From Gloeobacterales cyanobacterium (GTDB taxonomy: Bacteria; Cyanobacteriota; Cyanobacteriia; Gloeobacterales; PMM-0068), in contig JBBRSB010000002.1 in assembly GCA_038245785.1 (NCBI GenBank), positions 269,588-333,587 of the forward strand: a DNA stretch of 64,000 bases, read 5' to 3'. Positions 1 to 64,000 of this stretch are shown in pieces. Each line of letters opens with the position of its first letter. Position 1 is the stretch's first letter. A program made the translations under genes and the position numbers. The notes below the pieces were generated by a model. It had not been told where the DNA came from. It did not search any database and saw nothing but the letters and a program-made list of their open reading frames with translations.

Positions 1-339
1 TGGTTGGCGGGACCAATCGGCACGAGATATCCGTACATCCATCAAAGGAAATACACTGCTCCGACTTTTCACCCCGATTTGGATATAGCCTTCCCCTGCT
101 CCTGAGGCAAAAAGTGGTAACAACAGAGAACGAGCGCTCTGTTCTCCTCGACGGACAAGTTGCGGAAATTTCTCTCCGGGTAGTGCTGTGATCGTCGTTC
201 CTGTGCTGTTTAAGGGAGCTTGCGCTAGAACATTTTGAGCGAGGGTGGGCATCGGCTTTGTTAAGCCTTGGGACAATTCCCCTCCGGTCAAGAGAAACAT
301 GATTCCTAATACACCTTTTGCCATAGGACGTAGGTTCAT
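1..339 (-). CDS. Hypothetical exported protein (partial, runs off the window)
   Basis: Manually translated open frame from ATG 339: MNLRPMAKGVLGIMFLLTGGELSQGLTKPMPTLAQ..., with a signal-peptide-like N-terminus and no stop before position 1. Confidence 0.6.
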   Translation of the reverse strand, partial: MNLRPMAKGVLGIMFLLTGGELSQGLTKPMPTLAQNVLAQAPLNSTGTTITALPGEKFPQLVRRGEQSARSLLLPLFASGAGEGYIQIGVKSRSSVFPLMDVRISRADWSRQP

Positions 340-443
340 GATTCTATTGCGCACTCCTCTATAGATAGGCTTGATTTCAGGCTACCCATTCAACCTGATG
401 GCCTTATCATACGATTTTGGAAGTTTAGACCATGATGTATCCA

Positions 444-1508
444 CTATTCAGGGGTAGCAGCGTCCTTTTTTCCATTTCCAGTCTCTCCAGCGTCCACCCA
501 GCGCTGCCAGAGGGTGAGCAGAACCGACAAAATCACAGGCCCTAGAATGACACCTAGGGGGCCGAAAGCGAGCACTCCTCCCAAAACGCCGAATAGCACA
601 ACTAAAAAAGGGATCCCTGCGCCCTGACTGATGAAGGCAGGTTTCAAGACGTTATCAATCGTGCTTACGACCAAAGTGCCCCAAAGAAGAAGTGCAATTC
701 CTTGCCAGAGCTGGCCTGTGAAAAGTAGCCAAAGAGCCCAAGGCAACCACACGATCAACGTAGGAATCTGAATAATTGCCAGGAGAGTAGTGATCAAGCC
801 CCAGATCACCGCCCCCTTTATACCCACCACCCCTAGTCCCAAACCAGCCAAAAATCCTTGGACTACAGCGGTCAGCGTCAAACCTAAAACAACTGCCCGT
901 ACGGTATTGGCCAAAGGGTCAAGCAAGGAAGCCAAGGCTTCTCCACCAAGGCGGTACAAGCTCCGCTGTAACTGGCTTACCCAAGTCTCACCATGACTAT
1001 AGAAGAAAAAAGCAATAAAAACCGTCAGACCCAGCGTAATAAAAATTTGAGTAACTTGCTGCCCCACACTGGCAAGCAGCGTCAATATTCCACCAATCCG
1101 GCTACGCAAGCCATCTTGGATCTGTGGTCCCAAGTCTTTCAGAGAAGCATGGAGTTGCGGACCGACAAAAGGCACTTGGAGAGAACTAGAAACCAGCGCA
1201 TCTATCTGTTTAGAGAGCGTATCGAGGCTGAACGTTTCTGCTATATCCGTGACTTGCTGGGCCAGAAGAAGTCCGATAAACATCAAAGGGAGAAAGACCC
1301 CTAGGAAGACCAGAAGCGTCATCAGCAGTGCAGACCAGACTGGGCGTTTTCCCAGCAGGTCACGTAGTTTTTCATAGAGCGGCCAAGTGACCACCGCTAC
1401 GATAATGGCCCAGCAAATAGCACTCAGAAAAGGAGCTAAAACCAACAGCGCCCCCCAGAGCAGGAGTACCGTCAATAACAAGGTGGGTAGTTGGTTTCTG
1501 TTGATCAC
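444..1508 (-). CDS. AI-2E family transporter (PerM/YdiK-like)
   Basis: Polytopic 354 aa protein; typical motifs PFLSAICWA, IDNVLKP, GVLGGVLAFGPLGVILGP. Confidence 0.9.
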   Translation of the reverse strand: MINRNQLPTLLLTVLLLWGALLVLAPFLSAICWAIIVAVVTWPLYEKLRDLLGKRPVWSALLMTLLVFLGVFLPLMFIGLLLAQQVTDIAETFSLDTLSKQIDALVSSSLQVPFVGPQLHASLKDLGPQIQDGLRSRIGGILTLLASVGQQVTQIFITLGLTVFIAFFFYSHGETWVSQLQRSLYRLGGEALASLLDPLANTVRAVVLGLTLTAVVQGFLAGLGLGVVGIKGAVIWGLITTLLAIIQIPTLIVWLPWALWLLFTGQLWQGIALLLWGTLVVSTIDNVLKPAFISQGAGIPFLVVLFGVLGGVLAFGPLGVILGPVILSVLLTLWQRWVDAGETGNGKKDAATPE

Positions 1509-1686
1509 AATTTTCTTTGGACCTGTTTGTAAGAACTACAGAGCCTCATGCTCACTGCTAACTGCTAGCGTAGCTTTTGTTTTTCTCAGTGGGTAGAGAG
1601 TCTCCTCCTCTAGGTAGAGAGCCCCATAGGCAGGCAATGTTAACCTGCTGGTATACGGTCACGAATATTCCAAGGAAGTCAGAGAA

Positions 1687-1977
1687 ATGATAGAGGAATC
1701 ATCGCGTGTAAGCTGGTTTGATCAAGATAGAGGCCCTACATATCTCTCTGAATACTTTCAGCGAATGGATTCTTGGCAGAGGGCTATGACAGATGGAAAG
1801 ATTACTCCAGAAGAGATGCGGGACCAAGCCAGTCATGTGATTGCATTGCTTAAAGAAGTGGAGCCTATGGTAAGCGAGGCTGAACACAAGCTCATCACAG
1901 AAGCGCTTTATGAAATGGCGGTACTACAGGCGATGCAAGCTTCTGCTGTCACCAGTTCCCTTCAAAAAAGCGAGTAA
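1687..1977 (+). CDS. Hypothetical helical protein ('domain A'; DG-x-I-x-P-E-E motif)
   Basis: 96 aa ORF; clearly paralogous to the C-terminus of 2445..3173. Confidence 0.75.
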   Translation: MIEESSRVSWFDQDRGPTYLSEYFQRMDSWQRAMTDGKITPEEMRDQASHVIALLKEVEPMVSEAEHKLITEALYEMAVLQAMQASAVTSSLQKSE

Positions 1978-1989
1978 GGAATCACTACT

Positions 1990-2442
1990 ATGAAAGTCAA
2001 AGCGTATCAAATTCCAGATACTTCACCTCAATATTTGGCAACATCTATAGAGTCATGGTTTCGCACTGAAGGCTTCGAAACCCAAACTCTATCAGGTCCT
2101 GAAAATACCTTCATTGTTCAAGGCAGAAAGGACAATCTAATCCGATTTTTCTTTGGGCTTTCAGCAGCACTCACGGTTACTGTTGGTACACAACCTGACG
2201 GTGCCTTAACTATTGCTACTGGCTCTGGGAGTTGGATTGACAAATACTTAGCGGGCTTTGCGGGTGTTTTTCTGTTTGCGCCCTTTGCTTTTACAGCTGC
2301 TTACGGCGTATGGCAGCAGGATAACCTTGAAGAGAAGCTCTGGTTGTACATTGTCAAGCGTCTTCCTGGTGCTGTTGAAGTGGCAGTCCAGGTACCTGCT
2401 TCACCCTTCCAACCTGTTAAATTAGCGCCCTCAGGAGAATAG
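1990..2442 (+). CDS. Hypothetical membrane protein ('domain B')
   Basis: 150 aa; AAGGA SD upstream; hydrophobic hairpin; paralogous to the N-terminus of 2445..3173. Confidence 0.75.
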   Translation: MKVKAYQIPDTSPQYLATSIESWFRTEGFETQTLSGPENTFIVQGRKDNLIRFFFGLSAALTVTVGTQPDGALTIATGSGSWIDKYLAGFAGVFLFAPFAFTAAYGVWQQDNLEEKLWLYIVKRLPGAVEVAVQVPASPFQPVKLAPSGE

Positions 2443-2444
2443 TC

Positions 2445-3173
2445 ATGCAAACACGTACCTATAATGCGCCAGGGCTGACAGACGAGGAACTTGCAGAGAA
2501 AATGCGGCTTTGGTTCGTAAGCCATGATTACGAAACTCAGCTGTTGCGCCTGCCGAATGAAAGCATCGTAGTCCAAGGTTACAGAGATGATATCTGGCGT
2601 GTAGCTTTCGGTCTCGCTGCTGCACTAACCATCCAGATCAAGTCTTTACCCGACCAGTCTCTCGAAGTTACTATTGGTGCAGGAGCCTGGGGAGACAAGC
2701 TTTTTGTGGCCGGTATTGGACTGTTGCTATTTTTACCTTTAATCTTGCCGGCGGCCTGGGGCACATGGGAGCAATATCATCTCGACAGAGAAGTCTGGGA
2801 TTTCATTGAGTCAGCGCTATCTACGGGAGGCGTATCCACCGAGCAAGCAGCTCCTACTTCTTTAACTCCCGACGAACTACCGAAAGCCTGGTTTAATGAA
2901 GAGACTAATGAAATTTATTCGGCTCAATTTTTCCAGCGCATGGAATCATGGCAAAGGGCTGTTGCTGATGGTCGGATTGACCCGGAAGAGATTCAAGCGC
3001 AAGGAGAACGGGTGTCTGGCTTACTAAAGCACATTGATTCAAGTGTCAGTGACGAAGTCCATGCGAAACTCTCGGAGACTTTTTCTGAATTTGCAGTACT
3101 ACAGGGTATGCAAGCCTATGCTATCCAACAACATATTGGCGAGAATGCCCCAAGTTCAAGCACAGCAGCCTAG
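2445..3173 (+). CDS. Hypothetical B-A fusion membrane protein
   Basis: AGGAG SD upstream; N-terminal half aligns to 1990..2442, C-terminal half to 1687..1977. Confidence 0.8.
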   Translation: MQTRTYNAPGLTDEELAEKMRLWFVSHDYETQLLRLPNESIVVQGYRDDIWRVAFGLAAALTIQIKSLPDQSLEVTIGAGAWGDKLFVAGIGLLLFLPLILPAAWGTWEQYHLDREVWDFIESALSTGGVSTEQAAPTSLTPDELPKAWFNEETNEIYSAQFFQRMESWQRAVADGRIDPEEIQAQGERVSGLLKHIDSSVSDEVHAKLSETFSEFAVLQGMQAYAIQQHIGENAPSSSTAA

Positions 3174-3181
3174 GCTCCCTG

Positions 3182-3246
3182 TACCCCTCAGTCCCTGCGG
3201 GACAGCTCCCCTCCTAGGGGAGCTGTCCCGCAGGGACTGAGGGGTA
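3182..3246. repeat. Perfect 31-bp inverted repeat with a 3-nt loop between convergent genes
   Basis: tacccctcagtccctgcgggacagctcccct-cct-aggggagctgtcccgcagggactgaggggta. Confidence 0.95.
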
Positions 3247-5343
3247 TCAAGTTCCCGGCACAACCTTCACAGGCGCAGGCGACGGCGGGGGAGAAACATT
3301 AAAAGTCGGAGAATTTTGAGGACTGGTGGCGGGTTGTTGTGATGTAGGGCTATTGGGAGCTGCAGGTTGTTGCGGAGTAGATGCAGGTTGCTGCAGCGCC
3401 GGAGAATTCGATTTATCGACTGGATCTAGGGTCGGCACAGAAGCTTGAGGAGCCCGGCTTAGATAGGGTGTGATATATACCAGCAGTTGATTATGGGTCT
3501 TTTCCTCTCTAGTATCGCTGAAGAATTCTCCAACTAGCGGTAAATACCCCAACAGAGGCAAGCGCGTTTTTACTTCGTTAACATTCTCTTGGATTAATCC
3601 ACCAATTTCTAAGGTTTGACCATCTTCTAGAATCAATTTATTAGTGACTTTTCTCCGGTTTACATCAGGAGCTACATCTACACTGTCTCTTCTTCCAGGG
3701 ACGGAGGATTCAATGCTGAGGGAAGCAAATACTTTGCCATCCCCACGAATAACAGGCTCAATCTCAATAACATTTCCAGCTCGAATGGTCTGGAATTGAC
3801 TGCTGACAGATGAAGTGCCTCCTGTACTGATAGGCGTTGTGATACGCACATTGATATCTTGGCTAACATCGATCGAGGCTTTTTGACCACTCATGGTAGT
3901 CAGCTTCGTATCCGTTAGAACTCTCCCTTTATTCTCTGTAACCAAGCCTTGGACAATGCTCAATGCACGAGCTATGTTGTTCAAGGAAGAAAAGCCATTG
4001 GCCCCTGCCCCCGCGAGCGAGCTAGCTAGACTGATAGGATTTGCATCACCACCTTGAACTCCTGTTGCATTCGAGGCAGCAGCTTTTAGAATATTGAAGT
4101 CTCTATTACCATCATCGTTTAACTGATAAGCCTTGACCGAAAAACTAACTTGCTGGATTGGAGTATCTACAGAACGCACAAAACTTTTTATACTCGTCTG
4201 GAAGTTTGAGGGACCTGAGACGATCAGGGCATTACGGGCAGCATCCACCTTAATCCCTTGAGAACGGGTATCCGGAGGAAGAGAAGCCAATACATCTTTA
4301 GCATCACTATGGACTAGCTTAAGCACTTGCACATCATCAAAATTGCGAGCGGTGGGAGAACCAGGAGTAGCATCTCCTACTCGATAGGTATCGCCATCCC
4401 GAATAAATCCAAAGTTAGTCCCGAGCAGTAATTGCTTGAGCGCATCCTCGAACGGTCTTGAAACCAAACGGGCCGTTACAGGTTCGGACAACTCACCGTT
4501 GATTACAATATCAACCCCCACTTGATTCGCCATTTCCTGCAGCGTTACATTGAGCGGGGTGGAATTGGCAACAACAGAAACCAATCTGCGGGCGGGATCT
4601 CCTTGAAATTCTTTGGGGTTCAAAGACCGCAAGGGATTAGGGTTACTCCCGCCACCACCAGAAGCGTTAGGCTGCGGCGCCCCAGGCTGGCTAACTACAA
4701 AAATATCTCCTACTTTTTCACTGCGGAGACCGGCGGCACTGGTCAAAGACTTTAGCGCTTCATCAAAAGTGGTGTTTTCTAGATTCAGCGTCACTTTCCC
4801 CTTTACTTCTTGATTAGTGACAATACTGGTTTTAGAGACTCGACTCAGAAGCGTCAAAGCATCCCGCACATCCCCATCCCGCACCTTAAGGTTGACCCGA
4901 GGACCTGTTTTCGAGGGCTGGGAAGCAGGCTGTACGAATAAAGATGGGTTATCCAAAGACTTCGCAATCGGTTCTGCTGGCTTAATAGACTCCAGCACTA
5001 GCCCAGAATTCTGCTTATTTTGCTTAAAGATATAAGCCAAGCCATTGCCCGAAAAGTCCACGGTCATCTGTACCCCCTGAGCATTCTCAGCTAGGTTCAC
5101 GCGGCCTACATTGGCCGTGTATTGGGGACTGAGAGAACCTATCTTGGCTCCAGGTAGGAGCACGACTACTTGTTTGGCATCTTGCTTCAGCACGCGATAG
5201 CCAAATGTTTCATTGGCCGATAGTTCCAAGCCATTGTTGGTTGGATTCAATTGCGTCAGGGTGGGGGTCGCCAGGAGAGGAAGCTGAGTGGAAAGAAGTA
5301 CTCCTAATACCGTCAGTGCAGAACTGAGCATTGTCTTGTTCAT
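3247..5343 (-). CDS. Outer-membrane secretin (GspD/PilQ family)
   Basis: Signal peptide, STN/secretin-N-like repeats, C-terminal secretin motif (LEDGQTLEIGGLI...LPLLGYLPLVGEFF...LLVYITP), Pro-rich tail. Confidence 0.9.
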   Translation of the reverse strand: MNKTMLSSALTVLGVLLSTQLPLLATPTLTQLNPTNNGLELSANETFGYRVLKQDAKQVVVLLPGAKIGSLSPQYTANVGRVNLAENAQGVQMTVDFSGNGLAYIFKQNKQNSGLVLESIKPAEPIAKSLDNPSLFVQPASQPSKTGPRVNLKVRDGDVRDALTLLSRVSKTSIVTNQEVKGKVTLNLENTTFDEALKSLTSAAGLRSEKVGDIFVVSQPGAPQPNASGGGGSNPNPLRSLNPKEFQGDPARRLVSVVANSTPLNVTLQEMANQVGVDIVINGELSEPVTARLVSRPFEDALKQLLLGTNFGFIRDGDTYRVGDATPGSPTARNFDDVQVLKLVHSDAKDVLASLPPDTRSQGIKVDAARNALIVSGPSNFQTSIKSFVRSVDTPIQQVSFSVKAYQLNDDGNRDFNILKAAASNATGVQGGDANPISLASSLAGAGANGFSSLNNIARALSIVQGLVTENKGRVLTDTKLTTMSGQKASIDVSQDINVRITTPISTGGTSSVSSQFQTIRAGNVIEIEPVIRGDGKVFASLSIESSVPGRRDSVDVAPDVNRRKVTNKLILEDGQTLEIGGLIQENVNEVKTRLPLLGYLPLVGEFFSDTREEKTHNQLLVYITPYLSRAPQASVPTLDPVDKSNSPALQQPASTPQQPAAPNSPTSQQPATSPQNSPTFNVSPPPSPAPVKVVPGT

Positions 5344-6458
5344 GGGAGCTTGAGCACCTGTCGTTGTTTACCTTTGGTGAGGGTGACCGTTTCATCCGTG
5401 ATGATAGCGACCGTCCATCCCTCTATGGCCGCGCCTACTTGCACTTCTGCCGTAAGGGGCTGATCTCCAACCCGCACAATGGCAAACTTTGTTTTTCCGT
5501 CTGTGGCCACTCCCTCTAAAGAAAGTACTGCTGGCAGCACTTTGGGCGGCGGCGGCAAAGGTTGAGGCTTTGGCGCTGCTACTGGTTTTGGCGCGACCAC
5601 TGGCTTGGGTTTTGGCGCTTTAGGATAAGCGGGCGAAAAGGGATTTTGGGGACCACCCGCTGCAGTTCCGGTTTCGGAGCTAGAAGCAAGAGGAGACATA
5701 TAGGATTCGCTGGGAGATTGAGGAGAGGTTGTCTCTGGCGCAGTTGTTCCCTTTTGATTGTTAGGACTCGCTGTACTTGGACTATCCGCAGGAGCAGCCT
5801 CTGGCACATACCCTGGCCCAGGCTTAGAGGAATCGCCTGAGGGTGCCCCAGGTGATACTCGAGACCGCATGGGCCGTACCGGGATAGGGGAGTTTGAGGT
5901 CGCAGGAGGGGTGGATGTTGCCGTAGTATTATTCTTCCCTGCTAGGGCACTCGGTTGCGCATCTAAATTTTTAGGAATGCTATTGGCTGTCCAGAGCACC
6001 CCTACACCCAGAACAACGACCGCTGCCGCCGTAACATAGCCCCACGATGGGACATTTTGCCAAATATCAGAGGTAAGTTTTTTGGGCTGCAGTAAATTTT
6101 TCGAGGGACCCGGTGGGGAGGGCGTCTGGGGAACTGTTGGGGACCGATAAGCAGATTGATCGGCTATGTCCCGATACGTAGATGGGGCGGGTGTATCTCT
6201 GTCTTCCCAGGGCAAAGGCGCAGAGGAAGTGGTTCTCGAATTGGCTGCTCCTGCTCCCGCTTGCCACGGGAAAGCATCATCGGCACTAGGTAGCTGAGGA
6301 CTGGAAGAGGGTTGTTCTGTCTCGCCTTCGGCTATCTCACCGCTCATGAAAACGTCTTCTCCATAAGAGATCGACGCATCAGCATCATCGCCTATAAAAG
6401 GCTCTTCCCACGGAGCGCGGGGGCGTTTTGGATCTTCTGTGGGAAACGGCTGGCTCAT
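5340..6458 (-). CDS. Pro/Ser-rich single-pass membrane protein with a GspC/PilP-like C-terminal beta domain
   Basis: One TM segment, long P/S/T linker, C-terminal LSLEGVAT...AIVRVG...VQVGAAIEGWTVAIITDETVTL; coupled to the secretin gene. Confidence 0.65.
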   Translation of the reverse strand: MSQPFPTEDPKRPRAPWEEPFIGDDADASISYGEDVFMSGEIAEGETEQPSSSPQLPSADDAFPWQAGAGAANSRTTSSAPLPWEDRDTPAPSTYRDIADQSAYRSPTVPQTPSPPGPSKNLLQPKKLTSDIWQNVPSWGYVTAAAVVVLGVGVLWTANSIPKNLDAQPSALAGKNNTTATSTPPATSNSPIPVRPMRSRVSPGAPSGDSSKPGPGYVPEAAPADSPSTASPNNQKGTTAPETTSPQSPSESYMSPLASSSETGTAAGGPQNPFSPAYPKAPKPKPVVAPKPVAAPKPQPLPPPPKVLPAVLSLEGVATDGKTKFAIVRVGDQPLTAEVQVGAAIEGWTVAIITDETVTLTKGKQRQVLKLP

Positions 6459-6460
6459 AG

Positions 6461-8017
6461 TCAGATAGTCACTACCCTGAGAACTTCTTCAATAGAGGTT
6501 TTTCCTTCCATTACTTTTTGTACTGCTGATTGGTTAAGAGAACGCTCACCCAAGTTTTGTTCCAGATGGTCCCGCATCTGTTGCTCACTCGCACGGTCAC
6601 GAATCATCTGTCTCAGCGGTCCATCTACAGGCATCATTTCAAATATTCCTTCTCGACCGAGATAGCCCATATGATTGCACAGATCGCAACCCACAGGCTT
6701 TTGCCAACGGGTAGCAGAAGGGACCTTTTCTATGCCTAAACGGCGAATATCCAAGGGGTTAGGCTCATATTCCTGACAACAATGAGGACAGATCTTACGA
6801 ACCAGACGCTGGGCCACAACCCCTAGCAAAGAGGCCGCCAGCAAATAGGGCTCAATTCCCATATCTAAGAGACGATTAACCGTACTGGGTGCATCGTTGG
6901 TATGTAGAGTACTCAAAACCAAGTGACCCGTGACCGCAGCTTGAAAGACCGTCTGGGCCGTCTCTAAGTCACGAATTTCTCCCACCATAATCACGTCTGG
7001 ATCTTGACGCAGGATGGACCGCAATCCAGAGGCAAACGTCAAACCAGCTTTTGGATTCACCTGGACTTGATTGACCGAAGAAAGTTGATACTCTATCGGG
7101 TCTTCAATAGTAACGATGTTCTTAGTGGGCGTCAGGACATTCATCAATCCGGCATAGAGCGTACTGGTTTTTCCTGAACCTGTAGGCCCTGTGATCAATA
7201 CCAAGCCCTGGCTATAGCCCAACCATGAGCGAAACCGTTTGAGTTGCTCAAAGGAAAAACCGACTTCTTCAATCTGAAAGGATTGAGTTTTGGGCAAAAG
7301 ACGGATAACTGCTTTTTCCCCATGGAGACAAGGCAAGGTACTCACCCGCAGGTCTACTTCCACCTGTCCAAAACGCTCTGTAGAGCGGCCATCCTGAGGT
7401 GTCCGCTGATTCGCAATATCGAGTTCTGCCAAAACTTTTACGCGCGCCAGGACCACTTTGCTTAAATTGGGCGACATCAAAGCTACTTCTTTGAGCAAGC
7501 CATCTATACGAAAACGCACCAGCAATCCCTGGGGCATCGGTTCAAAGTGAATATCAGAAGCTCGACACTCGAGAGCATCCAGAATAAGTTGGCGGACCTG
7601 TTCAGAGATCTGACGTTCATCCAACTCTGCACCAACGGTAGTCATCACTTTGGATGGCTTGTTCGATGGCTCAGGGGAGCGCATAGAAGAAAATGGAGGA
7701 GCAGAGAGAGAGGCAGCAGAATCTGCTACTCCTTTCAGATGCTCATAGCAACATTCCTGCCAGAGTGCGTAGTCCTCCATATCCAGGAGGGTCCACTCTA
7801 TCGGAGGATTCTTTAGTTTTTGGCTCAAGTTCGCCTGTACAAAAGCGTCTACTGGTTCAAAGTGCCCCAAATATAAGGTCGGAGCAACATAACTCAGCGG
7901 AACAATGTCCCTCAAAGCCTCCCCAAGAATATTGCGCAGAGAGAGGATTAGTCGGTCATCTAGTGCATAGTCACGAAGAAATGCACGCGTAGATTGTAGG
8001 GGAGAGGGAGGAGTCAT
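6461..8017 (-). CDS. GspE/PilB family assembly ATPase
   Basis: ASDIHFEP, Walker A GPTGSGKT, TIEDPIE, LRQDPDVIMVGEIRD, His box, tetra-Cys motif. Confidence 0.95.
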   Translation of the reverse strand: MTPPSPLQSTRAFLRDYALDDRLILSLRNILGEALRDIVPLSYVAPTLYLGHFEPVDAFVQANLSQKLKNPPIEWTLLDMEDYALWQECCYEHLKGVADSAASLSAPPFSSMRSPEPSNKPSKVMTTVGAELDERQISEQVRQLILDALECRASDIHFEPMPQGLLVRFRIDGLLKEVALMSPNLSKVVLARVKVLAELDIANQRTPQDGRSTERFGQVEVDLRVSTLPCLHGEKAVIRLLPKTQSFQIEEVGFSFEQLKRFRSWLGYSQGLVLITGPTGSGKTSTLYAGLMNVLTPTKNIVTIEDPIEYQLSSVNQVQVNPKAGLTFASGLRSILRQDPDVIMVGEIRDLETAQTVFQAAVTGHLVLSTLHTNDAPSTVNRLLDMGIEPYLLAASLLGVVAQRLVRKICPHCCQEYEPNPLDIRRLGIEKVPSATRWQKPVGCDLCNHMGYLGREGIFEMMPVDGPLRQMIRDRASEQQMRDHLEQNLGERSLNQSAVQKVMEGKTSIEEVLRVVTI

Positions 8018-8270
8018 AGATCAAAAACTTTATTGTTTACTTTGTATAGTTCCTTGACATCTGTCTAGGTTAACAGGCCTTTTTCAAGGGTCCAGGTAAT
8101 TTGCGTCACTTGTGACGGACAAATATAACGCATTTAGCCCCTGATCGTCGTCGGTAATGATGCCCTATGGTTAGGTAGAAATTAAGTGGAAATATAGATC
8201 GGGTAGGGTCAGAGCTTTCGTCTTAAACTTACAACAGGTGCAGCAGGTCTTCAATTAATTAATCTGAATT

Positions 8271-8798
8271 ATGAACACTCCCAAGCGCCCCGCTCAAGGG
8301 TTTGCCCTCTTAGAAGTCATTGTTTCAGTGGTGGTGGGAACGCTTGTTTTAGCTTTCCTGGTACGCCCTTTGAGTGCTGCCTTGATCAACCGTCTGCAGA
8401 GTGACCAGATCGCACAAGCAACTGAATTGGCCCAAGAGCAGGTGGAACTGGTACAGCACACTTGGCGAGACAATCCCAGCCTTTTGCCATCCTATGGAAG
8501 CGATGAGACAACCCCTTTCAGGGCCATTGCTACAGACGCCCGCCTCGGAATCTTGAGTGATCCAAACTTAGTGCCTATGGACCATCCTGATATTCAGAGC
8601 GTTGGTATTGACCAAAATCAAGATGGGAAAGCTGATTTTATCCTGCAATGCTTCGCGGGCAAGTCGCCCAATCTCACGGAAGTAGGTTCTCAAACCCAAC
8701 GTTCGGTAGTTCGTATCTACAAAGCACCCCTCAAACCAGAAGATTCACCTAAACCTCTGGCCCTAATCGTGAATGATATTTACGTGGGTAAGTCATGA
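8271..8798 (+). CDS. Prepilin-type N-terminal cleavage/methylation protein (minor pilin/pseudopilin)
   Basis: Class III signal QG|FALLE followed by a hydrophobic helix. Confidence 0.85.
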   Translation: MNTPKRPAQGFALLEVIVSVVVGTLVLAFLVRPLSAALINRLQSDQIAQATELAQEQVELVQHTWRDNPSLLPSYGSDETTPFRAIATDARLGILSDPNLVPMDHPDIQSVGIDQNQDGKADFILQCFAGKSPNLTEVGSQTQRSVVRIYKAPLKPEDSPKPLALIVNDIYVGKS

Positions 8799-9352
8799 AG
8801 CTTTGGGACTATGGCTATAAAAAGCGTCTCAACGCAGGATTCACGCTGGTTGAAGTCCTGATTACTATTAGTGTGATGGGTATTCTTGCCAGTGTCGCCA
8901 TTCCCAATATCGTAGGCTTACTGGAGCGCCAGCAGCTACAGCAAGGCATTGGGCAAGTAGAATCGCTACTTCATCAGGCTCGTCAGTATGCACTCAGTCA
9001 AGGAGTGACTACTTCCGTTCAGTTTGATGAACAGAACAACACGATCACGGCTTGTGAAAGCACGCTTGAATCTCAGTGCAATGGGCGAACTATCCAGACG
9101 CTACAGCTAGGTTCAATAGAACTCATCAAGAGTGCTTTGCAAGGCCCAAAGGGTGAACCTGACCGCAGTCTAGCCTTTGACTTTAGAGGATATCTGCTTA
9201 CCCCCGAAGATGTCCTACAGCCGATTACGCTCAGACATTCCCGAAATCTGAATCTCACTCGTAGCATTTACCTCGTTTCGATTTTAGGAACAACCTGGGA
9301 TGCTCCAGCCGCCGCCATTCCTGAGAATGAGAGCGTGCCCAATGCCTCATAG
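8795..9352 (+). CDS. FimT/GspH-like pseudopilin
   Basis: AG|FTLVE...AIP; LHQARQYAL; AFDFRG motif. Confidence 0.85.
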   Translation: MKLWDYGYKKRLNAGFTLVEVLITISVMGILASVAIPNIVGLLERQQLQQGIGQVESLLHQARQYALSQGVTTSVQFDEQNNTITACESTLESQCNGRTIQTLQLGSIELIKSALQGPKGEPDRSLAFDFRGYLLTPEDVLQPITLRHSRNLNLTRSIYLVSILGTTWDAPAAAIPENESVPNAS

Positions 9353-10049
9353 AATATTCAAGCTCAGAAAAAATCGTGGGGTAACAGGAGTAAGCCTTGT
9401 AGAACTTTTGGTGGCGGTGGTTATCTCTGGCATTATTATCTCCGCCATGATTGGAGCCTTTGTCACCACAGCAGGTAAGAGTGTCAAAGAAAGACGCCTA
9501 GCTGAAATTCAAGAAGAAAATCATCTAGCCTTAGATTTGATGAGCACTGAAATCCAAGAGGCTGCTTGGATTTCCAAAGACAGTGGGAAACTCTTAGAAC
9601 TACCCAATGGCAAAGTAGTCTTTAGCCTATTACTACCTTCTGCCCAAGGTTATTCGTTAGTCGTGTATGCCCTATCGGCACCGACCGAAGAATTGTCCCC
9701 CGTACTCCAATCTTATCTTGCCAAATTGCAGTCACCGATAGCCCTTTATCGTTGGCAGTCAGTGCCTTTAGATCTTGATCCGAAAGACCCTATCTTTCCC
9801 CAAAAAGTTGCTCCTGACCTCAAACAACCCCAACTCGTAACAGCCTTTTTGCGCTCATCACCAGCGTTAGGAGGTGAACCAGCGCTCCGCTTTCTAGAAG
9901 AGCAAAAAGATGGAACTATTGCCGGAGGAGAACTCATCCTTAGAGGAGATAATCCAAGCCAACCCTGTGCAGACATAGGCGCAGATATAAACTGTGCCAA
10001 TTTAGAAATAGCGACCAGAGCATACAGTAGAAATATTCAGCCACCATAA
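9342..10049 (+). CDS. PilW/GspJ-like minor pilin
   Basis: TG|VSLVELLVA...; ALDLMSTEIQEA; start taken at ATG 9342. Confidence 0.8.
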   Translation: MPHRIFKLRKNRGVTGVSLVELLVAVVISGIIISAMIGAFVTTAGKSVKERRLAEIQEENHLALDLMSTEIQEAAWISKDSGKLLELPNGKVVFSLLLPSAQGYSLVVYALSAPTEELSPVLQSYLAKLQSPIALYRWQSVPLDLDPKDPIFPQKVAPDLKQPQLVTAFLRSSPALGGEPALRFLEEQKDGTIAGGELILRGDNPSQPCADIGADINCANLEIATRAYSRNIQPP

Positions 10050-10659
10050 GCAAAACGACGAACAAGTATTTTCCAAGCTAACGTATTTATTGCAACACTT
10101 TACAAATCATTAAATAAATACAGGATTGCAAGGCATTCCCTTACTCAAAGAATGCCCCAAACAAGCATCTAGTCTTAGTTTAGACAACTGGTTAGATGCT
10201 TAAAAGGCTTGGCTTCACAGATTTTTTGCAACAAAGCAATTCATTTCCGTACCTTGTCCGTATGATTTAGTAAAGCGTTTTGCCTGTAACCATATCTTGA
10301 GAAGAGTTTGATGAAAGCGCAAGTAAATCCTATTAATCGAGTCAATGCTCGAAGAGGTTTGCGTATCTCTTCGAGGAGTTAGAGTATTAATATACTTAAT
10401 TTTCCAGGCTAAGCACTTAAGGGTATTTGCGATTACTTATTGCTTTAAAGTAAAGCTCCATACAAAAGGCATGAAAGGGCTTATTTGCGTGTATTTAAAG
10501 ATACAAGCAAATGTTGATTTTGAATGATAGCCTTCTGTGCAACTCCACATAAGAAGACCTTCGAGAGAGATCAAGTTTTAATCTGTAGACGCAACTGCAC
10601 GTTATCGAAACTTCTTGGTGGATAAATCAGCTAACTCCGACTAACAGGACTTTATTCAC

Positions 10660-11793
10660 ATGAATTTTCCACTTTTTATGAGGGGCTCTGTTGTAGCTGC
10701 GTTTCTCCTCGCAGCTACGCTGCCCGCTGCCCATGCGCAGCAGGCAGCCGTTGAGCCAGCGGCTGCCGAGGCTGCTGTTGACGAAGGGGCTCCTGACAAT
10801 GGAGCAAACGCTGCCGTAACGCCCGGTGAACCAGTCCCATCTATTCCTAATAATGCCAAGTTTGACCCACGGGTTTTAGACAATCAGCTTATTGCGCCTA
10901 CGGCACCGAATTGGAGTGTGCCTAGCCGCAATTTTGATCCGAGGCGCTTCATCTTGCCTCCTCCTCCTAAGAATCAGTCTGCACAAACCAAGCGTGAAAT
11001 CCGCGAGCTGAACGCTCTAGCCGCAACCCGTAATGACCCGAATGTGATTGCGAACATCAACCGCTGGAATGATGATCCACCTCCGCAGTACTTCAATTTG
11101 TATTTTGATTACCTAACTCAAACGACGGCCGGATTTACGCCTCCATTAGCAGCGCGCTGCTATGCCATGTTGAACCAGGGCCTTTATGAAGGGCTGATCG
11201 CTGCTTGGTATAACAAATTCACCTACTTGCGTCCTCGCCCAGACCAAGTCACTAATTTTACCTTCACCCCGGACCCAGCCATGTTCACCAATGGGGCAGG
11301 GGGACGAACGGATTCAACAGGTAAAGTCACTTCTCCTCCTCACCCTGCTTATCCCTCCGGCCATTCCACTTCTGCTGGCGTATTCATGGCCATCGGTCCA
11401 TCATGCTTCACCAATGAGCCCGTAGAAAATTTTGTGGCCCTTGGGCGGGAATCTTCTCTAAGTCGTCGACAAGGTGGGGTGCACTACTACTCTGACTCTG
11501 TCGCTGGAGAAGCTTTGGGTTATGCCGTAGGCAGTGCCCTTGTCAATGACTTTAGCCGAGATGGTTCTCCACGTGGCGGTGGGACAGCGCAAACGACCTA
11601 CACCCGTATTGGTGGGGTGGCAGGTGGTGCTATTCAAGCTGCCCTTAACCCTCGTCCTACGGTCACTGTTACTACAGGACCTCAGCTAGGGGCTGACGGC
11701 AAGATCTTCCTTGCACCGATCAAGCCATTCCCAGCTCCACCTCCCGTCAAACTTCCTCCAGATCCGATCATTGTTATTCCTCGTGCACGATAA
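10660..11793 (+). CDS. Secreted vanadium-dependent haloperoxidase / PAP2-superfamily phosphatase
   Basis: Signal peptide (AHA|Q); motifs KFTYLRPRP, HPAYPSGHS, SRRQGGVHYYSD. Confidence 0.85.
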   Translation: MNFPLFMRGSVVAAFLLAATLPAAHAQQAAVEPAAAEAAVDEGAPDNGANAAVTPGEPVPSIPNNAKFDPRVLDNQLIAPTAPNWSVPSRNFDPRRFILPPPPKNQSAQTKREIRELNALAATRNDPNVIANINRWNDDPPPQYFNLYFDYLTQTTAGFTPPLAARCYAMLNQGLYEGLIAAWYNKFTYLRPRPDQVTNFTFTPDPAMFTNGAGGRTDSTGKVTSPPHPAYPSGHSTSAGVFMAIGPSCFTNEPVENFVALGRESSLSRRQGGVHYYSDSVAGEALGYAVGSALVNDFSRDGSPRGGGTAQTTYTRIGGVAGGAIQAALNPRPTVTVTTGPQLGADGKIFLAPIKPFPAPPPVKLPPDPIIVIPRAR

Positions 11794-11814
11794 ATAGCTG
11801 GGTGAAATTAAGAA

Positions 11815-11888
11815 GACCCCCTATAGTCCCCCCTTGCCACTAGGCATAGCCTTCCCGGAGGGTGGGGGACGGCGATAGCCGGGGGTTC
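11815..11888. repeat. GC-rich short dispersed repeat with a nested palindrome
   Basis: gaccccc...gggggttc outer arms; the inner cactaggcatagccttcccggagggtgggg matches the reverse complement of 30404-30433. Confidence 0.6.
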
Positions 11889-11912
11889 CATGTCTGATCT
11901 ATTAACAAAAGC

Positions 11913-11955
11913 GATGGGCCGTGCTTCTCAACTTGGAAGCACAGCCCATTTTTTT
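11913..11955 (+). terminator. Rho-independent terminator after the haloperoxidase gene
   Basis: atgggccgtgcttc...gaagcacagcccat stem followed by a T-run. Confidence 0.7.
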
Positions 11956-11978
11956 AAGAGTTGACCTAGAGATAACGT

Positions 11979-12842
11979 TTAGGAAATTTTCAGAAGACTC
12001 TGCTGGTGCCTCCATACCTGTGGTGTAAAGCCATAGATCCGATGAAATTGCCGAATGAAATGCCCCGTATCGAGATATCCCACCGCCTCAGCAATTCGAC
12101 GAATAGATTGGTTGGTGCTTAGCAGCAAGAACTGTGCTTCAGTCAGTCGATATTCAATAATCCAGTTCAGGATAGTTTTTCCTGTCTCTCGTCGTACTAA
12201 GTCCGTTAGATACGCAGGAGAGCGCCCCACGGCTTTGGCTACATCGCAGAGGCTAATCTGACGAGCATAGTTGAATTTGATGTAATGAAACACTCTTTGG
12301 AGCAAAGGCAGGGGTAAAGAGGGTGCCTTTTTTAACTGAGGAGCAATTAATCGAGTAGTATCAATCAAGAGTAGCAACAGCAGGGCGTGGATAGCTTCTC
12401 CAAAGCCTAAAAACTGCCCATGAAATTCATCATATAGATGTTGAATATTGGCGAGTAATTGTGGATATTGTTCTTGAGCAATATGGAAATGTCTAGTATT
12501 TGGCTCTGTGGGCTGTAAAAATTCCCACAGCATTTCTTCTACAGGCGTGGACAAACTATCTAGATTCTTTACCTTAAAATTGATAGTCCAGCTCTTTGTA
12601 TTGACTAAGCCACTCGAATCATGAATCTCCCCAGGTGCCATGATAAAGAGATCGCCAGGCATTGCTTGAACTCTCTTCCCACCTAGGTATTGCCATCCTT
12701 CTCCTTCCTCGATGAAGCGCAGTTCATAGTAGGGATGGATATGCGCCTGTACAGGCTGTTCCCCAGAAGAAAGCACTTGAATTGGCAGGAAGACGGGAGA
12801 CCGCACATCAGCTACAGACTGGGACACTAACATATCAGGCAT
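11979..12842 (-). CDS. AraC family transcriptional regulator with cupin sensor domain
   Basis: HIHPYYEL cupin motif; C-terminal AraC HTH (IAEAVGYLDTGHFIRQF...TP). Confidence 0.92.
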   Translation of the reverse strand: MPDMLVSQSVADVRSPVFLPIQVLSSGEQPVQAHIHPYYELRFIEEGEGWQYLGGKRVQAMPGDLFIMAPGEIHDSSGLVNTKSWTINFKVKNLDSLSTPVEEMLWEFLQPTEPNTRHFHIAQEQYPQLLANIQHLYDEFHGQFLGFGEAIHALLLLLLIDTTRLIAPQLKKAPSLPLPLLQRVFHYIKFNYARQISLCDVAKAVGRSPAYLTDLVRRETGKTILNWIIEYRLTEAQFLLLSTNQSIRRIAEAVGYLDTGHFIRQFHRIYGFTPQVWRHQQSLLKIS

Positions 12843-13100
12843 CTCCTAAAGGAATGGTTTGCAGAAAAACTACATAGGACTTAAGAAAGTCCCCGAATTC
12901 TCTGTAGGCACTTATGTTTTAAATCATCAACCAAGCAAAGTCAGGGTGGAAAAGTTATAAGAAGGTTATTGAAGGTAAGGTCCTGCTAACTTTCTCTGCA
13001 TTCGTATTTCTCTGGCATGCCGCTACTTTCCCCGGAAGAAGTTTTGGCGTGGGGGATGGGGATACCTCTACGATGGATAGCGTAACGTTATAGACCGATC

Positions 13101-14609
13101 ATGACCCGCGACCTGCGTTCTTTCCTGCAGCTTCTTGAGAGCAAAGGCCAACTGCGCCGCATTGATGCCCTCGTCGATGGGGAACTAGAAATCACTGAAA
13201 TCACAGAACGGATGCTTCGCTGTGGAGGTCCGGCCTTGCTCTTTGAGCGGGTAAAAGGTTCTCCGTTTCCGATTGCGGTCAACGTGATGGGGACAGTACA
13301 GCGGGTCGTCTTAGCGATGGGCATGGACTCCCAGCAAGAACTAGAAGATTTAGGGACGAAGTTAGGCAAACTCCAGAAACCCAAACCGCCCAAAGGCATT
13401 CAGGAAGCACTCGATTTTGCATCGGTGCTCTTTGATGTGGTGAAAGCAAAACCAGGACGGGTGCTCTTTAATGCTCCTTGTCAAGAAGTGGTTCTAACCA
13501 AGGACCAAGTAGATCTGAATTTGATTCCGATGATGCGCCCTTGGCCTAAAGATGCGGGACGGAATCTGACCCTAGGCTTAGTCATGACCAAAGACCCTGA
13601 AGACGGCACGCCCAATGTAGGCATTTATCGCCTACAGCAGCAATCTAAAAACACGATGACCGTCCACTGGCTATCGGTGCGCGGGGGAGCCAGACATCTA
13701 CGCAAAGCAGCGCAGATGGGGAAGAAGCTGGATATTGCCATTGCCGTTGGCGTAGACCCCCTCTTGATCATGGCGGCGGCCACACCCATTCCCGTGGAGC
13801 TTTCCGAGTGGCTTTTCGCCGGACTCTATGCGGGAGAAGGAGTCAAGTTGACTCAGTGCAAAGGGTCGGACCTCTTAGTTCCTGCTTATGCTGAGTTCGT
13901 TCTTGAAGGGACGATTACCCCTGGAGAAATGGCGGTCGATGGTCCTTTTGGAGACCACATGGGTTATTACGGCCTAGAGGAAGAATCACCTCTGGTCCGC
14001 TTCCACACGATCACCCATCGGAAAAATCCGATTTACATGACCACCTATTCTGGTCGGCCTCCAAAAGAAGAAGCGATGATGGCGATTGCGCTGAATCGGA
14101 TCTATACGCCTCTGTTGCGCCAGCAGGTACCGGAGATTAAAGATTTCTTCTTGCCGATGGATGCCTTGAGCTACAAAATGGCGGTCATTTCTATTGACAA
14201 AGCTTATCCAGGTCAAGCCCGCAGAGCGGCGATGGCTTTTTGGACCGCCTTAGTTCAGTTCACCTATACCAAGTTTGTAGTCGTAGTCGATAAAGACATC
14301 AATATCCGCGATCCAGCCCAGGTTTTGTGGGCGATTAGTTCGAAAGTAGACCCCGAACGAGATGTGTTTATCATTGCCGATACGCCCTTTGATTCGTTAG
14401 ATTTTGCCTGCCCGAAGATTGGCATCGGTTCTCGTATGGGTATTGATGCCACCACCAAAATTCCTCCAGAAACGGACCATCCTTGGGGTGAACCTTTAGC
14501 GATGGATGAAGATGTAAAAAATCTGGTTTCTCGACGCTGGGCAGAATATGGTTTGAACGATATCAAACTGGATGAGGTTGATGCACGAGCGTGGGGATAT
14601 TTTGGTTAG
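13101..14609 (+). CDS. ubiD: UbiD family decarboxylase (prenyl-hydroxybenzoate decarboxylase, plastoquinone pathway)
   Basis: DLRSFL, NVGIYR, DGPFGDHMGYY, GRPPKEE, GIDAT motifs. Confidence 0.93.
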   Translation: MTRDLRSFLQLLESKGQLRRIDALVDGELEITEITERMLRCGGPALLFERVKGSPFPIAVNVMGTVQRVVLAMGMDSQQELEDLGTKLGKLQKPKPPKGIQEALDFASVLFDVVKAKPGRVLFNAPCQEVVLTKDQVDLNLIPMMRPWPKDAGRNLTLGLVMTKDPEDGTPNVGIYRLQQQSKNTMTVHWLSVRGGARHLRKAAQMGKKLDIAIAVGVDPLLIMAAATPIPVELSEWLFAGLYAGEGVKLTQCKGSDLLVPAYAEFVLEGTITPGEMAVDGPFGDHMGYYGLEEESPLVRFHTITHRKNPIYMTTYSGRPPKEEAMMAIALNRIYTPLLRQQVPEIKDFFLPMDALSYKMAVISIDKAYPGQARRAAMAFWTALVQFTYTKFVVVVDKDINIRDPAQVLWAISSKVDPERDVFIIADTPFDSLDFACPKIGIGSRMGIDATTKIPPETDHPWGEPLAMDEDVKNLVSRRWAEYGLNDIKLDEVDARAWGYFG

Positions 14610-14629
14610 CCAGGTTTTGCCCATAAGGT

Positions 14630-14764
14630 TCATTTTTTCTTGTTTTTGGAGCGTTGAGACATTGCCTTCCTCTCTTCGGCTATCAATTCAGCGGTCCTTG
14701 CCTGGATTCTTTCCTGCCGCTCTTTTGGCAGTCGGTTCATCATCTCCTCCAATGTTTTGCCCAT
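14630..14764 (-). CDS. 44-aa small ORF resembling the N-terminal segment of XRE/HigA-type antitoxins, lacking the HTH
   Basis: AGGAG SD upstream; MGKTLEEMMNRLPKERQERIQARTAELIAEERKAMSQRSKNKKK*; below the ORF-track cutoff. Confidence 0.55.
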   Translation of the reverse strand: MGKTLEEMMNRLPKERQERIQARTAELIAEERKAMSQRSKNKKK

Positions 14765-14775
14765 TTTTATCTCCT

Positions 14776-16119
14776 TCAGGGATGAGTATTCTTACTCAAG
14801 CGACGATAAACTTCTGCCAAAGCATCAGCATCTCCTACATTGCCGGGGAAAAGAACGACAGGCAGTAAGGGAAAACGAGGATGCACTTTAGGGGTGCAGA
14901 CGACGGAACAGCCAGCTAAGACTTGACCTAGGAGTCGGGCTGCATCCAGAGCTAGTCCCTTACTCAGCACATCATTAGAAGTGATACCGCCCTTGCTGAT
15001 TAAAAAGCCAATATCCGTAGGCAAGCCACGCACCACATCCATCAACAGTCCTGACACCGCTTCTCCAAAATCTAGACGAGTCTGGGTATCGGGGAACGTT
15101 AATTCCTGTCGGCTGGTGAACACTACGGGCGTTTTCCCCTGGGCATGGGCTTCATAGACCTCTTGCAGTGTTTCATCCAGAACGGCTTCGCGCTCCTCTG
15201 GATCGAACAAGCGAGCCACCTTTACTTCTACAGGCACCGTTCCCGGTTCTTTCAGGAGTTGTTCGAGCTGCTCTGTGGTCTTTTTGACATGGGAACCAAC
15301 CACTACCGCTCCTGGCTTACTGCCCCGCACATAGTTCGCCATATCCTCGGCCTGAATTGGCTGCGGAGGCAAAGCCGCTAAAGCAGTCAATAAACTGGCG
15401 GCACTACGAAATAGAAAACGCTTGCATCCGGTTCCGTCTTCGCGATGGGCAGCAGCCTGAAGTAGATCCTGAGCAAAACGATTCAGATCTTCCTGCCGTT
15501 CGGCATCAACAACGGCGCATTGATTGTCTTTCAGTTTGAGCAAACGGTCTAAACTGCCTGCGCGAATATCAGATAGGAGAAATCGTTCTACCGCACTGTC
15601 CGGAATCCTGCCTTTGGTTTTCTCTTCCACATAGTCGGGTAGATAGCTGTGGCTATAGCCAAAAACTGAGTCATGAGCAAATTCTGTCTCATGAACAGGG
15701 GTATCCACCCCATCCACCAGCAAATAGTGAACACTGTCTCGTGTAGTGCGTCCCCCTTCAAAAAAGGCTGGCACCAGAAAATGGGCATCAAAAGGCCCTA
15801 ATTCTTCGGCTATCACATCCGTCTCCACCGGGTAGTGACCGCGTAGGGTAGAGTCTGAACGACTAACCACCAGAAAATCCTGAATTCCTTCTTGCTCAAT
15901 CGCTATTTTCAGGTTGTGACAGACTTCCCGTGTGATAGCAGCAGCCTCGTCTGGAGAAACTGCCCTTGTATTGGTCAACACAAACATAATCGGGGAATCA
16001 TCGGCCAGACCTAGTCTCAGCGTATCCACATCCCAGCGGGTTAATAACAGACAGCTATGAACGGTCTGAGAACCTGTTGGATCATCATCAAGTACGAGAA
16101 TTTTCGGTCGTAGGTACAT
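14776..16119 (-). CDS. Four-carbon acid sugar kinase family protein (DUF1537)
   Basis: VLDDDPTG, SRSDSTLRGH, SKGGITS, FPGNVG motifs. Confidence 0.9.
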   Translation of the reverse strand: MYLRPKILVLDDDPTGSQTVHSCLLLTRWDVDTLRLGLADDSPIMFVLTNTRAVSPDEAAAITREVCHNLKIAIEQEGIQDFLVVSRSDSTLRGHYPVETDVIAEELGPFDAHFLVPAFFEGGRTTRDSVHYLLVDGVDTPVHETEFAHDSVFGYSHSYLPDYVEEKTKGRIPDSAVERFLLSDIRAGSLDRLLKLKDNQCAVVDAERQEDLNRFAQDLLQAAAHREDGTGCKRFLFRSAASLLTALAALPPQPIQAEDMANYVRGSKPGAVVVGSHVKKTTEQLEQLLKEPGTVPVEVKVARLFDPEEREAVLDETLQEVYEAHAQGKTPVVFTSRQELTFPDTQTRLDFGEAVSGLLMDVVRGLPTDIGFLISKGGITSNDVLSKGLALDAARLLGQVLAGCSVVCTPKVHPRFPLLPVVLFPGNVGDADALAEVYRRLSKNTHP

Positions 16120-16439
16120 AGCAAAACGCTCAGTTCTAGGATTTTAGGCAGCTTATATGCGTTTATCATAGTTCTCATTGGCTAAAGAACTGGCTCCAAA
16201 CTACCAACTTCTCCGCTCATTTTTTGAATGTATCGAATCAGACACAGGATTGTGTGTCCTAGAGGATAGCGTTTAATAAACGCGAATGAATATCACAGGG
16301 CGCTTACCTGCAGCCAAGCGATATATTTTTCCCAATATTGAAACCCCAGCAACATATTCCGAAAGCGAGACGCATAAACCAAATCAAGCATATTTGTTGC
16401 GCAAATCGCCTTGAACCTTTAACAGGAGTTAGTTAAGCA

Positions 16440-17840
16440 ATGAGAAATTTCAACAGTAGCAAGTCAATAATTTCTACTTTTTTATTCATTTCCATAGCTT
16501 TACTGGCAAGCTTATTGCTACTTAAAAATGTAAATAAAACCAATTTTCATCCAGACGAACCCGGATGGATTGCATCAGGATATTACTACTCCAATTTACT
16601 ATTAAACAGTAATTTTGAATGGCAACAATGGGCGAAATGTCCCGATGTTCCAGGAGCTTTTCAATGTGGATTTTACAATAGTAACTACAATCCACATTTA
16701 GGACAATGGATTATCGGAATTCCCTTGAAAACTTTTGCAGTAAAAGGCGAACGAGAATTCTTTGATTTTTATAATTTTGACAAATCTTTAGAAGAAAACA
16801 AAAAAGAGGGAAATCTTCCACCACAGCCTGTTTTATCGCGTGCTAGAAGCATATCTGTAGTAATTGGAACTTTATGTTGCTTACTAATTTTTGCTATTGG
16901 TTATTATTCCAATAATTTATGGATGGGAAGCATAGCAGCAATGCTCTTAATCTTTAATAAGCTATTCGTTACCTTAAGTACACAGGCGATGACAGATATT
17001 TCATATAACTTCTTTCTCCTTTGTGCTTATCTAGTCAGTATATTCTTACTGCGCCAATCTAAACTCCGTCATATCGTATTGATCAGTTTTCTCTATGGTG
17101 GTCTTATTGGATTAGCTTCTTCCGTGAAAATCATAGGAGTACTAGTTGGAGGACTATACTTCTTTTTGGTGATACTCTATAAAAAATTCGTCGGCGACCT
17201 GAAAGTGAAAGATACTGTAAAATGCCTGGCTGCTTTTTCTTTCTCGTCTCTATTCATAATCTATCTTATCAATCCTTACTTTTGGCCTTCCTTCAAAGAG
17301 ATAAACATTGGAGAGACTATCCAGGAAGTAGCAAACTACTCCAAGGAAAAGGGAGGAAGAGAGATGCAGAAGGACAATTTTAGGAGTGAATATCCGCAAC
17401 TTTCAAATTTTTCTCATGTATTAGAGTTTCCTCTTATGTTTGTCAGGATAAAACAAATAGGAGAGGAACAGGTGCAAGGAATTAAATCTGCCCAATGGGG
17501 AGAAAATCGCCTCGATACATTTAAGGAGACTTTTTTCAGAGAAAGTTCTAGTTTTCCCAAAGAATCCTATGTCTTAGTTCTAGGAATTGTCTTATTGGGG
17601 GGGAAACTAATAAACTCTATTTATAGAAAAGAACTTTCTGAGAGTGTTCTCCCTCTCTTTTATTTCGGCGCAAATTTTATGTTTATTCTGTTGTTTATGA
17701 CAGTTAATTTTGATAGATATTATTTGCCGACGGTTATTGCCAGCAAATTCGTGGTCGCCGCAGGAATATATGAAGCAAGCCGACTGATTTGGGTTGCCCT
17801 GCGTAGATCCACAAAATTAATTTCTGCGCAGAGACAATAA
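16440..17840 (+). CDS. GT-C fold (ArnT/PMT-like) membrane glycosyltransferase
   Basis: HPDE motif after TM1, multiple TM segments, DRYYLP motif; AT-rich coding sequence. Confidence 0.75.
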   Translation: MRNFNSSKSIISTFLFISIALLASLLLLKNVNKTNFHPDEPGWIASGYYYSNLLLNSNFEWQQWAKCPDVPGAFQCGFYNSNYNPHLGQWIIGIPLKTFAVKGEREFFDFYNFDKSLEENKKEGNLPPQPVLSRARSISVVIGTLCCLLIFAIGYYSNNLWMGSIAAMLLIFNKLFVTLSTQAMTDISYNFFLLCAYLVSIFLLRQSKLRHIVLISFLYGGLIGLASSVKIIGVLVGGLYFFLVILYKKFVGDLKVKDTVKCLAAFSFSSLFIIYLINPYFWPSFKEINIGETIQEVANYSKEKGGREMQKDNFRSEYPQLSNFSHVLEFPLMFVRIKQIGEEQVQGIKSAQWGENRLDTFKETFFRESSSFPKESYVLVLGIVLLGGKLINSIYRKELSESVLPLFYFGANFMFILLFMTVNFDRYYLPTVIASKFVVAAGIYEASRLIWVALRRSTKLISAQRQ

Positions 17841-17991
17841 GTCTACAAGGGACCACTTCTGCATGATGGGCGAACATTCTCTCTCCCCTGCTTAAGTTCA
17901 TCGGACGCAGATAACTTTGCTTCTCACGGTCCATGTTGGGACATTTCGGTAAAGCCTTTATCCCAAGGCTCTATGATATCGTCGTGCCGAT

Positions 17992-18324
17992 TCACGCTAA
18001 TCGTAAACCATTAGTTACTGTTTTATCCGGTATAGCTAGCACCACTGAACCATCTTGCTGCACAAAACCAGTTACTAAACACTCAGACATGAAAGAACCA
18101 ATTTGTTTAGGTGGGAAATTGGTAATGGCAATAACTTGTTTACCGACAAGCTCAGACCATGCATAAAGAGCTGTTATTTGGGCAGAAGATTTTTTGATAC
18201 CAAACTCACCAAAATCTATGTTGAGCTTGTAAGCAGGTTTTCTTGCCTCTGGAAATTCCTGTGCTTCTATGATAGTTCCAACTCGAATTTCAACCGCCTC
18301 AAAGTCCTGCCGCGAGATCTGCAT
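17992..18324 (-). CDS. csaA: CsaA tRNA-binding/export chaperone
   Basis: IRVGTI...FPEARKPAYKL.IDFG.FGIKKSSAQIT, NFPPKQIG. Confidence 0.9.
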   Translation of the reverse strand: MQISRQDFEAVEIRVGTIIEAQEFPEARKPAYKLNIDFGEFGIKKSSAQITALYAWSELVGKQVIAITNFPPKQIGSFMSECLVTGFVQQDGSVVLAIPDKTVTNGLRLA

Positions 18325-18441
18325 AGTTTTCTCAATCAACTACTACTAAGTATTGAATTTTAGACTGTAATGACCCCTTCCAGGACAGAAACGGTAGCTC
18401 CACAGTGGCAAGCTTCTTCACAGAGGAGCGGCTTACTTAGT

Positions 18442-19089
18442 TCACTCATAGGCAGCCCGATGTCGGTGAATAACATGCGTTACTTTAAATAGTCTGTGAT
18501 TTGTTTTTTTGAGACGCAAGATAGTCTTAGTCAAAACTAATCGTTTTCTTCCTTTTTCTCCTTCCACGAAGCCCAATTCATGATGAAGCTTTTCGATTTC
18601 TAGGACAGAGGATAAATTGCTCAAGGCAAGATAGTTTTTTCTGGGAAGCAAGCATGTCTCTAAAGAGTATCTTGATTTAAATAGACTTCGATTCATGCTT
18701 AGCATGTACTGTTCTGAAAAATCATGAAACGTTTCTAAAGTCAGTGCCTGCTCTGTTTTCTCTATCGATATCTGAGTGTCAACACCTGTAGAAACATCAA
18801 GGCCAAGCACTTTTCTAATCAGCTGAATCCCTTCTTGAATTTCATTCATAACCACAGTCAGGTCATGTGTTAGCGGAAGATTTTGCATTTTCTGCATGGC
18901 GTCTTCAAAAGAACTCAAAGCCACTTCCAATTCTTTAACATCAGCGACTATAGGCTGATGCCCATGAGCGGCTACTCTGACAAGCGCATGAGCCAGACTT
19001 TCGGGAATACGCGCCATCTTGGTAGGTTCTTTATACTTGCTGCTGCCCTTAGGACGCCCTGCCCCTGGACGTTTTCCACCTCGTGGCAT
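18442..19089 (-). CDS. Hypothetical DNA-binding protein with an N-terminal AT-hook-like motif
   Basis: MPRGGKRPGAGRPKGS...RIPESL; GGAGG SD upstream. Confidence 0.6.
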   Translation of the reverse strand: MPRGGKRPGAGRPKGSSKYKEPTKMARIPESLAHALVRVAAHGHQPIVADVKELEVALSSFEDAMQKMQNLPLTHDLTVVMNEIQEGIQLIRKVLGLDVSTGVDTQISIEKTEQALTLETFHDFSEQYMLSMNRSLFKSRYSLETCLLPRKNYLALSNLSSVLEIEKLHHELGFVEGEKGRKRLVLTKTILRLKKTNHRLFKVTHVIHRHRAAYE

Positions 19090-19344
19090 GATAGCCTCCC
19101 CTTTTAATGGAGATTGGTTCTTTGATTATTACGTAAAATTTAAGTTTTGTTATTTTATTGGGATTGATTTGTGCTATCAAAAATCAAAACATTGACCATG
19201 CTTACAGGCTATAGATTAACTCAATCAACAATCAAACAGCTGACCTCTCCCGACGGATGCTTGAAAGAAGGATTTGCGATAGAGTGTATATATTCAACCT
19301 AAGCTGAGTTTACTGAGATTTTGCTGTTTTTGGAGAATGCAAAA

Positions 19345-20013
19345 ATGATCAATAACCAACTAAATAGTAAAATGTCCACCGATTTCAATATTCAGAGTGT
19401 CATCCCCACCGTTATTGAACAATCTTCTCGTGGAGAGAAATCCTTTGATATCTTCTCCAGGCTATTACGCGAACGCATCATCTACATGGGAACCCCCGTC
19501 GATGATATGGTCGCCAACTTAGTCGTAGCTCAATTGCTCTTCCTGGAATCAGAAGACCCCGACAAGGATATTTCCCTCTATATCAATTCTCCTGGTGGCT
19601 CTATCTCTGCGGGCATGGCCATTTATGACACCATGAAGCACATCCGTCCCAAAGTATCGACCATTTGCCTTGGGCTGGCAGCCTCGATGGGTGCGTTCTT
19701 ATTATCTGCTGGGGAGAAAGGCAAGCGCCTATCTCTGCCCAATGCCCGGATCATGATTCACCAGCCCTTAGGCGGAGCCCAAGGACAAGCTACCGATGTC
19801 CAAATCATGGCTAAGGAGATTCTCTATACTAAGGGTTTGATTAACAAACTGTTGGCAGAGCATACGGGGCAACCGATAGAGCGTCTTGAACGGGATACGG
19901 ACCGTGATTTCTTCATGTCGGCGGAAGAATCGAAAGAGTATGGATTGATAGACCAAGTAATCACCAAACGACCTGGTGAAGGCGCTATCTTGAGCAACGG
20001 TAGCGGAGTTTAA
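19345..20013 (+). CDS. clpP: ATP-dependent Clp protease proteolytic subunit
   Basis: [23 protein letters not shown] (Ser), IMIHQP (His), DRD (Asp). Confidence 0.97.
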
Positions 20014-20414
20014 CCTGCATTAGGCGCTGGGGCGGTCTTTGCGACTTGCGAGGCTGCCTTCACCTCTTTCGGGTCTCTGGTCATGATATGGCCATGAAAA
20101 GTAGCCCCAGCTGCCATATCTAAGGCATTAGTAATCACATTTCCTTCAATGCGAGCCGTCTGACTCAAGGTCAACTTACCCTGCACCACGATGGCTGCCT
20201 TAACCGTTCCATGCACAATGGCATTGCGGGCTTGGACTTCTGCTCCTTCGATAGAACCAGATGCTGCAATTTCTATATCGCCCGTGACGATTATGGAGCC
20301 TAATACAGCACCATCCACCCGCAGATTGCCCTCATGATCGAGGTCTCCCTGGATCTTGCTTCCGCTACCAACTAAGGTCAGTCCAGTCCCTGGTTTCGGC
20401 TTTTTCTTGAACAT
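20010..20414 (-). CDS. Bactofilin (polymer-forming cytoskeletal protein)
   Basis: Beta-helix repeats [16 protein letters not shown]; downstream of an M23 peptidase. Confidence 0.9.
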
Positions 20415-20462
20415 AAGAATATATTCCTAAACCTTAGAGCTACGTATTTGGAGCAGAGTATA

Positions 20463-21299
20463 TCATTCGTCCTGGGCTAGGTATGGTTTAGGGTCTATTG
20501 TTTTTCCTTGAAAATAGACCCCATAGTGCAGATGGGGACCGCTGGAACGTCCTGTGCTGCCAACATAGCCAATCAGTTGTCCCCTTTCTATAGGAGCACC
20601 AGGAGCCACGGCCATTTTAGACATGTGGCCATAGAGTGTCCGTAACTCATAGCCGTGTTCGATGAGTACATGGTTGCCATAGCCTCCTGCAAAATTAGCT
20701 TCTAGGACAGTGCCAGGAGCCGTTGCATAGATAGGCGTACCGTAGGCCACCGCCATATCCATGCCAGGATGAAATTCGTAGCTGCCGCCAAAGGGGTTAG
20801 GCCGCAGACCGTAGAAAGAAGAAAACCGCACAGAGACTAGGAGCGGCATCCCCCGAGGACGAGCATTCCGGCGGGCCACAAATTCCCCAACTGTCGGCAT
20901 CACCTTCTCTTTGAGAGATGACACGAGCAGGAGACGGTCATGGGCAGCAGTTAGAAGCTGCTCAGCACTTGGCTTTATGCCAATTCCACCTTGATCTACC
21001 GTAGATTTTTTAGGCAAAGCTGCTTCTTTTACGCCAGCGCGCGCGCTGAGGTCTTTCAGTTCAGCCTCTAGAGTATCGACGCGCTCCAGCAAATCACTGG
21101 CTTGCGCTGCGAGGACTTGACCATCGCCACGGGCGGTTTCTATGGCGTGGTTGTAATAACGGTAGATAGCGATGCCGCTCCATCCAGAGACCAGCATCAG
21201 GCCCACTAGTAGAGTCGCAGGCCAAAACGACAGCTGGATAGGTGGTTTGCCCGTCCGCGTGATCAGCACAGTGTAACGTTCCGGGATGCGACGGCCCAT
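20463..21299 (-). CDS. M23 family metallopeptidase
   Basis: HPGMD, GYGN, YGHM, STGRSSGPHLHY; N-terminal TM and coiled coil. Confidence 0.93.
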   Translation of the reverse strand: MGRRIPERYTVLITRTGKPPIQLSFWPATLLVGLMLVSGWSGIAIYRYYNHAIETARGDGQVLAAQASDLLERVDTLEAELKDLSARAGVKEAALPKKSTVDQGGIGIKPSAEQLLTAAHDRLLLVSSLKEKVMPTVGEFVARRNARPRGMPLLVSVRFSSFYGLRPNPFGGSYEFHPGMDMAVAYGTPIYATAPGTVLEANFAGGYGNHVLIEHGYELRTLYGHMSKMAVAPGAPIERGQLIGYVGSTGRSSGPHLHYGVYFQGKTIDPKPYLAQDE

Positions 21300-21371
21300 T
21301 ACCCCTCAAAGACTTATAAAAGATACTCGGGGAGCATCCCATATTTAGCGGCACTTGGTCAAGACCTCAGT

Positions 21372-22553
21372 CTATTTCTGATCCCCATCGTTTCCATGAC
21401 CAAAAAGATTGCTGAAAAATCCTTCGATACCGTCTTTTTTGATTTTCTCTCCGTGGAGATGGGCCAGTTTCTCTAGAAGATCCCGTTCTTCACGGCTAAC
21501 CTTTTGGGGAATAGCTACTTTCAGGGTAATCATGTGGTCCCCTCGTTTCATCGGATTACCCGGTCTGGGCACCCCTTGCTTTTCGAGGGTGATTATCTTG
21601 CCTGGTTGAGTCCCTGGAGCGACATCAATTTCTTTTTCCTGGATATTCTTTTGGTCAAAATCGAGGACTTTGACCTTGACTTTGCTGCCGAGGATCGCCT
21701 GCAGATAGCTTATTTCCACCTCTGAGTAGAGATTTTGACCATCTCTTTTGAAGTGTGAATCTTGCTCCACGGCAATGAAAACATAGAGATCTCCCGCTGG
21801 GCCGCCTTTAATACCGATATCGCCTTTACCACCCACCCGTAGTCTGGTGTTATTGTCTACACCACAGGGCACCTGGATTTCAATATTCTTCCGTTCAGCC
21901 TTGCGACCTTTACCGCCACAGTCCGTACAAGGGTTGGTTACGACTTGGCCTGAACCACGACATTCTGGGCAGACGGCGACTTGGGTAAACGTGCCAAAGG
22001 GGGTACGCGTAGCCTGACGAACTTGACCAGCCCCTGCACAGGTTCCGCAGGTGGAAGCCTTTGTTCCTGGTTTAGCACCTGAGCCCTGGCATGTGGCGCA
22101 GCTCTGTAAGGTTTGGACATCTAAGTCTTTTTCGACCCCAAAAATAGATTCCGTGAAAGTTAGGACCACATCCACGCGGCGGTCATCCCCTCGCTGGGGA
22201 CCCCCAGCCCTTCGCCCGGCCCCTGCAAAACCTCCTCCACCTCCAAACATGCTGCCAAAAGCTTCAAAGAGGTCAGAGAAATCACCAAAATCGCTGAAGC
22301 CGCCCGCATCGCCACCGGCAGAAGCCGCAGAAGTACCAATCCCTTGCTCGCCAAAGCGGTCATAGCGGGCACGGGTCTGCTCATCAGACAGCACCTCATA
22401 GGCGCGGTTGATTTCCTTGAAACGCTCTTCGGCTCCAGGTTCTTTGTTAATGTCCGGATGCAGTTTACGCGCCAACTTTCGGTAGGCCTGTTTGATTTCT
22501 TCTTTGTCGGCGCTTCGGCTGACACCTAGCAGGTTGTAAAGGTCTTGGGCCAT
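21372..22553 (-). CDS. dnaJ: Molecular chaperone DnaJ
   Basis: HPD J-domain, G/F-rich region, four CxxCxGxG repeats. Confidence 0.97.
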   Translation of the reverse strand: MAQDLYNLLGVSRSADKEEIKQAYRKLARKLHPDINKEPGAEERFKEINRAYEVLSDEQTRARYDRFGEQGIGTSAASAGGDAGGFSDFGDFSDLFEAFGSMFGGGGGFAGAGRRAGGPQRGDDRRVDVVLTFTESIFGVEKDLDVQTLQSCATCQGSGAKPGTKASTCGTCAGAGQVRQATRTPFGTFTQVAVCPECRGSGQVVTNPCTDCGGKGRKAERKNIEIQVPCGVDNNTRLRVGGKGDIGIKGGPAGDLYVFIAVEQDSHFKRDGQNLYSEVEISYLQAILGSKVKVKVLDFDQKNIQEKEIDVAPGTQPGKIITLEKQGVPRPGNPMKRGDHMITLKVAIPQKVSREERDLLEKLAHLHGEKIKKDGIEGFFSNLFGHGNDGDQK

Positions 22554-22578
22554 ATTTCGTTAAGAAACTTAGTAGAGA

Positions 22579-23070
22579 CTATTGTAATGCCTTCAGTTGC
22601 CCCAATGCTTCGTAAAGGCCAATCCCTACACTAACGGCTAAGTTTAAACTCCTTACAGTCGCGTAGGTAGGAATCACCACCTGGAGATGATTTTCACGAA
22701 TTTCTCGGGGTAATCCTTGGGTCTCAGAGCCAAAAAGTAGCCAATCTCCTGGCTGATATGAAAAATCTCGATAAGAAATTTGGGCATGGGCACTGAAGCA
22801 AATAATCCGCTGAGGTTGCGTTTCGTTTAAAAAAGTTTCCCAATTTGGATGGCAGACCAGGTCAACTGCATCCCAGTAGTCTAGGCCTGCCCTCTTGAGA
22901 TAGCGGTCAGAAAGCTTAAACCCTAGAGGCTCAATAAGCTGAAGTTTAGTGCCTGTAGCTGCGCAGGTGCGAGCGATATTGCCTGTATTCGGAGGGATCT
23001 CTGGCGTATAGAGAACCACGCCGACAGGGGCACAGGGAACGCTATTGGTCGGGGGAGAGGAAATCACCAT
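22579..23070 (-). CDS. trmL: tRNA (cytidine(34)-2'-O)-methyltransferase
   Basis: [36 protein letters not shown]. Confidence 0.93.
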
Positions 23071-23158
23071 AGTAGGTATGCAGAGCTGCCTTTTAGATTG
23101 CCGCTTCTACGATATGATGAAGGGCGCATCCATGGTTAGGAAGGTAGGGCAGATACCC

Positions 23159-24172
23159 ATGACAATTAAAGTAGCTATCAATGGTTTTGGCCGAATTGGG
23201 CGGAATTTCTTGCGTTGTTGGTTAGGCCGTGAAACATCCGGCTTTGAAGTAGTTGCCATTAATGATACTTCAGACCCACATACCAATGCCCATCTGATTC
23301 GTTATGATTCCATGCTGGGTAAGTATGAAGGCAAAGTTGAGTATGATGACAACTCGATCACCGCAGACGGACATGTGATCAAGTGCTTTTCAGACCGCAA
23401 TCCTGCCAATCTTCCCTGGGGCGCTTTAGGGATTGACGTCGTTATCGAATCTACAGGTGTATTCATTTCCCGTGAAGGCGCTTCTAAACACCTTGAGGCT
23501 GGAGCCAAGAAGGTGATGATCACGGCTCCCGGCAAAAATGACGATGGCATGTTCGTGATGGGTGTCAACGAAGACCAATACACCCATGACAAAGTAATTA
23601 TTTCTAATGCTTCCTGTACGACCAATTGCCTGGCTCCGATTGTCAAAGTCCTCCACGATAACTTTGGGGTCGTCACGGGTATGATGACGACTATCCATTC
23701 CTACACGGGAGACCAGCGAATCCTCGATGCTAGCCACCGTGATTTGCGTCGGGCTCGCGCCGCTGCCGTAAGCATCGTTCCTACGAGTACCGGAGCCGCT
23801 AAAGCGGTTGGTTTGGTCATCCCTGAGCTGAAAGGTAAGCTGAATGGCCTGGCCTTCCGCGTTCCTACGCCTAATGTATCCGTGGTTGATTTCGTAGCCA
23901 GACTAGATAAGAAAGTAATCCCCGAACAGGTCAACCTTGCCTTAAAAGAAGCATCTGAAGGCCGTCTCAAAGGTATTCTCAGAGTCTCGGAAGAGCCCCT
24001 TGTTTCTATTGACTATCGTGTAACCGACGAGTCATCTATCATAGATGCTGAACTGACCATGGTTATGGATGGCAACATGGTAAAAGTGATCTCCTGGTAT
24101 GACAACGAGTGGGGCTATTCTCAACGCGTTGTAGATCTCGCTGAAGTAATGGCGAAAAAATGGGTTAGCTAG
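23159..24172 (+). CDS. gap2: Glyceraldehyde-3-phosphate dehydrogenase, NAD(P)-dependent Gap2 type
   Basis: [44 protein letters not shown]; start at ATG 23159. Confidence 0.95.
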
Positions 24173-24193
24173 TTTTAGTTAACGTGAAAATTG

Positions 24194-24226
24194 AAAAGCA
24201 GCGATCTATCTTATCGCTGCTTTTTT
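24194..24226. terminator. Bidirectional intrinsic terminator
   Basis: aaaagcagcgat-ctatctt-atcgctgctttttt between convergent gap2 and miaE. Confidence 0.85.
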
Positions 24227-24243
24227 CATGCTCAGGTGTTTTA

Positions 24244-24834
24244 TCAACTATGAACTCTTGGCTCCGGATGAAGTGTTTCTAGAATTTCGCTTTCTTTTTG
24301 ACTGAGTTCACTAAGTCTTTGTTCTACCTGAGATACTGCGTAGTATTCATAGGCTAGGTCCAAGTAGAGATGCTTATGACGTTCTTCGGCAATACTCAAG
24401 AAGGCATAAAAATCCTGCAGCTCTGGGTCTGGACAATTTTTGGCTAAGAGTTCTAGCCGCTCATGACTACGGGCTTCAATCAAGCAAGAAGTCAGCATGG
24501 AATCCAACAGACGATTAGGTTCTTGGGTGCGAATCTCCTGTTTGAGCAAGTTTCCGTAGGGAGACGGTTTGAGGGTCTTCCAGACTACGCCTCGACATTC
24601 TAAGTGACGATTGACCATCTGGAAATGCTGTAATTCCTCCCGCGCCAGCGTCGTCAGCGCTTCCACCAAAATTTGGTGATTGGGATACTGAAACAGGTAG
24701 CGCATCGCCGTACCCGCTGCCTTTTTCTCACACTGAGCATGATCCAGAAGAATCAAATCCAGGTGGTTTAGGGCTTGAGTAAGCCATTTTGGTTGGGTTG
24801 GGGTGTGCAGGAGATTCATTACGTACGTAGACAT
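24244..24834 (-). CDS. miaE: tRNA-(ms2io6A37) hydroxylase
   Basis: LLDHAQCEKKAA, AREELQHF, IEARSHER, EERH di-iron motifs. Confidence 0.9.
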   Translation of the reverse strand: MSTYVMNLLHTPTQPKWLTQALNHLDLILLDHAQCEKKAAGTAMRYLFQYPNHQILVEALTTLAREELQHFQMVNRHLECRGVVWKTLKPSPYGNLLKQEIRTQEPNRLLDSMLTSCLIEARSHERLELLAKNCPDPELQDFYAFLSIAEERHKHLYLDLAYEYYAVSQVEQRLSELSQKESEILETLHPEPRVHS

Positions 24835-25039
24835 CTTGCCTCAGCTAAAGCTTGAACGGCACTCCTACCAACGCTCACAGAGCATACACGTAGAATATTC
24901 AGTGCTTGCCCACAGTTTAGCAATAATTGGTAAAGAGCTATCCAGATGAGCAGGGATGCATCTAGCCAAAGCAGATTTTATACTGTCTTCCTTGGCTTAA
25001 CTGATTACACTGAGTAGAGAAAAAAGCTGGAGGTCCACT

Positions 25040-26536
25040 GTGTCCAATGTAAATGGTGTAATGATGCAGTACTTCCACTGGTATACGCCGCAGGACGGCA
25101 AACTATGGAATCAGTTTGCAGAATCTGCTGCGGATTTGGCCAAGGTTGGAGTCACCTCTGTTTGGCTACCGCCTGCTTATAAGGGAACGGCAGGTGGCAT
25201 GGATGTCGGCTATGGCGTCTATGATTTATTCGATTTGGGGGAATTCGACCAGAAAGGCTCCGTACGAACAAAGTATGGTACCAAAGATGAATATCTTAAG
25301 GGGATCAAAGCAGCAAAGGAAGCAGGTATTCGGGTCTATGCTGATGTTGTTTTCAATCACAAATTAGGAGCCGATGAAGAGGAAGAAGCCGAAGCTACCC
25401 CCTTCGATATGAATGACCGCAATGCTCCGATTGGTGAATACCAAAAAGTCAAAACATGGACCAGCTTTACCTTTCCTGGCCGGGGCGATAAATACTCCAA
25501 AATGAAATGGCATTGGTGGCATTTCACAGCAACGGACTACAATGCCTACAACAACAGTGGAAAAGCGGTCTTTTTGTTAAAAGGGAAAGATTTCGACCGT
25601 ACTGTTGATCTGGAAAAAGGTAATTTTGACTATCTCATGGGCTGCGATCTGGATGTGAATCATCCTGAAGTGTCCGGGGAGTTGAAATACTGGAGTGAGT
25701 GGTATCTCGACACCACAGATGTAGATGGCTTCCGGTTCGACGCTGTCAAACATGTCAAGGCAGAATTTTTCCAAGAGTGGCTAGAACATGCTCGAAACTA
25801 TGTAAAGCGCGACTTGTTCGCCGTTGGTGAATATTGGTCCTATGAAGTCGAAGCTCTGCACCACTTTGTGGAAGTTACTGATGGTAAAGTAAGCCTATTC
25901 GATGCTCCTCTCCACTACAATTTCTCCACGGCCAGTAAGGCTGGTAATAACTATGACATCCGTAAAATTTTCGATGGCACCCTGGTCCAACACCAGCCCT
26001 CTCTGGCTGTTACCTTAGTCGACAACCATGACTCTCAACCCTTGCAATCGCTAGAATCTGTTGTTGAAGATTGGTTTAAACCTTTGGCCTATGCCCTGAT
26101 TCTGTTGCGCAATGAGGGATATCCCTGTATTTTCTATGCTGATTACTATGGCGCCCACTACAAAGACAGAGGAAAAGATGGGAATGAGTACGAAATTTGG
26201 TTAAATAGTCATCGAGATATCCTCGATCAGTTGCTTGATGCGCGTCAGCACAATGCCTACGGTGAACAGTACGACTATTTTGACCATGCCAATACCATTG
26301 GCTGGACAAGACTGGGAGATGAAGAACATCCTGGAGGAATGGCGGTCGTTCTCAGTAATGGAGGTGAGGGTACTAAGTGGATGGAGGTCAAACAGCCCAA
26401 TTCCACCTATGTTGATATCACCAAAAACATAAAGAAATCTGTCACTACCAATAAAGAGGGTTGGGCTGATTTTCGGTGTAAGGCTGGTTCTGTTTCTGTC
26501 TGGATTCCCAAGAAAAAAACATCAAACCAAAAATAG
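25040..26536 (+). CDS. Cytoplasmic alpha-amylase (GH13, AmyA-like)
   Basis: MMQYFHWY, DVVFNH, GFRFDAVKH, VGEYW, VDNHD. Confidence 0.95.
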   Translation: MSNVNGVMMQYFHWYTPQDGKLWNQFAESAADLAKVGVTSVWLPPAYKGTAGGMDVGYGVYDLFDLGEFDQKGSVRTKYGTKDEYLKGIKAAKEAGIRVYADVVFNHKLGADEEEEAEATPFDMNDRNAPIGEYQKVKTWTSFTFPGRGDKYSKMKWHWWHFTATDYNAYNNSGKAVFLLKGKDFDRTVDLEKGNFDYLMGCDLDVNHPEVSGELKYWSEWYLDTTDVDGFRFDAVKHVKAEFFQEWLEHARNYVKRDLFAVGEYWSYEVEALHHFVEVTDGKVSLFDAPLHYNFSTASKAGNNYDIRKIFDGTLVQHQPSLAVTLVDNHDSQPLQSLESVVEDWFKPLAYALILLRNEGYPCIFYADYYGAHYKDRGKDGNEYEIWLNSHRDILDQLLDARQHNAYGEQYDYFDHANTIGWTRLGDEEHPGGMAVVLSNGGEGTKWMEVKQPNSTYVDITKNIKKSVTTNKEGWADFRCKAGSVSVWIPKKKTSNQK

Positions 26537-26625
26537 CCGATACCAAATCTACAGGGGCGCAAGGTCTTGTGCCCCTATGGGATAACACCCATAAATGCCT
26601 GCCCTGCACAGACAGGCAAACGGCC

Positions 26626-26657
26626 CAAAAAACCTGCTCATTCTTGGGCAGGTTTTT
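26626..26657. terminator. Bidirectional terminator-like hairpin
   Basis: aaaaacctgctca-ttct-tgggcaggttttt between convergent genes. Confidence 0.65.
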
Positions 26658-26675
26658 GCATATTCTCAAATTCAC

Positions 26676-28400
26676 TTAAGCGCGGGTCACAATCGCCGTA
26701 AAGCCTTGAGCAATGAGCTGTTTGATAATCTGTTGAGCGCTGGACTGGGAAGAGAATACGCCAACTTGGAGTACTTTTCGCCCTTCATATTCCCGATGAA
26801 AGGGATTTTTCACGAATTGCTTGAGCTTCTTCAAATCTGGAGAAGCATTCGTGATCAAGACTCTAAATTTACCGTTTCCCACGCGTGTTGGTGTGACTGC
26901 AGCCACTTCAGACTTTGGTGGTGTGGGCTTGAAAGTGACCGTCTGGGCTGTCGGTTGTGTCGGTTGAGGTTGGGCCGGACGAACCGAAGTGTTGCCAAAC
27001 TGTGGTGGCTGTGGTTTGTTGAGTGGCGCTGGCGGCGCAGAGAAAGTCCCTGCAGGACTTTGAGACTGGCGAACAGGAGGAGTCACAGCAGGTTGAGCTT
27101 GAGGAGGAAGGGGCTTAGCCGCTGGAGCCTGGGCATTTCCAGGAATTGCAGGAGGCAGAGGCTTCGGAAGTATTGGAGGAGCGGGAGGAGGGGTCGTTGG
27201 GGCAGGCAACGTTGGCGTTGTTGCTGCTTGGGGTTTGGGTAGAGGGAACTGGCTAGGAGGTTGGGGGGGAAGAGAAAGAGGCTTGGGCGGAAGAGGCTTC
27301 TGACCGGCAGCTTTAGGCGATGTTGTAGTTGTAGCGGTCGGTGCAGTGGTTGGAACGACCACTGACGCAGAAGGAAGTGCAAGAGCACTCTTGGCTGCTA
27401 TTAAAACCGTACTGCTATCTCCCTGAATGCTGCCCAAAAGCTTCGGTTTAGCCGTGTACTCGTTGCCAAGCGCCGTAATAGAGATTTGTGGGCGAGTGGC
27501 ATTGTTAATGTCTGACTTGAGGTTGCCCTGGAAATAGTTAGCGCCTCGTTCTGTTGCTGTACCCAAATTAGGCTGAGCTTCACCCACAATTGCAATCCCA
27601 CTACGGCGGTTGCGCTCGATACGGTTACCTCGGAGGGTAGGCGTCGATTTCCCTAAAATGACAATCCCATCGGCATTATTGACAACCACATTGTCTTTGA
27701 CCACAGGACTGCTCTTTTCATCGATATTGAGCGCAAATCCAGTGTCTTCAAAGACATTTCCCTGAATCAGTGGATTAGCCATACGTAGCATCGTGACGCC
27801 ATCGGATGGATTCTTGTAGAAGAAATTTTCTGTGATTTTACCCCCGGCCGTACCTGTCAGCATAATGCCATCATTCCCGGAGCCTGTAAGGGTATTACGA
27901 TTGATTGTCGGGTCTGTTCCTTCGACCCAAATCCCATAACCTCTTTTTTGCGGGTTAGAAATAGTCAATCCTTGAATCGTCGTTCCCTTTTGGGCAACGA
28001 TACCAACAATTTGGCCTGCGACCGTAGGACTGAGGAATTTCCCACCCCCTTGTACCAACGTATCTTTGCCACGATCACTGACATTGCCTTGGAGTGTTAT
28101 GCCAGAACGGACAACAAGAGGAAAGACTTCGCCATTCACTTCATCATATTTTCCCGGTTGCACTTGAATGACGGTGCCTGGAACAGCAGCTTGCAGTGCA
28201 GCAGTAATCGTCTTATAGGGCGCTTGGGCATTTCCTGGGCCAGCATTATTGCCTTTTACTGCATCTACATAAAGGGTAGTTACAGCTTGAGCCTGCACTT
28301 GCTGGAAGTTTTCCAATCCCCTGTGAGGCACAGGTACGAAGGAGATTCCAAGAGAGAAACTGAGCGCTAAAGAAGAAATCAGAAGTGAACGGGTACGCAT
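26676..28400 (-). CDS. DUF1565 beta-helix protein with Pro-rich linker and C-terminal SPOR-like domain
   Basis: LYVDAVKGNN...PYKTITAAL, GEVFPL, beta-helix repeats, LQVGVFSS..A. Confidence 0.85.
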   Translation of the reverse strand: MRTRSLLISSLALSFSLGISFVPVPHRGLENFQQVQAQAVTTLYVDAVKGNNAGPGNAQAPYKTITAALQAAVPGTVIQVQPGKYDEVNGEVFPLVVRSGITLQGNVSDRGKDTLVQGGGKFLSPTVAGQIVGIVAQKGTTIQGLTISNPQKRGYGIWVEGTDPTINRNTLTGSGNDGIMLTGTAGGKITENFFYKNPSDGVTMLRMANPLIQGNVFEDTGFALNIDEKSSPVVKDNVVVNNADGIVILGKSTPTLRGNRIERNRRSGIAIVGEAQPNLGTATERGANYFQGNLKSDINNATRPQISITALGNEYTAKPKLLGSIQGDSSTVLIAAKSALALPSASVVVPTTAPTATTTTSPKAAGQKPLPPKPLSLPPQPPSQFPLPKPQAATTPTLPAPTTPPPAPPILPKPLPPAIPGNAQAPAAKPLPPQAQPAVTPPVRQSQSPAGTFSAPPAPLNKPQPPQFGNTSVRPAQPQPTQPTAQTVTFKPTPPKSEVAAVTPTRVGNGKFRVLITNASPDLKKLKQFVKNPFHREYEGRKVLQVGVFSSQSSAQQIIKQLIAQGFTAIVTRA

Positions 28401-28663
28401 AAAATCCTCACAGGGTTTTACGATAGGATTAGACAAGTAGTTATGCAATTAATATTACCAGATAATATGTATTCTGCATGGCAAAATACTGCTCTGGGTC
28501 AACCTTTCATTGAATGAAATGAGTTGATAGATCTAGGCTAAAATCGATTCATAGCTGTCTGTTTAGATGAATCGCATAGCTAAAGTTTCAGGGCCTTTAG
28601 CACCCTGTTAAACTAAATGTTGAGTTTCTTAAAAGTAAGAATCTAGGTTAATTTGAATACGAT

Positions 28664-29728
28664 GTGTTTAAAAAGGACAGTGTATTGGCTCCTCTGGTTC
28701 CCGAAAAAGCTCTCCTGCGTATTCTTGACGCCAATCTAGACCGCGCTCGTGAAGGTATTCGCGTTGTAGAAGAATGGGCTCGATTTGCCTTAGAAAATGG
28801 GACTTTAGTAGGAGAATGTAAGTCTCTCCGCCATGAGCTAGCCATTCTTCAATCCCGAGAGATTTGTCAGGGTCGCAATACGCCAGACGATCCAGGAACG
28901 TCCTTGACCCATCCAGGGGAAGAAAAGCGTGCGAGTCCTCATGGAGTGATCCGAGCCAACTTTGTCCGTGTCCAGGAAGCCCTCAGAGTCTTAGAAGAGT
29001 ATGGCAAACTCTATGATGCTTCGTTCACCACGCGCATCAAAAATCTACGCTATCGCGTCTACAGCCTTGAACAGGCCTTTAGCGAAACGATGTCTCGCTC
29101 TCGGAACATACTCTCCCAAAGCCTTCTCTATCTAGTAACCTCACCCCGCAAAGACCTGCTTGAAGTTGTAGAACAGGCTCTCATCGGCGGTGTCCGTATG
29201 GTGCAGTTGCGGGAAAAGAATAGTACAGACACTGAAATTCTCCGTTTGGGACGCTCCCTTCGAAAGCTTTGTACAGAGCATGACGCCCTCCTGATCATCA
29301 ATGACCGTCCAGATTTAGCTTTGGAACTTGCATGTGATGGGGTTCATATGGGTCAGGAGGATGGAGGGGTGGCTATTGCTCGGCGCATTCTCGGTCCTGA
29401 CATCTTAGTGGGCCGTTCTACCCATCATCCTTCTGAGGCCAAGGCGGCTTTGACTGAAGGTGCTGACTATATTGGGATAGGGCCTGTGTATGCAACCCCA
29501 ACGAAAGAGGGTCGAGAGCCTGTAGGTTTGGAATATGTGCACTACTGTGCAGAACAGATTGCTTTACCAGGGTTTGCCATTGGCGGCATTGATTTAGAAA
29601 ATGTAGATAAGGTGCTCCAGGCTGGTGGGACGCGGGTTGCCGTCGTCCGCGCTATCATGGACTCCCCCGACCCTAAACACACTACCCAACAGTTTTTAGA
29701 GAAGCTCCATGGTCAGCCTCAAGGTTAA
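28664..29728 (+). CDS. thiE: Thiamine-phosphate synthase, cyanobacterial long form
   Basis: RILDANLDRAREGIRVVEE N-domain; QLREK, INDR, GVHMGQED, TPTK. Confidence 0.95.
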   Translation: MFKKDSVLAPLVPEKALLRILDANLDRAREGIRVVEEWARFALENGTLVGECKSLRHELAILQSREICQGRNTPDDPGTSLTHPGEEKRASPHGVIRANFVRVQEALRVLEEYGKLYDASFTTRIKNLRYRVYSLEQAFSETMSRSRNILSQSLLYLVTSPRKDLLEVVEQALIGGVRMVQLREKNSTDTEILRLGRSLRKLCTEHDALLIINDRPDLALELACDGVHMGQEDGGVAIARRILGPDILVGRSTHHPSEAKAALTEGADYIGIGPVYATPTKEGREPVGLEYVHYCAEQIALPGFAIGGIDLENVDKVLQAGGTRVAVVRAIMDSPDPKHTTQQFLEKLHGQPQG

Positions 29729-29912
29729 TGGTGAATCCCACGAATGCCCCCCATCCACCACAGTTTTGGGCCTTCTAGAACAACTCTCCTTCCCGCCCCA
29801 ACTGGTTGTTATTGAATACAATCGCGATATTCTTCATCGCCAAGATTGGGCCGAAACTGAGGTCAAGGCCGGGGATGTATTTGAAATCGTCACCGTAGTT
29901 GGTGGCGGCTAG
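29709..29912 (+). CDS. thiS: Sulfur carrier protein ThiS
   Basis: 67 aa, ends EIVTVVGGG, follows thiE. Confidence 0.95.
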   Translation: MVSLKVNGESHECPPSTTVLGLLEQLSFPPQLVVIEYNRDILHRQDWAETEVKAGDVFEIVTVVGGG

Positions 29913-30283
29913 AAATCGTCCATATCGGGGCTGGGCATGGAGCCATCATCTCCACCAGCGCCTTCTTTACGGCTACCCAGAAGCTCCAGACGCTCTACCT
30001 TAATCACAGGCCGCTCTCTGGCTTCGCCGCTGGTTCGGTCATTCCAGCGCTGCATATTCAAAGCACCCGTGATACCAATCAGAGAGCCTTTACGCACATA
30101 TTCGCCCGCCACTTCCGCTGTTCGACTCCACATCTCTAAGGTGAACCAATCAGGCTGCTCATCCTTTTTCGTATTCCGGTTTACGGCCAGTGAAAAGGAG
30201 CACTTCACCGAACCAGATTCAAAATATTTCATCTCCGGATCGCTTCCGGCACGGCCAACGAGGGTCACAAGGTTCAGGGTCAT
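29909..30283 (-). CDS. ssb: Single-stranded DNA-binding protein
   Basis: NLVTLVGRAGSDPE, YVRKGSLIGITG, acidic C-terminus DDF. Confidence 0.95.
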   Translation of the reverse strand: MTLNLVTLVGRAGSDPEMKYFESGSVKCSFSLAVNRNTKKDEQPDWFTLEMWSRTAEVAGEYVRKGSLIGITGALNMQRWNDRTSGEARERPVIKVERLELLGSRKEGAGGDDGSMPSPDMDDF

Positions 30284-30364
30284 AGGAATGGGGTAAAGCT
30301 AGAAGCATTATAGACCCCTCCGCCTTGTCGGCACGTGTACAAAAGCTCTGCTTACAGCTTGCTG

Positions 30365-30445
30365 GGTGCCTGCTTCGCTTAGTGCCTGCCGGACACGGCA
30401 CATCCCCACTCTGCGAGAAGGCTACGCCTAGTGAGGGGGGGCTTC
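30365..30445. repeat. Cluster of short GC-rich dispersed repeats
   Basis: gtgcctgc occurs twice; ctgccggacac is also found near 36148; ccccactctgcgagaaggctacgcctagtg is related to the 11838-11867 element. Confidence 0.55.
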
Positions 30446-30535
30446 GTCGTCAGCGATTCTCTTAAAACATATGACTTTTGACTTTGAGCTCTAGTAAATC
30501 ACCCACTTGCTATCTTGCTAGATATGCCAACATAT

Positions 30536-30561
30536 ATAGGTACAACCTAGGTTGTACCTAT
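30536..30561. promoter_or_regulatory. Perfect 26-bp palindrome, probable antitoxin operator
   Basis: ataggtacaacctaggttgtacctat, 13 bp before the antitoxin ATG. Confidence 0.75.
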
Positions 30562-30574
30562 CAGAGAGGCTGCT

Positions 30575-30784
30575 ATGAAACGAACGTTATACATTCCAGA
30601 CGAACTCTGGAGCCAGCTTGAGGAATACTTGAAGAACCATCCAGAGCAAAACCCATCTAGTCTGATACAGGTGGCTCTTGAGGAGAAATTACGCCCTAAA
30701 AATGCTTCAAGACTCTTGGAACTGGCAGGCATTGTAGAAAATGCACCACCTGATGCATCGGTTAACGAAGACTATCTGAGATGA
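30575..30784 (+). CDS. Ribbon-helix-helix antitoxin
   Basis: MKRTLYIPDELW RHH-like start; ATGA overlap with the PIN gene. Confidence 0.75.
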   Translation: MKRTLYIPDELWSQLEEYLKNHPEQNPSSLIQVALEEKLRPKNASRLLELAGIVENAPPDASVNEDYLR

Positions 30785-31188
30785 AACGGCTCGTTCTAGA
30801 TGCTGGACCACTCATTGCTCTGTTTTCCGCCAAGGACGATTACCACGAGCAGTGTAAGGCTGGTTTTGGCAAACTGCCTGGTTTATTTAACGAGGTTCTG
30901 ACTCCCTTGCCCATTCTATTCGAAGTCTATAAATTCATATGTCGGGAACAGTCTTCTAAAGTAGCTCAAACTGCATTGGCGGGCATTTATGAAGAGACTT
31001 TAGTGGTACCGCTGGAGATGAAAATGTTTCAGGAAATCTATAACCTTGTACTGCAGATGCCTGAGTGGAAGGGCAGTTTAGAAGATGCTTCAGTGGTAAT
31101 CACAGCCCAACGGTATGAGGCGAGCGTATGGACGTTGGACTATCGAGACTTAAGTTGGTTCAAGAATTTGGAGCTCTGGACACCTTAG
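30781..31188 (+). CDS. PIN-domain (VapC-like) toxin
   Basis: VLDAGPL, E, SLEDA, WTLD.RD acidic residues. Confidence 0.85.
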   Translation: MKRLVLDAGPLIALFSAKDDYHEQCKAGFGKLPGLFNEVLTPLPILFEVYKFICREQSSKVAQTALAGIYEETLVVPLEMKMFQEIYNLVLQMPEWKGSLEDASVVITAQRYEASVWTLDYRDLSWFKNLELWTP

Positions 31189-31545
31189 CAAATTACTTTC
31201 CTACTTCTATGAAGTTATAAATGGGAGGATAAATAAAACTGAACGCAGAAAGAAGTCCTAACCTTATCTTGTCAGTCAGAATGAAACCCACCAACTAAAT
31301 ATACTCTGGTCAATAGTTTATTGTCTTCTAACTTGATAAATAGTTTTGTACTTTTAGTCCCTATTGGCTCTGCTTTGATGCATCCCTTTTAATTTCTTGA
31401 AGCTTAATGAGAGCTAATGAAAAAGGAATTTGCATATATCTCCGATTGAACACTCTTGGATAACTTAAAAGTTATTTAAACTAGCCGTCTTGGACACATT
31501 TAAGTTATCATATAGGTGTATGAAGATAATATCTTTTGTTGCCTG

Positions 31546-32007
31546 ATGCTTAAAGACACCACCATCGCACGCCAGCAGCTTGATAAGCGCTTTGCCAGAA
31601 TGTCGCTCGATCTTTTCACCCGACCTCCCCGTGGCTGGATTCGGGCGATCCGAGACAGTTTAGGGATGACAGCAAACCAACTGGCTGTACGTTTGGGTGT
31701 TTCTAAGACACGGGTTGTGGTTATGGAAAAAGGGGAGGTCGAGGGCAGCTTAACTCTGAAATCCCTGGAAAGAGCAGCTGAGGCATTAGACTGTACCCTC
31801 ATCTATACATTGGTTCCTAACCGCACTTTAGAAGAGATAGTTCACGACCAGGCTAGGGTTATTGCCTCAGAAAGATTGGCTGCGGTGGAGCATTCAATGC
31901 AACTTGAAAATCAAGCAGTTCCTACTAGCGATTCAAAAAGGCACCTAGACCAATTGATCGAGCAGATCTTACGTGATGAGATTCGAAGGTTGTGGGACCG
32001 TTCATGA
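31546..32007 (+). CDS. Mobile mystery protein A (XRE HTH)
   Basis: RPPRGWIRAIRDSLGMT..QLA.RLGVS, VEHSMQLENQ. Confidence 0.85.
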   Translation: MLKDTTIARQQLDKRFARMSLDLFTRPPRGWIRAIRDSLGMTANQLAVRLGVSKTRVVVMEKGEVEGSLTLKSLERAAEALDCTLIYTLVPNRTLEEIVHDQARVIASERLAAVEHSMQLENQAVPTSDSKRHLDQLIEQILRDEIRRLWDRS

Positions 32008-32591
32008 GCGACTTGTTGGAAGCAGATGATGCCGCCACACCTCTGACGCCAGAAGAAATGCAAGCGCTAATCCCTACGTATATCACATTACGAAGTGAAC
32101 TTAACGAAGCCGAACAACAGGGCATCCTTGCTGCCGAGCGTTGGGCCTTTAGTAAGCAACACAAAGATTTACTTGGCGAGAAGCTTCTGCGCGACCTGCA
32201 TCGACGCATGTTTAAAGATGTATGGCATTGGGCAGGGCAGTATCGCAAGACAGCCAGGAGTATCGGGATAGATGCATGGCAAATCTCCACCAATTTGAGG
32301 TTACTCCTTGATGATGCGCACTTCTGGATAGACAAACATACTTATCCATGTGATGAAATCGCTGTACGCTTTCACCACCGCTTAGTGTTCATTCACCCTT
32401 TTCCCAATGGGAATGGACGCCATGCACGGCTGATGACCGACCTCCTTATTGTCCAGTTACAAGGCAAACGATTTACATGGGGTAGAACAAGTCTGGCTAC
32501 AACAAGTGACACCCGAAAAAGCTATATTGAAGCTCTCCAAACTGCTGACCAAGGCAATATTATGCCGCTACTTACTTTTGCGCGTTCCTAA
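32004..32591 (+). CDS. Mobile mystery protein B (Fic domain)
   Basis: ATPLTPEE..LIP, ELNEAEQ, canonical Fic motif HPFPNGNGRHAR; ATGA overlap with protein A. Confidence 0.9.
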   Translation: MSDLLEADDAATPLTPEEMQALIPTYITLRSELNEAEQQGILAAERWAFSKQHKDLLGEKLLRDLHRRMFKDVWHWAGQYRKTARSIGIDAWQISTNLRLLLDDAHFWIDKHTYPCDEIAVRFHHRLVFIHPFPNGNGRHARLMTDLLIVQLQGKRFTWGRTSLATTSDTRKSYIEALQTADQGNIMPLLTFARS

Positions 32592-32630
32592 CTTTTCCAG
32601 CAGAAAATATCTTACTTTCATTACAGAGCT

Positions 32631-32732
32631 TGCCCCTAAATCCCCCAATACTGGGGGACTTTGAATTGGCATATAGGGTCTAAAAAGAAGAGTAGGATGC
32701 TTCTCCCCCCAAAGTTGGGGGGCTGGGGGGCA
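32631..32732. repeat. Bipartite palindromic intergenic repeat
   Basis: tcccccaatactggggga and ccccccaaagttgggggg hairpins inside tgcccc...ggggca arms. Confidence 0.65.
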
Positions 32733-32807
32733 TTTTGCATAAATCTGTACGATAAATAGAGCAACCGATTGGGTAAACTAATTGAGTCAATTAGAGTCTG
32801 AGAAGAA

Positions 32808-33053
32808 ATGTACTCTGCAATAATCCAGGAACTAATAGAGAGACTTCAAAAGGGAAAAGTCAGGTTTACATTCATAAAGGCAGACGGGAGTTTAAGGGAG
32901 GCCTATGGCACCAAAGTCTTAGACTTTGTTCCCTTCAATAAGCATCCTCAAGGTGCAAAGAAACCGAGTGACGATGTAATCACATTCTTTGATCTTGAGA
33001 AAAATGAATGGAAATCCTTGAAAAGAAATACCAATGTAAGCATTTTGGATTGA
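32808..33053 (+). CDS. SH3/Sm-like beta-barrel protein (DUF2693/WYL_2-like)
   Basis: VRFTFIKADGSLREAYGT...TFFDLEKNEWKS pattern. Confidence 0.75.
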   Translation: MYSAIIQELIERLQKGKVRFTFIKADGSLREAYGTKVLDFVPFNKHPQGAKKPSDDVITFFDLEKNEWKSLKRNTNVSILD

Positions 33054-33087
33054 CCAAAATATTTATCTCCACAACCATAGTATGGTG

Positions 33088-34131
33088 TTACGCATCTTCC
33101 TCTTCATCCACCCAAATTTGGCCTGTATGGGCTGCTAATTTCTGGCGTTCCGTTCGTTTGGACTGAGCACGATGAATACTCTTCAGCTTGGGAATAGCCT
33201 TATTGCCAGAAGTTTGAGACAAGACTTTTTCTGCAGATTCCACATCCGCTGTATCCGATTGGATTTGCCATTTCTGCTCTGCTTCTTTCAGGGCATCCAG
33301 ATAATATTCATGACGTTCTAGTTTTGCTGCGCGTACAGCACAATCCGGCTCATCTCGATGCAGGCAGTCCCGGAAACGACAGTCCGCCACATAGGGACGG
33401 AACTCCGGGAACAGATGGGCTACTTGCTGGGGATCACAGGATAGTTCTAGTTGGCTGAATCCTGGGGTATCGGCGACATAGCCCCCTTTTGGTAGCGCAA
33501 AAAGTTCCACATGGCGGGTAGTATGTTTGCCTCTGCCCATATAGTCAGAAACTTCTCCTGTTCTCAGCTTCAAACCAGGACAGAGGCGATTGAGCAGCGA
33601 CGATTTACCAGCTCCAGAGGGACCGGCCAAAACTGTAATACTTCCTTGGAATGCGGATTCTAGAGCTTCAAAACCTCGCTTTTCGACAGCACTGACCGCA
33701 AGACCTTGATAGCCCCAGCGAGCCACCTGAGCCAGGATTTCCTTCTCTTGCAGCGCATCCACTAGGTCTACTTTATTAATGCAAACCAGCGCTTTGAGTC
33801 CGCTATTCTCCACCAAATTCAGAAAGCGACTTAATACTACGGGCTCAAAAGCAGGTTGCTGGGTGGAAACCACCACAAGCACTTGGTCAGCATTAGCCAC
33901 CGCCGGACGGTCCAGCGAAGAAGTGCGCGGGAGAATTCCGGCAATCGCTCCCCGTCCATCTTCCCAATCCGGTTCTTGGACCTCTACACGGTCTCCGACA
34001 AAAACCTGTTGTCCTGTCTTGCGCAAGCGACTGCGGACCTTACATAAAAGCTTTTCGCAGGGCCAAGCTCCAGAATCTAGCGTGACCCAATAGTAATTAG
34101 CGAGTAATGCCGTGACTGTACCGATGAGCAA
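33088..34131 (-). CDS. rsgA: Ribosome small subunit-dependent GTPase A
   Basis: NKVD, GPSGAGKSS, GKHTT, DTPGF, CRFRDCLHRDEPDC. Confidence 0.95.
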   Translation of the reverse strand: MLIGTVTALLANYYWVTLDSGAWPCEKLLCKVRSRLRKTGQQVFVGDRVEVQEPDWEDGRGAIAGILPRTSSLDRPAVANADQVLVVVSTQQPAFEPVVLSRFLNLVENSGLKALVCINKVDLVDALQEKEILAQVARWGYQGLAVSAVEKRGFEALESAFQGSITVLAGPSGAGKSSLLNRLCPGLKLRTGEVSDYMGRGKHTTRHVELFALPKGGYVADTPGFSQLELSCDPQQVAHLFPEFRPYVADCRFRDCLHRDEPDCAVRAAKLERHEYYLDALKEAEQKWQIQSDTADVESAEKVLSQTSGNKAIPKLKSIHRAQSKRTERQKLAAHTGQIWVDEEEDA

Positions 34132-34193
34132 AATAGCAACGTAACCATAACTTCTTCTATTGTGCCTGTTCGGAGAGTCAGTACACTAATCCA

Positions 34194-35066
34194 ATGACAG
34201 ATCTAACAGTTCAAGACCATCTAAACGAGTGCATCGATGAATGGCTGGATTATCTAACCGTAGAGCGTGGGCTCAGCGACCATACAATTCAGGCCTATCA
34301 GAAAGATTTACGAGATTTCGCTGCATTTTTGGCAGACCAAGACTGGACCAAAATGGAACGGGGTGGCTTGAGCCGTTTCCTCCGCTATCTGCATGGACAG
34401 CGAATTAGTCCCCGCTCGATGGTGCGCAAACTGGCGGCGGTGCGTTCTTTCTATCGTTTTGGAAATCGTCAGGGCTGGGTCGAAGCCAATCCTGCCGCTG
34501 AATTGAATCTCCCTAAAACAGGACAGGCGCTACCGAGTGTACTCACTGTAGAAGAAATGGAGAAAATGCTAGATTCCTGTGCCACTTCACTGGAACGGGC
34601 GGTACTGGAATTGTTCTACGGCTGCGGTTTGCGCGTTTCTGAATTATGCAGCCTCCGCCACGAAGACCTTAATCTGGAGGGTGGCTATCTGCGTTGTCTG
34701 GGCAAAGGAGATAAAGAACGGGTTGTTCCAATGGGAGAAGAAGCCCAAGACGCGATCCAGGCCTATCTCTCCAAAAAAGCACCTTTCAAATCTGGAGATT
34801 TCCTCTTCCATACCGAAAAGCAAAAAAACTTTAATCGTTTCACTGCCTATCGCTTGATTCAAACCTGCGCCGAGCGTGCCCAAATTAACCAAAAAATTAG
34901 TCCACACACTTTGCGCCACAGTTTTGCAACCCATCTTTTAGAAGGCGGAGCCGATCTGCGCGTCGTCCAAGAACTGCTCGGACACGCCAATATCACCACC
35001 ACTCAGCTCTATACCCACGTTTCCCGCGCCAGAATTCGCAAGGTGTACGATGAGGCCCGTCGGTAA
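34194..35066 (+). CDS. xerD: XerD-type site-specific tyrosine recombinase
   Basis: ERGLSDHTIQAY, GLRVSEL, GKGDKER, HTLRHSFATH, LLGH, TTQLYTHV. Confidence 0.88.
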   Translation: MTDLTVQDHLNECIDEWLDYLTVERGLSDHTIQAYQKDLRDFAAFLADQDWTKMERGGLSRFLRYLHGQRISPRSMVRKLAAVRSFYRFGNRQGWVEANPAAELNLPKTGQALPSVLTVEEMEKMLDSCATSLERAVLELFYGCGLRVSELCSLRHEDLNLEGGYLRCLGKGDKERVVPMGEEAQDAIQAYLSKKAPFKSGDFLFHTEKQKNFNRFTAYRLIQTCAERAQINQKISPHTLRHSFATHLLEGGADLRVVQELLGHANITTTQLYTHVSRARIRKVYDEARR

Positions 35067-35210
35067 ACCAACAAAACAAAATTGATGTGTTATGATGATC
35101 GGTGTGGACACTAAACCAAATAACTGATTTGCGGAGAAAAAATTAAATAATGTACAAACCATACAAGGAGGGAGCTCGAATCATGTACACATTTAATTTA
35201 GGAATCGTTT

Positions 35211-35633
35211 ATGACCATTCCTCCGTTCAATTCCGATGGCAATCTCCCCCTGGGGATTCATTCTGCTACTTGGCAAGAGTTTGTTAATTATTTGGGGTTT
35301 ACAGATAGACGACAGGAACTTCTTCTTGGCTTAAAGTCTGTCTTATCTCAACTTAAAAAAGTTAACTGCAGAGTAGTTTATATCGGGGGCAGTTTTGTAA
35401 CAAGCAAAGCAGAACCTGGTGACTTCGACGGTTTTTGGGATCCTACGTATGTCGATTTAGTCGAGCTAGAGAAGAATGCTCCTGAGCTGCTTAGGAGTGA
35501 TCGTAAAGTTCAGAAGGCAAAGTATGGGGGTGAACTGTTTGCGGACATGGCATTCCTAAAAGCATTCGATAAAGATAGAGAAAAAAGAGAGAAGGGCATC
35601 GTTGCCATTGATTTAGAGAGCTTACCACCATGA
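35211..35633 (+). CDS. DUF6932-like Pol-beta-superfamily nucleotidyltransferase, copy 1
   Basis: IPPF...LP.GIH start; GSFVT-x5-GDFD (hG-S...DxD) motif; KGIV end. Confidence 0.7.
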   Translation: MTIPPFNSDGNLPLGIHSATWQEFVNYLGFTDRRQELLLGLKSVLSQLKKVNCRVVYIGGSFVTSKAEPGDFDGFWDPTYVDLVELEKNAPELLRSDRKVQKAKYGGELFADMAFLKAFDKDREKREKGIVAIDLESLPP

Positions 35634-36097
35634 TCAAAAATGAACGACAATATCGCATTACAAAGGCTGAAGCGGAGAAGTTTGAGCTCACCTTAGCAAA
35701 GTTGAGTGAAACTTTGCCTCAGAGTGAGGAAGTTCCCCCCCTTCTTCTGCAAGTAAAAAAAGATGCTCTACAGAGTTATCTAGATTCCCTACGTGAAGAT
35801 ATAGAAGAGTACGAGCTACTTCAGTCTGGCCAACAACCCATGCTTGAACTTCAATCTTTAGATGAACTCCCAAAAAGTCTTATCAGGGCGCGGATTGCCG
35901 CAGGGCTTACTCAGAAAGAGCTTGCTGCTCGACTTGGGTTACCAGAACAGCAGGTACAGCGCTATGAAGCGACAGAGTATGCTTCCGCGAATCTCACAAG
36001 AGTGTTAGAGGTAACTCATGCTCTAGGGATGAAGGTTATAGAAAAGTTTCTCGTCTCTGTGACTCCTGTTCCGCGACAAGGGACAGAAAGTACTTAG
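35630..36097 (+). CDS. XRE-family HTH protein with N-terminal coiled coil, copy 1
   Basis: MIKNERQY; LIRARIAAGLTQKELAARLG...QRYE; ATGA overlap. Confidence 0.85.
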   Translation: MIKNERQYRITKAEAEKFELTLAKLSETLPQSEEVPPLLLQVKKDALQSYLDSLREDIEEYELLQSGQQPMLELQSLDELPKSLIRARIAAGLTQKELAARLGLPEQQVQRYEATEYASANLTRVLEVTHALGMKVIEKFLVSVTPVPRQGTEST

Positions 36098-37392
36098 TTG
36101 ACACTCCCCGCTCTGAAGAGACGGGGATTCTTGCTTCTCGCCTCCGGCTGCCGGACACAACGAGCTAACTTTCTGGGCTAAGCTCTCGCTTAATCCAAAA
36201 GAGGTCTGCTCTCCACAAGCTTGAAATTCCCTATGCCCTAGGGTATTTACTGCCTCAATGCCCCTACGGGGCGCAGTACCTTGTATTCCTTGCTTGACAG
36301 TAGAACACGTCATGCCTTTATTTAGGATATTGATAGCTGCCGCATGGTCCCGATGCAGTCGCAATCCACAAGCACATTGATGGGTGCGCGTAGATAGCGC
36401 CTTCTTGACTCTCGCATTACACCCAGGACAATCCTGAGATGTATATTGCGGCGGCACAGCTATCACCTGTATCTGATGGAGTTTCCCAAAGTAGTCCACC
36501 CACTGTGTGAACTGCCCCCAGGAGGCATCCGAGATAGACTTAGCTAGATGATGGTTCTTGACCATATTGCGTACTTGAAGATTCTCGTAGACTACCAAAT
36601 CGTTAGATTGGACGGGCGCCCTTGCTGCCTTCACGGCAAAGTCTTTACGCTGTCTAGAGACCTTCAAGTGCTTGTGGGCCATGCCCTGAATCGCTTTTCT
36701 TCTATTGCTGGACCCTTTCTTTTTCTTGGATAACCTCCGTTGTAGTCGCTTCAAGCTCTTCTCTGACTTGCGTAGCAGTCTAGGATTTTCTACTTGTACC
36801 CCATTAGAATCGGTATAGAAAGATTCAAGGCCAAGGTCTATACCGACCACTAAGCCGTTGTACTCATGCTTCTCAGTACGCTCAATATCCACACAGAATT
36901 GCGCATAATAGCCATCGGCACGACGCACGACCCTAACTCTTTTAATTTGAGCCAGTGCATAGAGACTTAAATCTCTAGTACCTTTGAGCTTGAATTTTCC
37001 AGCCTCAAAACCATCAGTGAATGTGATAGCTTTTCTATCATCTGAGAGTTTCCAGCCTGAGGTTTTATATCTACAGAGTGGCCCCGTTTCTTGAATCGAG
37101 GAAATCCTTTCTTTCCTGCTTTAGCTGATTTGCAATTAGCATAGAATCGGCTGATAGAAAACCAAGCACGCTCAGCGCTGGCCTGTCTAGCCATTGAGTT
37201 GAGCTTTTTGGCCCACTCAAACTCTTTGGCTAAGACAGCACATAAAGCAGACAGTTCTTTCTTTCCAACACCTTTATTATCTTGCCAAAATCTAAGAGCT
37301 TTATTGCGGACGAAATTAGCAGTGCGGATGGCTTCATCAAGTTCAGCGAACTGCTGTTTTTGTCCTCTCAACTTGGCTTCTAGAACTAGCAT
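36023..37392 (-). pseudogene. tnpB: RNA-guided endonuclease TnpB, frameshifted near 37070
   Basis: Two ORF-track fragments; adding 1 nt restores VEYKTSGWKLSDD; RuvC motifs GIDLG, YENL, HRD and the Zn finger are intact. Confidence 0.85.
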
Positions 37393-37485
37393 TTATTGAT
37401 TATAGCCTAACAGCAACTAAAAAAGTCGTTCTGAAGTGGTCCCTGAGCTTGTCGAAGGGAACGAGGCTTTAAACCCATTTTTTTG
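36098..37485 (-). mobile_element. TnpB-only IS200/IS605-family element (IS1341-like) with IS608-type ends
   Basis: Minus strand: target TTAC (37489-37486), left end with AAAG plus hairpin, right end GAAT-ccccgtctcttcagagcggggag-tg-TCAA ending at 36098; no tnpA. Confidence 0.88.
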
Positions 37486-37544
37486 GTAACTAGGACCGTT
37501 TCTGCGTACTATGAAACTCAACTTCTAGCGCGTAGAGAAGAGCT

Positions 37545-37970
37545 ATGACCATTCCTTCTTTTAGTTCCAATGGAAATCTCTGCGAAGGGATCCACCAAAC
37601 TACATGGCAAGAGTTTGCAAACCATTTTGGATTTACAACGAAACAACAGCAAATCCTTCTTGGCTTAAAATCGGCCTTGCTAGAACTCAAGCAAACTAAT
37701 TGCAAAGTAGTTTATATCGGTGGCAGTTTTATCACAAATAAGCCAGAGCCCAATGGTTTTGATGGCTGCTGGGATCCTCTAGGCGTCGACTTAGCGGCCT
37801 TAGGAAGAAATGCACCCACTTTACTTAAGTTAATAGATCAGGAAGAGCAAAAAGCTGAATATGGTGGTGTATTATTCCCTTCCATGGATTTTGAAGAATT
37901 TTTCCAACAAGATAGAGAAGGGAATCCAAAAGGCATCGTTGCAATTGATCTAAATAGTCTTTCATCATGA
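37545..37970 (+). CDS. DUF6932-like nucleotidyltransferase-fold protein, copy 2 (DxD changed to GxD)
   Basis: Full-length paralog of 35211..35633; motif reads GSFITNKPEPNGFD. Confidence 0.7.
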   Translation: MTIPSFSSNGNLCEGIHQTTWQEFANHFGFTTKQQQILLGLKSALLELKQTNCKVVYIGGSFITNKPEPNGFDGCWDPLGVDLAALGRNAPTLLKLIDQEEQKAEYGGVLFPSMDFEEFFQQDREGNPKGIVAIDLNSLSS

Positions 37971-38404
37971 TTAAAAATGAACATCAATATCAAATTACTA
38001 AAGCCGCTGCCGAGAAATTTGAAGCGGCACTAGCAAGGTTAACGGAATCTGCTCAAAAGAGTGGTGCACCCCAGGCGCTACTCTGGCATGTACAAAAAGA
38101 TGCACTCCAAAGTCAACTAGCTCAATTGCACGCTGAGATTGAAGAGTACGAATTACTAAGTTCAGGAAAACAGTCTGTCCTTGAGCTTCAATCCTTAGAA
38201 GAACTTCCCTTCAGCCTGATCAAAGCACGCATTGCCGCCGGACTTACCCAAAAAGACCTAGCGAATCGACTCGGTTTACCCGAGCAACAAGTACAACGCT
38301 ACGAAGCCAATGACTATGCTTCCGCTAATTTTTCAAGAGTGCTCGAAGTATCCCGAGCGCTTGGAATTAAGGTCGTTGAAAAGTTCCATATCTCCGTATC
38401 TTGA
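37967..38404 (+). CDS. XRE-family HTH protein with N-terminal coiled coil, copy 2
   Basis: Paralog of 35630..36097; ATGA overlap. Confidence 0.85.
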   Translation: MIKNEHQYQITKAAAEKFEAALARLTESAQKSGAPQALLWHVQKDALQSQLAQLHAEIEEYELLSSGKQSVLELQSLEELPFSLIKARIAAGLTQKDLANRLGLPEQQVQRYEANDYASANFSRVLEVSRALGIKVVEKFHISVS

Positions 38405-38496
38405 GTTTCCCTCCTTTCAGGAGTCTTACCTTCAATAAGTAGTTAAATAGCTAATGGTATATACTATGATATATGTAAATAGCTAAGGAGGGGGCT

Positions 38497-38739
38497 ATGG
38501 CTCAAGTTGCCAAGATATTTCTGAATGGACGCAGCCAAGCAGTAAGGTTGCCGTCTGCTTATCGGTTCGACTGCAAAGAAGTCTATATCCGTCGAGATCC
38601 AGAGACTGGGGATGTGATCCTCTCACGCAAGCCAGGAACATGGAAGGACTTCTTCGAGTTGGTGAAAGACGCCGATGTACCTGACGACTTTATGGCTGAC
38701 CGCCAGGATGCTCCACCCCAGACGCGAGATTTGTTTTGA
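38497..38739 (+). CDS. vapB: VapB antitoxin (AbrB/MazE fold)
   Basis: AKIFLNGRSQAVRLP. Confidence 0.9.
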   Translation: MAQVAKIFLNGRSQAVRLPSAYRFDCKEVYIRRDPETGDVILSRKPGTWKDFFELVKDADVPDDFMADRQDAPPQTRDLF

Positions 38740-39149
38740 TGGTGGAAGTAGGCTATATGCTCGACACGAACACGGCAAGCTACATCATCAAAGGCAACGT
38801 TCCCTCAGTGCGGGAGCGGCTGCTTCGTATACCCATGGCCCAAATATGTATCTCAACAGTGACCCAAGCCGAGCTACTGTTTGGGGTAGCCAAGAAACCC
38901 GAGGCAACACGGCTTAAAACCGTTGTCCATGAATTCCTGCTGCGGGTTGAGATACTGCCTTGGGATTGTGAAGCGGCACAGGAATACGCTGAAATTCGTG
39001 CCTATCTTGAGCGAGACGGTAAGCCGATGGGAAATATGGATATGATGATTGCGGCCCACGCGTTGGCTAGTAAGGCTGTTCTTGTGACGAATGACCAAGC
39101 CTTTTGGCACATTGAACGCATGTGTCTAGAAGACTGGACCAAGCCTTAG
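38736..39149 (+). CDS. vapC: VapC PIN ribonuclease toxin
   Basis: YMLDTN, AELLFG, DMMIAAHA, LVTND. Confidence 0.92.
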   Translation: MMVEVGYMLDTNTASYIIKGNVPSVRERLLRIPMAQICISTVTQAELLFGVAKKPEATRLKTVVHEFLLRVEILPWDCEAAQEYAEIRAYLERDGKPMGNMDMMIAAHALASKAVLVTNDQAFWHIERMCLEDWTKP

Positions 39150-39198
39150 ACGAAGGTGCCAATGTTCGTCATCGCGAGACCATGCTTAGTCCAAACTT

Positions 39199-41112
39199 CT
39201 ACGATTCAATCTCTGCCAATTCTAGCCAGCGCTCTGTAGCTATTTCGATTGATTGGTTCAGAGATTCTAGTTTTTCATAGAGTGCTTGCACTTCCACAAA
39301 GTCACTAGGAGGTGAAGTGAGGACTTGCTCTATCTCAGCCTTTTGAACTTCTATTTCAGCAATCTTTCCTTCAAGGGTGTCAAATTCACGTTTTTCTTTA
39401 TTAGAAAGCTTACGAACTTTTTGGGCAGGAGGTAATGCCAGAGCTTCGCTTGGTTTCGCTTTTGAACTATTACCCGTAGCCGTAGAACTAGACGATTTTT
39501 CCTCTGCCTTTTTGAAATCTAGATAGGTGGAATAGTTTCCCGGATATTGACGGAGTGTCCCTCCAGGTTCAAAAGCAAAAATCGTATCTACAACGCGGTC
39601 TAAGAAATAACGGTCATGGGATACCACCAGAACACAGCCAGCAAAATCTTCTAGATATTCTTCAAGAACAGAAAGCGTCTGTACGTCGAGATCATTGGTC
39701 GGTTCATCCAGAATCAAAACATTCGGGGCACCCATCAGCACACGTAACAGAAATAGACGGCGCTTCTCCCCACCAGAGAGATTTTCAACGGGCGCATACT
39801 GTTGGCTGCCTGGAAACAAAAATCGCTCCAGCATTTGAGAGGCACTGATTTGGCTACCATCGGCAATTTTGATAAATTCGCCTTCTTCTTTGATGTAGTC
39901 AATCACCCGTTGCTTATCATTCATCGCAGTGAATAAGGCTTCTGAATTTTGGTCAAAGTAACCGATATGAATCGTACTGCCAATATCAACTTTTCCAGAA
40001 TCCGGTTGCAGACGGCCTGTAATGATATCCATTAGGGTGGATTTGCCGACCCCATTACCGCCAATAATTCCAATGCGGTCTTCAGGACTAAATTCATAGG
40101 TGAAGTTCTTAATGAAGGTGCGCCCTTCGTAGGCTTTGGAAACATTGGTCAGTTCAATAACCTTTTTGCCCATACGGCGGGTAGGCGTAGCAATATCCAC
40201 CTTGCCATGAGCCTGCTTAAACTCTGTATCTCTCAACGCATGAGCCCGTTCAATCCGCGCTTTTTGTTTTGTACTCCGAGCTTTAGGTCCTTTCTTTAGC
40301 CACTCCAATTCGCGACGCAGAATGCCCTGATGTTTCCGCTGCGTACTCGCTGCCGACTCTTCCGCCAAGGCTTTCTTTTCTAAGTAATAGGAGTAATTGC
40401 CGTTGTAGGGATAGAGGTCTCCTCGGTCAATTTCAAAAATCCGATTGGTGACCTGGTCCAAAAAATAGCGGTCGTGGGTTATCAGTAAGATCGCACCCCG
40501 ATAGCGATTCAAATAATTTTGTAACCACTCCACCGATAGGGCATCTAAATGGTTAGTCGGCTCATCCATCAGCAAGGCATCGGGTTCAGAGAGCAGTGCC
40601 GCCGCCAACGCGACCCGCTTACGATATCCACCCGATAACGTTCCAATCCGGGCATCCATATCTTCAATGCCCAGCTTAGTGAGGATGATTTTGGCCTTCG
40701 TCTCCAGTTCCCATGCTCCACAGGTATCCATCCGATGAGCAATCTCAGAGAGACGCGCACTCAAGGTCGCATTTTCAGGATCGTGTACCAGTTGAGCTGA
40801 GATTTGCTCATAGTCACGGACCAGATTCATGTCTTCGCCACTATCGGCAAACACCTGTTCCAGAACGGTATGGTTCTCGTCCAAGTCAGGGTCTTGCGGT
40901 AGATACACGGTCCGAATCCCAGAGTTGACCAGAATCTGACCGCCATCAGGCGGCTCCAGACCGGCAATCATTTTCAGGAGGGTGGATTTGCCAGAACCGT
41001 TGGTACCGATAAGGCCGACCTTATCGGTAATATCCAAGCTGAAGCTGGCCTGATTTAACAGGGTCTTGAGACCAAACTGTTTTTGGACTGATTGCAAAGT
41101 AACGATGCTCAT
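39199..41112 (-). CDS. ABC-F family ATPase (Uup-like)
   Basis: Two ABC cassettes without TM domains; KGPKARSTKQKAR linker; C-terminal coiled coil. Confidence 0.92.
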   Translation of the reverse strand: MSIVTLQSVQKQFGLKTLLNQASFSLDITDKVGLIGTNGSGKSTLLKMIAGLEPPDGGQILVNSGIRTVYLPQDPDLDENHTVLEQVFADSGEDMNLVRDYEQISAQLVHDPENATLSARLSEIAHRMDTCGAWELETKAKIILTKLGIEDMDARIGTLSGGYRKRVALAAALLSEPDALLMDEPTNHLDALSVEWLQNYLNRYRGAILLITHDRYFLDQVTNRIFEIDRGDLYPYNGNYSYYLEKKALAEESAASTQRKHQGILRRELEWLKKGPKARSTKQKARIERAHALRDTEFKQAHGKVDIATPTRRMGKKVIELTNVSKAYEGRTFIKNFTYEFSPEDRIGIIGGNGVGKSTLMDIITGRLQPDSGKVDIGSTIHIGYFDQNSEALFTAMNDKQRVIDYIKEEGEFIKIADGSQISASQMLERFLFPGSQQYAPVENLSGGEKRRLFLLRVLMGAPNVLILDEPTNDLDVQTLSVLEEYLEDFAGCVLVVSHDRYFLDRVVDTIFAFEPGGTLRQYPGNYSTYLDFKKAEEKSSSSTATGNSSKAKPSEALALPPAQKVRKLSNKEKREFDTLEGKIAEIEVQKAEIEQVLTSPPSDFVEVQALYEKLESLNQSIEIATERWLELAEIES

Positions 41113-41130
41113 CAGTCCTATTATCGCGGA

Positions 41131-42246
41131 CTATGTCAGCTCGATGCCTTCTAAATATTCCCGAACCTTTTGCAGGCGTTGAGGATGACGCAATTTACGA
41201 AGCGCTCTTGCTTCAATTTGGCGGATGCGCTCGCGGGTTAGGGTAAAGTGCTGACCGACTTCATCCAAGGTGCGGGTGCGACCATCGGCCAAACCATAGC
41301 GTAGACGCAATACATCCCGTTCACGGGGGGTAAGGGTTTGCAGAAGAGATTCTAAATCTTGCCGCATCAAGGAGCGGATCAGATCCTGCTCAGGCATATC
41401 GCCTTGAGCCTGAATCAAGTCTCCCAACGCAGTGTCTTCTTCGCGTCCGACTGGAGTTTCCAAAGAAACAGGAAGCTGAATCGCCTTGCGGACAAAACGC
41501 AACTGCTCCGGCTCCATTTCTACTGCATCGGCTACTTCCCGCTCCGTTGGCGCACGGCCAAACTGCTGAGATAGCTGACGAGTCACCTTTTTAATCTTGT
41601 TTACTTTCTCGACGATGTGAACCGGGAGACGAATAGTCCGCGCCTGCATTGCAATCGCACGGGTAATGCCCTGACGAATCCACCAGGTAGCGTAGGTCGA
41701 GAACTTAAAGCCTCGAGTGTGGTCAAACTTCTCTGCGGCTCGGATTAAACCCAAGGTGCCTTCTTGAATTAGGTCCAGTAGAGGCAAACCCCGGCCTTGA
41801 TATTTCTTGGCAACGGAAACCACCAATCGCAGATTCGCCTTGATTAGATGCGCTTTCGCTTTTTTACCTTCATGGACCCTGCGGCGATATTCTGGAACCG
41901 TCAGCTTTAACACTTCAGACATCTCCGCATCCGTGGGCGTACGCTCCAACTCAGCTTTTAAGGTGAGTCTGGACTCTTCTACGACCAACCAATCAGCAAT
42001 CCGACGGGCTAATTCAATCTCTTCTGAAGCTTTGAGCAAAGGGACACGGCCAATCTCTTGGAGATACATCCGAATCAAATCATCCGTTCCCGATTTTGCG
42101 GCAGGGCGGGCACTGAGCTCACCTTCCACAACCACAGTGCGCTCAGGCTCTTCCGTAAGAGACTCTAAAACATCTAACTCTTCTAATTCAGGGGGCTGGA
42201 ATTGCTCTGGCCCGAGCGCCTGATTCCAGATAGGATTGGTGGTCAT
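41131..42246 (-). CDS. RNA polymerase sigma factor, RpoD/SigA family (probably group 2)
   Basis: YLQEIGRVPLL, ANLRLVVSVAKKY, DLIQEG, KFSTYATWWIRQ, RERIRQIE. Confidence 0.93.
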   Translation of the reverse strand: MTTNPIWNQALGPEQFQPPELEELDVLESLTEEPERTVVVEGELSARPAAKSGTDDLIRMYLQEIGRVPLLKASEEIELARRIADWLVVEESRLTLKAELERTPTDAEMSEVLKLTVPEYRRRVHEGKKAKAHLIKANLRLVVSVAKKYQGRGLPLLDLIQEGTLGLIRAAEKFDHTRGFKFSTYATWWIRQGITRAIAMQARTIRLPVHIVEKVNKIKKVTRQLSQQFGRAPTEREVADAVEMEPEQLRFVRKAIQLPVSLETPVGREEDTALGDLIQAQGDMPEQDLIRSLMRQDLESLLQTLTPRERDVLRLRYGLADGRTRTLDEVGQHFTLTRERIRQIEARALRKLRHPQRLQKVREYLEGIELT

Positions 42247-42547
42247 ATTGCTAAACTCCTCGCATTTTGAGCAGATAGAATTTCAGGCCATGGATTCAGT
42301 ATGAGAGCGATATTTCGTGGTAGTGGAGGGCTTAACTTTTTTTTCATGACATAGACCTTACCTATAGTGTTCCCACCACAAAAAGACTCTATATCAAGAA
42401 GTAAAACTTCCGTATCAACCACTACATAAACCACTAGATGTGTAGTTTGCGTTTGCAGATATGTCTATTAATAGCGTTTCCTCCTAAGATTTAGAAGTGG
42501 CTCTTAGGAAGATATTATACGCATGGATTTGCGTAATTATACTGAGG

Positions 42548-43870
42548 CTAACTAAATTGGTTTTTGAGCTCTTCTGTTTCTAATTGCAAGGTTTTTATCT
42601 CTGATTTGCGTTGTACTTTGAACGTTACTTTTTCGCCAACACGATGCGCCCCTACTCGTTCTTGTACATCTTTGGCGGTAAGAACCTTAGCATTGTCTAC
42701 TTCCACGATCACATCTCCGGCTAGCAGCCCACCCTTGTCCGCAGGAGATTTAGGAATTACCCGTTGTACCAGGACTCCTTTGTCCAGCACGGGAATTACG
42801 AGACTGGCCATCTCAGAGTCTTCTTTGGGTAGACGAGCGTTGTTGCGTGGATTCTTTTGAGCAGAGATCGCTTTGGCGTTTTCTTTTTCTTCTTTTAGCT
42901 GACGGACTACATCTACAGACAGGGTAACCATCTGGACGCCAATAAAGGGACGGATCACCCTACCATCAGCAATCAAGCGGTCGGTAATGCTCCGAACTTC
43001 ATCAATCGGGATAGCAAAACCAATGCCGGAAGCTCCTTGGATAATCGCCGTATTGATGCCCACCACCTGACCATAGATGTTGATCAAGGGACCGCCCGAG
43101 TTACCCGGATTGATGGCCGCATCGGTTTGAATAAAATCTACGCGCTTGTCGCCAACGCCCACTTCATCACTACCTCGAGCTAAGGCGCTGACAATACCAG
43201 CCGTCACGGTATTCCTCAGGCGCAAGGGGTTTCCTAGGGCAATCACCCATTCACCAGGACGCAGTTTAGCAGAGCTACCTATTTCAACGAAGGGCAAAGA
43301 GGCAGGAGCTTGAATCCTAATGACCGCGAGGTCTGTGAGGGGGTCTATGCCCCTCACCTTGCCTGTAAAGGTTCGACCATCTTGCAGCGTCACCTTCACT
43401 GAATCTGCCCCGTCTACCACATGGGCATTGGTGAAAATGGTGCCATCTGCAGAGACGATAAAACCTGAGCCGGAACCCCGTTGAAGATTGTTCTTAGGCA
43501 GTTTAGGTATGCGATTGCCAAAAAATTCTTTAAATAGAGGGTCTAGTTTGTCGAGCGACTCCTCCTGTTCTTGCTTCGTCACTTTCCGCTCGGTGTCTAT
43601 GGTCACTACGGCTGGAGATGCTTTTTCTGCGGCATCTGCAATGAAGTTCGGACCGAAAGCGCCTATCGCTCGCTCAACCTTCGCTGACTGGGTCGGGATA
43701 GACTGCTGTTCGCTTTCTACGCTTGTCTGGACCGTCTGAAACTTCTGCGGGGCTGCTTGCGTCGGAGCTCCGTTAAGCTCCCGCACCAGCAGAGAACCAG
43801 CCGTGAAACTCCCTCCTGCAACTGCAGCCATAAGAGCAAGTGTAGATAGGCGTTGTGTCCAGAAGCTCAT
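42548..43870 (-). CDS. HtrA/HhoA/DegP serine protease with PDZ domain
   Basis: TNAHVV, DLAVI, IQTDAAINPGNSGGPL, C-terminal PDZ. Confidence 0.95.
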   Translation of the reverse strand: MSFWTQRLSTLALMAAVAGGSFTAGSLLVRELNGAPTQAAPQKFQTVQTSVESEQQSIPTQSAKVERAIGAFGPNFIADAAEKASPAVVTIDTERKVTKQEQEESLDKLDPLFKEFFGNRIPKLPKNNLQRGSGSGFIVSADGTIFTNAHVVDGADSVKVTLQDGRTFTGKVRGIDPLTDLAVIRIQAPASLPFVEIGSSAKLRPGEWVIALGNPLRLRNTVTAGIVSALARGSDEVGVGDKRVDFIQTDAAINPGNSGGPLINIYGQVVGINTAIIQGASGIGFAIPIDEVRSITDRLIADGRVIRPFIGVQMVTLSVDVVRQLKEEKENAKAISAQKNPRNNARLPKEDSEMASLVIPVLDKGVLVQRVIPKSPADKGGLLAGDVIVEVDNAKVLTAKDVQERVGAHRVGEKVTFKVQRKSEIKTLQLETEELKNQFS

Positions 43871-43969
43871 AAATCTACTTCACCAGAAAGTGGTCTAGAT
43901 CAAATTCTAGCTTTTTCTCTTCTGTTTTCTGTAGGGTATAGATAAGTAGCCATATATCTAAAGCAGCCT

Positions 43970-44698
43970 GTGACTCTAATTTTTACGTTAAAAGTAGCAG
44001 AAGGACTGGTTTTGGCAGCAGAAAGCCGTATGACAATCAGTGAAGCAAATGTTCCGGTCTACTATTCTGAAGTCCAAAAGTTATTTCCCCTAAAGGACTA
44101 TCCAGCAGCCATCTTGACCTGTGGAAGCGGTTTTTTGCAATCCAAAGCACTCTCCTCTTGGATTAGGGCTTTTGATAGTGAGTTGCCCCATAGTCTTTCC
44201 ATTCGCCATGTCGCAGAACGACTACAAAAGTTTTTAGCTCCAGCCGATCCAGGCACAACAACGACGCTCGTTTTAGCTGGATTCAATCGAGAAGCAGTGC
44301 AAGGATTTGAAGCGGAGGTGTATAAGATCACTGCTTTTGAAAATGGAGACCAAAACTTTTTTGATCTCTCTGAATCGGTCAGTTTTTGGGATGGAGATTT
44401 TGAGGCTGTAACTCGACTGCTATTGGGGCGCTCCCCGACCTATTTCGAGGGCATTGCTTCACACATAGACAAAGCCCATCTAAAGAACCTGGACAAATCG
44501 GTACAAATGAATCCACCCTATTACGCGATGAGCCTTCAAGAAGGCATAGATTTTGTATACTTCCTCATGCAGACACAAATTCAATTTCAGCGTTTTGCCA
44601 GTCAGCCTCAAAGCTGTGGCGGGCCTGTCGATATAGCAGTCATCACACCAGAGGAAGGTTTTCAGTGGGTCCGGCGTAAAACTTTGCGCTTATCTTGA
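43970..44698 (+). CDS. Proteasome beta-like Ntn-hydrolase
   Basis: Thr right after the initiator, GLVLAAESR, QKLF, C-terminal GGPVDIAVIT. Confidence 0.65.
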   Translation: MTLIFTLKVAEGLVLAAESRMTISEANVPVYYSEVQKLFPLKDYPAAILTCGSGFLQSKALSSWIRAFDSELPHSLSIRHVAERLQKFLAPADPGTTTTLVLAGFNREAVQGFEAEVYKITAFENGDQNFFDLSESVSFWDGDFEAVTRLLLGRSPTYFEGIASHIDKAHLKNLDKSVQMNPPYYAMSLQEGIDFVYFLMQTQIQFQRFASQPQSCGGPVDIAVITPEEGFQWVRRKTLRLS

Positions 44699-44751
44699 GA
44701 ACGGGTATCTCAACAGCTTCAGCGTAACTATAGGGATTTCCACAAATAAAA

Positions 44752-44796
44752 GTGGCTCTTTAAATAGGACATTCAAGATCCTGTTTAAAGAGCCAC
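44752..44796. terminator. Hairpin between convergent genes
   Basis: gtggctctttaaatagga...tcctgtttaaagagccac. Confidence 0.7.
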
Positions 44797-44864
44797 ATCG
44801 TACGCTGCATTTGGGAATGAAGTGTATACAAATATACAGAGCCTGTCTGATTAATGACCATTAA

Positions 44865-46280
44865 TTAACATTTCTCTACAACAACCTGCAGCGGTCCTTT
44901 AGCGACACCGCCGCTCAAAGTTCCACCAGCGTGCACAACGGCTTCTAAATAATCCAGTGCTTCTTGACTAATTATGGTTCCAGGAATGAGCACAGGAATC
45001 CCAGGTGGATAGGGCTCTACAGAGTAGGCAGCGATCCTGCCGACCGCCTCTTTCCAGGAAACCTCTTCGTGTACAGAGAAATAGGCTTCCCGTGGACTAC
45101 ATGCTGGAGCGCCAAGTTTTGGAAAAGCGATCGGTTTAGGGATAGGCGTAGGAATGCTGTTTGGGTAGTGCATTAGAGCTTGCAATAACTGCTCACTATG
45201 GGTTTTCGGCGTGCAGTAAGAAGTTAAAAACACCAAATGATTCCAGCCAACCAATTCAGCGTGGAGATGGTGCTGTTCGCAGAGCCATGTTTCCAAAGCA
45301 GAGCCCGAACCGTCTAAGGCCACAGTCCATCGAGTCCAGTCGGAATGCTCAACCCAGGTATAGGTCGTCTCTCGCAGTTTTTGACGAAAGGCTTGCGCCT
45401 GCTGATACAACTGTTCTAAACCTGCATAGCCTTCCATCATCATTTGAGCACGAGCGGCATCCAGAGAAGCCATCATCGGATAGCTGGGGCTACTGGTTTG
45501 GACGATGCGCAAGGCTTGGGCTAGACGTTGCCGATCCACGCGTTGGCCTTTGGCGTGTAGGATCGCCCCCTGGGTCAAAGCGCCTAGGGTCTTATGGGCA
45601 GAATGGACGACTAGATCTGCGCCCAAAGCCACAGCACAGTCAGGCAACTGGGGATGAAACGCAAAATGACCACCATGAGCACTGTCTACTAAGACAATCA
45701 GGCCTGCTTGATGCGCCAGCTCTATCGTTGCTTCCAATACTCCCGTATGACCGTAGTAGGTAGGATAGACCAAACAGATTGCTTTAGCCTGTGGGTGCGC
45801 AGCAATAGCCTGCCTTATAGAAGCTAGGCTTACGCTTTCAGCCGTTCCCAGAAAGTCATTCCAGTCAGGTTCTAACCAGACGGGGATAGCCCCGCTCAAA
45901 ACTAGGCCGTGAAGAGCAGAACGATGACTATTCCGAGGGAGCAGTACGCTATCGCCAGGAGCACAGGTTGCCAAGAGCATGGCCTGGACTCCGCTTGTAG
46001 AACCATTCACAAGAAAGTAGCTTTGGTCACTCCCCCAGGCTTGAGCGCTTAAAGCCTGGGCATGCTGAATTGGTCCTGTCGGTTCGTGTAGACTGTCAAG
46101 TCCTTCTAATTCGGTTAGATCTGCTTGAAAAAGCTGATGCCCCAAAAGTTTCTGAATCGCTGCGCAAGATCCAAAACCAAGATGTCCAGGGGTATGGAAG
46201 GCAATATTTTCATGCTGAAGAAAGTTAAATAGAGCCTCAACTAGAGGCATCTGGGTACCAAATTCGTTATCCTTTGCCAT
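44865..46280 (-). CDS. Orn/Lys/Arg decarboxylase (PLP, fold type I)
   Basis: FHTPGH, LVNGST, DSAHG, SAHKT (PLP Lys), TSSPSY, YPPGIP. Confidence 0.9.
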   Translation of the reverse strand: MAKDNEFGTQMPLVEALFNFLQHENIAFHTPGHLGFGSCAAIQKLLGHQLFQADLTELEGLDSLHEPTGPIQHAQALSAQAWGSDQSYFLVNGSTSGVQAMLLATCAPGDSVLLPRNSHRSALHGLVLSGAIPVWLEPDWNDFLGTAESVSLASIRQAIAAHPQAKAICLVYPTYYGHTGVLEATIELAHQAGLIVLVDSAHGGHFAFHPQLPDCAVALGADLVVHSAHKTLGALTQGAILHAKGQRVDRQRLAQALRIVQTSSPSYPMMASLDAARAQMMMEGYAGLEQLYQQAQAFRQKLRETTYTWVEHSDWTRWTVALDGSGSALETWLCEQHHLHAELVGWNHLVFLTSYCTPKTHSEQLLQALMHYPNSIPTPIPKPIAFPKLGAPACSPREAYFSVHEEVSWKEAVGRIAAYSVEPYPPGIPVLIPGTIISQEALDYLEAVVHAGGTLSGGVAKGPLQVVVEKC

Positions 46281-46530
46281 GCACGCGCAAGATGTCACGA
46301 ATGGAGATAAATAGCTCTTCAGGCATTAAAACAGGTTCTGCAAAGAGCAGGGTCAACTTACCTGTTGGGTAATGAACGGCTACTCCACGGGGCTGTCGAG
46401 CCTGGTAACGATGGGTATCACAGTATTGTTCGTAGGTTGTCCGAGCCTCTTCGAGGATGGGCATAATGCGGGCAACGCTATCGGGTGTATTATTTCTTGG
46501 TTTATCAGTTTGAGTGACCATGATATTCAA
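46267..46530 (-). CDS. Small hypothetical protein
   Basis: 87 aa ORF overlapping the decarboxylase start. Confidence 0.5.
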   Translation of the reverse strand: MNIMVTQTDKPRNNTPDSVARIMPILEEARTTYEQYCDTHRYQARQPRGVAVHYPTGKLTLLFAEPVLMPEELFISIRDILRVHGKG

Positions 46531-46733
46531 CTGAAACAGGTATTAGATTACTCGGTAGCTTACCCGTAATAGTTAGGTTCTGGCAATAAGAAAACGATAT
46601 TTCGAAACAGAATAGATTTTACTCATCTGAATTGATTTCAATGAATCAATGGAATTAGGGGGATGAAGCCTTCGATTCAGACCCCCAATTCAGAAAACTT
46701 CAAGCGTGACCCACGCGGCATCTTGCCTATTCT

Positions 46734-48251
46734 TTACTTGCGCTTAGGCCGAGTATATCCGGCAAGGTCTACGGCAGAAGCCTTGTACGCGTGGAGCACG
46801 CTGGGGATTAGCTCGAACTTCTGCGGTAAGTCCACCGCTGCGCCAGTCGGAGCACCAAGGGGGTTTTCCGGAGTGAAACCGCTCAGCTCAAAACAGCCAC
46901 TGGTCAAGCCAATTGGGCATGTATACGCCGCGTGCTTGAAATTCACGTAGATATCGAACTGCTCACCTGCACCGCTTTGCGTCACGCTGTAGTCGTTGTC
47001 TGTGCCGGCGAGGATCATGTGACCGCCATCCTTTAACTTTGGCCCAATGGTCAGCCCTTCCCACTTCTCTGGCTGTCTGCCGGAGGGCAGGACTTTCTCG
47101 CCAGAAAGGTCGGTGAGGTCGATGAACGGACTGTCGGCATTCGGCGAGTCGCCGAACTTCTGCACTGGCACCAACCCAAATGGCAGATCGCCAAGGGGCA
47201 GAACCGCTTGGCCGATGTTGGTCGCGCCCTCTAGGCTGATCTTGTAGACCCGCTTGCTGCCTATCACACCGATCCCACTCGGGTCGTCTACCCCTAGACC
47301 TCGGTTGTCGCGCTCGATTACCAGGAACTCACGGTCGTTCAATGCCACGATCGCAGACAGACCGAGGTTACGGCCCTGGCGAGGGTTAGTGGCTGTTGTG
47401 AATCCGCCACCGTCGGTAATGCGCTGTGCCACTTCTGTTTGCAGCTCAATCTGATATATGTACTGCGCGAAGCTCTTTCCGTACGTGCTACTGGCAGGAT
47501 CGTTGTCAAAGCCAACGATCCTGACATTGCGTCCATTCCTGCCGTTGTTGCCGCCGCCGTCATTGATCAGGGGATCCTGCATCACCGTGTAGAGCTTCTT
47601 GCCGTCAGGCGTAACCGCCAGGCCTTCGAAGCCACGGTTGTCCTGCCTGCCTGCGCTAAGATCGCTGTCGCGGTCGGCTATGTAGTTCACTGTGCTCCCA
47701 ACCTTAGGCACCAGGTTGCTGGGCGTTTCAAAGCTACGCAAGAAGCGGCCATTGCGATCGAACTCGTACAAGGATGGGCCATACTCGTCCGAGACGAGCA
47801 GGTTGCCGTTCAGCGGGTTGATTACCAGACCCTCTGGATCGAACGAACCACCGAGTACGCTGGAGTTACCGTTTAGCAACTGAGGATTCAACCCGTTGAA
47901 GGGGTTGCCCGCAGCATCGGTGAACTTGATCGTCCGCTTGATTTTGAAATTGGTGATTCGCCCATTAACCGGGTTCACGTTCAACCGGAATTGCTGTACG
48001 CGGGTCTCGTACGAGATTAGCCCACCGCCGGGACCACGATCCGAAAGCCCCCACCATTCCTCTCGGATAGGGTCATAGTACAAGTCGGAGAAGTAGCCCA
48101 GCCTCCGCTCATTGACGGTGCTGCCTGCCGCCTTGTCGAAGTCTGCTCCGTCGAGCACCAGCCCGTTCACCAGTTTTGGACTAGCTACAGCCGGGAAGGT
48201 TAATATGCAGCAGAACGTGGACATCACTACGGCAAGCTTTCTCCAATTCAT
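46734..48251 (-). CDS. Secreted 'esterase-like activity of phytase' family protein
   Basis: Signal peptide; LSDRGP, FDPEG, SDEYGP, NRGFEG, VIERDN, EKWEG, DND motifs. Confidence 0.88.
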   Translation of the reverse strand: MNWRKLAVVMSTFCCILTFPAVASPKLVNGLVLDGADFDKAAGSTVNERRLGYFSDLYYDPIREEWWGLSDRGPGGGLISYETRVQQFRLNVNPVNGRITNFKIKRTIKFTDAAGNPFNGLNPQLLNGNSSVLGGSFDPEGLVINPLNGNLLVSDEYGPSLYEFDRNGRFLRSFETPSNLVPKVGSTVNYIADRDSDLSAGRQDNRGFEGLAVTPDGKKLYTVMQDPLINDGGGNNGRNGRNVRIVGFDNDPASSTYGKSFAQYIYQIELQTEVAQRITDGGGFTTATNPRQGRNLGLSAIVALNDREFLVIERDNRGLGVDDPSGIGVIGSKRVYKISLEGATNIGQAVLPLGDLPFGLVPVQKFGDSPNADSPFIDLTDLSGEKVLPSGRQPEKWEGLTIGPKLKDGGHMILAGTDNDYSVTQSGAGEQFDIYVNFKHAAYTCPIGLTSGCFELSGFTPENPLGAPTGAAVDLPQKFELIPSVLHAYKASAVDLAGYTRPKRK

Positions 48252-48570
48252 CGAACGAAGTCTCCTGTCGGTTTAAGTGCCCACTCCAGCCAGTACACAC
48301 CGGGGGGAAGGTTATGAATCTCGCACGTTAGCTGAATGGTGCTTCAATATTTCCGTTGTTAATTCAACTTCCAAGGCAAGGACATTGTCAACCTAACATC
48401 CTTAACCTAACGAGGCCCGCAAAAGTTCAGATACTGTTTGACTGATTGCTCAGAGCCTATGGGTCTGTCTGATAGGGGATACAGAGGTTTTTGAGCAGCC
48501 TAAACCCAATGGCAGAAGAAGTTCGAGCACCCCATTGATTTCATAAAAGTTTAAGGGTAACAATTTTTAA

Positions 48571-49002
<432 letters not shown>

Positions 49003-49116
49003 GCACCTCTGCCATTTTGGGCAAGAATTGTCTATTCTTTGAAGGCAATTCTGCCCAAGGCGCATCTCGACCAAATCAGTATTAAACTGCAACTCGTTGG
49101 GATGACTCGGCTAAAC

Positions 49117-49638
49117 ATGGTTACTTTTAAAAAAGCGACAACGGAAGATATCCCTATAATTCAAGAGTTAGCTCGTAAAATTTGGCACAAGTATTATCCT
49201 GGTATCATCTCAGTTGAGCAAATCAACTACATGCTTCCGATGATGTACAGTACATCTGTTATTTATAACGAATTGCTCACTCACATAATCTATGAATTGG
49301 TGATATATAATCAGGAATCCATAGGCTATCTCTCTTATCAATATGAAGAGAATAAAAGCAGGATCAAGCTCAACAAACTTTACTTATTGCCAGAATATCA
49401 TAGTCAGGGAATCGGCCAAGCTATGCTGAATCGTGCTGAGGAAGTCAGTCAACAATATAATGTCAAGCAAATATATCTAACCGTTAATAAAAATAACAAG
49501 AAAGCGATAAAAGCCTATGAAAAGTTTGGCTTTATCCTGTCAGAGTCGATCATCAATGATATTGGAGGTGGACATGTGATGGATGACTTCATCATGATTT
49601 TCAATCTTAAAGATAAGCAAATAGGAAACGAACTTTGA
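49117..49638 (+). CDS. GNAT family N-acetyltransferase
   Basis: KLYLLPEYHSQGIG, LTVNKNN..AI.AYEKFGF; start uncertain. Confidence 0.88.
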   Translation: MVTFKKATTEDIPIIQELARKIWHKYYPGIISVEQINYMLPMMYSTSVIYNELLTHIIYELVIYNQESIGYLSYQYEENKSRIKLNKLYLLPEYHSQGIGQAMLNRAEEVSQQYNVKQIYLTVNKNNKKAIKAYEKFGFILSESIINDIGGGHVMDDFIMIFNLKDKQIGNEL

Positions 49639-49961
49639 TCTTAGAAATTGCCACTCTTGATATTCGGCCAGGTCTGGCTCCTGACTTTGAATTAGCATTT
49701 TCAAACGCTGAGCCGATCATTTCCAGCATTCAGGGATACATTTCTCATGAATTGCAGCATTGTATTGAAAACTCAAATCGCTATGTTTTGCTTGTTTACT
49801 GGGAAACTCTAGAGGCTCATACTATAGGCTTCCGTGAGTCTCCACAATACGAGGATTGGAAAAAGCTGCTTCATCATTTTTATGAACCCTTCCCAAGCGT
49901 TGAGCATTTTGAACAGATTTCAAGTTCGTCCACGCCTTTGAAAATCCATTCGGACTCGTAG
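49635..49961 (+). CDS. Antibiotic biosynthesis monooxygenase (ABM) family protein
   Basis: MILEIA.L.I.PG, WETLEAH..GFR.S..Y..W. Confidence 0.88.
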   Translation: MILEIATLDIRPGLAPDFELAFSNAEPIISSIQGYISHELQHCIENSNRYVLLVYWETLEAHTIGFRESPQYEDWKKLLHHFYEPFPSVEHFEQISSSSTPLKIHSDS

Positions 49962-49969
49962 GATCAACG

Positions 49970-51811
49970 CTACTTTCGAGCAATAATTGAAGTGCTAATA
50001 GGATTCCCTTGTTGTATCATCTGTGCTTGCAGATCGGAACGCAAAGAATTTGATTCGACTATCTGAGCAGGGATGACATTATTGCGCAGAGCAAAAGCAG
50101 CCGCATTCCCAGCAGCCGCCCCGATAGCCCATTCTGTAGGATGTACTCGATAGGCTGCATTCGTAATGTGACTTGTTGCAATGTTCTTATTGCCTGCCAA
50201 TAGATTATCGACTTTCTGGGGAATCAAAGCACGGAGGGGTATTTGGTAAATATCATATTTAGCAGAAAGGAATGTGCGGGCTTCGTAGGGTGATTCTGTG
50301 AACTTCTGATCCACAATGCAACTATGAAAATCAATGCGGTATTGCCCTAGTCCCACACTGTCAGCAAACAGGGTGGGTTGTCCTGGATTCGTAGCGGTTA
50401 ATCCTGAACTTTTGATATCCATTTCGTAGATTGTAAAACCTTCGGGATAGCTAGCTGACGTGCGTCCAATAATCCTTCGGCCCTCCCGGATATAAGGATA
50501 GCGAGATAGGCCATGTTCAGTCCCCATCGGACTGTCTACGCCTTTGAGGAAAGCATATTGGAAGAAAAAAGGCTTGCGATACTCAGGATCGATTTTCTCG
50601 ATTAAGTGGTCCCTCGTGCCCAGTACGAGCCAGTAGTAATAACCTAAAGCATGGGTTTCAGCATCCGATAGAGCACTGGTACGCAGACCTCCACGCCAAC
50701 CTCCTTTCGCCAGTTGTCCTTGGGCTTTTAGCTGCTGCTGCGTCAAGACCAAGTTGGTAGTTGCTGTTGACAAGCGCCAATCATTTCCCCACAGCCAGTT
50801 TTGCAAAGATTGATCGCCGAAATGGATGGCATCAAAATTCCCGATAAAAAACTCACTCTTGATTCGTCGGTAAGAAAAGATAACCGGAAAGGTGTAGTTC
50901 TCTTTTTCAAAACTATAGGAAGGGCCATGGGAAGGAGCATTGTAGCCCTCCGGTTTGCGGGGAAACTGGGGAAAAAACGTATGTTCGATTATGAAGTTGT
51001 AGGTAAAGGCTTGAGTACAGTATGGATCGGTTCCTCGGGCACTCGCACTGGGTTCCCGAGGTGTTTGTGGATCTGTCCCCAAACGATAGGGAACTCCTGC
51101 TAAAGGCAGCAATTCTCCAGTCTCAGTGGCATCAATTACTATCCAGGGTAATGAACGCTTCTTTTGCGTAGCAGTAGGAACAAACAACAGCTGCTGTTTT
51201 GTAAATTGAGAGGAAGGCTTTGGGTCATACCAGTCTTCGATAAAATGCGAAAGCGGTAGGCTGTTTACGCCTTGCTTCGGATCTTTTTCAATATGAGTGA
51301 TCGCTGTAACCGAGCGAATTTGGTTTGCCTGAACCTTAAGGTCTTTGATTACAGTGTTTTTAACAAGAACCAATTGTCCAGAGAGCTTGTAGGTTTTGAG
51401 CATCTCTTCGATAACTTCGGCTCCGATGTCAGGGGGAAAACAAAGCTGGCTTACCCAACACCGACCAGGATTTTTCTCCCCATAGTAATGCTCACGTATT
51501 CGCTCTCGAAATTCAAAGTATTGCTTAGAGAAAAGGTCTACTTTGCGCTCAATCGGGCCTTCGTCAAGCGCAGAGACTCCCTGTTGACTGACCTGTCCTC
51601 CAATCCAGTCTGTGATTTCAGTGAGGCAAACTTTCTTTCCTAACCGAAGTGCTTCAAGCGCGGAGGCGACGCCACCAAGACCTCCACCGGCGACAAGAAC
51701 ATCACAGGAAATCGTTTTTATAGCAGTTGGTTGGGCGGCTAGAGGAGGAGCACTGATAACAAGCGTAAGCGAAATACCCAAAAACCAGCGCTGTACATAA
51801 GACAAAAGCAT
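49970..51811 (-). CDS. Exported FAD-dependent oxidoreductase
   Basis: Signal peptide; VAGGGLGG, WIGGQ, IDATETG, PYIREGRR, YQIPLRALIP, YRVHP.EW. Confidence 0.85.
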   Translation of the reverse strand: MLLSYVQRWFLGISLTLVISAPPLAAQPTAIKTISCDVLVAGGGLGGVASALEALRLGKKVCLTEITDWIGGQVSQQGVSALDEGPIERKVDLFSKQYFEFRERIREHYYGEKNPGRCWVSQLCFPPDIGAEVIEEMLKTYKLSGQLVLVKNTVIKDLKVQANQIRSVTAITHIEKDPKQGVNSLPLSHFIEDWYDPKPSSQFTKQQLLFVPTATQKKRSLPWIVIDATETGELLPLAGVPYRLGTDPQTPREPSASARGTDPYCTQAFTYNFIIEHTFFPQFPRKPEGYNAPSHGPSYSFEKENYTFPVIFSYRRIKSEFFIGNFDAIHFGDQSLQNWLWGNDWRLSTATTNLVLTQQQLKAQGQLAKGGWRGGLRTSALSDAETHALGYYYWLVLGTRDHLIEKIDPEYRKPFFFQYAFLKGVDSPMGTEHGLSRYPYIREGRRIIGRTSASYPEGFTIYEMDIKSSGLTATNPGQPTLFADSVGLGQYRIDFHSCIVDQKFTESPYEARTFLSAKYDIYQIPLRALIPQKVDNLLAGNKNIATSHITNAAYRVHPTEWAIGAAAGNAAAFALRNNVIPAQIVESNSLRSDLQAQMIQQGNPISTSIIARK

Positions 51812-51821
51812 AGGAATGAAT

Positions 51822-52316
51822 CTATGGGTCAACAAACTGATGATGAACAATTAGGGCGGAGCACGGAGCATGATGGAGCACATAGTTGCTGACACTCCCT
51901 AGAATCAACTCACTCAGATGAGAACGTCCCCGACGGCCTGTAATGATTAAATCGGCTTTCCAAGAGTGGGCCATGTCACAAATGGTTGGACCAGGACCTC
52001 CTAGCTTTTGGATGATTTCTATTTTTACGCCCTCAGCCATAGCCTCTTCAGCATAAGACTGTAGTACCTCCATTCCATGTTTCTTAAATATTTCTAACTG
52101 CTCTAGATAGTCTTTGATAATATTTTCCTGTAATCCTAATCCCATTCCCATTTCAATCCCAGGCAGGGTTGGATAACCTTCTCCTTCTGGAGATAAGACA
52201 TGCAGTAGCATCAGGTTTGCGCTATCTTGTTTGGCTAAAGTGAGTGCTTCATTAAACACTTGAGCGCTATCTTCAGAATTGTCGATGGCGACTAAAACTC
52301 TATGAAACATAAACAT
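51822..52316 (-). CDS. Universal stress protein
   Basis: FHRVLVAID, GRRG...LGSVSNYVLHHAPCS. Confidence 0.93.
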   Translation of the reverse strand: MFMFHRVLVAIDNSEDSAQVFNEALTLAKQDSANLMLLHVLSPEGEGYPTLPGIEMGMGLGLQENIIKDYLEQLEIFKKHGMEVLQSYAEEAMAEGVKIEIIQKLGGPGPTICDMAHSWKADLIITGRRGRSHLSELILGSVSNYVLHHAPCSALIVHHQFVDP

Positions 52317-52324
52317 CTCCTTCC

Positions 52325-52843
52325 TTAAGAGCCGCTTACTTTTGCAATGTGTACACTAGGCTCATGTGCAGGATAAATAATCAGGACTGAACAAGGGGAA
52401 TTGTGAAGCACATAGTTGCTTACGCTCCCTAAAACCAACTGTCGAAGAAGAGAATGTCCTCTACTGCCCATTACAATCAGATCTGCCTCCCAAGTCTGAG
52501 CCACTTCACAGACTGTCAATCCTGGACTACCCAATTGCTGCTTAACTTCACTGGCCACACCCGCAACCATAGCTTCATCGAGGTAAGCGTTTAGCTGATG
52601 CAAACATTTTTCTTCAAAGATACGCCATTGTTTTTGATAATTCTCTACAGCTTTACTGCTTGCCTGAGGATAATAATCAAGAATCGGAGACAGGGGGATA
52701 TTGGGACTCCCTTTTTCTTCACCAGAGAGGACATGTAATAGAAGCAGCGTAGCCTGATCGTTCTTAGCTAAAGAGAGCGCTTTTTCAAAGACATGGTCAC
52801 TGCCTTTCGTACTGTCCAAAGCAACTAAAATTCTCTGGAACAC
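52325..52843 (-). CDS. Universal stress protein
   Basis: FQRILVALD, GSRG...LGSVSNYVLHNSPCS. Confidence 0.93.
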   Translation of the reverse strand: MFQRILVALDSTKGSDHVFEKALSLAKNDQATLLLLHVLSGEEKGSPNIPLSPILDYYPQASSKAVENYQKQWRIFEEKCLHQLNAYLDEAMVAGVASEVKQQLGSPGLTVCEVAQTWEADLIVMGSRGHSLLRQLVLGSVSNYVLHNSPCSVLIIYPAHEPSVHIAKVSGS

Positions 52844-52953
52844 GGAAGCTTCCCCTCTGTCCTTAATACAGACGTGCGAACTAAGACCAGCACCAACAGA
52901 TTAGGCTATTATTTTTCCTATGTTTAAGATTCGACTTATCACAAGCGAAAGCT

Positions 52954-53652
52954 TTATAGCCTAGCAAGTCTATGCGGGATCTTTTCCTCTACTTTAGCAT
53001 TAGATTCTTGACAAGCTAACATCATTTTGATGCGCTCCATTTTCTGATCCCGAATCGCAGAAAATAACTCTAAAAGATTAGTAATGCTAGAACGGTGTTC
53101 AGTAGTCTGGAATTCAGAGAACAGGGAGAAGTCTTCCGTTTGATAGGCTTCCATTACGAGTTCAGGAGCAGGGCGCAGGATAAGCTCTTTTTTGCATTCC
53201 TCTATAAACCGACCATAGTCAGCATAGGCATGGCTGGCCACAAGCTCTATGAAGCGGTAGATACTATAAGGATTTACTATGTAAATACACACGAGAAACA
53301 AGTAGCAAACTACGGTTACAGACCGAGCTAATAGACGGTCATACCAGTATTCATCTCCTTCTAAGACTTCCATAATCAAAAGATGATGTACGCCATTCCA
53401 AGATTCTGGAAAATGGACTTTGAGCCAGTCAACCTGTCGCCAAAAACTCAGGTTTTCATAAAAGTTGAGTACTGAGAGATGGGCATAATAGGGTACGCAT
53501 GCCAGGGTTTCTAGTATATAAAAACGAGGAAAAGGACGACCTCGATACAACTTATCAATCACCGAAACTAATGCATTCACAAGTGCGCGTATCATGGTGT
53601 GAATCCTTTTCGTAAACTCTTCTTGTACATCCTTTTCAAGGTTTAACTTCAA
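52954..53652 (-). CDS. Plastoquinol terminal oxidase (PTOX/AOX)-like protein with a degenerate di-iron site
   Basis: RFYILET...VPY, LKVHF.ESWN.VHHLLIME, ELV.SHAY, IRD motifs, but several ligands are substituted. Confidence 0.8.
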   Translation of the reverse strand: MKLNLEKDVQEEFTKRIHTMIRALVNALVSVIDKLYRGRPFPRFYILETLACVPYYAHLSVLNFYENLSFWRQVDWLKVHFPESWNGVHHLLIMEVLEGDEYWYDRLLARSVTVVCYLFLVCIYIVNPYSIYRFIELVASHAYADYGRFIEECKKELILRPAPELVMEAYQTEDFSLFSEFQTTEHRSSITNLLELFSAIRDQKMERIKMMLACQESNAKVEEKIPHRLARL

Positions 53653-53840
53653 TAAGACAGGAGCGCGTCCAACTCATAGATACTCAGGAATCCCATAGTC
53701 CAGGCGATCAAAGGCATCTGATCAAAGGCATTTCTGCGAACCGCCACATTTTCCACCATTGCATACTCATCTTTAGTCAAAAGATTTTTCAGACTTTTGG
53801 GAACAAAGTCCATGTTTAATGAATAATTTGGACTATTCAT
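53649..53840 (-). CDS. Small cyanobacterial protein (DUF2949-like)
   Basis: GGAGG SD; C-terminal MPLIAWTMGFLSIYELD pattern; stop overlaps the PTOX-like start. Confidence 0.55.
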   Translation of the reverse strand: MNSPNYSLNMDFVPKSLKNLLTKDEYAMVENVAVRRNAFDQMPLIAWTMGFLSIYELDALLSY

Positions 53841-53981
53841 ATTTAGTCCCTCCTGAATTTATACATACTGTAATGCTGTGAAAACTTATTCACAGGGGGG
53901 TTCTTAGAACTCTTTTTTACGTTAAAGCCTAGATATGTAGAACCTGTTGCAGCCGTAACCAATTTGTATATCCAACACAAC

Positions 53982-54575
53982 CTATACAGGCGAGCCAGGA
54001 AAATCTTCCGTAAACTTTTGCCGGGTTGTGGGCTGACTGATGATCAAACCTTCACCACCTAAAGGATGCGTTTCATCAAGGGCTTGGCCTTCTACCGATA
54101 GATAGACCTTGGCCTCAGGATTGAGACTTGTGGCCGTGTAAATGGCCTGGGCAACGCGATGCGTCATAATCGTGCTGCCGCCCCCTTGGGCAAATTCTTG
54201 GGACAAATCGACATAGATGCCCTGTTCCGTCACCTTCAAACTCAGTAGGCGTGTGCCTGCAGGAATCGCGGTATTCAACTTGGCATCCCGAGGCCGATCG
54301 AGGAGTTGTCTAAATGCTTCTTTGAGCGCCAATTCTGGCGTTGCCCCTGATTGAATAGCAATCTTTTGGGGAACCAAGGTCCCTTCACCCTGCAGCCAAT
54401 AGATTTGGGGTTGAATATTAATAGTCGGTCTAGGCTGCTGCATACCGGGAGGCGAGGGCTGATCTATCTCTGGGGTCTGCGTAAACCACCAAGTGGCCCC
54501 ACCCACTCCAAGCAAGAGGGCAGCAACTCCTACGACTAATTCTCTGGAAATAGACTGAACTTGTTGCTTTTTCAT
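53982..54575 (-). CDS. GerMN domain protein
   Basis: N-terminal TM; TAIPAGTRLL, VDLSQEF..GGGS, AQAIYTATS. Confidence 0.88.
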   Translation of the reverse strand: MKKQQVQSISRELVVGVAALLLGVGGATWWFTQTPEIDQPSPPGMQQPRPTINIQPQIYWLQGEGTLVPQKIAIQSGATPELALKEAFRQLLDRPRDAKLNTAIPAGTRLLSLKVTEQGIYVDLSQEFAQGGGSTIMTHRVAQAIYTATSLNPEAKVYLSVEGQALDETHPLGGEGLIISQPTTRQKFTEDFPGSPV

Positions 54576-54906
54576 GTCCTAATCCCTCTAAACTTCTGTT
54601 CTCAAAAGAGCCAAAGACCCCTTTTTGCACCCTATGTTTGCTTGATCCTATACTACAGACCAACTGTGAAGAAATGATGAAGAGAGAAGGTGCGAACTCC
54701 CTCTATCAACTTACAGCCTCGCACGATTTTTCCCCAAAGGGAAACTTCCTTTAGATAGAAACTGATTGATTAAAGTTTGTTCTTCCCAAGTTCCTCACAT
54801 CTAAGTTCTAGCCTAAGAGTAGGTCTAGATAGGCGGTGTTGCTATAGCACTCTATTCACCCTCCACTCCTAGCAAGTCTCCCTCTCCTCGCTGGCTGACG
54901 CCTGCT

Positions 54907-56076
54907 TTGGCCTTGATCGCAGCAACCACACTGGTGCTCGGAGGCTCTAGGATACACCAATGGCAAGAACAGACGCTCTTCGTAAACGATGCTTATCAGA
55001 CCACTCATCAAGTCATTACCCGCTATTTCACAGCGGTTGAAGCGAGAGAACGAGCGATTCGCGAAGCTAACCCCGATAAAGTAGCGCGTATTGAGCAATC
55101 TTTGACCCAAGACCGCCAAGCCTTTGTCAAGGCTATCCAGGACTATATTGTGGCGATTGCCCGCTTACCCGATAAAGAAATGGCTGAACGCTTCGGGACT
55201 TTGGAGATGGAAGGTGCTGACACCCAAGGAAAAATACAAGTCACTATCCGGTCCTTTGAGGGAGTGGGCCGCTTGGTTCAGCTTCAGGTTGCAGAAACTC
55301 CAGATGAATGGAATCAGCGTCATCTAAATTTCTGGCTTTCAGGAGGAGAACAACCCCAAGCCTACGTTCTCAATGATTTTTCTAAAGATCCAGATACAAT
55401 CGCAGAGCAAGTGGCTCTCTTGAATACACCTGATACCCCTAACCGATTCCTAGTGGTAGCAGGGAAAAGAGCTTCTCTAGGAGGAGTCAGTCCCTGGTTA
55501 GAAGTTTTCCAAGTCCAAAAAGACCATTTAGAGAACAAGACCGCTCAAGTCTTTCCTCAAAGTCTTTTCAATAATACGCTTGGAGCCAGTCCGGCTATTC
55601 AACCTAGCAACTACATACGGCTCGAACGTTATGTTCTGGACCCAGAGCGTGTTATGGCCCCTTGCGACAGTTGTGGGCTGTTGGCCTACCGAACAAGGCT
55701 TCAGTGGAAGGAAGGACGATATCAACTTGTAGAAAATACGCCCTTGAATACAGCAGACAATGCCAACTACGCGGGCTTGGTCTACCTCAAAAAACGAGAA
55801 CAGACGCCCACTTGGGCCAAGTCATTTTTGAGTGCTAGCTTCCGCAGTCAGGCGAATAATCTTCCCCCATTCCAACCAAAACGCTATGCCAGATGGGACC
55901 AGGGCTTCATTTTAGACAATAGCCCCGTACAAAATAAAGCAGCGACCACTTTTTCCTTCACCGGTGTGGCAGACGCTAAACTGATCGTGAAGAAAAATGT
56001 CCAAGGCCAATGGCAAGTACAAAACATGAAGTTGGGACGAGTAAATTTTTGGAACGCTCCCGCACCTGTTCAATAA
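54907..56076 (+). CDS. Hypothetical membrane-anchored protein
   Basis: 389 aa ORF with N-terminal hydrophobic segment and a CxxC (CDSC); start uncertain. Confidence 0.6.
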   Translation: MALIAATTLVLGGSRIHQWQEQTLFVNDAYQTTHQVITRYFTAVEARERAIREANPDKVARIEQSLTQDRQAFVKAIQDYIVAIARLPDKEMAERFGTLEMEGADTQGKIQVTIRSFEGVGRLVQLQVAETPDEWNQRHLNFWLSGGEQPQAYVLNDFSKDPDTIAEQVALLNTPDTPNRFLVVAGKRASLGGVSPWLEVFQVQKDHLENKTAQVFPQSLFNNTLGASPAIQPSNYIRLERYVLDPERVMAPCDSCGLLAYRTRLQWKEGRYQLVENTPLNTADNANYAGLVYLKKREQTPTWAKSFLSASFRSQANNLPPFQPKRYARWDQGFILDNSPVQNKAATTFSFTGVADAKLIVKKNVQGQWQVQNMKLGRVNFWNAPAPVQ

Positions 56077-56128
56077 GCACCCAGTTCTGTAGCGCTTGTT
56101 AGCACAGGACCAGAAGATACTCAGGAGC

Positions 56129-56455
56129 CTATCTAGCCAGCGGCTCATAAACATTCGGACTGCTCTGCAAAGCTTTCGAAGCTATGTGGCGCACTCTCGG
56201 GGACTGTGCAGAATTGACCAGGCGTTTTACGCCCGCAGGCCCCCATGTGTGCATATACCAACAGAGGTGTTCGTAGAGCCGAAGAGGCTCGTCGTATTCC
56301 CCCAAAAGGTGGTCTATATACTCTTCTTCAGCAATCGCACTTTTTTGGGGGTGATGCCTAGCACGTAAAGTTTTCATAAAACCCTCCTGACAGCGCCTGC
56401 GACATCTCTTCATCGCCTGCTCTTTCATACTAGAGACTAATTGTGAAGAAATCAT
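56129..56455 (-). CDS. Hypothetical protein
   Basis: 108 aa ORF downstream of hslO; no family recognised. Confidence 0.45.
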   Translation of the reverse strand: MISSQLVSSMKEQAMKRCRRRCQEGFMKTLRARHHPQKSAIAEEEYIDHLLGEYDEPLRLYEHLCWYMHTWGPAGVKRLVNSAQSPRVRHIASKALQSSPNVYEPLAR

Positions 56456-56499
56456 GAAGATTTTTTACTTGGGTGGTCCGGTTAGAGTATGTCTAATGT

Positions 56500-57399
56500 C
56501 TAGCCCTTACTCCACTGCTCAGACAGTTCTTGCACAAGATCGTCTAAGTCTTGACCACTCAGCTGGTAAATCTCATTACAGAAATGACAGGTGGCTTCTG
56601 CCCCTCCATCTTTTTCAATCATGTCTTTTAGCTCATTAGAACCCAGCATTTTTAGAGCACCCCGCACTCTATCTACGGAGCAACCACACTGGAAACGGAC
56701 CATTTGCACTTCTTGGGCTAGCTGGAGCTCAAGTCCAAGCAAAATTTCTTCGAGCATGTCGGGCAGCTTTCTCCCGGCACGCAGGTGGTTTGTAATGCCT
56801 GTAACCCCAGCCAAATTATGGTTAAGGACTCTTTCGAGCTCTGTGTCTTCCTCTCCCGGCATAAATTGGATAAGAATGCCTCCGGCTGCGTCCACCCCTT
56901 CAGGTGTGACATAAACGCCTAGCAGCACTACAGAAGAAGTTTGTTCGGAAACAGACAGATATTCCGTAATATCGTCCCCTATTTCCCCCGTCACTAGTTC
57001 CACGGTTCCAGCATAGGGATAGCCATATCCCAAATCCTTCAACACATGGAGAAATCCCTTCCCAACGGCTGTTCCCACATCTAACTTGCCCTGAGCATTG
57101 AGAGAAAGTTCCACTGTTGGGTCTGAAAGATAACCCCGCACTGTGCCATCGGCTCCAGCATCGGCCAAAATACCCCCCAGCGGACCGTCCCCATCAATCC
57201 GAATGTTGATCCGAGCGGTGTCTAGTTTGAGATTGGCCGCAAGCAATAGGCTAGCTGTCATCGTCCGGCCTAAAGCCGCCGTGGCAACAAAAGACGCCTG
57301 ATGCCTGACCCTCGCTTCTTCTACGGCTTTAGTGGAAACAACCCCTACCACACGAATTTTCCCGTTCGCTGCAGTTCCTCGAATCAGTTGGTCGGCCAT
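56500..57399 (-). CDS. hslO: Hsp33 redox-regulated chaperone
   Basis: MADQLIRGTA, ALGRTMT, GDGPLG, SEQ, CGC...CHFC. Confidence 0.95.
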   Translation of the reverse strand: MADQLIRGTAANGKIRVVGVVSTKAVEEARVRHQASFVATAALGRTMTASLLLAANLKLDTARINIRIDGDGPLGGILADAGADGTVRGYLSDPTVELSLNAQGKLDVGTAVGKGFLHVLKDLGYGYPYAGTVELVTGEIGDDITEYLSVSEQTSSVVLLGVYVTPEGVDAAGGILIQFMPGEEDTELERVLNHNLAGVTGITNHLRAGRKLPDMLEEILLGLELQLAQEVQMVRFQCGCSVDRVRGALKMLGSNELKDMIEKDGGAEATCHFCNEIYQLSGQDLDDLVQELSEQWSKG

Positions 57400-57494
57400 G
57401 AATATCCCTGATGCTTTTGATACATCTCTGTATGTCTTATTGTAACGGTTACGGGGCAGGAGCCTATTTCCTAACCTTGTTCAAATCTCTTCGT

Positions 57495-58826
57495 TCAAAT
57501 CTCTTCGGGAAAAGGACCAGAATAAGCCCAATCTAAAAGTTCTACAGGATGCATAACTTTCATCTTCAGCTGGCGTTCATGCACACCCCGAGCCAGTTGC
57601 GAAAGACAGCCAGGGCTTCCTACCACCACCACATCGGCTCCTGTATCGGCAAGGTAATCCATCTTTCTCTCTCCGACCCGCAAGCTCATCTCCGGTTCAA
57701 AGATATTAAAAAGTTCTCCCGCTCCACAGCACATCTCCGATTCAATAAAGGGGACTAACTCTAGGCCAGGAATTTTTTGGAGCAGATTGAGCGTATCGGC
57801 ACTGGCCTTCATTTTATAGTTGAGATGGCAAGAATGCTGATAGGCCACCCGCATATTGATGGCATGGGTCATTGGTTCCCGTTTAGTCCGAGACAAAAAT
57901 TGCCCCATATCTACCACTCGACTGGCATAGGTCCTAGCCAGCTCTCTGTATTCAGGGTCATCGGCCAGTAGTTGAGCATAGTCTTTTAGAAAAGCGCCAC
58001 AGGAAGCACTATTGGTCACGATGTACTCTGTCGGCTGTTTGGCAAATCCTTTGAGATTGCGGATTGCCAGCGTGCGGGCGATGTCTACTTCTCCTACCCG
58101 TGCGGCAATAGCCCCACAGCAAGTCTGGGGAGGAATAGCCACTTGGTACTGAGAGGTAAGCAACAGACGACGGGAAGCCTGATTGACCGAGTTGTATAGC
58201 GTATTCGCCAAACAGCCCAAGAATAGCGCTGCCGTGCCACTGGTATAAAGGTCCCGTTCATCGGTCACAATCGTTGCTTTTACTGGACGCATCGAAGGTA
58301 CTGACGCCAGCAGGCCTTCCGTCTGGGCTAGACGATTTCTGCCTAAAATTTGGGCCTGACGTACTAAAAATTGGATACCCGAGACTTGATAGGTTCTCAG
58401 GAACTGTCGCAGAATCGTGAGCCCCACGGGCGACGGCAAAACTTTTCCTACAAGCCAGCGCTGGAGTGCCCGTGCCCAAGTGGGCATCTGCTCTGCTAGC
58501 CTAACTTTACTCTGGGCTATCAGGCTGCTGTACTCTACCCCTGAAGGGCACACTTGTGTGCAGGCATGACACTGAATGCATTTATTGAGATGGTCCTGGG
58601 TCCCTGGGGTAGCGGCAAGATTCTGTTGATTTTGAACCTGTTGATTCCACGCATTCATCAGGTACAGACGCCCTCTAGGAGAATCCGCTTCAGACCCTGT
58701 GACTTGATAGGTTGGACAAGCAGGCAGGCAGAGCCCACAGCCAATACAGGCATCTAATTTCTTTTGGTCGAAGGGATTCCCAGCGGTCATGGCTGGTTGA
58801 TTGATTGGTTTAGGCGTACTTTGCAT
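57495..58826 (-). CDS. glcF: Glycolate oxidase iron-sulfur subunit-like protein
   Basis: Two 4Fe-4S motifs (CIGCGLCLPACP, CIQCHACTQVCP), SPRGR, two CCG domains. Confidence 0.8.
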   Translation of the reverse strand: MQSTPKPINQPAMTAGNPFDQKKLDACIGCGLCLPACPTYQVTGSEADSPRGRLYLMNAWNQQVQNQQNLAATPGTQDHLNKCIQCHACTQVCPSGVEYSSLIAQSKVRLAEQMPTWARALQRWLVGKVLPSPVGLTILRQFLRTYQVSGIQFLVRQAQILGRNRLAQTEGLLASVPSMRPVKATIVTDERDLYTSGTAALFLGCLANTLYNSVNQASRRLLLTSQYQVAIPPQTCCGAIAARVGEVDIARTLAIRNLKGFAKQPTEYIVTNSASCGAFLKDYAQLLADDPEYRELARTYASRVVDMGQFLSRTKREPMTHAINMRVAYQHSCHLNYKMKASADTLNLLQKIPGLELVPFIESEMCCGAGELFNIFEPEMSLRVGERKMDYLADTGADVVVVGSPGCLSQLARGVHERQLKMKVMHPVELLDWAYSGPFPEEI

Positions 58827-58905
58827 GGAAGCGCGAGGAGGAATGTCCTTATCGTACCAAGGGAGTTCCGCAATCTGAGGATGCCCACATAGTGATTACA
58901 GAGTC

Positions 58906-60156
58906 TTAGACGAGCGTTAGTTTCTCTGGTTCTTTCTCAATCAACCCTGCCAAATGTTGCAGGAATAGGGCAGCATGAGAGCCATAGAAGACGCGATGGT
59001 CTCCAGAAAGTACCACTTGCATCTGGCGTTTTACGCCAAAGAAGCCGTCCTCGTTGACCACAACCGTCGGTTTAGAAGCACCCACTGCCAGGATTGCTCC
59101 CATACCAGGAGGGACAATCGCATCGAAACGATCCACGCCAAACATACCTAAGTTGGAAATGGTGATCGTTCCGGAATTGTATTCTTCTGGCTGTAATTTT
59201 TTGGTGCGGGCACGGGCCACTAAGTCTTTCCATTCGCGGGACAGCTGGTAGACGTCTTTATTCGCGGCATCGCGCAATACGGGCGTGATCAAACCACCAT
59301 CATCCATGGCCACTGCAATCGCTACATTGATTTGAGCATTGGTCTTGAGCCCGTTTGAGGTATAGCTGCTATTGACCAGTGGGTGATCGACCAGAGCGGT
59401 AGCCACTGCTTTTGCCAATAGGGTCGTTACGGTAACGCCTTTGGATTTCAACTGCTGATACAGTCCATCAAAACGGTCTGTAGTAATGGTATATCCTACC
59501 CGAAAGGAAGGAATCGCTAGCGACTGCTCCATATTCTGAATCACCGCTTTCTGCATGGTCGTAAATCCCTGTGCCGCTATTTCTTTTAGGGAAGGAGTCG
59601 AACTGACAGTAGAAATGGCAGGAGTGGTAGCCGGAGCGGCTTGGGCTGCTTGCAGGACATCAGCTTCTACGATGCGGCCATTGGTGCCACTGCCTTTCGT
59701 CTTAGAAAGGTCAACACCCATATCTTGCGCCAATTTGCGGGCCCGAGGACTTACCGCAATCCGAGCGCCGTCCTCTCTGGGCTGTGCAGGAGCAGATTTA
59801 GACTCATTCGCTTTTGTAGCCTCTGCAGGTTTCTCTGATTTAATAGCAGGGGTCGGCTCTACAGGCTGCTTAGGAGCTGAAGGAGCGCTTTTTGCAGCAG
59901 CTTGAGCAATTTCTTCTTTAGTTTGGGCCAAGAGAGCAATGGCTGCGCCAACGGCAGTGGTTTCTCCATCTTGAACAAAAATGTTGGCGAGATAACCTTC
60001 GTTGAAGGATTCAACGTCCATATCGGCCTTGTCGGACTCAACAACCGCGATAATGTCCCCTTTTTCAACTTTTTCTCCCACGCTCTTCTTCCAGGCAACA
60101 ACTTTACCTTCGGTCATCGTGGAGCTCAGGGCAGGCATAGTAATTTCGTGAATCAT
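58906..60156 (-). CDS. pdhC: Pyruvate dehydrogenase E2 (dihydrolipoamide acetyltransferase)
   Basis: Lipoyl motif ESDKA, E3-binding SPRARKLA, catalytic DHR..YG. Confidence 0.95.
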   Translation of the reverse strand: MIHEITMPALSSTMTEGKVVAWKKSVGEKVEKGDIIAVVESDKADMDVESFNEGYLANIFVQDGETTAVGAAIALLAQTKEEIAQAAAKSAPSAPKQPVEPTPAIKSEKPAEATKANESKSAPAQPREDGARIAVSPRARKLAQDMGVDLSKTKGSGTNGRIVEADVLQAAQAAPATTPAISTVSSTPSLKEIAAQGFTTMQKAVIQNMEQSLAIPSFRVGYTITTDRFDGLYQQLKSKGVTVTTLLAKAVATALVDHPLVNSSYTSNGLKTNAQINVAIAVAMDDGGLITPVLRDAANKDVYQLSREWKDLVARARTKKLQPEEYNSGTITISNLGMFGVDRFDAIVPPGMGAILAVGASKPTVVVNEDGFFGVKRQMQVVLSGDHRVFYGSHAALFLQHLAGLIEKEPEKLTLV

Positions 60157-60780
60157 CGCAAGCTATGAAACGCAACAGTAGGAGTGATTGTATCGCACCC
60201 TGAGCCTCTGAGCCTCGCTAAGCTCGACAGAGTAAAGGAACTCTATCGTTCCAGCCCATCCTGGCTATTCTCAAAAACAGGGAAATCCCAGAAGATTCAA
60301 TTCATATTTCCGAAAAATAGAGGTCCACATACCTTTGTTAAATGTATTTAGCAAAACGTCTACTGATACTTCCAAATAAGTACATTTAGCGATCCCTGAT
60401 TATGTTGCTCTATTCCCCAAAATCATTAAATATTTTTGATTTAACCCAAATGGGGAACTTTATCCTTGGGACACATTCCGCAGCCAAAAGAGCCCTCAAA
60501 AGGGTATTTAGCTTCTGCCTGCAATCTATTGCTTCAGGGTTTCATAACTCAAATCTAATAAAAATACTAAACAGGTAAGAAAAACTAAACTCAATAAATA
60601 TTTGCTCGAAAAATCTCCATGTAATGGAAGTTTTTTCATTGCTCTATAGTTTTCAATACTGTCGATACGCCTATCCAGTGCACCGCAGCATGGTAATCAT
60701 TTAATAAGTTGTTTGATGGCTCGCCACATCAGTGTAGGGCTGTCAAATTTGTTATGCAATTTTTGAGGAATATCAAGTCC

Positions 60781-61713
60781 ATGAATTCAAAACTTGTCCA
60801 ACGCGCAGCAGTCTCCACTGGATTGCTGTTAGCTTTATGCGCCTATCTAAGTTCTGGGGCAAATGCTCAGTCAACTACAACCTCTTTGACTCAAGCTCAA
60901 TACGAGGCAGCTATTAGCTTTGACCAAGGTCCTGGTAATAATGGCATCCCAGCGTCTAATCCAACGGCTGCTAGTGTCGGATACCCCTGTGGTGTCCCCA
61001 ACAGCTATAGCTGGAAATGGTACGACGATACCTCTGGAGGTACGGATATAGCTCAAGCTATTGCAGGCAGAGGCCAGCAGTTAGCAGGAGCTGGCTATAA
61101 CCAGGTATATAATGCTTGCCCTGGACCTAATACTCGCAAATCTATGTCTAATGCTCGAATTGAGTTTACTGAGCTTGTCGCAGACTACTATTCAATAAGC
61201 CAAAATAAATGGGTTCGGGCTGTAAAACAGTCTGTTGGTGGAGCTGCCTTTGCTGAAGATTTTGTCAACAACCAGGCTACTGGAGCCGATATTCGGGATG
61301 AAGCACAAGGACATAAATCTGTGCGGTCTGGAATTGGCAATGCTGATTCTGGTGCTGGAGATTCAACTGGCCGTAGAGTAGAAGATGGTGCAGTTGGTTA
61401 TAACTTCCATGGTTTCCCCAATAGATTTAATATCAACTGGGCAGACGCTAAAGCTGTAGTAGTTTCTCAAGCCATGCGTTGTATTCCCAATACAGGAACA
61501 GACTTAAGTGATTGTAACCAACTCGGCTATATTGCCAACGTTGGTCTTGATTCTTGGGCAAGTACCGGGAGTAACTTTGATGGTTTCAGAACCCATGGTG
61601 GAGTTAGTGGTTCTAGATTTAAGCCTGTGACTACTAATTGGCAGGTGTTTGTAAATTACGTTGGTCCTCGTAACTTTTCAGGAATTACGGCCCCGCCTGT
61701 CCCCCAGTTCTAA
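60781..61713 (+). CDS. Secreted protein of unknown function, copy 1
   Basis: Signal peptide (ANA|Q) from ATG 60781; paralog of the next gene. Confidence 0.8.
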   Translation: MNSKLVQRAAVSTGLLLALCAYLSSGANAQSTTTSLTQAQYEAAISFDQGPGNNGIPASNPTAASVGYPCGVPNSYSWKWYDDTSGGTDIAQAIAGRGQQLAGAGYNQVYNACPGPNTRKSMSNARIEFTELVADYYSISQNKWVRAVKQSVGGAAFAEDFVNNQATGADIRDEAQGHKSVRSGIGNADSGAGDSTGRRVEDGAVGYNFHGFPNRFNINWADAKAVVVSQAMRCIPNTGTDLSDCNQLGYIANVGLDSWASTGSNFDGFRTHGGVSGSRFKPVTTNWQVFVNYVGPRNFSGITAPPVPQF

Positions 61714-61718
61714 TCTGT

Positions 61719-61749
61719 GCCCCCTCTCAAAGGAGAGGGGCTTCTTTTT
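61719..61749 (+). terminator. Intrinsic terminator (second copy near 62972-63000)
   Basis: cccctctc-aaag-gagagggg followed by cttcttttt. Confidence 0.7.
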
Positions 61750-61941
61750 ATCCTAATTAACCACAGCAGCAAGCTGAGCTAAATAGAAATACAACTCTTG
61801 TAATGGGTAAATCGCAAATCTGGTTATTCCTTTATAGATGGTAAAATATCCCTGATTCCAGTATTTTTACTTAAATTTGCCATTCAGAAACTAGCTAGAC
61901 TTTTCCTATCCCCGTAAACTAGGTCCAACTCAGGTCTAACC

Positions 61942-62964
61942 ATGAATCTAACAAGCGTTTTATATGTTGCACCGCTGTTCATTGCTCTGCAGACGGGAAT
62001 GTGGAGCCATACAGTCAGCGGGAAAAGCGAAGGGGCTTACCAGCATCTAGAACTGTTAGATAATGTACCTCAAACCTCTGAGGTTCTCGCAGAAGCAGTA
62101 CCCGCTCTAGCACAAAAACCTGCAGCTTCAAGTGGAGTTTCTTTTACTCAAGCTCAATTTGAAGCAGCTATTGCTTTTGATGTTGGAGGAGAGAATGGCA
62201 AACTACAATCTAATTCTTCTGCCCCAAGCGTAGGATACCCCTGCGGAGTCCCAAATAGCTATTCATGGAAGTTTGGAGGCGGTGATGGCCTTGAGGATGT
62301 TGCTAAGGGTGTTGCAGGGAGAGGTCAACAGTTAGCCGGAGCTGGCTATAACCAGATATTTAATGCTTGCCCTAAACCTAATACTCGCAAATCAATACCT
62401 AATGCTCGAATTGAGTTTACTAACCTTGTGGTAAGTTACTATTCAATTAAACAAAACAAATGGGTCCAGCTCGTAAAACAGCCTATGGGTGGAGCTGCCT
62501 TTGCTGAAGATTTTTTAAAGAACCAATCTACTGGAGCCGATATTCGGGATGAAGCACAAGGGCATAAATCTGTGCGGTCTGGAATTGGGAATGCTGCTTC
62601 TGGTGCTGGAGGTTCAACTGGCCGTAAAGTAGAAGATGGCACAGTTGGCTATAACTTCCATGGCTTCCCCGGCAGATTTAAGATCAACTGGGCAGACGCT
62701 AAATCTGTAGTAGCTTCTCAAGCCATGCGTTGTATTCCTAATATAGGAAAAGACTTAAGTGATTGTAATAAACTCGGTTACATTGCTAACGTCGGTCTTG
62801 ATTCTTGGGCAAGTCCCGAGAGTAACTTTGATGATTTCAAAACCCATGGTGGAGTTAGTGGTGGAAGGTTTAAACCTGTAACTACTAGTTGGCAAATATT
62901 CACAAATTACGTTGGTCCTCGTAACTTTTCAGGAATTACGGCCCCGCCCGTCCCCCAGTTCTGA
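61942..62964 (+). CDS. Secreted protein of unknown function, copy 2
   Basis: Same core and identical C-terminus (NYVGPRNFSGITAPPVPQF); different, longer N-terminus. Confidence 0.8.
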   Translation: MNLTSVLYVAPLFIALQTGMWSHTVSGKSEGAYQHLELLDNVPQTSEVLAEAVPALAQKPAASSGVSFTQAQFEAAIAFDVGGENGKLQSNSSAPSVGYPCGVPNSYSWKFGGGDGLEDVAKGVAGRGQQLAGAGYNQIFNACPKPNTRKSIPNARIEFTNLVVSYYSIKQNKWVQLVKQPMGGAAFAEDFLKNQSTGADIRDEAQGHKSVRSGIGNAASGAGGSTGRKVEDGTVGYNFHGFPGRFKINWADAKSVVASQAMRCIPNIGKDLSDCNKLGYIANVGLDSWASPESNFDDFKTHGGVSGGRFKPVTTSWQIFTNYVGPRNFSGITAPPVPQF

Positions 62965-63236
62965 TCTATGATCCCTCCCAAAGAAGAGGGGCTTCTTTTG
63001 ATCCTAATTAACCATAGCAACAAGATGAACTAAATAGGAATAGAACTCTACTCTCTGAACTATTCATTTCATTACTTCGGTAAGTGTAGTGAAGAGCTGT
63101 GCACAATGAGGAGCTGCACTGCTCACTCTTTTAGCATCCAACTGCCCTAGAAGCGTTGGAGCATGTTGCGTCTTATGGTATTTGCCTTTTGATGTACCAC
63201 GAGTAGCCTCCTCAAAATTTTTAGCCAATAATTTTC

Positions 63237-64000
63237 TATAGCTATCCTAAGCAGTTCATGAAAATATTCCATATGTATGCAATTTGGGAAAATTAAACTT
63301 TTGGCGGTTTGTGAAAAACTCAAATAATATCTTAACGGCTTTAAAGTCTTTGCACAAATGATAATATCTCCGGATAAAGTTTTTAGCTTGTAGCCAAATA
63401 TCTTCTACAGGATTCTGTTCAGGAGCATTTGGAGCAAATAATATGCATGTCACCTCCCATTCTTCTTTTTTCAATCCATGATTTATAGACTTCAAGTATT
63501 CCTGCATTTCTTTTGACTTATGATAACTGGCTCCATCCCAAATTAAAGCCAGCCTACAGCCTGGATATATAGACCTGCTATATTCAATAAAGCTAATTGT
63601 ATTTTGAGAATTCCCAGTCTCTTTACCCTGTACAATAAACTCTTTATTTTGATAATTAAGTGCACCATAATACGTTTGTCTTTGCCGTTCATTTTCCATT
63701 GGTATCTCAACTCGTATACCCTTCTTCCCCCAGATATATCCGCAGGCATCACCCCAGAGTAGATGGCTCTCATCCATCAGAAGAACAACTAGCTTCCCTG
63801 ACTCTATCTCTGACCTCCATTGCTCTAGCTGTGCTGTGATTTCTTCTTTTTTTTTGCACTAATTCGGAATTCTTTTTGGGATTCGCCTTTTGAGACTTTT
63901 TCCAGCTTATATCTGCCTCTTTGAATAGTTCATAGTAGCTCTGCTTCGATTTAAAAATTACGTTGTACTCGTCTTCAATATGGGCCTCTAATTCCTCTAA
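63237..64000 (-). mobile_element. IS630-family insertion sequence (partial); transposase split at an A9 run
   Basis: DDE motifs MDE, IWDGASYH, APEQNPVEDIW; upstream frame SWKKSQK..P; TA-flanked end near 63237. Confidence 0.88.

Follow-up and report, generated by a model that had tools for sequence, protein, structure and literature searches.

To our knowledge, the nucleotidyltransferase (NTase) toxins studied so far are those of the DUF1814 MenT/AbiEii group (MenT1–4, AbiEii), in which one of two genes in the module encodes a toxic NTase. Direct binding of MenT1 by MenA1 blocks the toxin, according to the accessible part of PMC10435456. In MNT-HEPN (MntA-HepT), a minimal Pol-β NTase is the antitoxin. 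Xre-MNT of Streptococcus suis (Xress-MNTss, a domain pair in TADB) joins an XRE repressor to a KNTase-like NTase that needs export to the periplasm to be toxic, and is autoregulated at its own promoter in the portion of PMC8406773 available. E. coli-type HigBA and PD-lambda-2 begin with a RelE-fold RNase gene, followed by an antitoxin with N-terminal helices, an XRE domain and, optionally, a C-terminal ImmA/IrrE peptidase; in PD-lambda-2 the XRE-peptidase is toxic and the upstream toxin-like gene is the rescuer (PMC9519451, in the part available). The PADLOC candidate PDC-M63AB gave no defence in its native host, as stated in the accessible text of 10.1101/2024.12.20.629700.

Two DUF6932 gene pairs in a cyanobacterial genome

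We analysed a 64,000-nucleotide stretch (the window) of contig JBBRSB010000002.1 from a Gloeobacterales cyanobacterium. It holds two pairs of genes, each encoding a DUF6932 protein (N1, N2) and a partner with a helical hairpin and an XRE domain (H1, H2). On balance, we infer toxicity, neutralization and repression for such pairs, that is, an autoregulated type II toxin–antitoxin (TA) family with a nucleotidyltransferase toxin. What is new here is a palindrome, ACACAAC-N6-GTTGTGT, a predicted complex and one-sided decay in 300 genomes. The features are:

30575–31188: PIN pair (context), upstream of N1
31516–32591: mobile mystery A/B pair, XRE + Fic (context), upstream of N1
34194–35066, plus strand: XerD-like tyrosine recombinase (context), followed by a site that differs from genome to genome
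35071–35090, no strand: operator-like palindrome, 21.5 bits with the relatives' matrix; just past the xerD-like stop codon, 120 nt ahead of N1
35211–35633, plus strand: N1, DUF6932 Pol-β-like nucleotidyltransferase, putative toxin; 140 aa, PF22014 116.8 bits; G60-S61, D71, D73 and E108 present
35630–36097, plus strand: H1, N-terminal helical hairpin and XRE-HTH, putative antitoxin/autorepressor; 155 aa, HTH_3 34.8 bits; modelled
36098–37485, minus strand: IS200/IS605-type element, 1388 bp, not part of the module; tnpB pieces 36967–37392 and 36023–36928, NF040570 on both
37545–37970, plus strand: N2, DUF6932 paralogue, open frame without D71, E108 and R34, probable pseudo-enzyme; 141 aa, PF22014 105.7 bits
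37967–38404, plus strand: H2, hairpin and XRE-HTH paralogue; 145 aa, HTH_3 42.7 bits, 69% identical to H1
38497–39149, plus strand: vapBC pair (context), directly downstream; NF040493 (VapB) over cut-off, PIN 65.5 bits

The initial annotation had described two diverged copies of a translationally coupled pair, and this is what the window contains: four ORFs across 35211–38404, with ATGA overlaps at both N/H junctions and 61% (N1/N2) and 69% (H1/H2) identity between copies. Its tandem arrangement stands as to the two pairs and falls as to their adjacency, the 1388-bp insertion element lying between them. The proteins it had called NTase-like, of ~140 aa, proved on profile search to be DUF6932, matched across model positions 1–142 at scores far over the 27-bit cut-off. 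Synonymous sites between the copies are near saturation (pS 0.68 and 0.75), hence the duplication of the pair is old; a recent tandem duplication was rejected, and the copies are old paralogues. Non-synonymous divergence is far lower (pN 0.24 versus 0.68, and 0.19 versus 0.75). All four frames are open, and close relatives at 89–94% have open frames of equal length.

Comparison with described systems

The locus resembles MenAT/AbiE in having an NTase as the (here putative) toxic part of a two-gene module. It differs in family, in size, in its toxin-first order and in a hairpin–XRE partner in place of AbiEi/MenA; neither DUF1814/AbiEii nor AbiEi/MenA was matched in Pfam (E up to 1), NCBIfam (0.1) or PADLOC (1). 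A minimal Pol-β NTase is shared with MNT-HEPN, whose MNTs head the structural matches described below. There, however, the MNT is the antitoxin; the decay pattern found here instead suggests that the NTase is the toxic gene, and the partner has no HEPN match. That many of the small NTases described are antitoxins (MNT-HEPN; the title of PDB 7aer) counts against an NTase toxin. The absence of a HEPN or AbiEi-type partner noted earlier held in the Pfam and NCBIfam scans, and for AbiEi also in PADLOC. Xre-MNT likewise combines an XRE repressor with an NTase, but no hairpin domain is described for it, and its MNTss is described as KNTase-like.

With HigBA and PD-lambda-2 the pair shares toxin-first order and an antitoxin of N-terminal helices followed by XRE and an optional peptidase; indeed, the partner on an Acinetobacter plasmid matches PD-Lambda-2_B across its peptidase half (E 7e-78). 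It differs in a hairpin about twice as long and in its first gene, which is NTase-like rather than a RelE RNase, as originally proposed: it belongs to DUF6932, and no RelE-type family was found in it by Pfam, NCBIfam or PADLOC. PDC-M63A weakly matches N1 (E 1e-11), N2 and other DUF6932 proteins (E 1e-11 to 6e-8) as a distant subfamily, and H1 and H2 have no PDC-M63B match; the lack of defence by PDC-M63AB in its native host also counts against our reading. We found no description of DUF6932, PF22014 or the pair in the literature, most subscription papers lying outside the search, which agrees with the earlier view that the pairing has no known experimental description. Nor is the pair described in the available portions of PMC2701414, PMC6929052, PMC10440598 and PMC12839542, and publications on DUF4186 or on radical SAM, ASCH and NTase in combination proved unrelated. 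Pol-β NTase toxins, which may include DUF6932, are mentioned in a supplementary figure of 10.64898/2026.10.19.760177, as far as its accessible part goes.

N1 retains a putative catalytic set that is incomplete in N2

The putative catalytic set (G-S, D-x-D and a third acid, E) is kept in 118 of 119 aligned DUF6932 sequences, and the third acid is D or E in 150 of 153 full-length partner-bearing enzymes. N1 has all of it, with D73 and E108 on predicted strands 73–76 and 108–110, but is itself atypical for the family at C75, at Q120 and in having a deletion in a loop. N2 is the single exception among the 119, in which D71, E108 and R34 are replaced by G, V and Q, so that the D-x-D first reported in both NTases is present in N1 only. 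Lacking two of three putative catalytic acids, N2 is probably catalytically dead. Its substitutions are shared by P0241 (92% identical, a cluster of 10), and maintenance of an open frame without the acids, there as here, suggests a non-catalytic role.

The N1 model (pLDDT 95) found its best match in a VIA fold search at Z 5.5 (r.m.s.d. 4.3, 91 aligned), below the tool's trust level. Nearly all 50 rows were Pol-β-superfamily chains with minimal NTases, all MNTs, on top (2rff, Z 5.5; 1no5, Z 4.5; 8xeh, Z 4.3). Foldseek gave no match at E 0.001 or better, a PDB sequence search with the enzyme profile gave none, and ESM Atlas matches were to DUF6932 clusters only. NTP_transf_2 was absent from N1 and N2 in Pfam (E up to 1), where only DUF6932 exceeded its cut-off. 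For the Pol-β fold of the initial annotation, then, the kind of match is consistent and the score is weak.

The partner fits its first description as an IKNE.QY helix pair with an XRE HTH: H1 and H2 both begin MIKNE.QY, HTH_3 is matched in both, and the H1 model has two long helices (5–27 and 37–65) ahead of the HTH. Likeness to the N terminus of HigA extends to co-linear motifs but not to a significant profile match (hhalign probability 12%, pairwise E 0.0024, 15 HigA-type sequences). A fold search with H1 returned generic hairpins and HipB/Cro-like HTHs, with no full-length match and no HigA among the rows listed; the PDB sequence search with the partner profile returned generic XRE proteins only.

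The pair is constant and its decay one-sided

The partner lies directly downstream of DUF6932 in 77 of 80 GTDB loci, the other three stopping at a contig edge (77/77 assessable), and in the converse search DUF6932 lies upstream of the partner in 75 of 80 metagenome loci (two at an edge, three without; 75/78 assessable), kin not being independent in these or in the decay and palindrome counts below. The same pairing recurs across many phyla and is therefore not chance.

A single draw of 300 genomes was searched from both the enzyme and the partner side. It contained 28 DUF6932 loci, 25 of them with the hairpin–XRE partner; all 20 whole enzymes among these had a whole partner, and four of the five broken enzymes still had a whole one. 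A further 16 partner loci had no Pfam DUF6932 match, and seven of the ten inspected encode a whole partner with no enzyme or a remnant. Hence 11 whole partners occur without a whole enzyme and the reverse in 0 of 20, a pattern in which the NTase looks like the dependent, putatively toxic, gene. Against this, truncated partners accompany 2 of 76 assessable whole enzymes in set A (L034 and one copy in L043), both keeping the hairpin, and at metagenome locus L114 the partner is reduced to 34 aa.

An operator-like palindrome and a predicted complex

With up to three mismatches, the DUF6932-family consensus palindrome ACACAAC-N6-GTTGTGT occurs in 85 of 115 non-redundant upstream regions of relatives, the regions from which the consensus was itself derived (shuffled sets, 0.62). 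Of 94 sites, 72 end between −6 and +3 nt from the start codon, and TTGAC frequently precedes the site. The site at 35071 has the top matrix score of the window and the second in the 5.0-Mb genome; other top matches form a long hairpin or lie inside genes, which gives no basis for proposing a regulon. Ahead of this site the −35 element seen in the family is absent, a σ70 scan found 4 sites versus 5.4 expected, and copy 2 has no palindrome ahead of it. The palindrome at the operon head is likely repressed by the partner's XRE domain.

The predicted N1–H1 complex scored 0.75, against 0.02 for the best of three controls; of solved pairs, 116 of 157 attain the score mark, as do 2 of 215 mismatched ones, counts that apply roughly to the alignments used here. 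The runs share at least 98% of their contacts, and partner pLDDT is at least 81. In the model, H1 helix 38–53 contacts N1 residues 75, 78–84, 94–98 and 110–115, two residues past D73 and E108, and the hairpin is thus predicted to bind the enzyme beside its putative catalytic strands. In inter-protein covariation (146 pairs, Neff 109) the top of the ranking consists of gappy columns and none of the top 50 pairs falls in the predicted interface; the mean z of 25 predicted interface pairs is 0.55, versus 0.47 for the 99th percentile of the null, and we gave this analysis no weight.

The TA reading first put forward is thus supported in part, and indirectly, by obligate pairing with one-sided decay, the conserved palindrome and the predicted complex. 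The DUF6932 enzyme would be the toxin, held inactive by the hairpin beside its catalytic strands, and the XRE domain would silence the operon. In this genome a single operator, at 35071, would stand ahead of both pairs. The first pair would be the active module; the second, now separated from it by the insertion element, would be a disarmed paralogue, perhaps still able to bind its partner. If the toxin reading holds, analogy with MenT/AbiEii tentatively suggests an RNA 3′ end (tRNA) as acceptor, with translation arrest, although we hold this with slightly more doubt than belief. An unrelated-looking, much smaller family of NTase toxins would then stand beside DUF1814 MenT/AbiEii, offering an operator sequence, a predicted interface and, in N2, a natural dead paralogue as control.

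We consider it unlikely that the enzyme is instead a regulatory partner. It would then tune repression by binding or nucleotidylating the XRE protein (or the peptidase fused to it), or would counteract a toxic partner, as happens in PD-lambda-2 and MNT-HEPN. The persistence of N2 without its acids would fit this, as would the modelled interface, which places partner residues 42–50, including S49, beside the catalytic strands. Reversed polarity has the precedent of PD-lambda-2 (available part of PMC9519451), and all 45 closed long partners (below) carry HExxH. However, S49, though well kept, is not invariant in a broad alignment, and whole partners often lacking a whole enzyme, the reverse being 0 of 20, argues against a toxic partner.

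Distribution and a long form

An estimated 960 or so DUF6932 stretches occur in GTDB representatives, in cyanobacteria, Chloroflexota, Actinomycetota, Acidobacteriota, proteobacterial plasmids and one archaeon. The spread is patchy (3 of 31 relatives, 27 of 301 genomes in the phylum, 32 plasmids); a coupled two-gene operon that is patchy and mobile is what is expected of type II TA systems. With 0 matches in 50,697 INPHARED records and 3 loci in IMG/VR, there is no case for phage carriage.

In many relatives the partner is fused to an ImmA/IrrE peptidase and heads a radical-SAM/ASCH operon (DUF4186, radical SAM, methyltransferase, ASCH, NMP kinase). DUF4186 follows 35 of the 39 long partners whose contigs leave space for it, versus 0 of 84 short ones; on the enzyme tree the two forms intermingle, some 'short' labels there being contig-edge cases. 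Both observations would suit a pair that switches a nucleotide-modifying operon or provides its first enzyme, the DUF6932 protein making a small nucleotide signal or intermediate; two-gene forms, this window's included, would be remnants without the other genes. We find this still less likely than a regulatory enzyme, since closed short partners outnumber long ones (100 versus 45), short-form enzymes keep the catalytic acids, account for entire clades in cyanobacteria and form tandem arrays (L040, L043), and this genome has no DUF4186 match. Under the toxin–antitoxin reading, DUF6932, a domain of unknown function, would gain a testable role and a link to an undescribed radical-SAM operon.

An extended version of that reading, which we regard as a long shot, makes DUF6932 a new class of minimal NTase toxin whose substrate does not resemble tRNA; its cage would be a portable hairpin antitoxin grafted onto XRE, XRE-ImmA, ImmA and other C-terminal domains. 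The long-form peptidase would release toxin together with a viperin-like radical-SAM/methyltransferase/ASCH/kinase operon in a single anti-phage response, and catalytically dead copies, N2 among them, would persist as co-repressors or decoys that determine the live paralogue's threshold.

Neighbouring genes and the insertion element

The setting among TA modules that had been reported applies downstream, where vapBC adjoins; the PIN and mobile mystery A/B pairs lie 3–5 kb upstream with two housekeeping genes between. The recombinase ahead of N1 is XerD-like, and the idea of an integron cassette was dropped, attC-type evidence having been sought in the junction letters only. It is very improbable that the two copies are now functionless cargo in the course of decay: the missing acids of N2, the deviations of N1, the insertion, the absent −35 element and the lack of copy 1 in the strain of sequencing run X4 would fit, but the four open frames, pN far below pS and equal-length frames in relatives do not.

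The element is inserted behind TTAC, and its right end, TCAA, is structured (z −3.6). It is absent from related strains, in which contigs of runs X2 and X3 join 36096 directly to 37485.

Two diverged copies of one gene pair

The initial annotation had described two diverged copies of a single translationally coupled pair, and the four open reading frames lie where it placed them. N1 encodes a putative nucleotidyltransferase (NTase) toxin and N2 its paralogue; H1, a putative antitoxin, and its paralogue H2 are their partners, encoded directly downstream.

35211-35633, + strand: N1, DUF6932 (Pfam)
35630-36097, + strand: H1, XRE HTH (Pfam)
36098-37485, − strand: IS605-type element (X2/X3 junctions, end sequences, split tnpB)
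37545-37970, + strand: N2, DUF6932 (Pfam)
37967-38404, + strand: H2, XRE HTH (Pfam)

The genes of each pair overlap by ATGA, and the copies share 61% (N1/N2) and 69% (H1/H2) identity with synonymous sites nearly saturated. No further copy of the pair was found in the genome by tblastn. In a tree of 128 enzyme sequences, which covers about half of the short-form (two-gene) GTDB loci, N1 and N2 group with three close database proteins in a single clade (support 0.98). By sequence, N1/H1 and N2/H2 are old in-paralogues. Judged by its named nearest relatives, the host is probably cyanobacterial.

A tnpB gene in two pieces separates copy 1 from copy 2. The contigs of sequencing runs X2 and X3 pass directly from 36096 to 37485, and the DNA they skip ends in TCAA and is preceded by TTAC on the minus strand, the pattern of IS605-family elements. 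By these junctions and ends, the array of four genes came first and the element was inserted afterwards. Run X1, from which the window may derive, was not counted as independent of it. The run X4 contig joins 35092 to 37485, and therefore that strain carries copy 2 alone behind a xerD-like gene; in a same-genus genome unrelated genes occupy this site. A second tnpB element lies elsewhere in the window's genome (G000:C12:98896-99984; protein 64-68% identical).

The enzyme is likely a divergent Pol-beta NTase

Among 119 aligned DUF6932 sequences G60, D73, Q101, G107, F110 and G129 are invariant, while D71, E108, R34 and K102 are each kept in 118. The sole exception at all four is N2, with G, V, Q and E, respectively. 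The same letters occur in P0241, a database protein 92% identical to N2 and read as the representative of a cluster of 10, which rules out assembly error as their source. The doubling itself is modest news, being an old array, interrupted by an insertion element, in which one enzyme is probably live and the other disarmed.

As to the proposed minimal Pol-beta fold, N1 and N2 are both DUF6932, the full NTase motif is present in N1, and a VIA search with the N1 model (pLDDT 95) ranked minimal NTases highest (2rff; Z 5.5, rmsd 4.3, 91 aligned), almost every one of its 50 rows being a Pol-beta-superfamily chain. VIA scores were low, however, and Foldseek gave no match to the model at E 0.001. Since motif and uniform match class combine, DUF6932 is likely a divergent Pol-beta NTase.

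A hairpin is shared by the partners and predicted to dock on the enzyme

In the H1 model a hairpin of two helices precedes an XRE domain. As for the suggested HigA-like N terminus, the partner profile is co-linear with 15 HigA-type proteins, but the match is weak (probability 12%; 2.8% with two wrong ORFs and a further row still included). Among 160 loci 45 closed partners have at least 400 aa, all 45 with HExxH; Pfam called Peptidase_M78 in three of seven long partners tested (E 0.01). Distant DUF6932 proteins have hairpin plus XRE partners (L247-L251, L253) or a hairpin plus ImmA partner (L166). One distant subfamily (L245, L256) has a partner of 306-321 aa that starts with a helical hairpin and continues into another domain; neither partner matched PADLOC, nor the L245 one NCBIfam. 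The hairpin looks to be the constant part. The C-terminal tail of actinobacterial partners (L014:5441-6175, L042, L052) is repeated, Lys/Ala-rich and histone-like. Upstream of the hairpin-XRE partner, L217 and L206 have a RelE-like or HNH-like gene (recognized by eye) in place of DUF6932, a possible toxin swap.

The complex of N1 with H1(1-145), both supplied as alignments, scored 0.75 against 0.02 for the best control; the mark for this score is reached by roughly 116 of the 157 solved pairs and 2 of the 215 mismatched ones. Between runs, 98% or more of the contacts agree, and partner pLDDT is at least 81. In this prediction the hairpin's second helix contacts N1 at positions immediately after D73 and E108, from which we infer that the hairpin may occlude the active site. 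Inter-protein covariation gave no independent support for the predicted complex.

An operator-like palindrome precedes most family operons

Of the non-redundant upstream regions, 66 of 118 contain ACAA-N8-TTGT, where 0.27 would be expected, and 85 of 115 contain the full palindrome, ACACAAC-N6-GTTGTGT. It mostly ends 2-6 nt before the start codon, and many of the printed examples have TTGAC upstream of it; position and TTGAC together suggest a leaderless, self-repressed promoter. A single site falls in the window, at 35071-35090; it ranks second in the genome and lies 120 nt before N1, and copy 2 has none in front of it. The two same-order loci, L001 and L003, lack the site. An extended −10-like element, TGTTATGAT (35088-35096), overlaps the palindrome end. 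Where the family's start codon usually stands, an ATG begins a frame of only 11 codons (35092-35127).

Decay is mostly one-sided

A partner lies beside 77 of the best 80 of 583 confirmed GTDB enzyme loci, with a contig edge at the other three. From the partner side, 378 metagenome loci were reduced to the best 80, of which 75 are paired, two are at an edge and three unpaired. Two other cyanobacterial genomes hold tandem arrays, of two pairs (L040:213-2222) and four (L043:3418-7601).

Because best-match sets favour intact genes, a single set of 300 genomes drawn from the phylum was searched from both sides. It held 28 DUF6932 loci, 25 with a hairpin-XRE partner: all 20 whole enzymes had a whole partner, and four of five broken ones still did. 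Of 37 partner loci, 16 had no Pfam DUF6932 match; ten of these were inspected, comprising seven whole partners (enzyme absent or a remnant), two truncated and one at an edge. These counts include related genomes, which are not independent. Such a pattern would be expected if the enzyme cannot persist without its partner. Outside the draw there are exceptions: the hairpin remains in the truncated partners of L034 and one L043 copy, and also in L003, where the enzyme is degenerate; L114, a metagenome contig, has 34 aa of partner left.

A long form heads a radical-SAM operon

At L013:5441-10430, L085, L104, L117 and about 30 more loci, DUF6932 and then a hairpin-XRE-ImmA partner head an operon of DUF4186, radical SAM (weak pVip match, E 9e-6), methyltransferase-like, ASCH and NMP kinase genes. 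DUF4186 comes next after 35 of the 39 long partners that leave room downstream, and after none of 84 short ones. The window's genome has no DUF4186 match, and its pairs are therefore the stand-alone form. L117 has an extra dCTP deaminase-like gene.

Relation to known systems

Xress-MNTss pairs an XRE protein with an MNT (PMC8406773); PD-lambda-2 combines a HigB-like protein with an XRE-peptidase and its toxicity is reversed (PMC9519451); a 2009 study had predicted XRE-COG2856 fusions next to RelE or PIN toxins (PMC2701414); and PDC-M63AB gave no defence in its native host (10.1101/2024.12.20.629700). The N/H pair would work like type II systems, but on its defining features does not fit any of the families named. 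No paper naming DUF6932 or PF22014 was found in the openly accessible literature. The pair is a real, widespread two-gene family, apparently not described so far. As the most likely reading we favour, with moderate confidence, a type II toxin-antitoxin module that is autoregulated and whose toxin is the NTase.

Upstream of the pairs, the window holds a PIN pair (30575-31188) and a mobile mystery protein A/B (XRE plus Fic) pair (31516-32591); a 242-aa ORF at 43970-44698 has a proteasome/Ntn-hydrolase-type look by eye and no Pfam match. The genome also encodes a HigB plus HigA-ImmA pair (L170; G000:C7:115169-116380), the HigA-ImmA protein resembling PD-Lambda-2_B (E 2e-145). On an Acinetobacter plasmid, DUF6932 and its hairpin-ImmA partner (L166:3956-5676) end a Tn7-like element, with an IS30-type gene and blaNDM-1 some 1.4 kb away and the partner matching PD-Lambda-2_B across its peptidase half. 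A Klebsiella plasmid (L167:3995-7905) carries a 392-aa DUF6932 fusion directly 5' of OloA/OloB-like defence genes.
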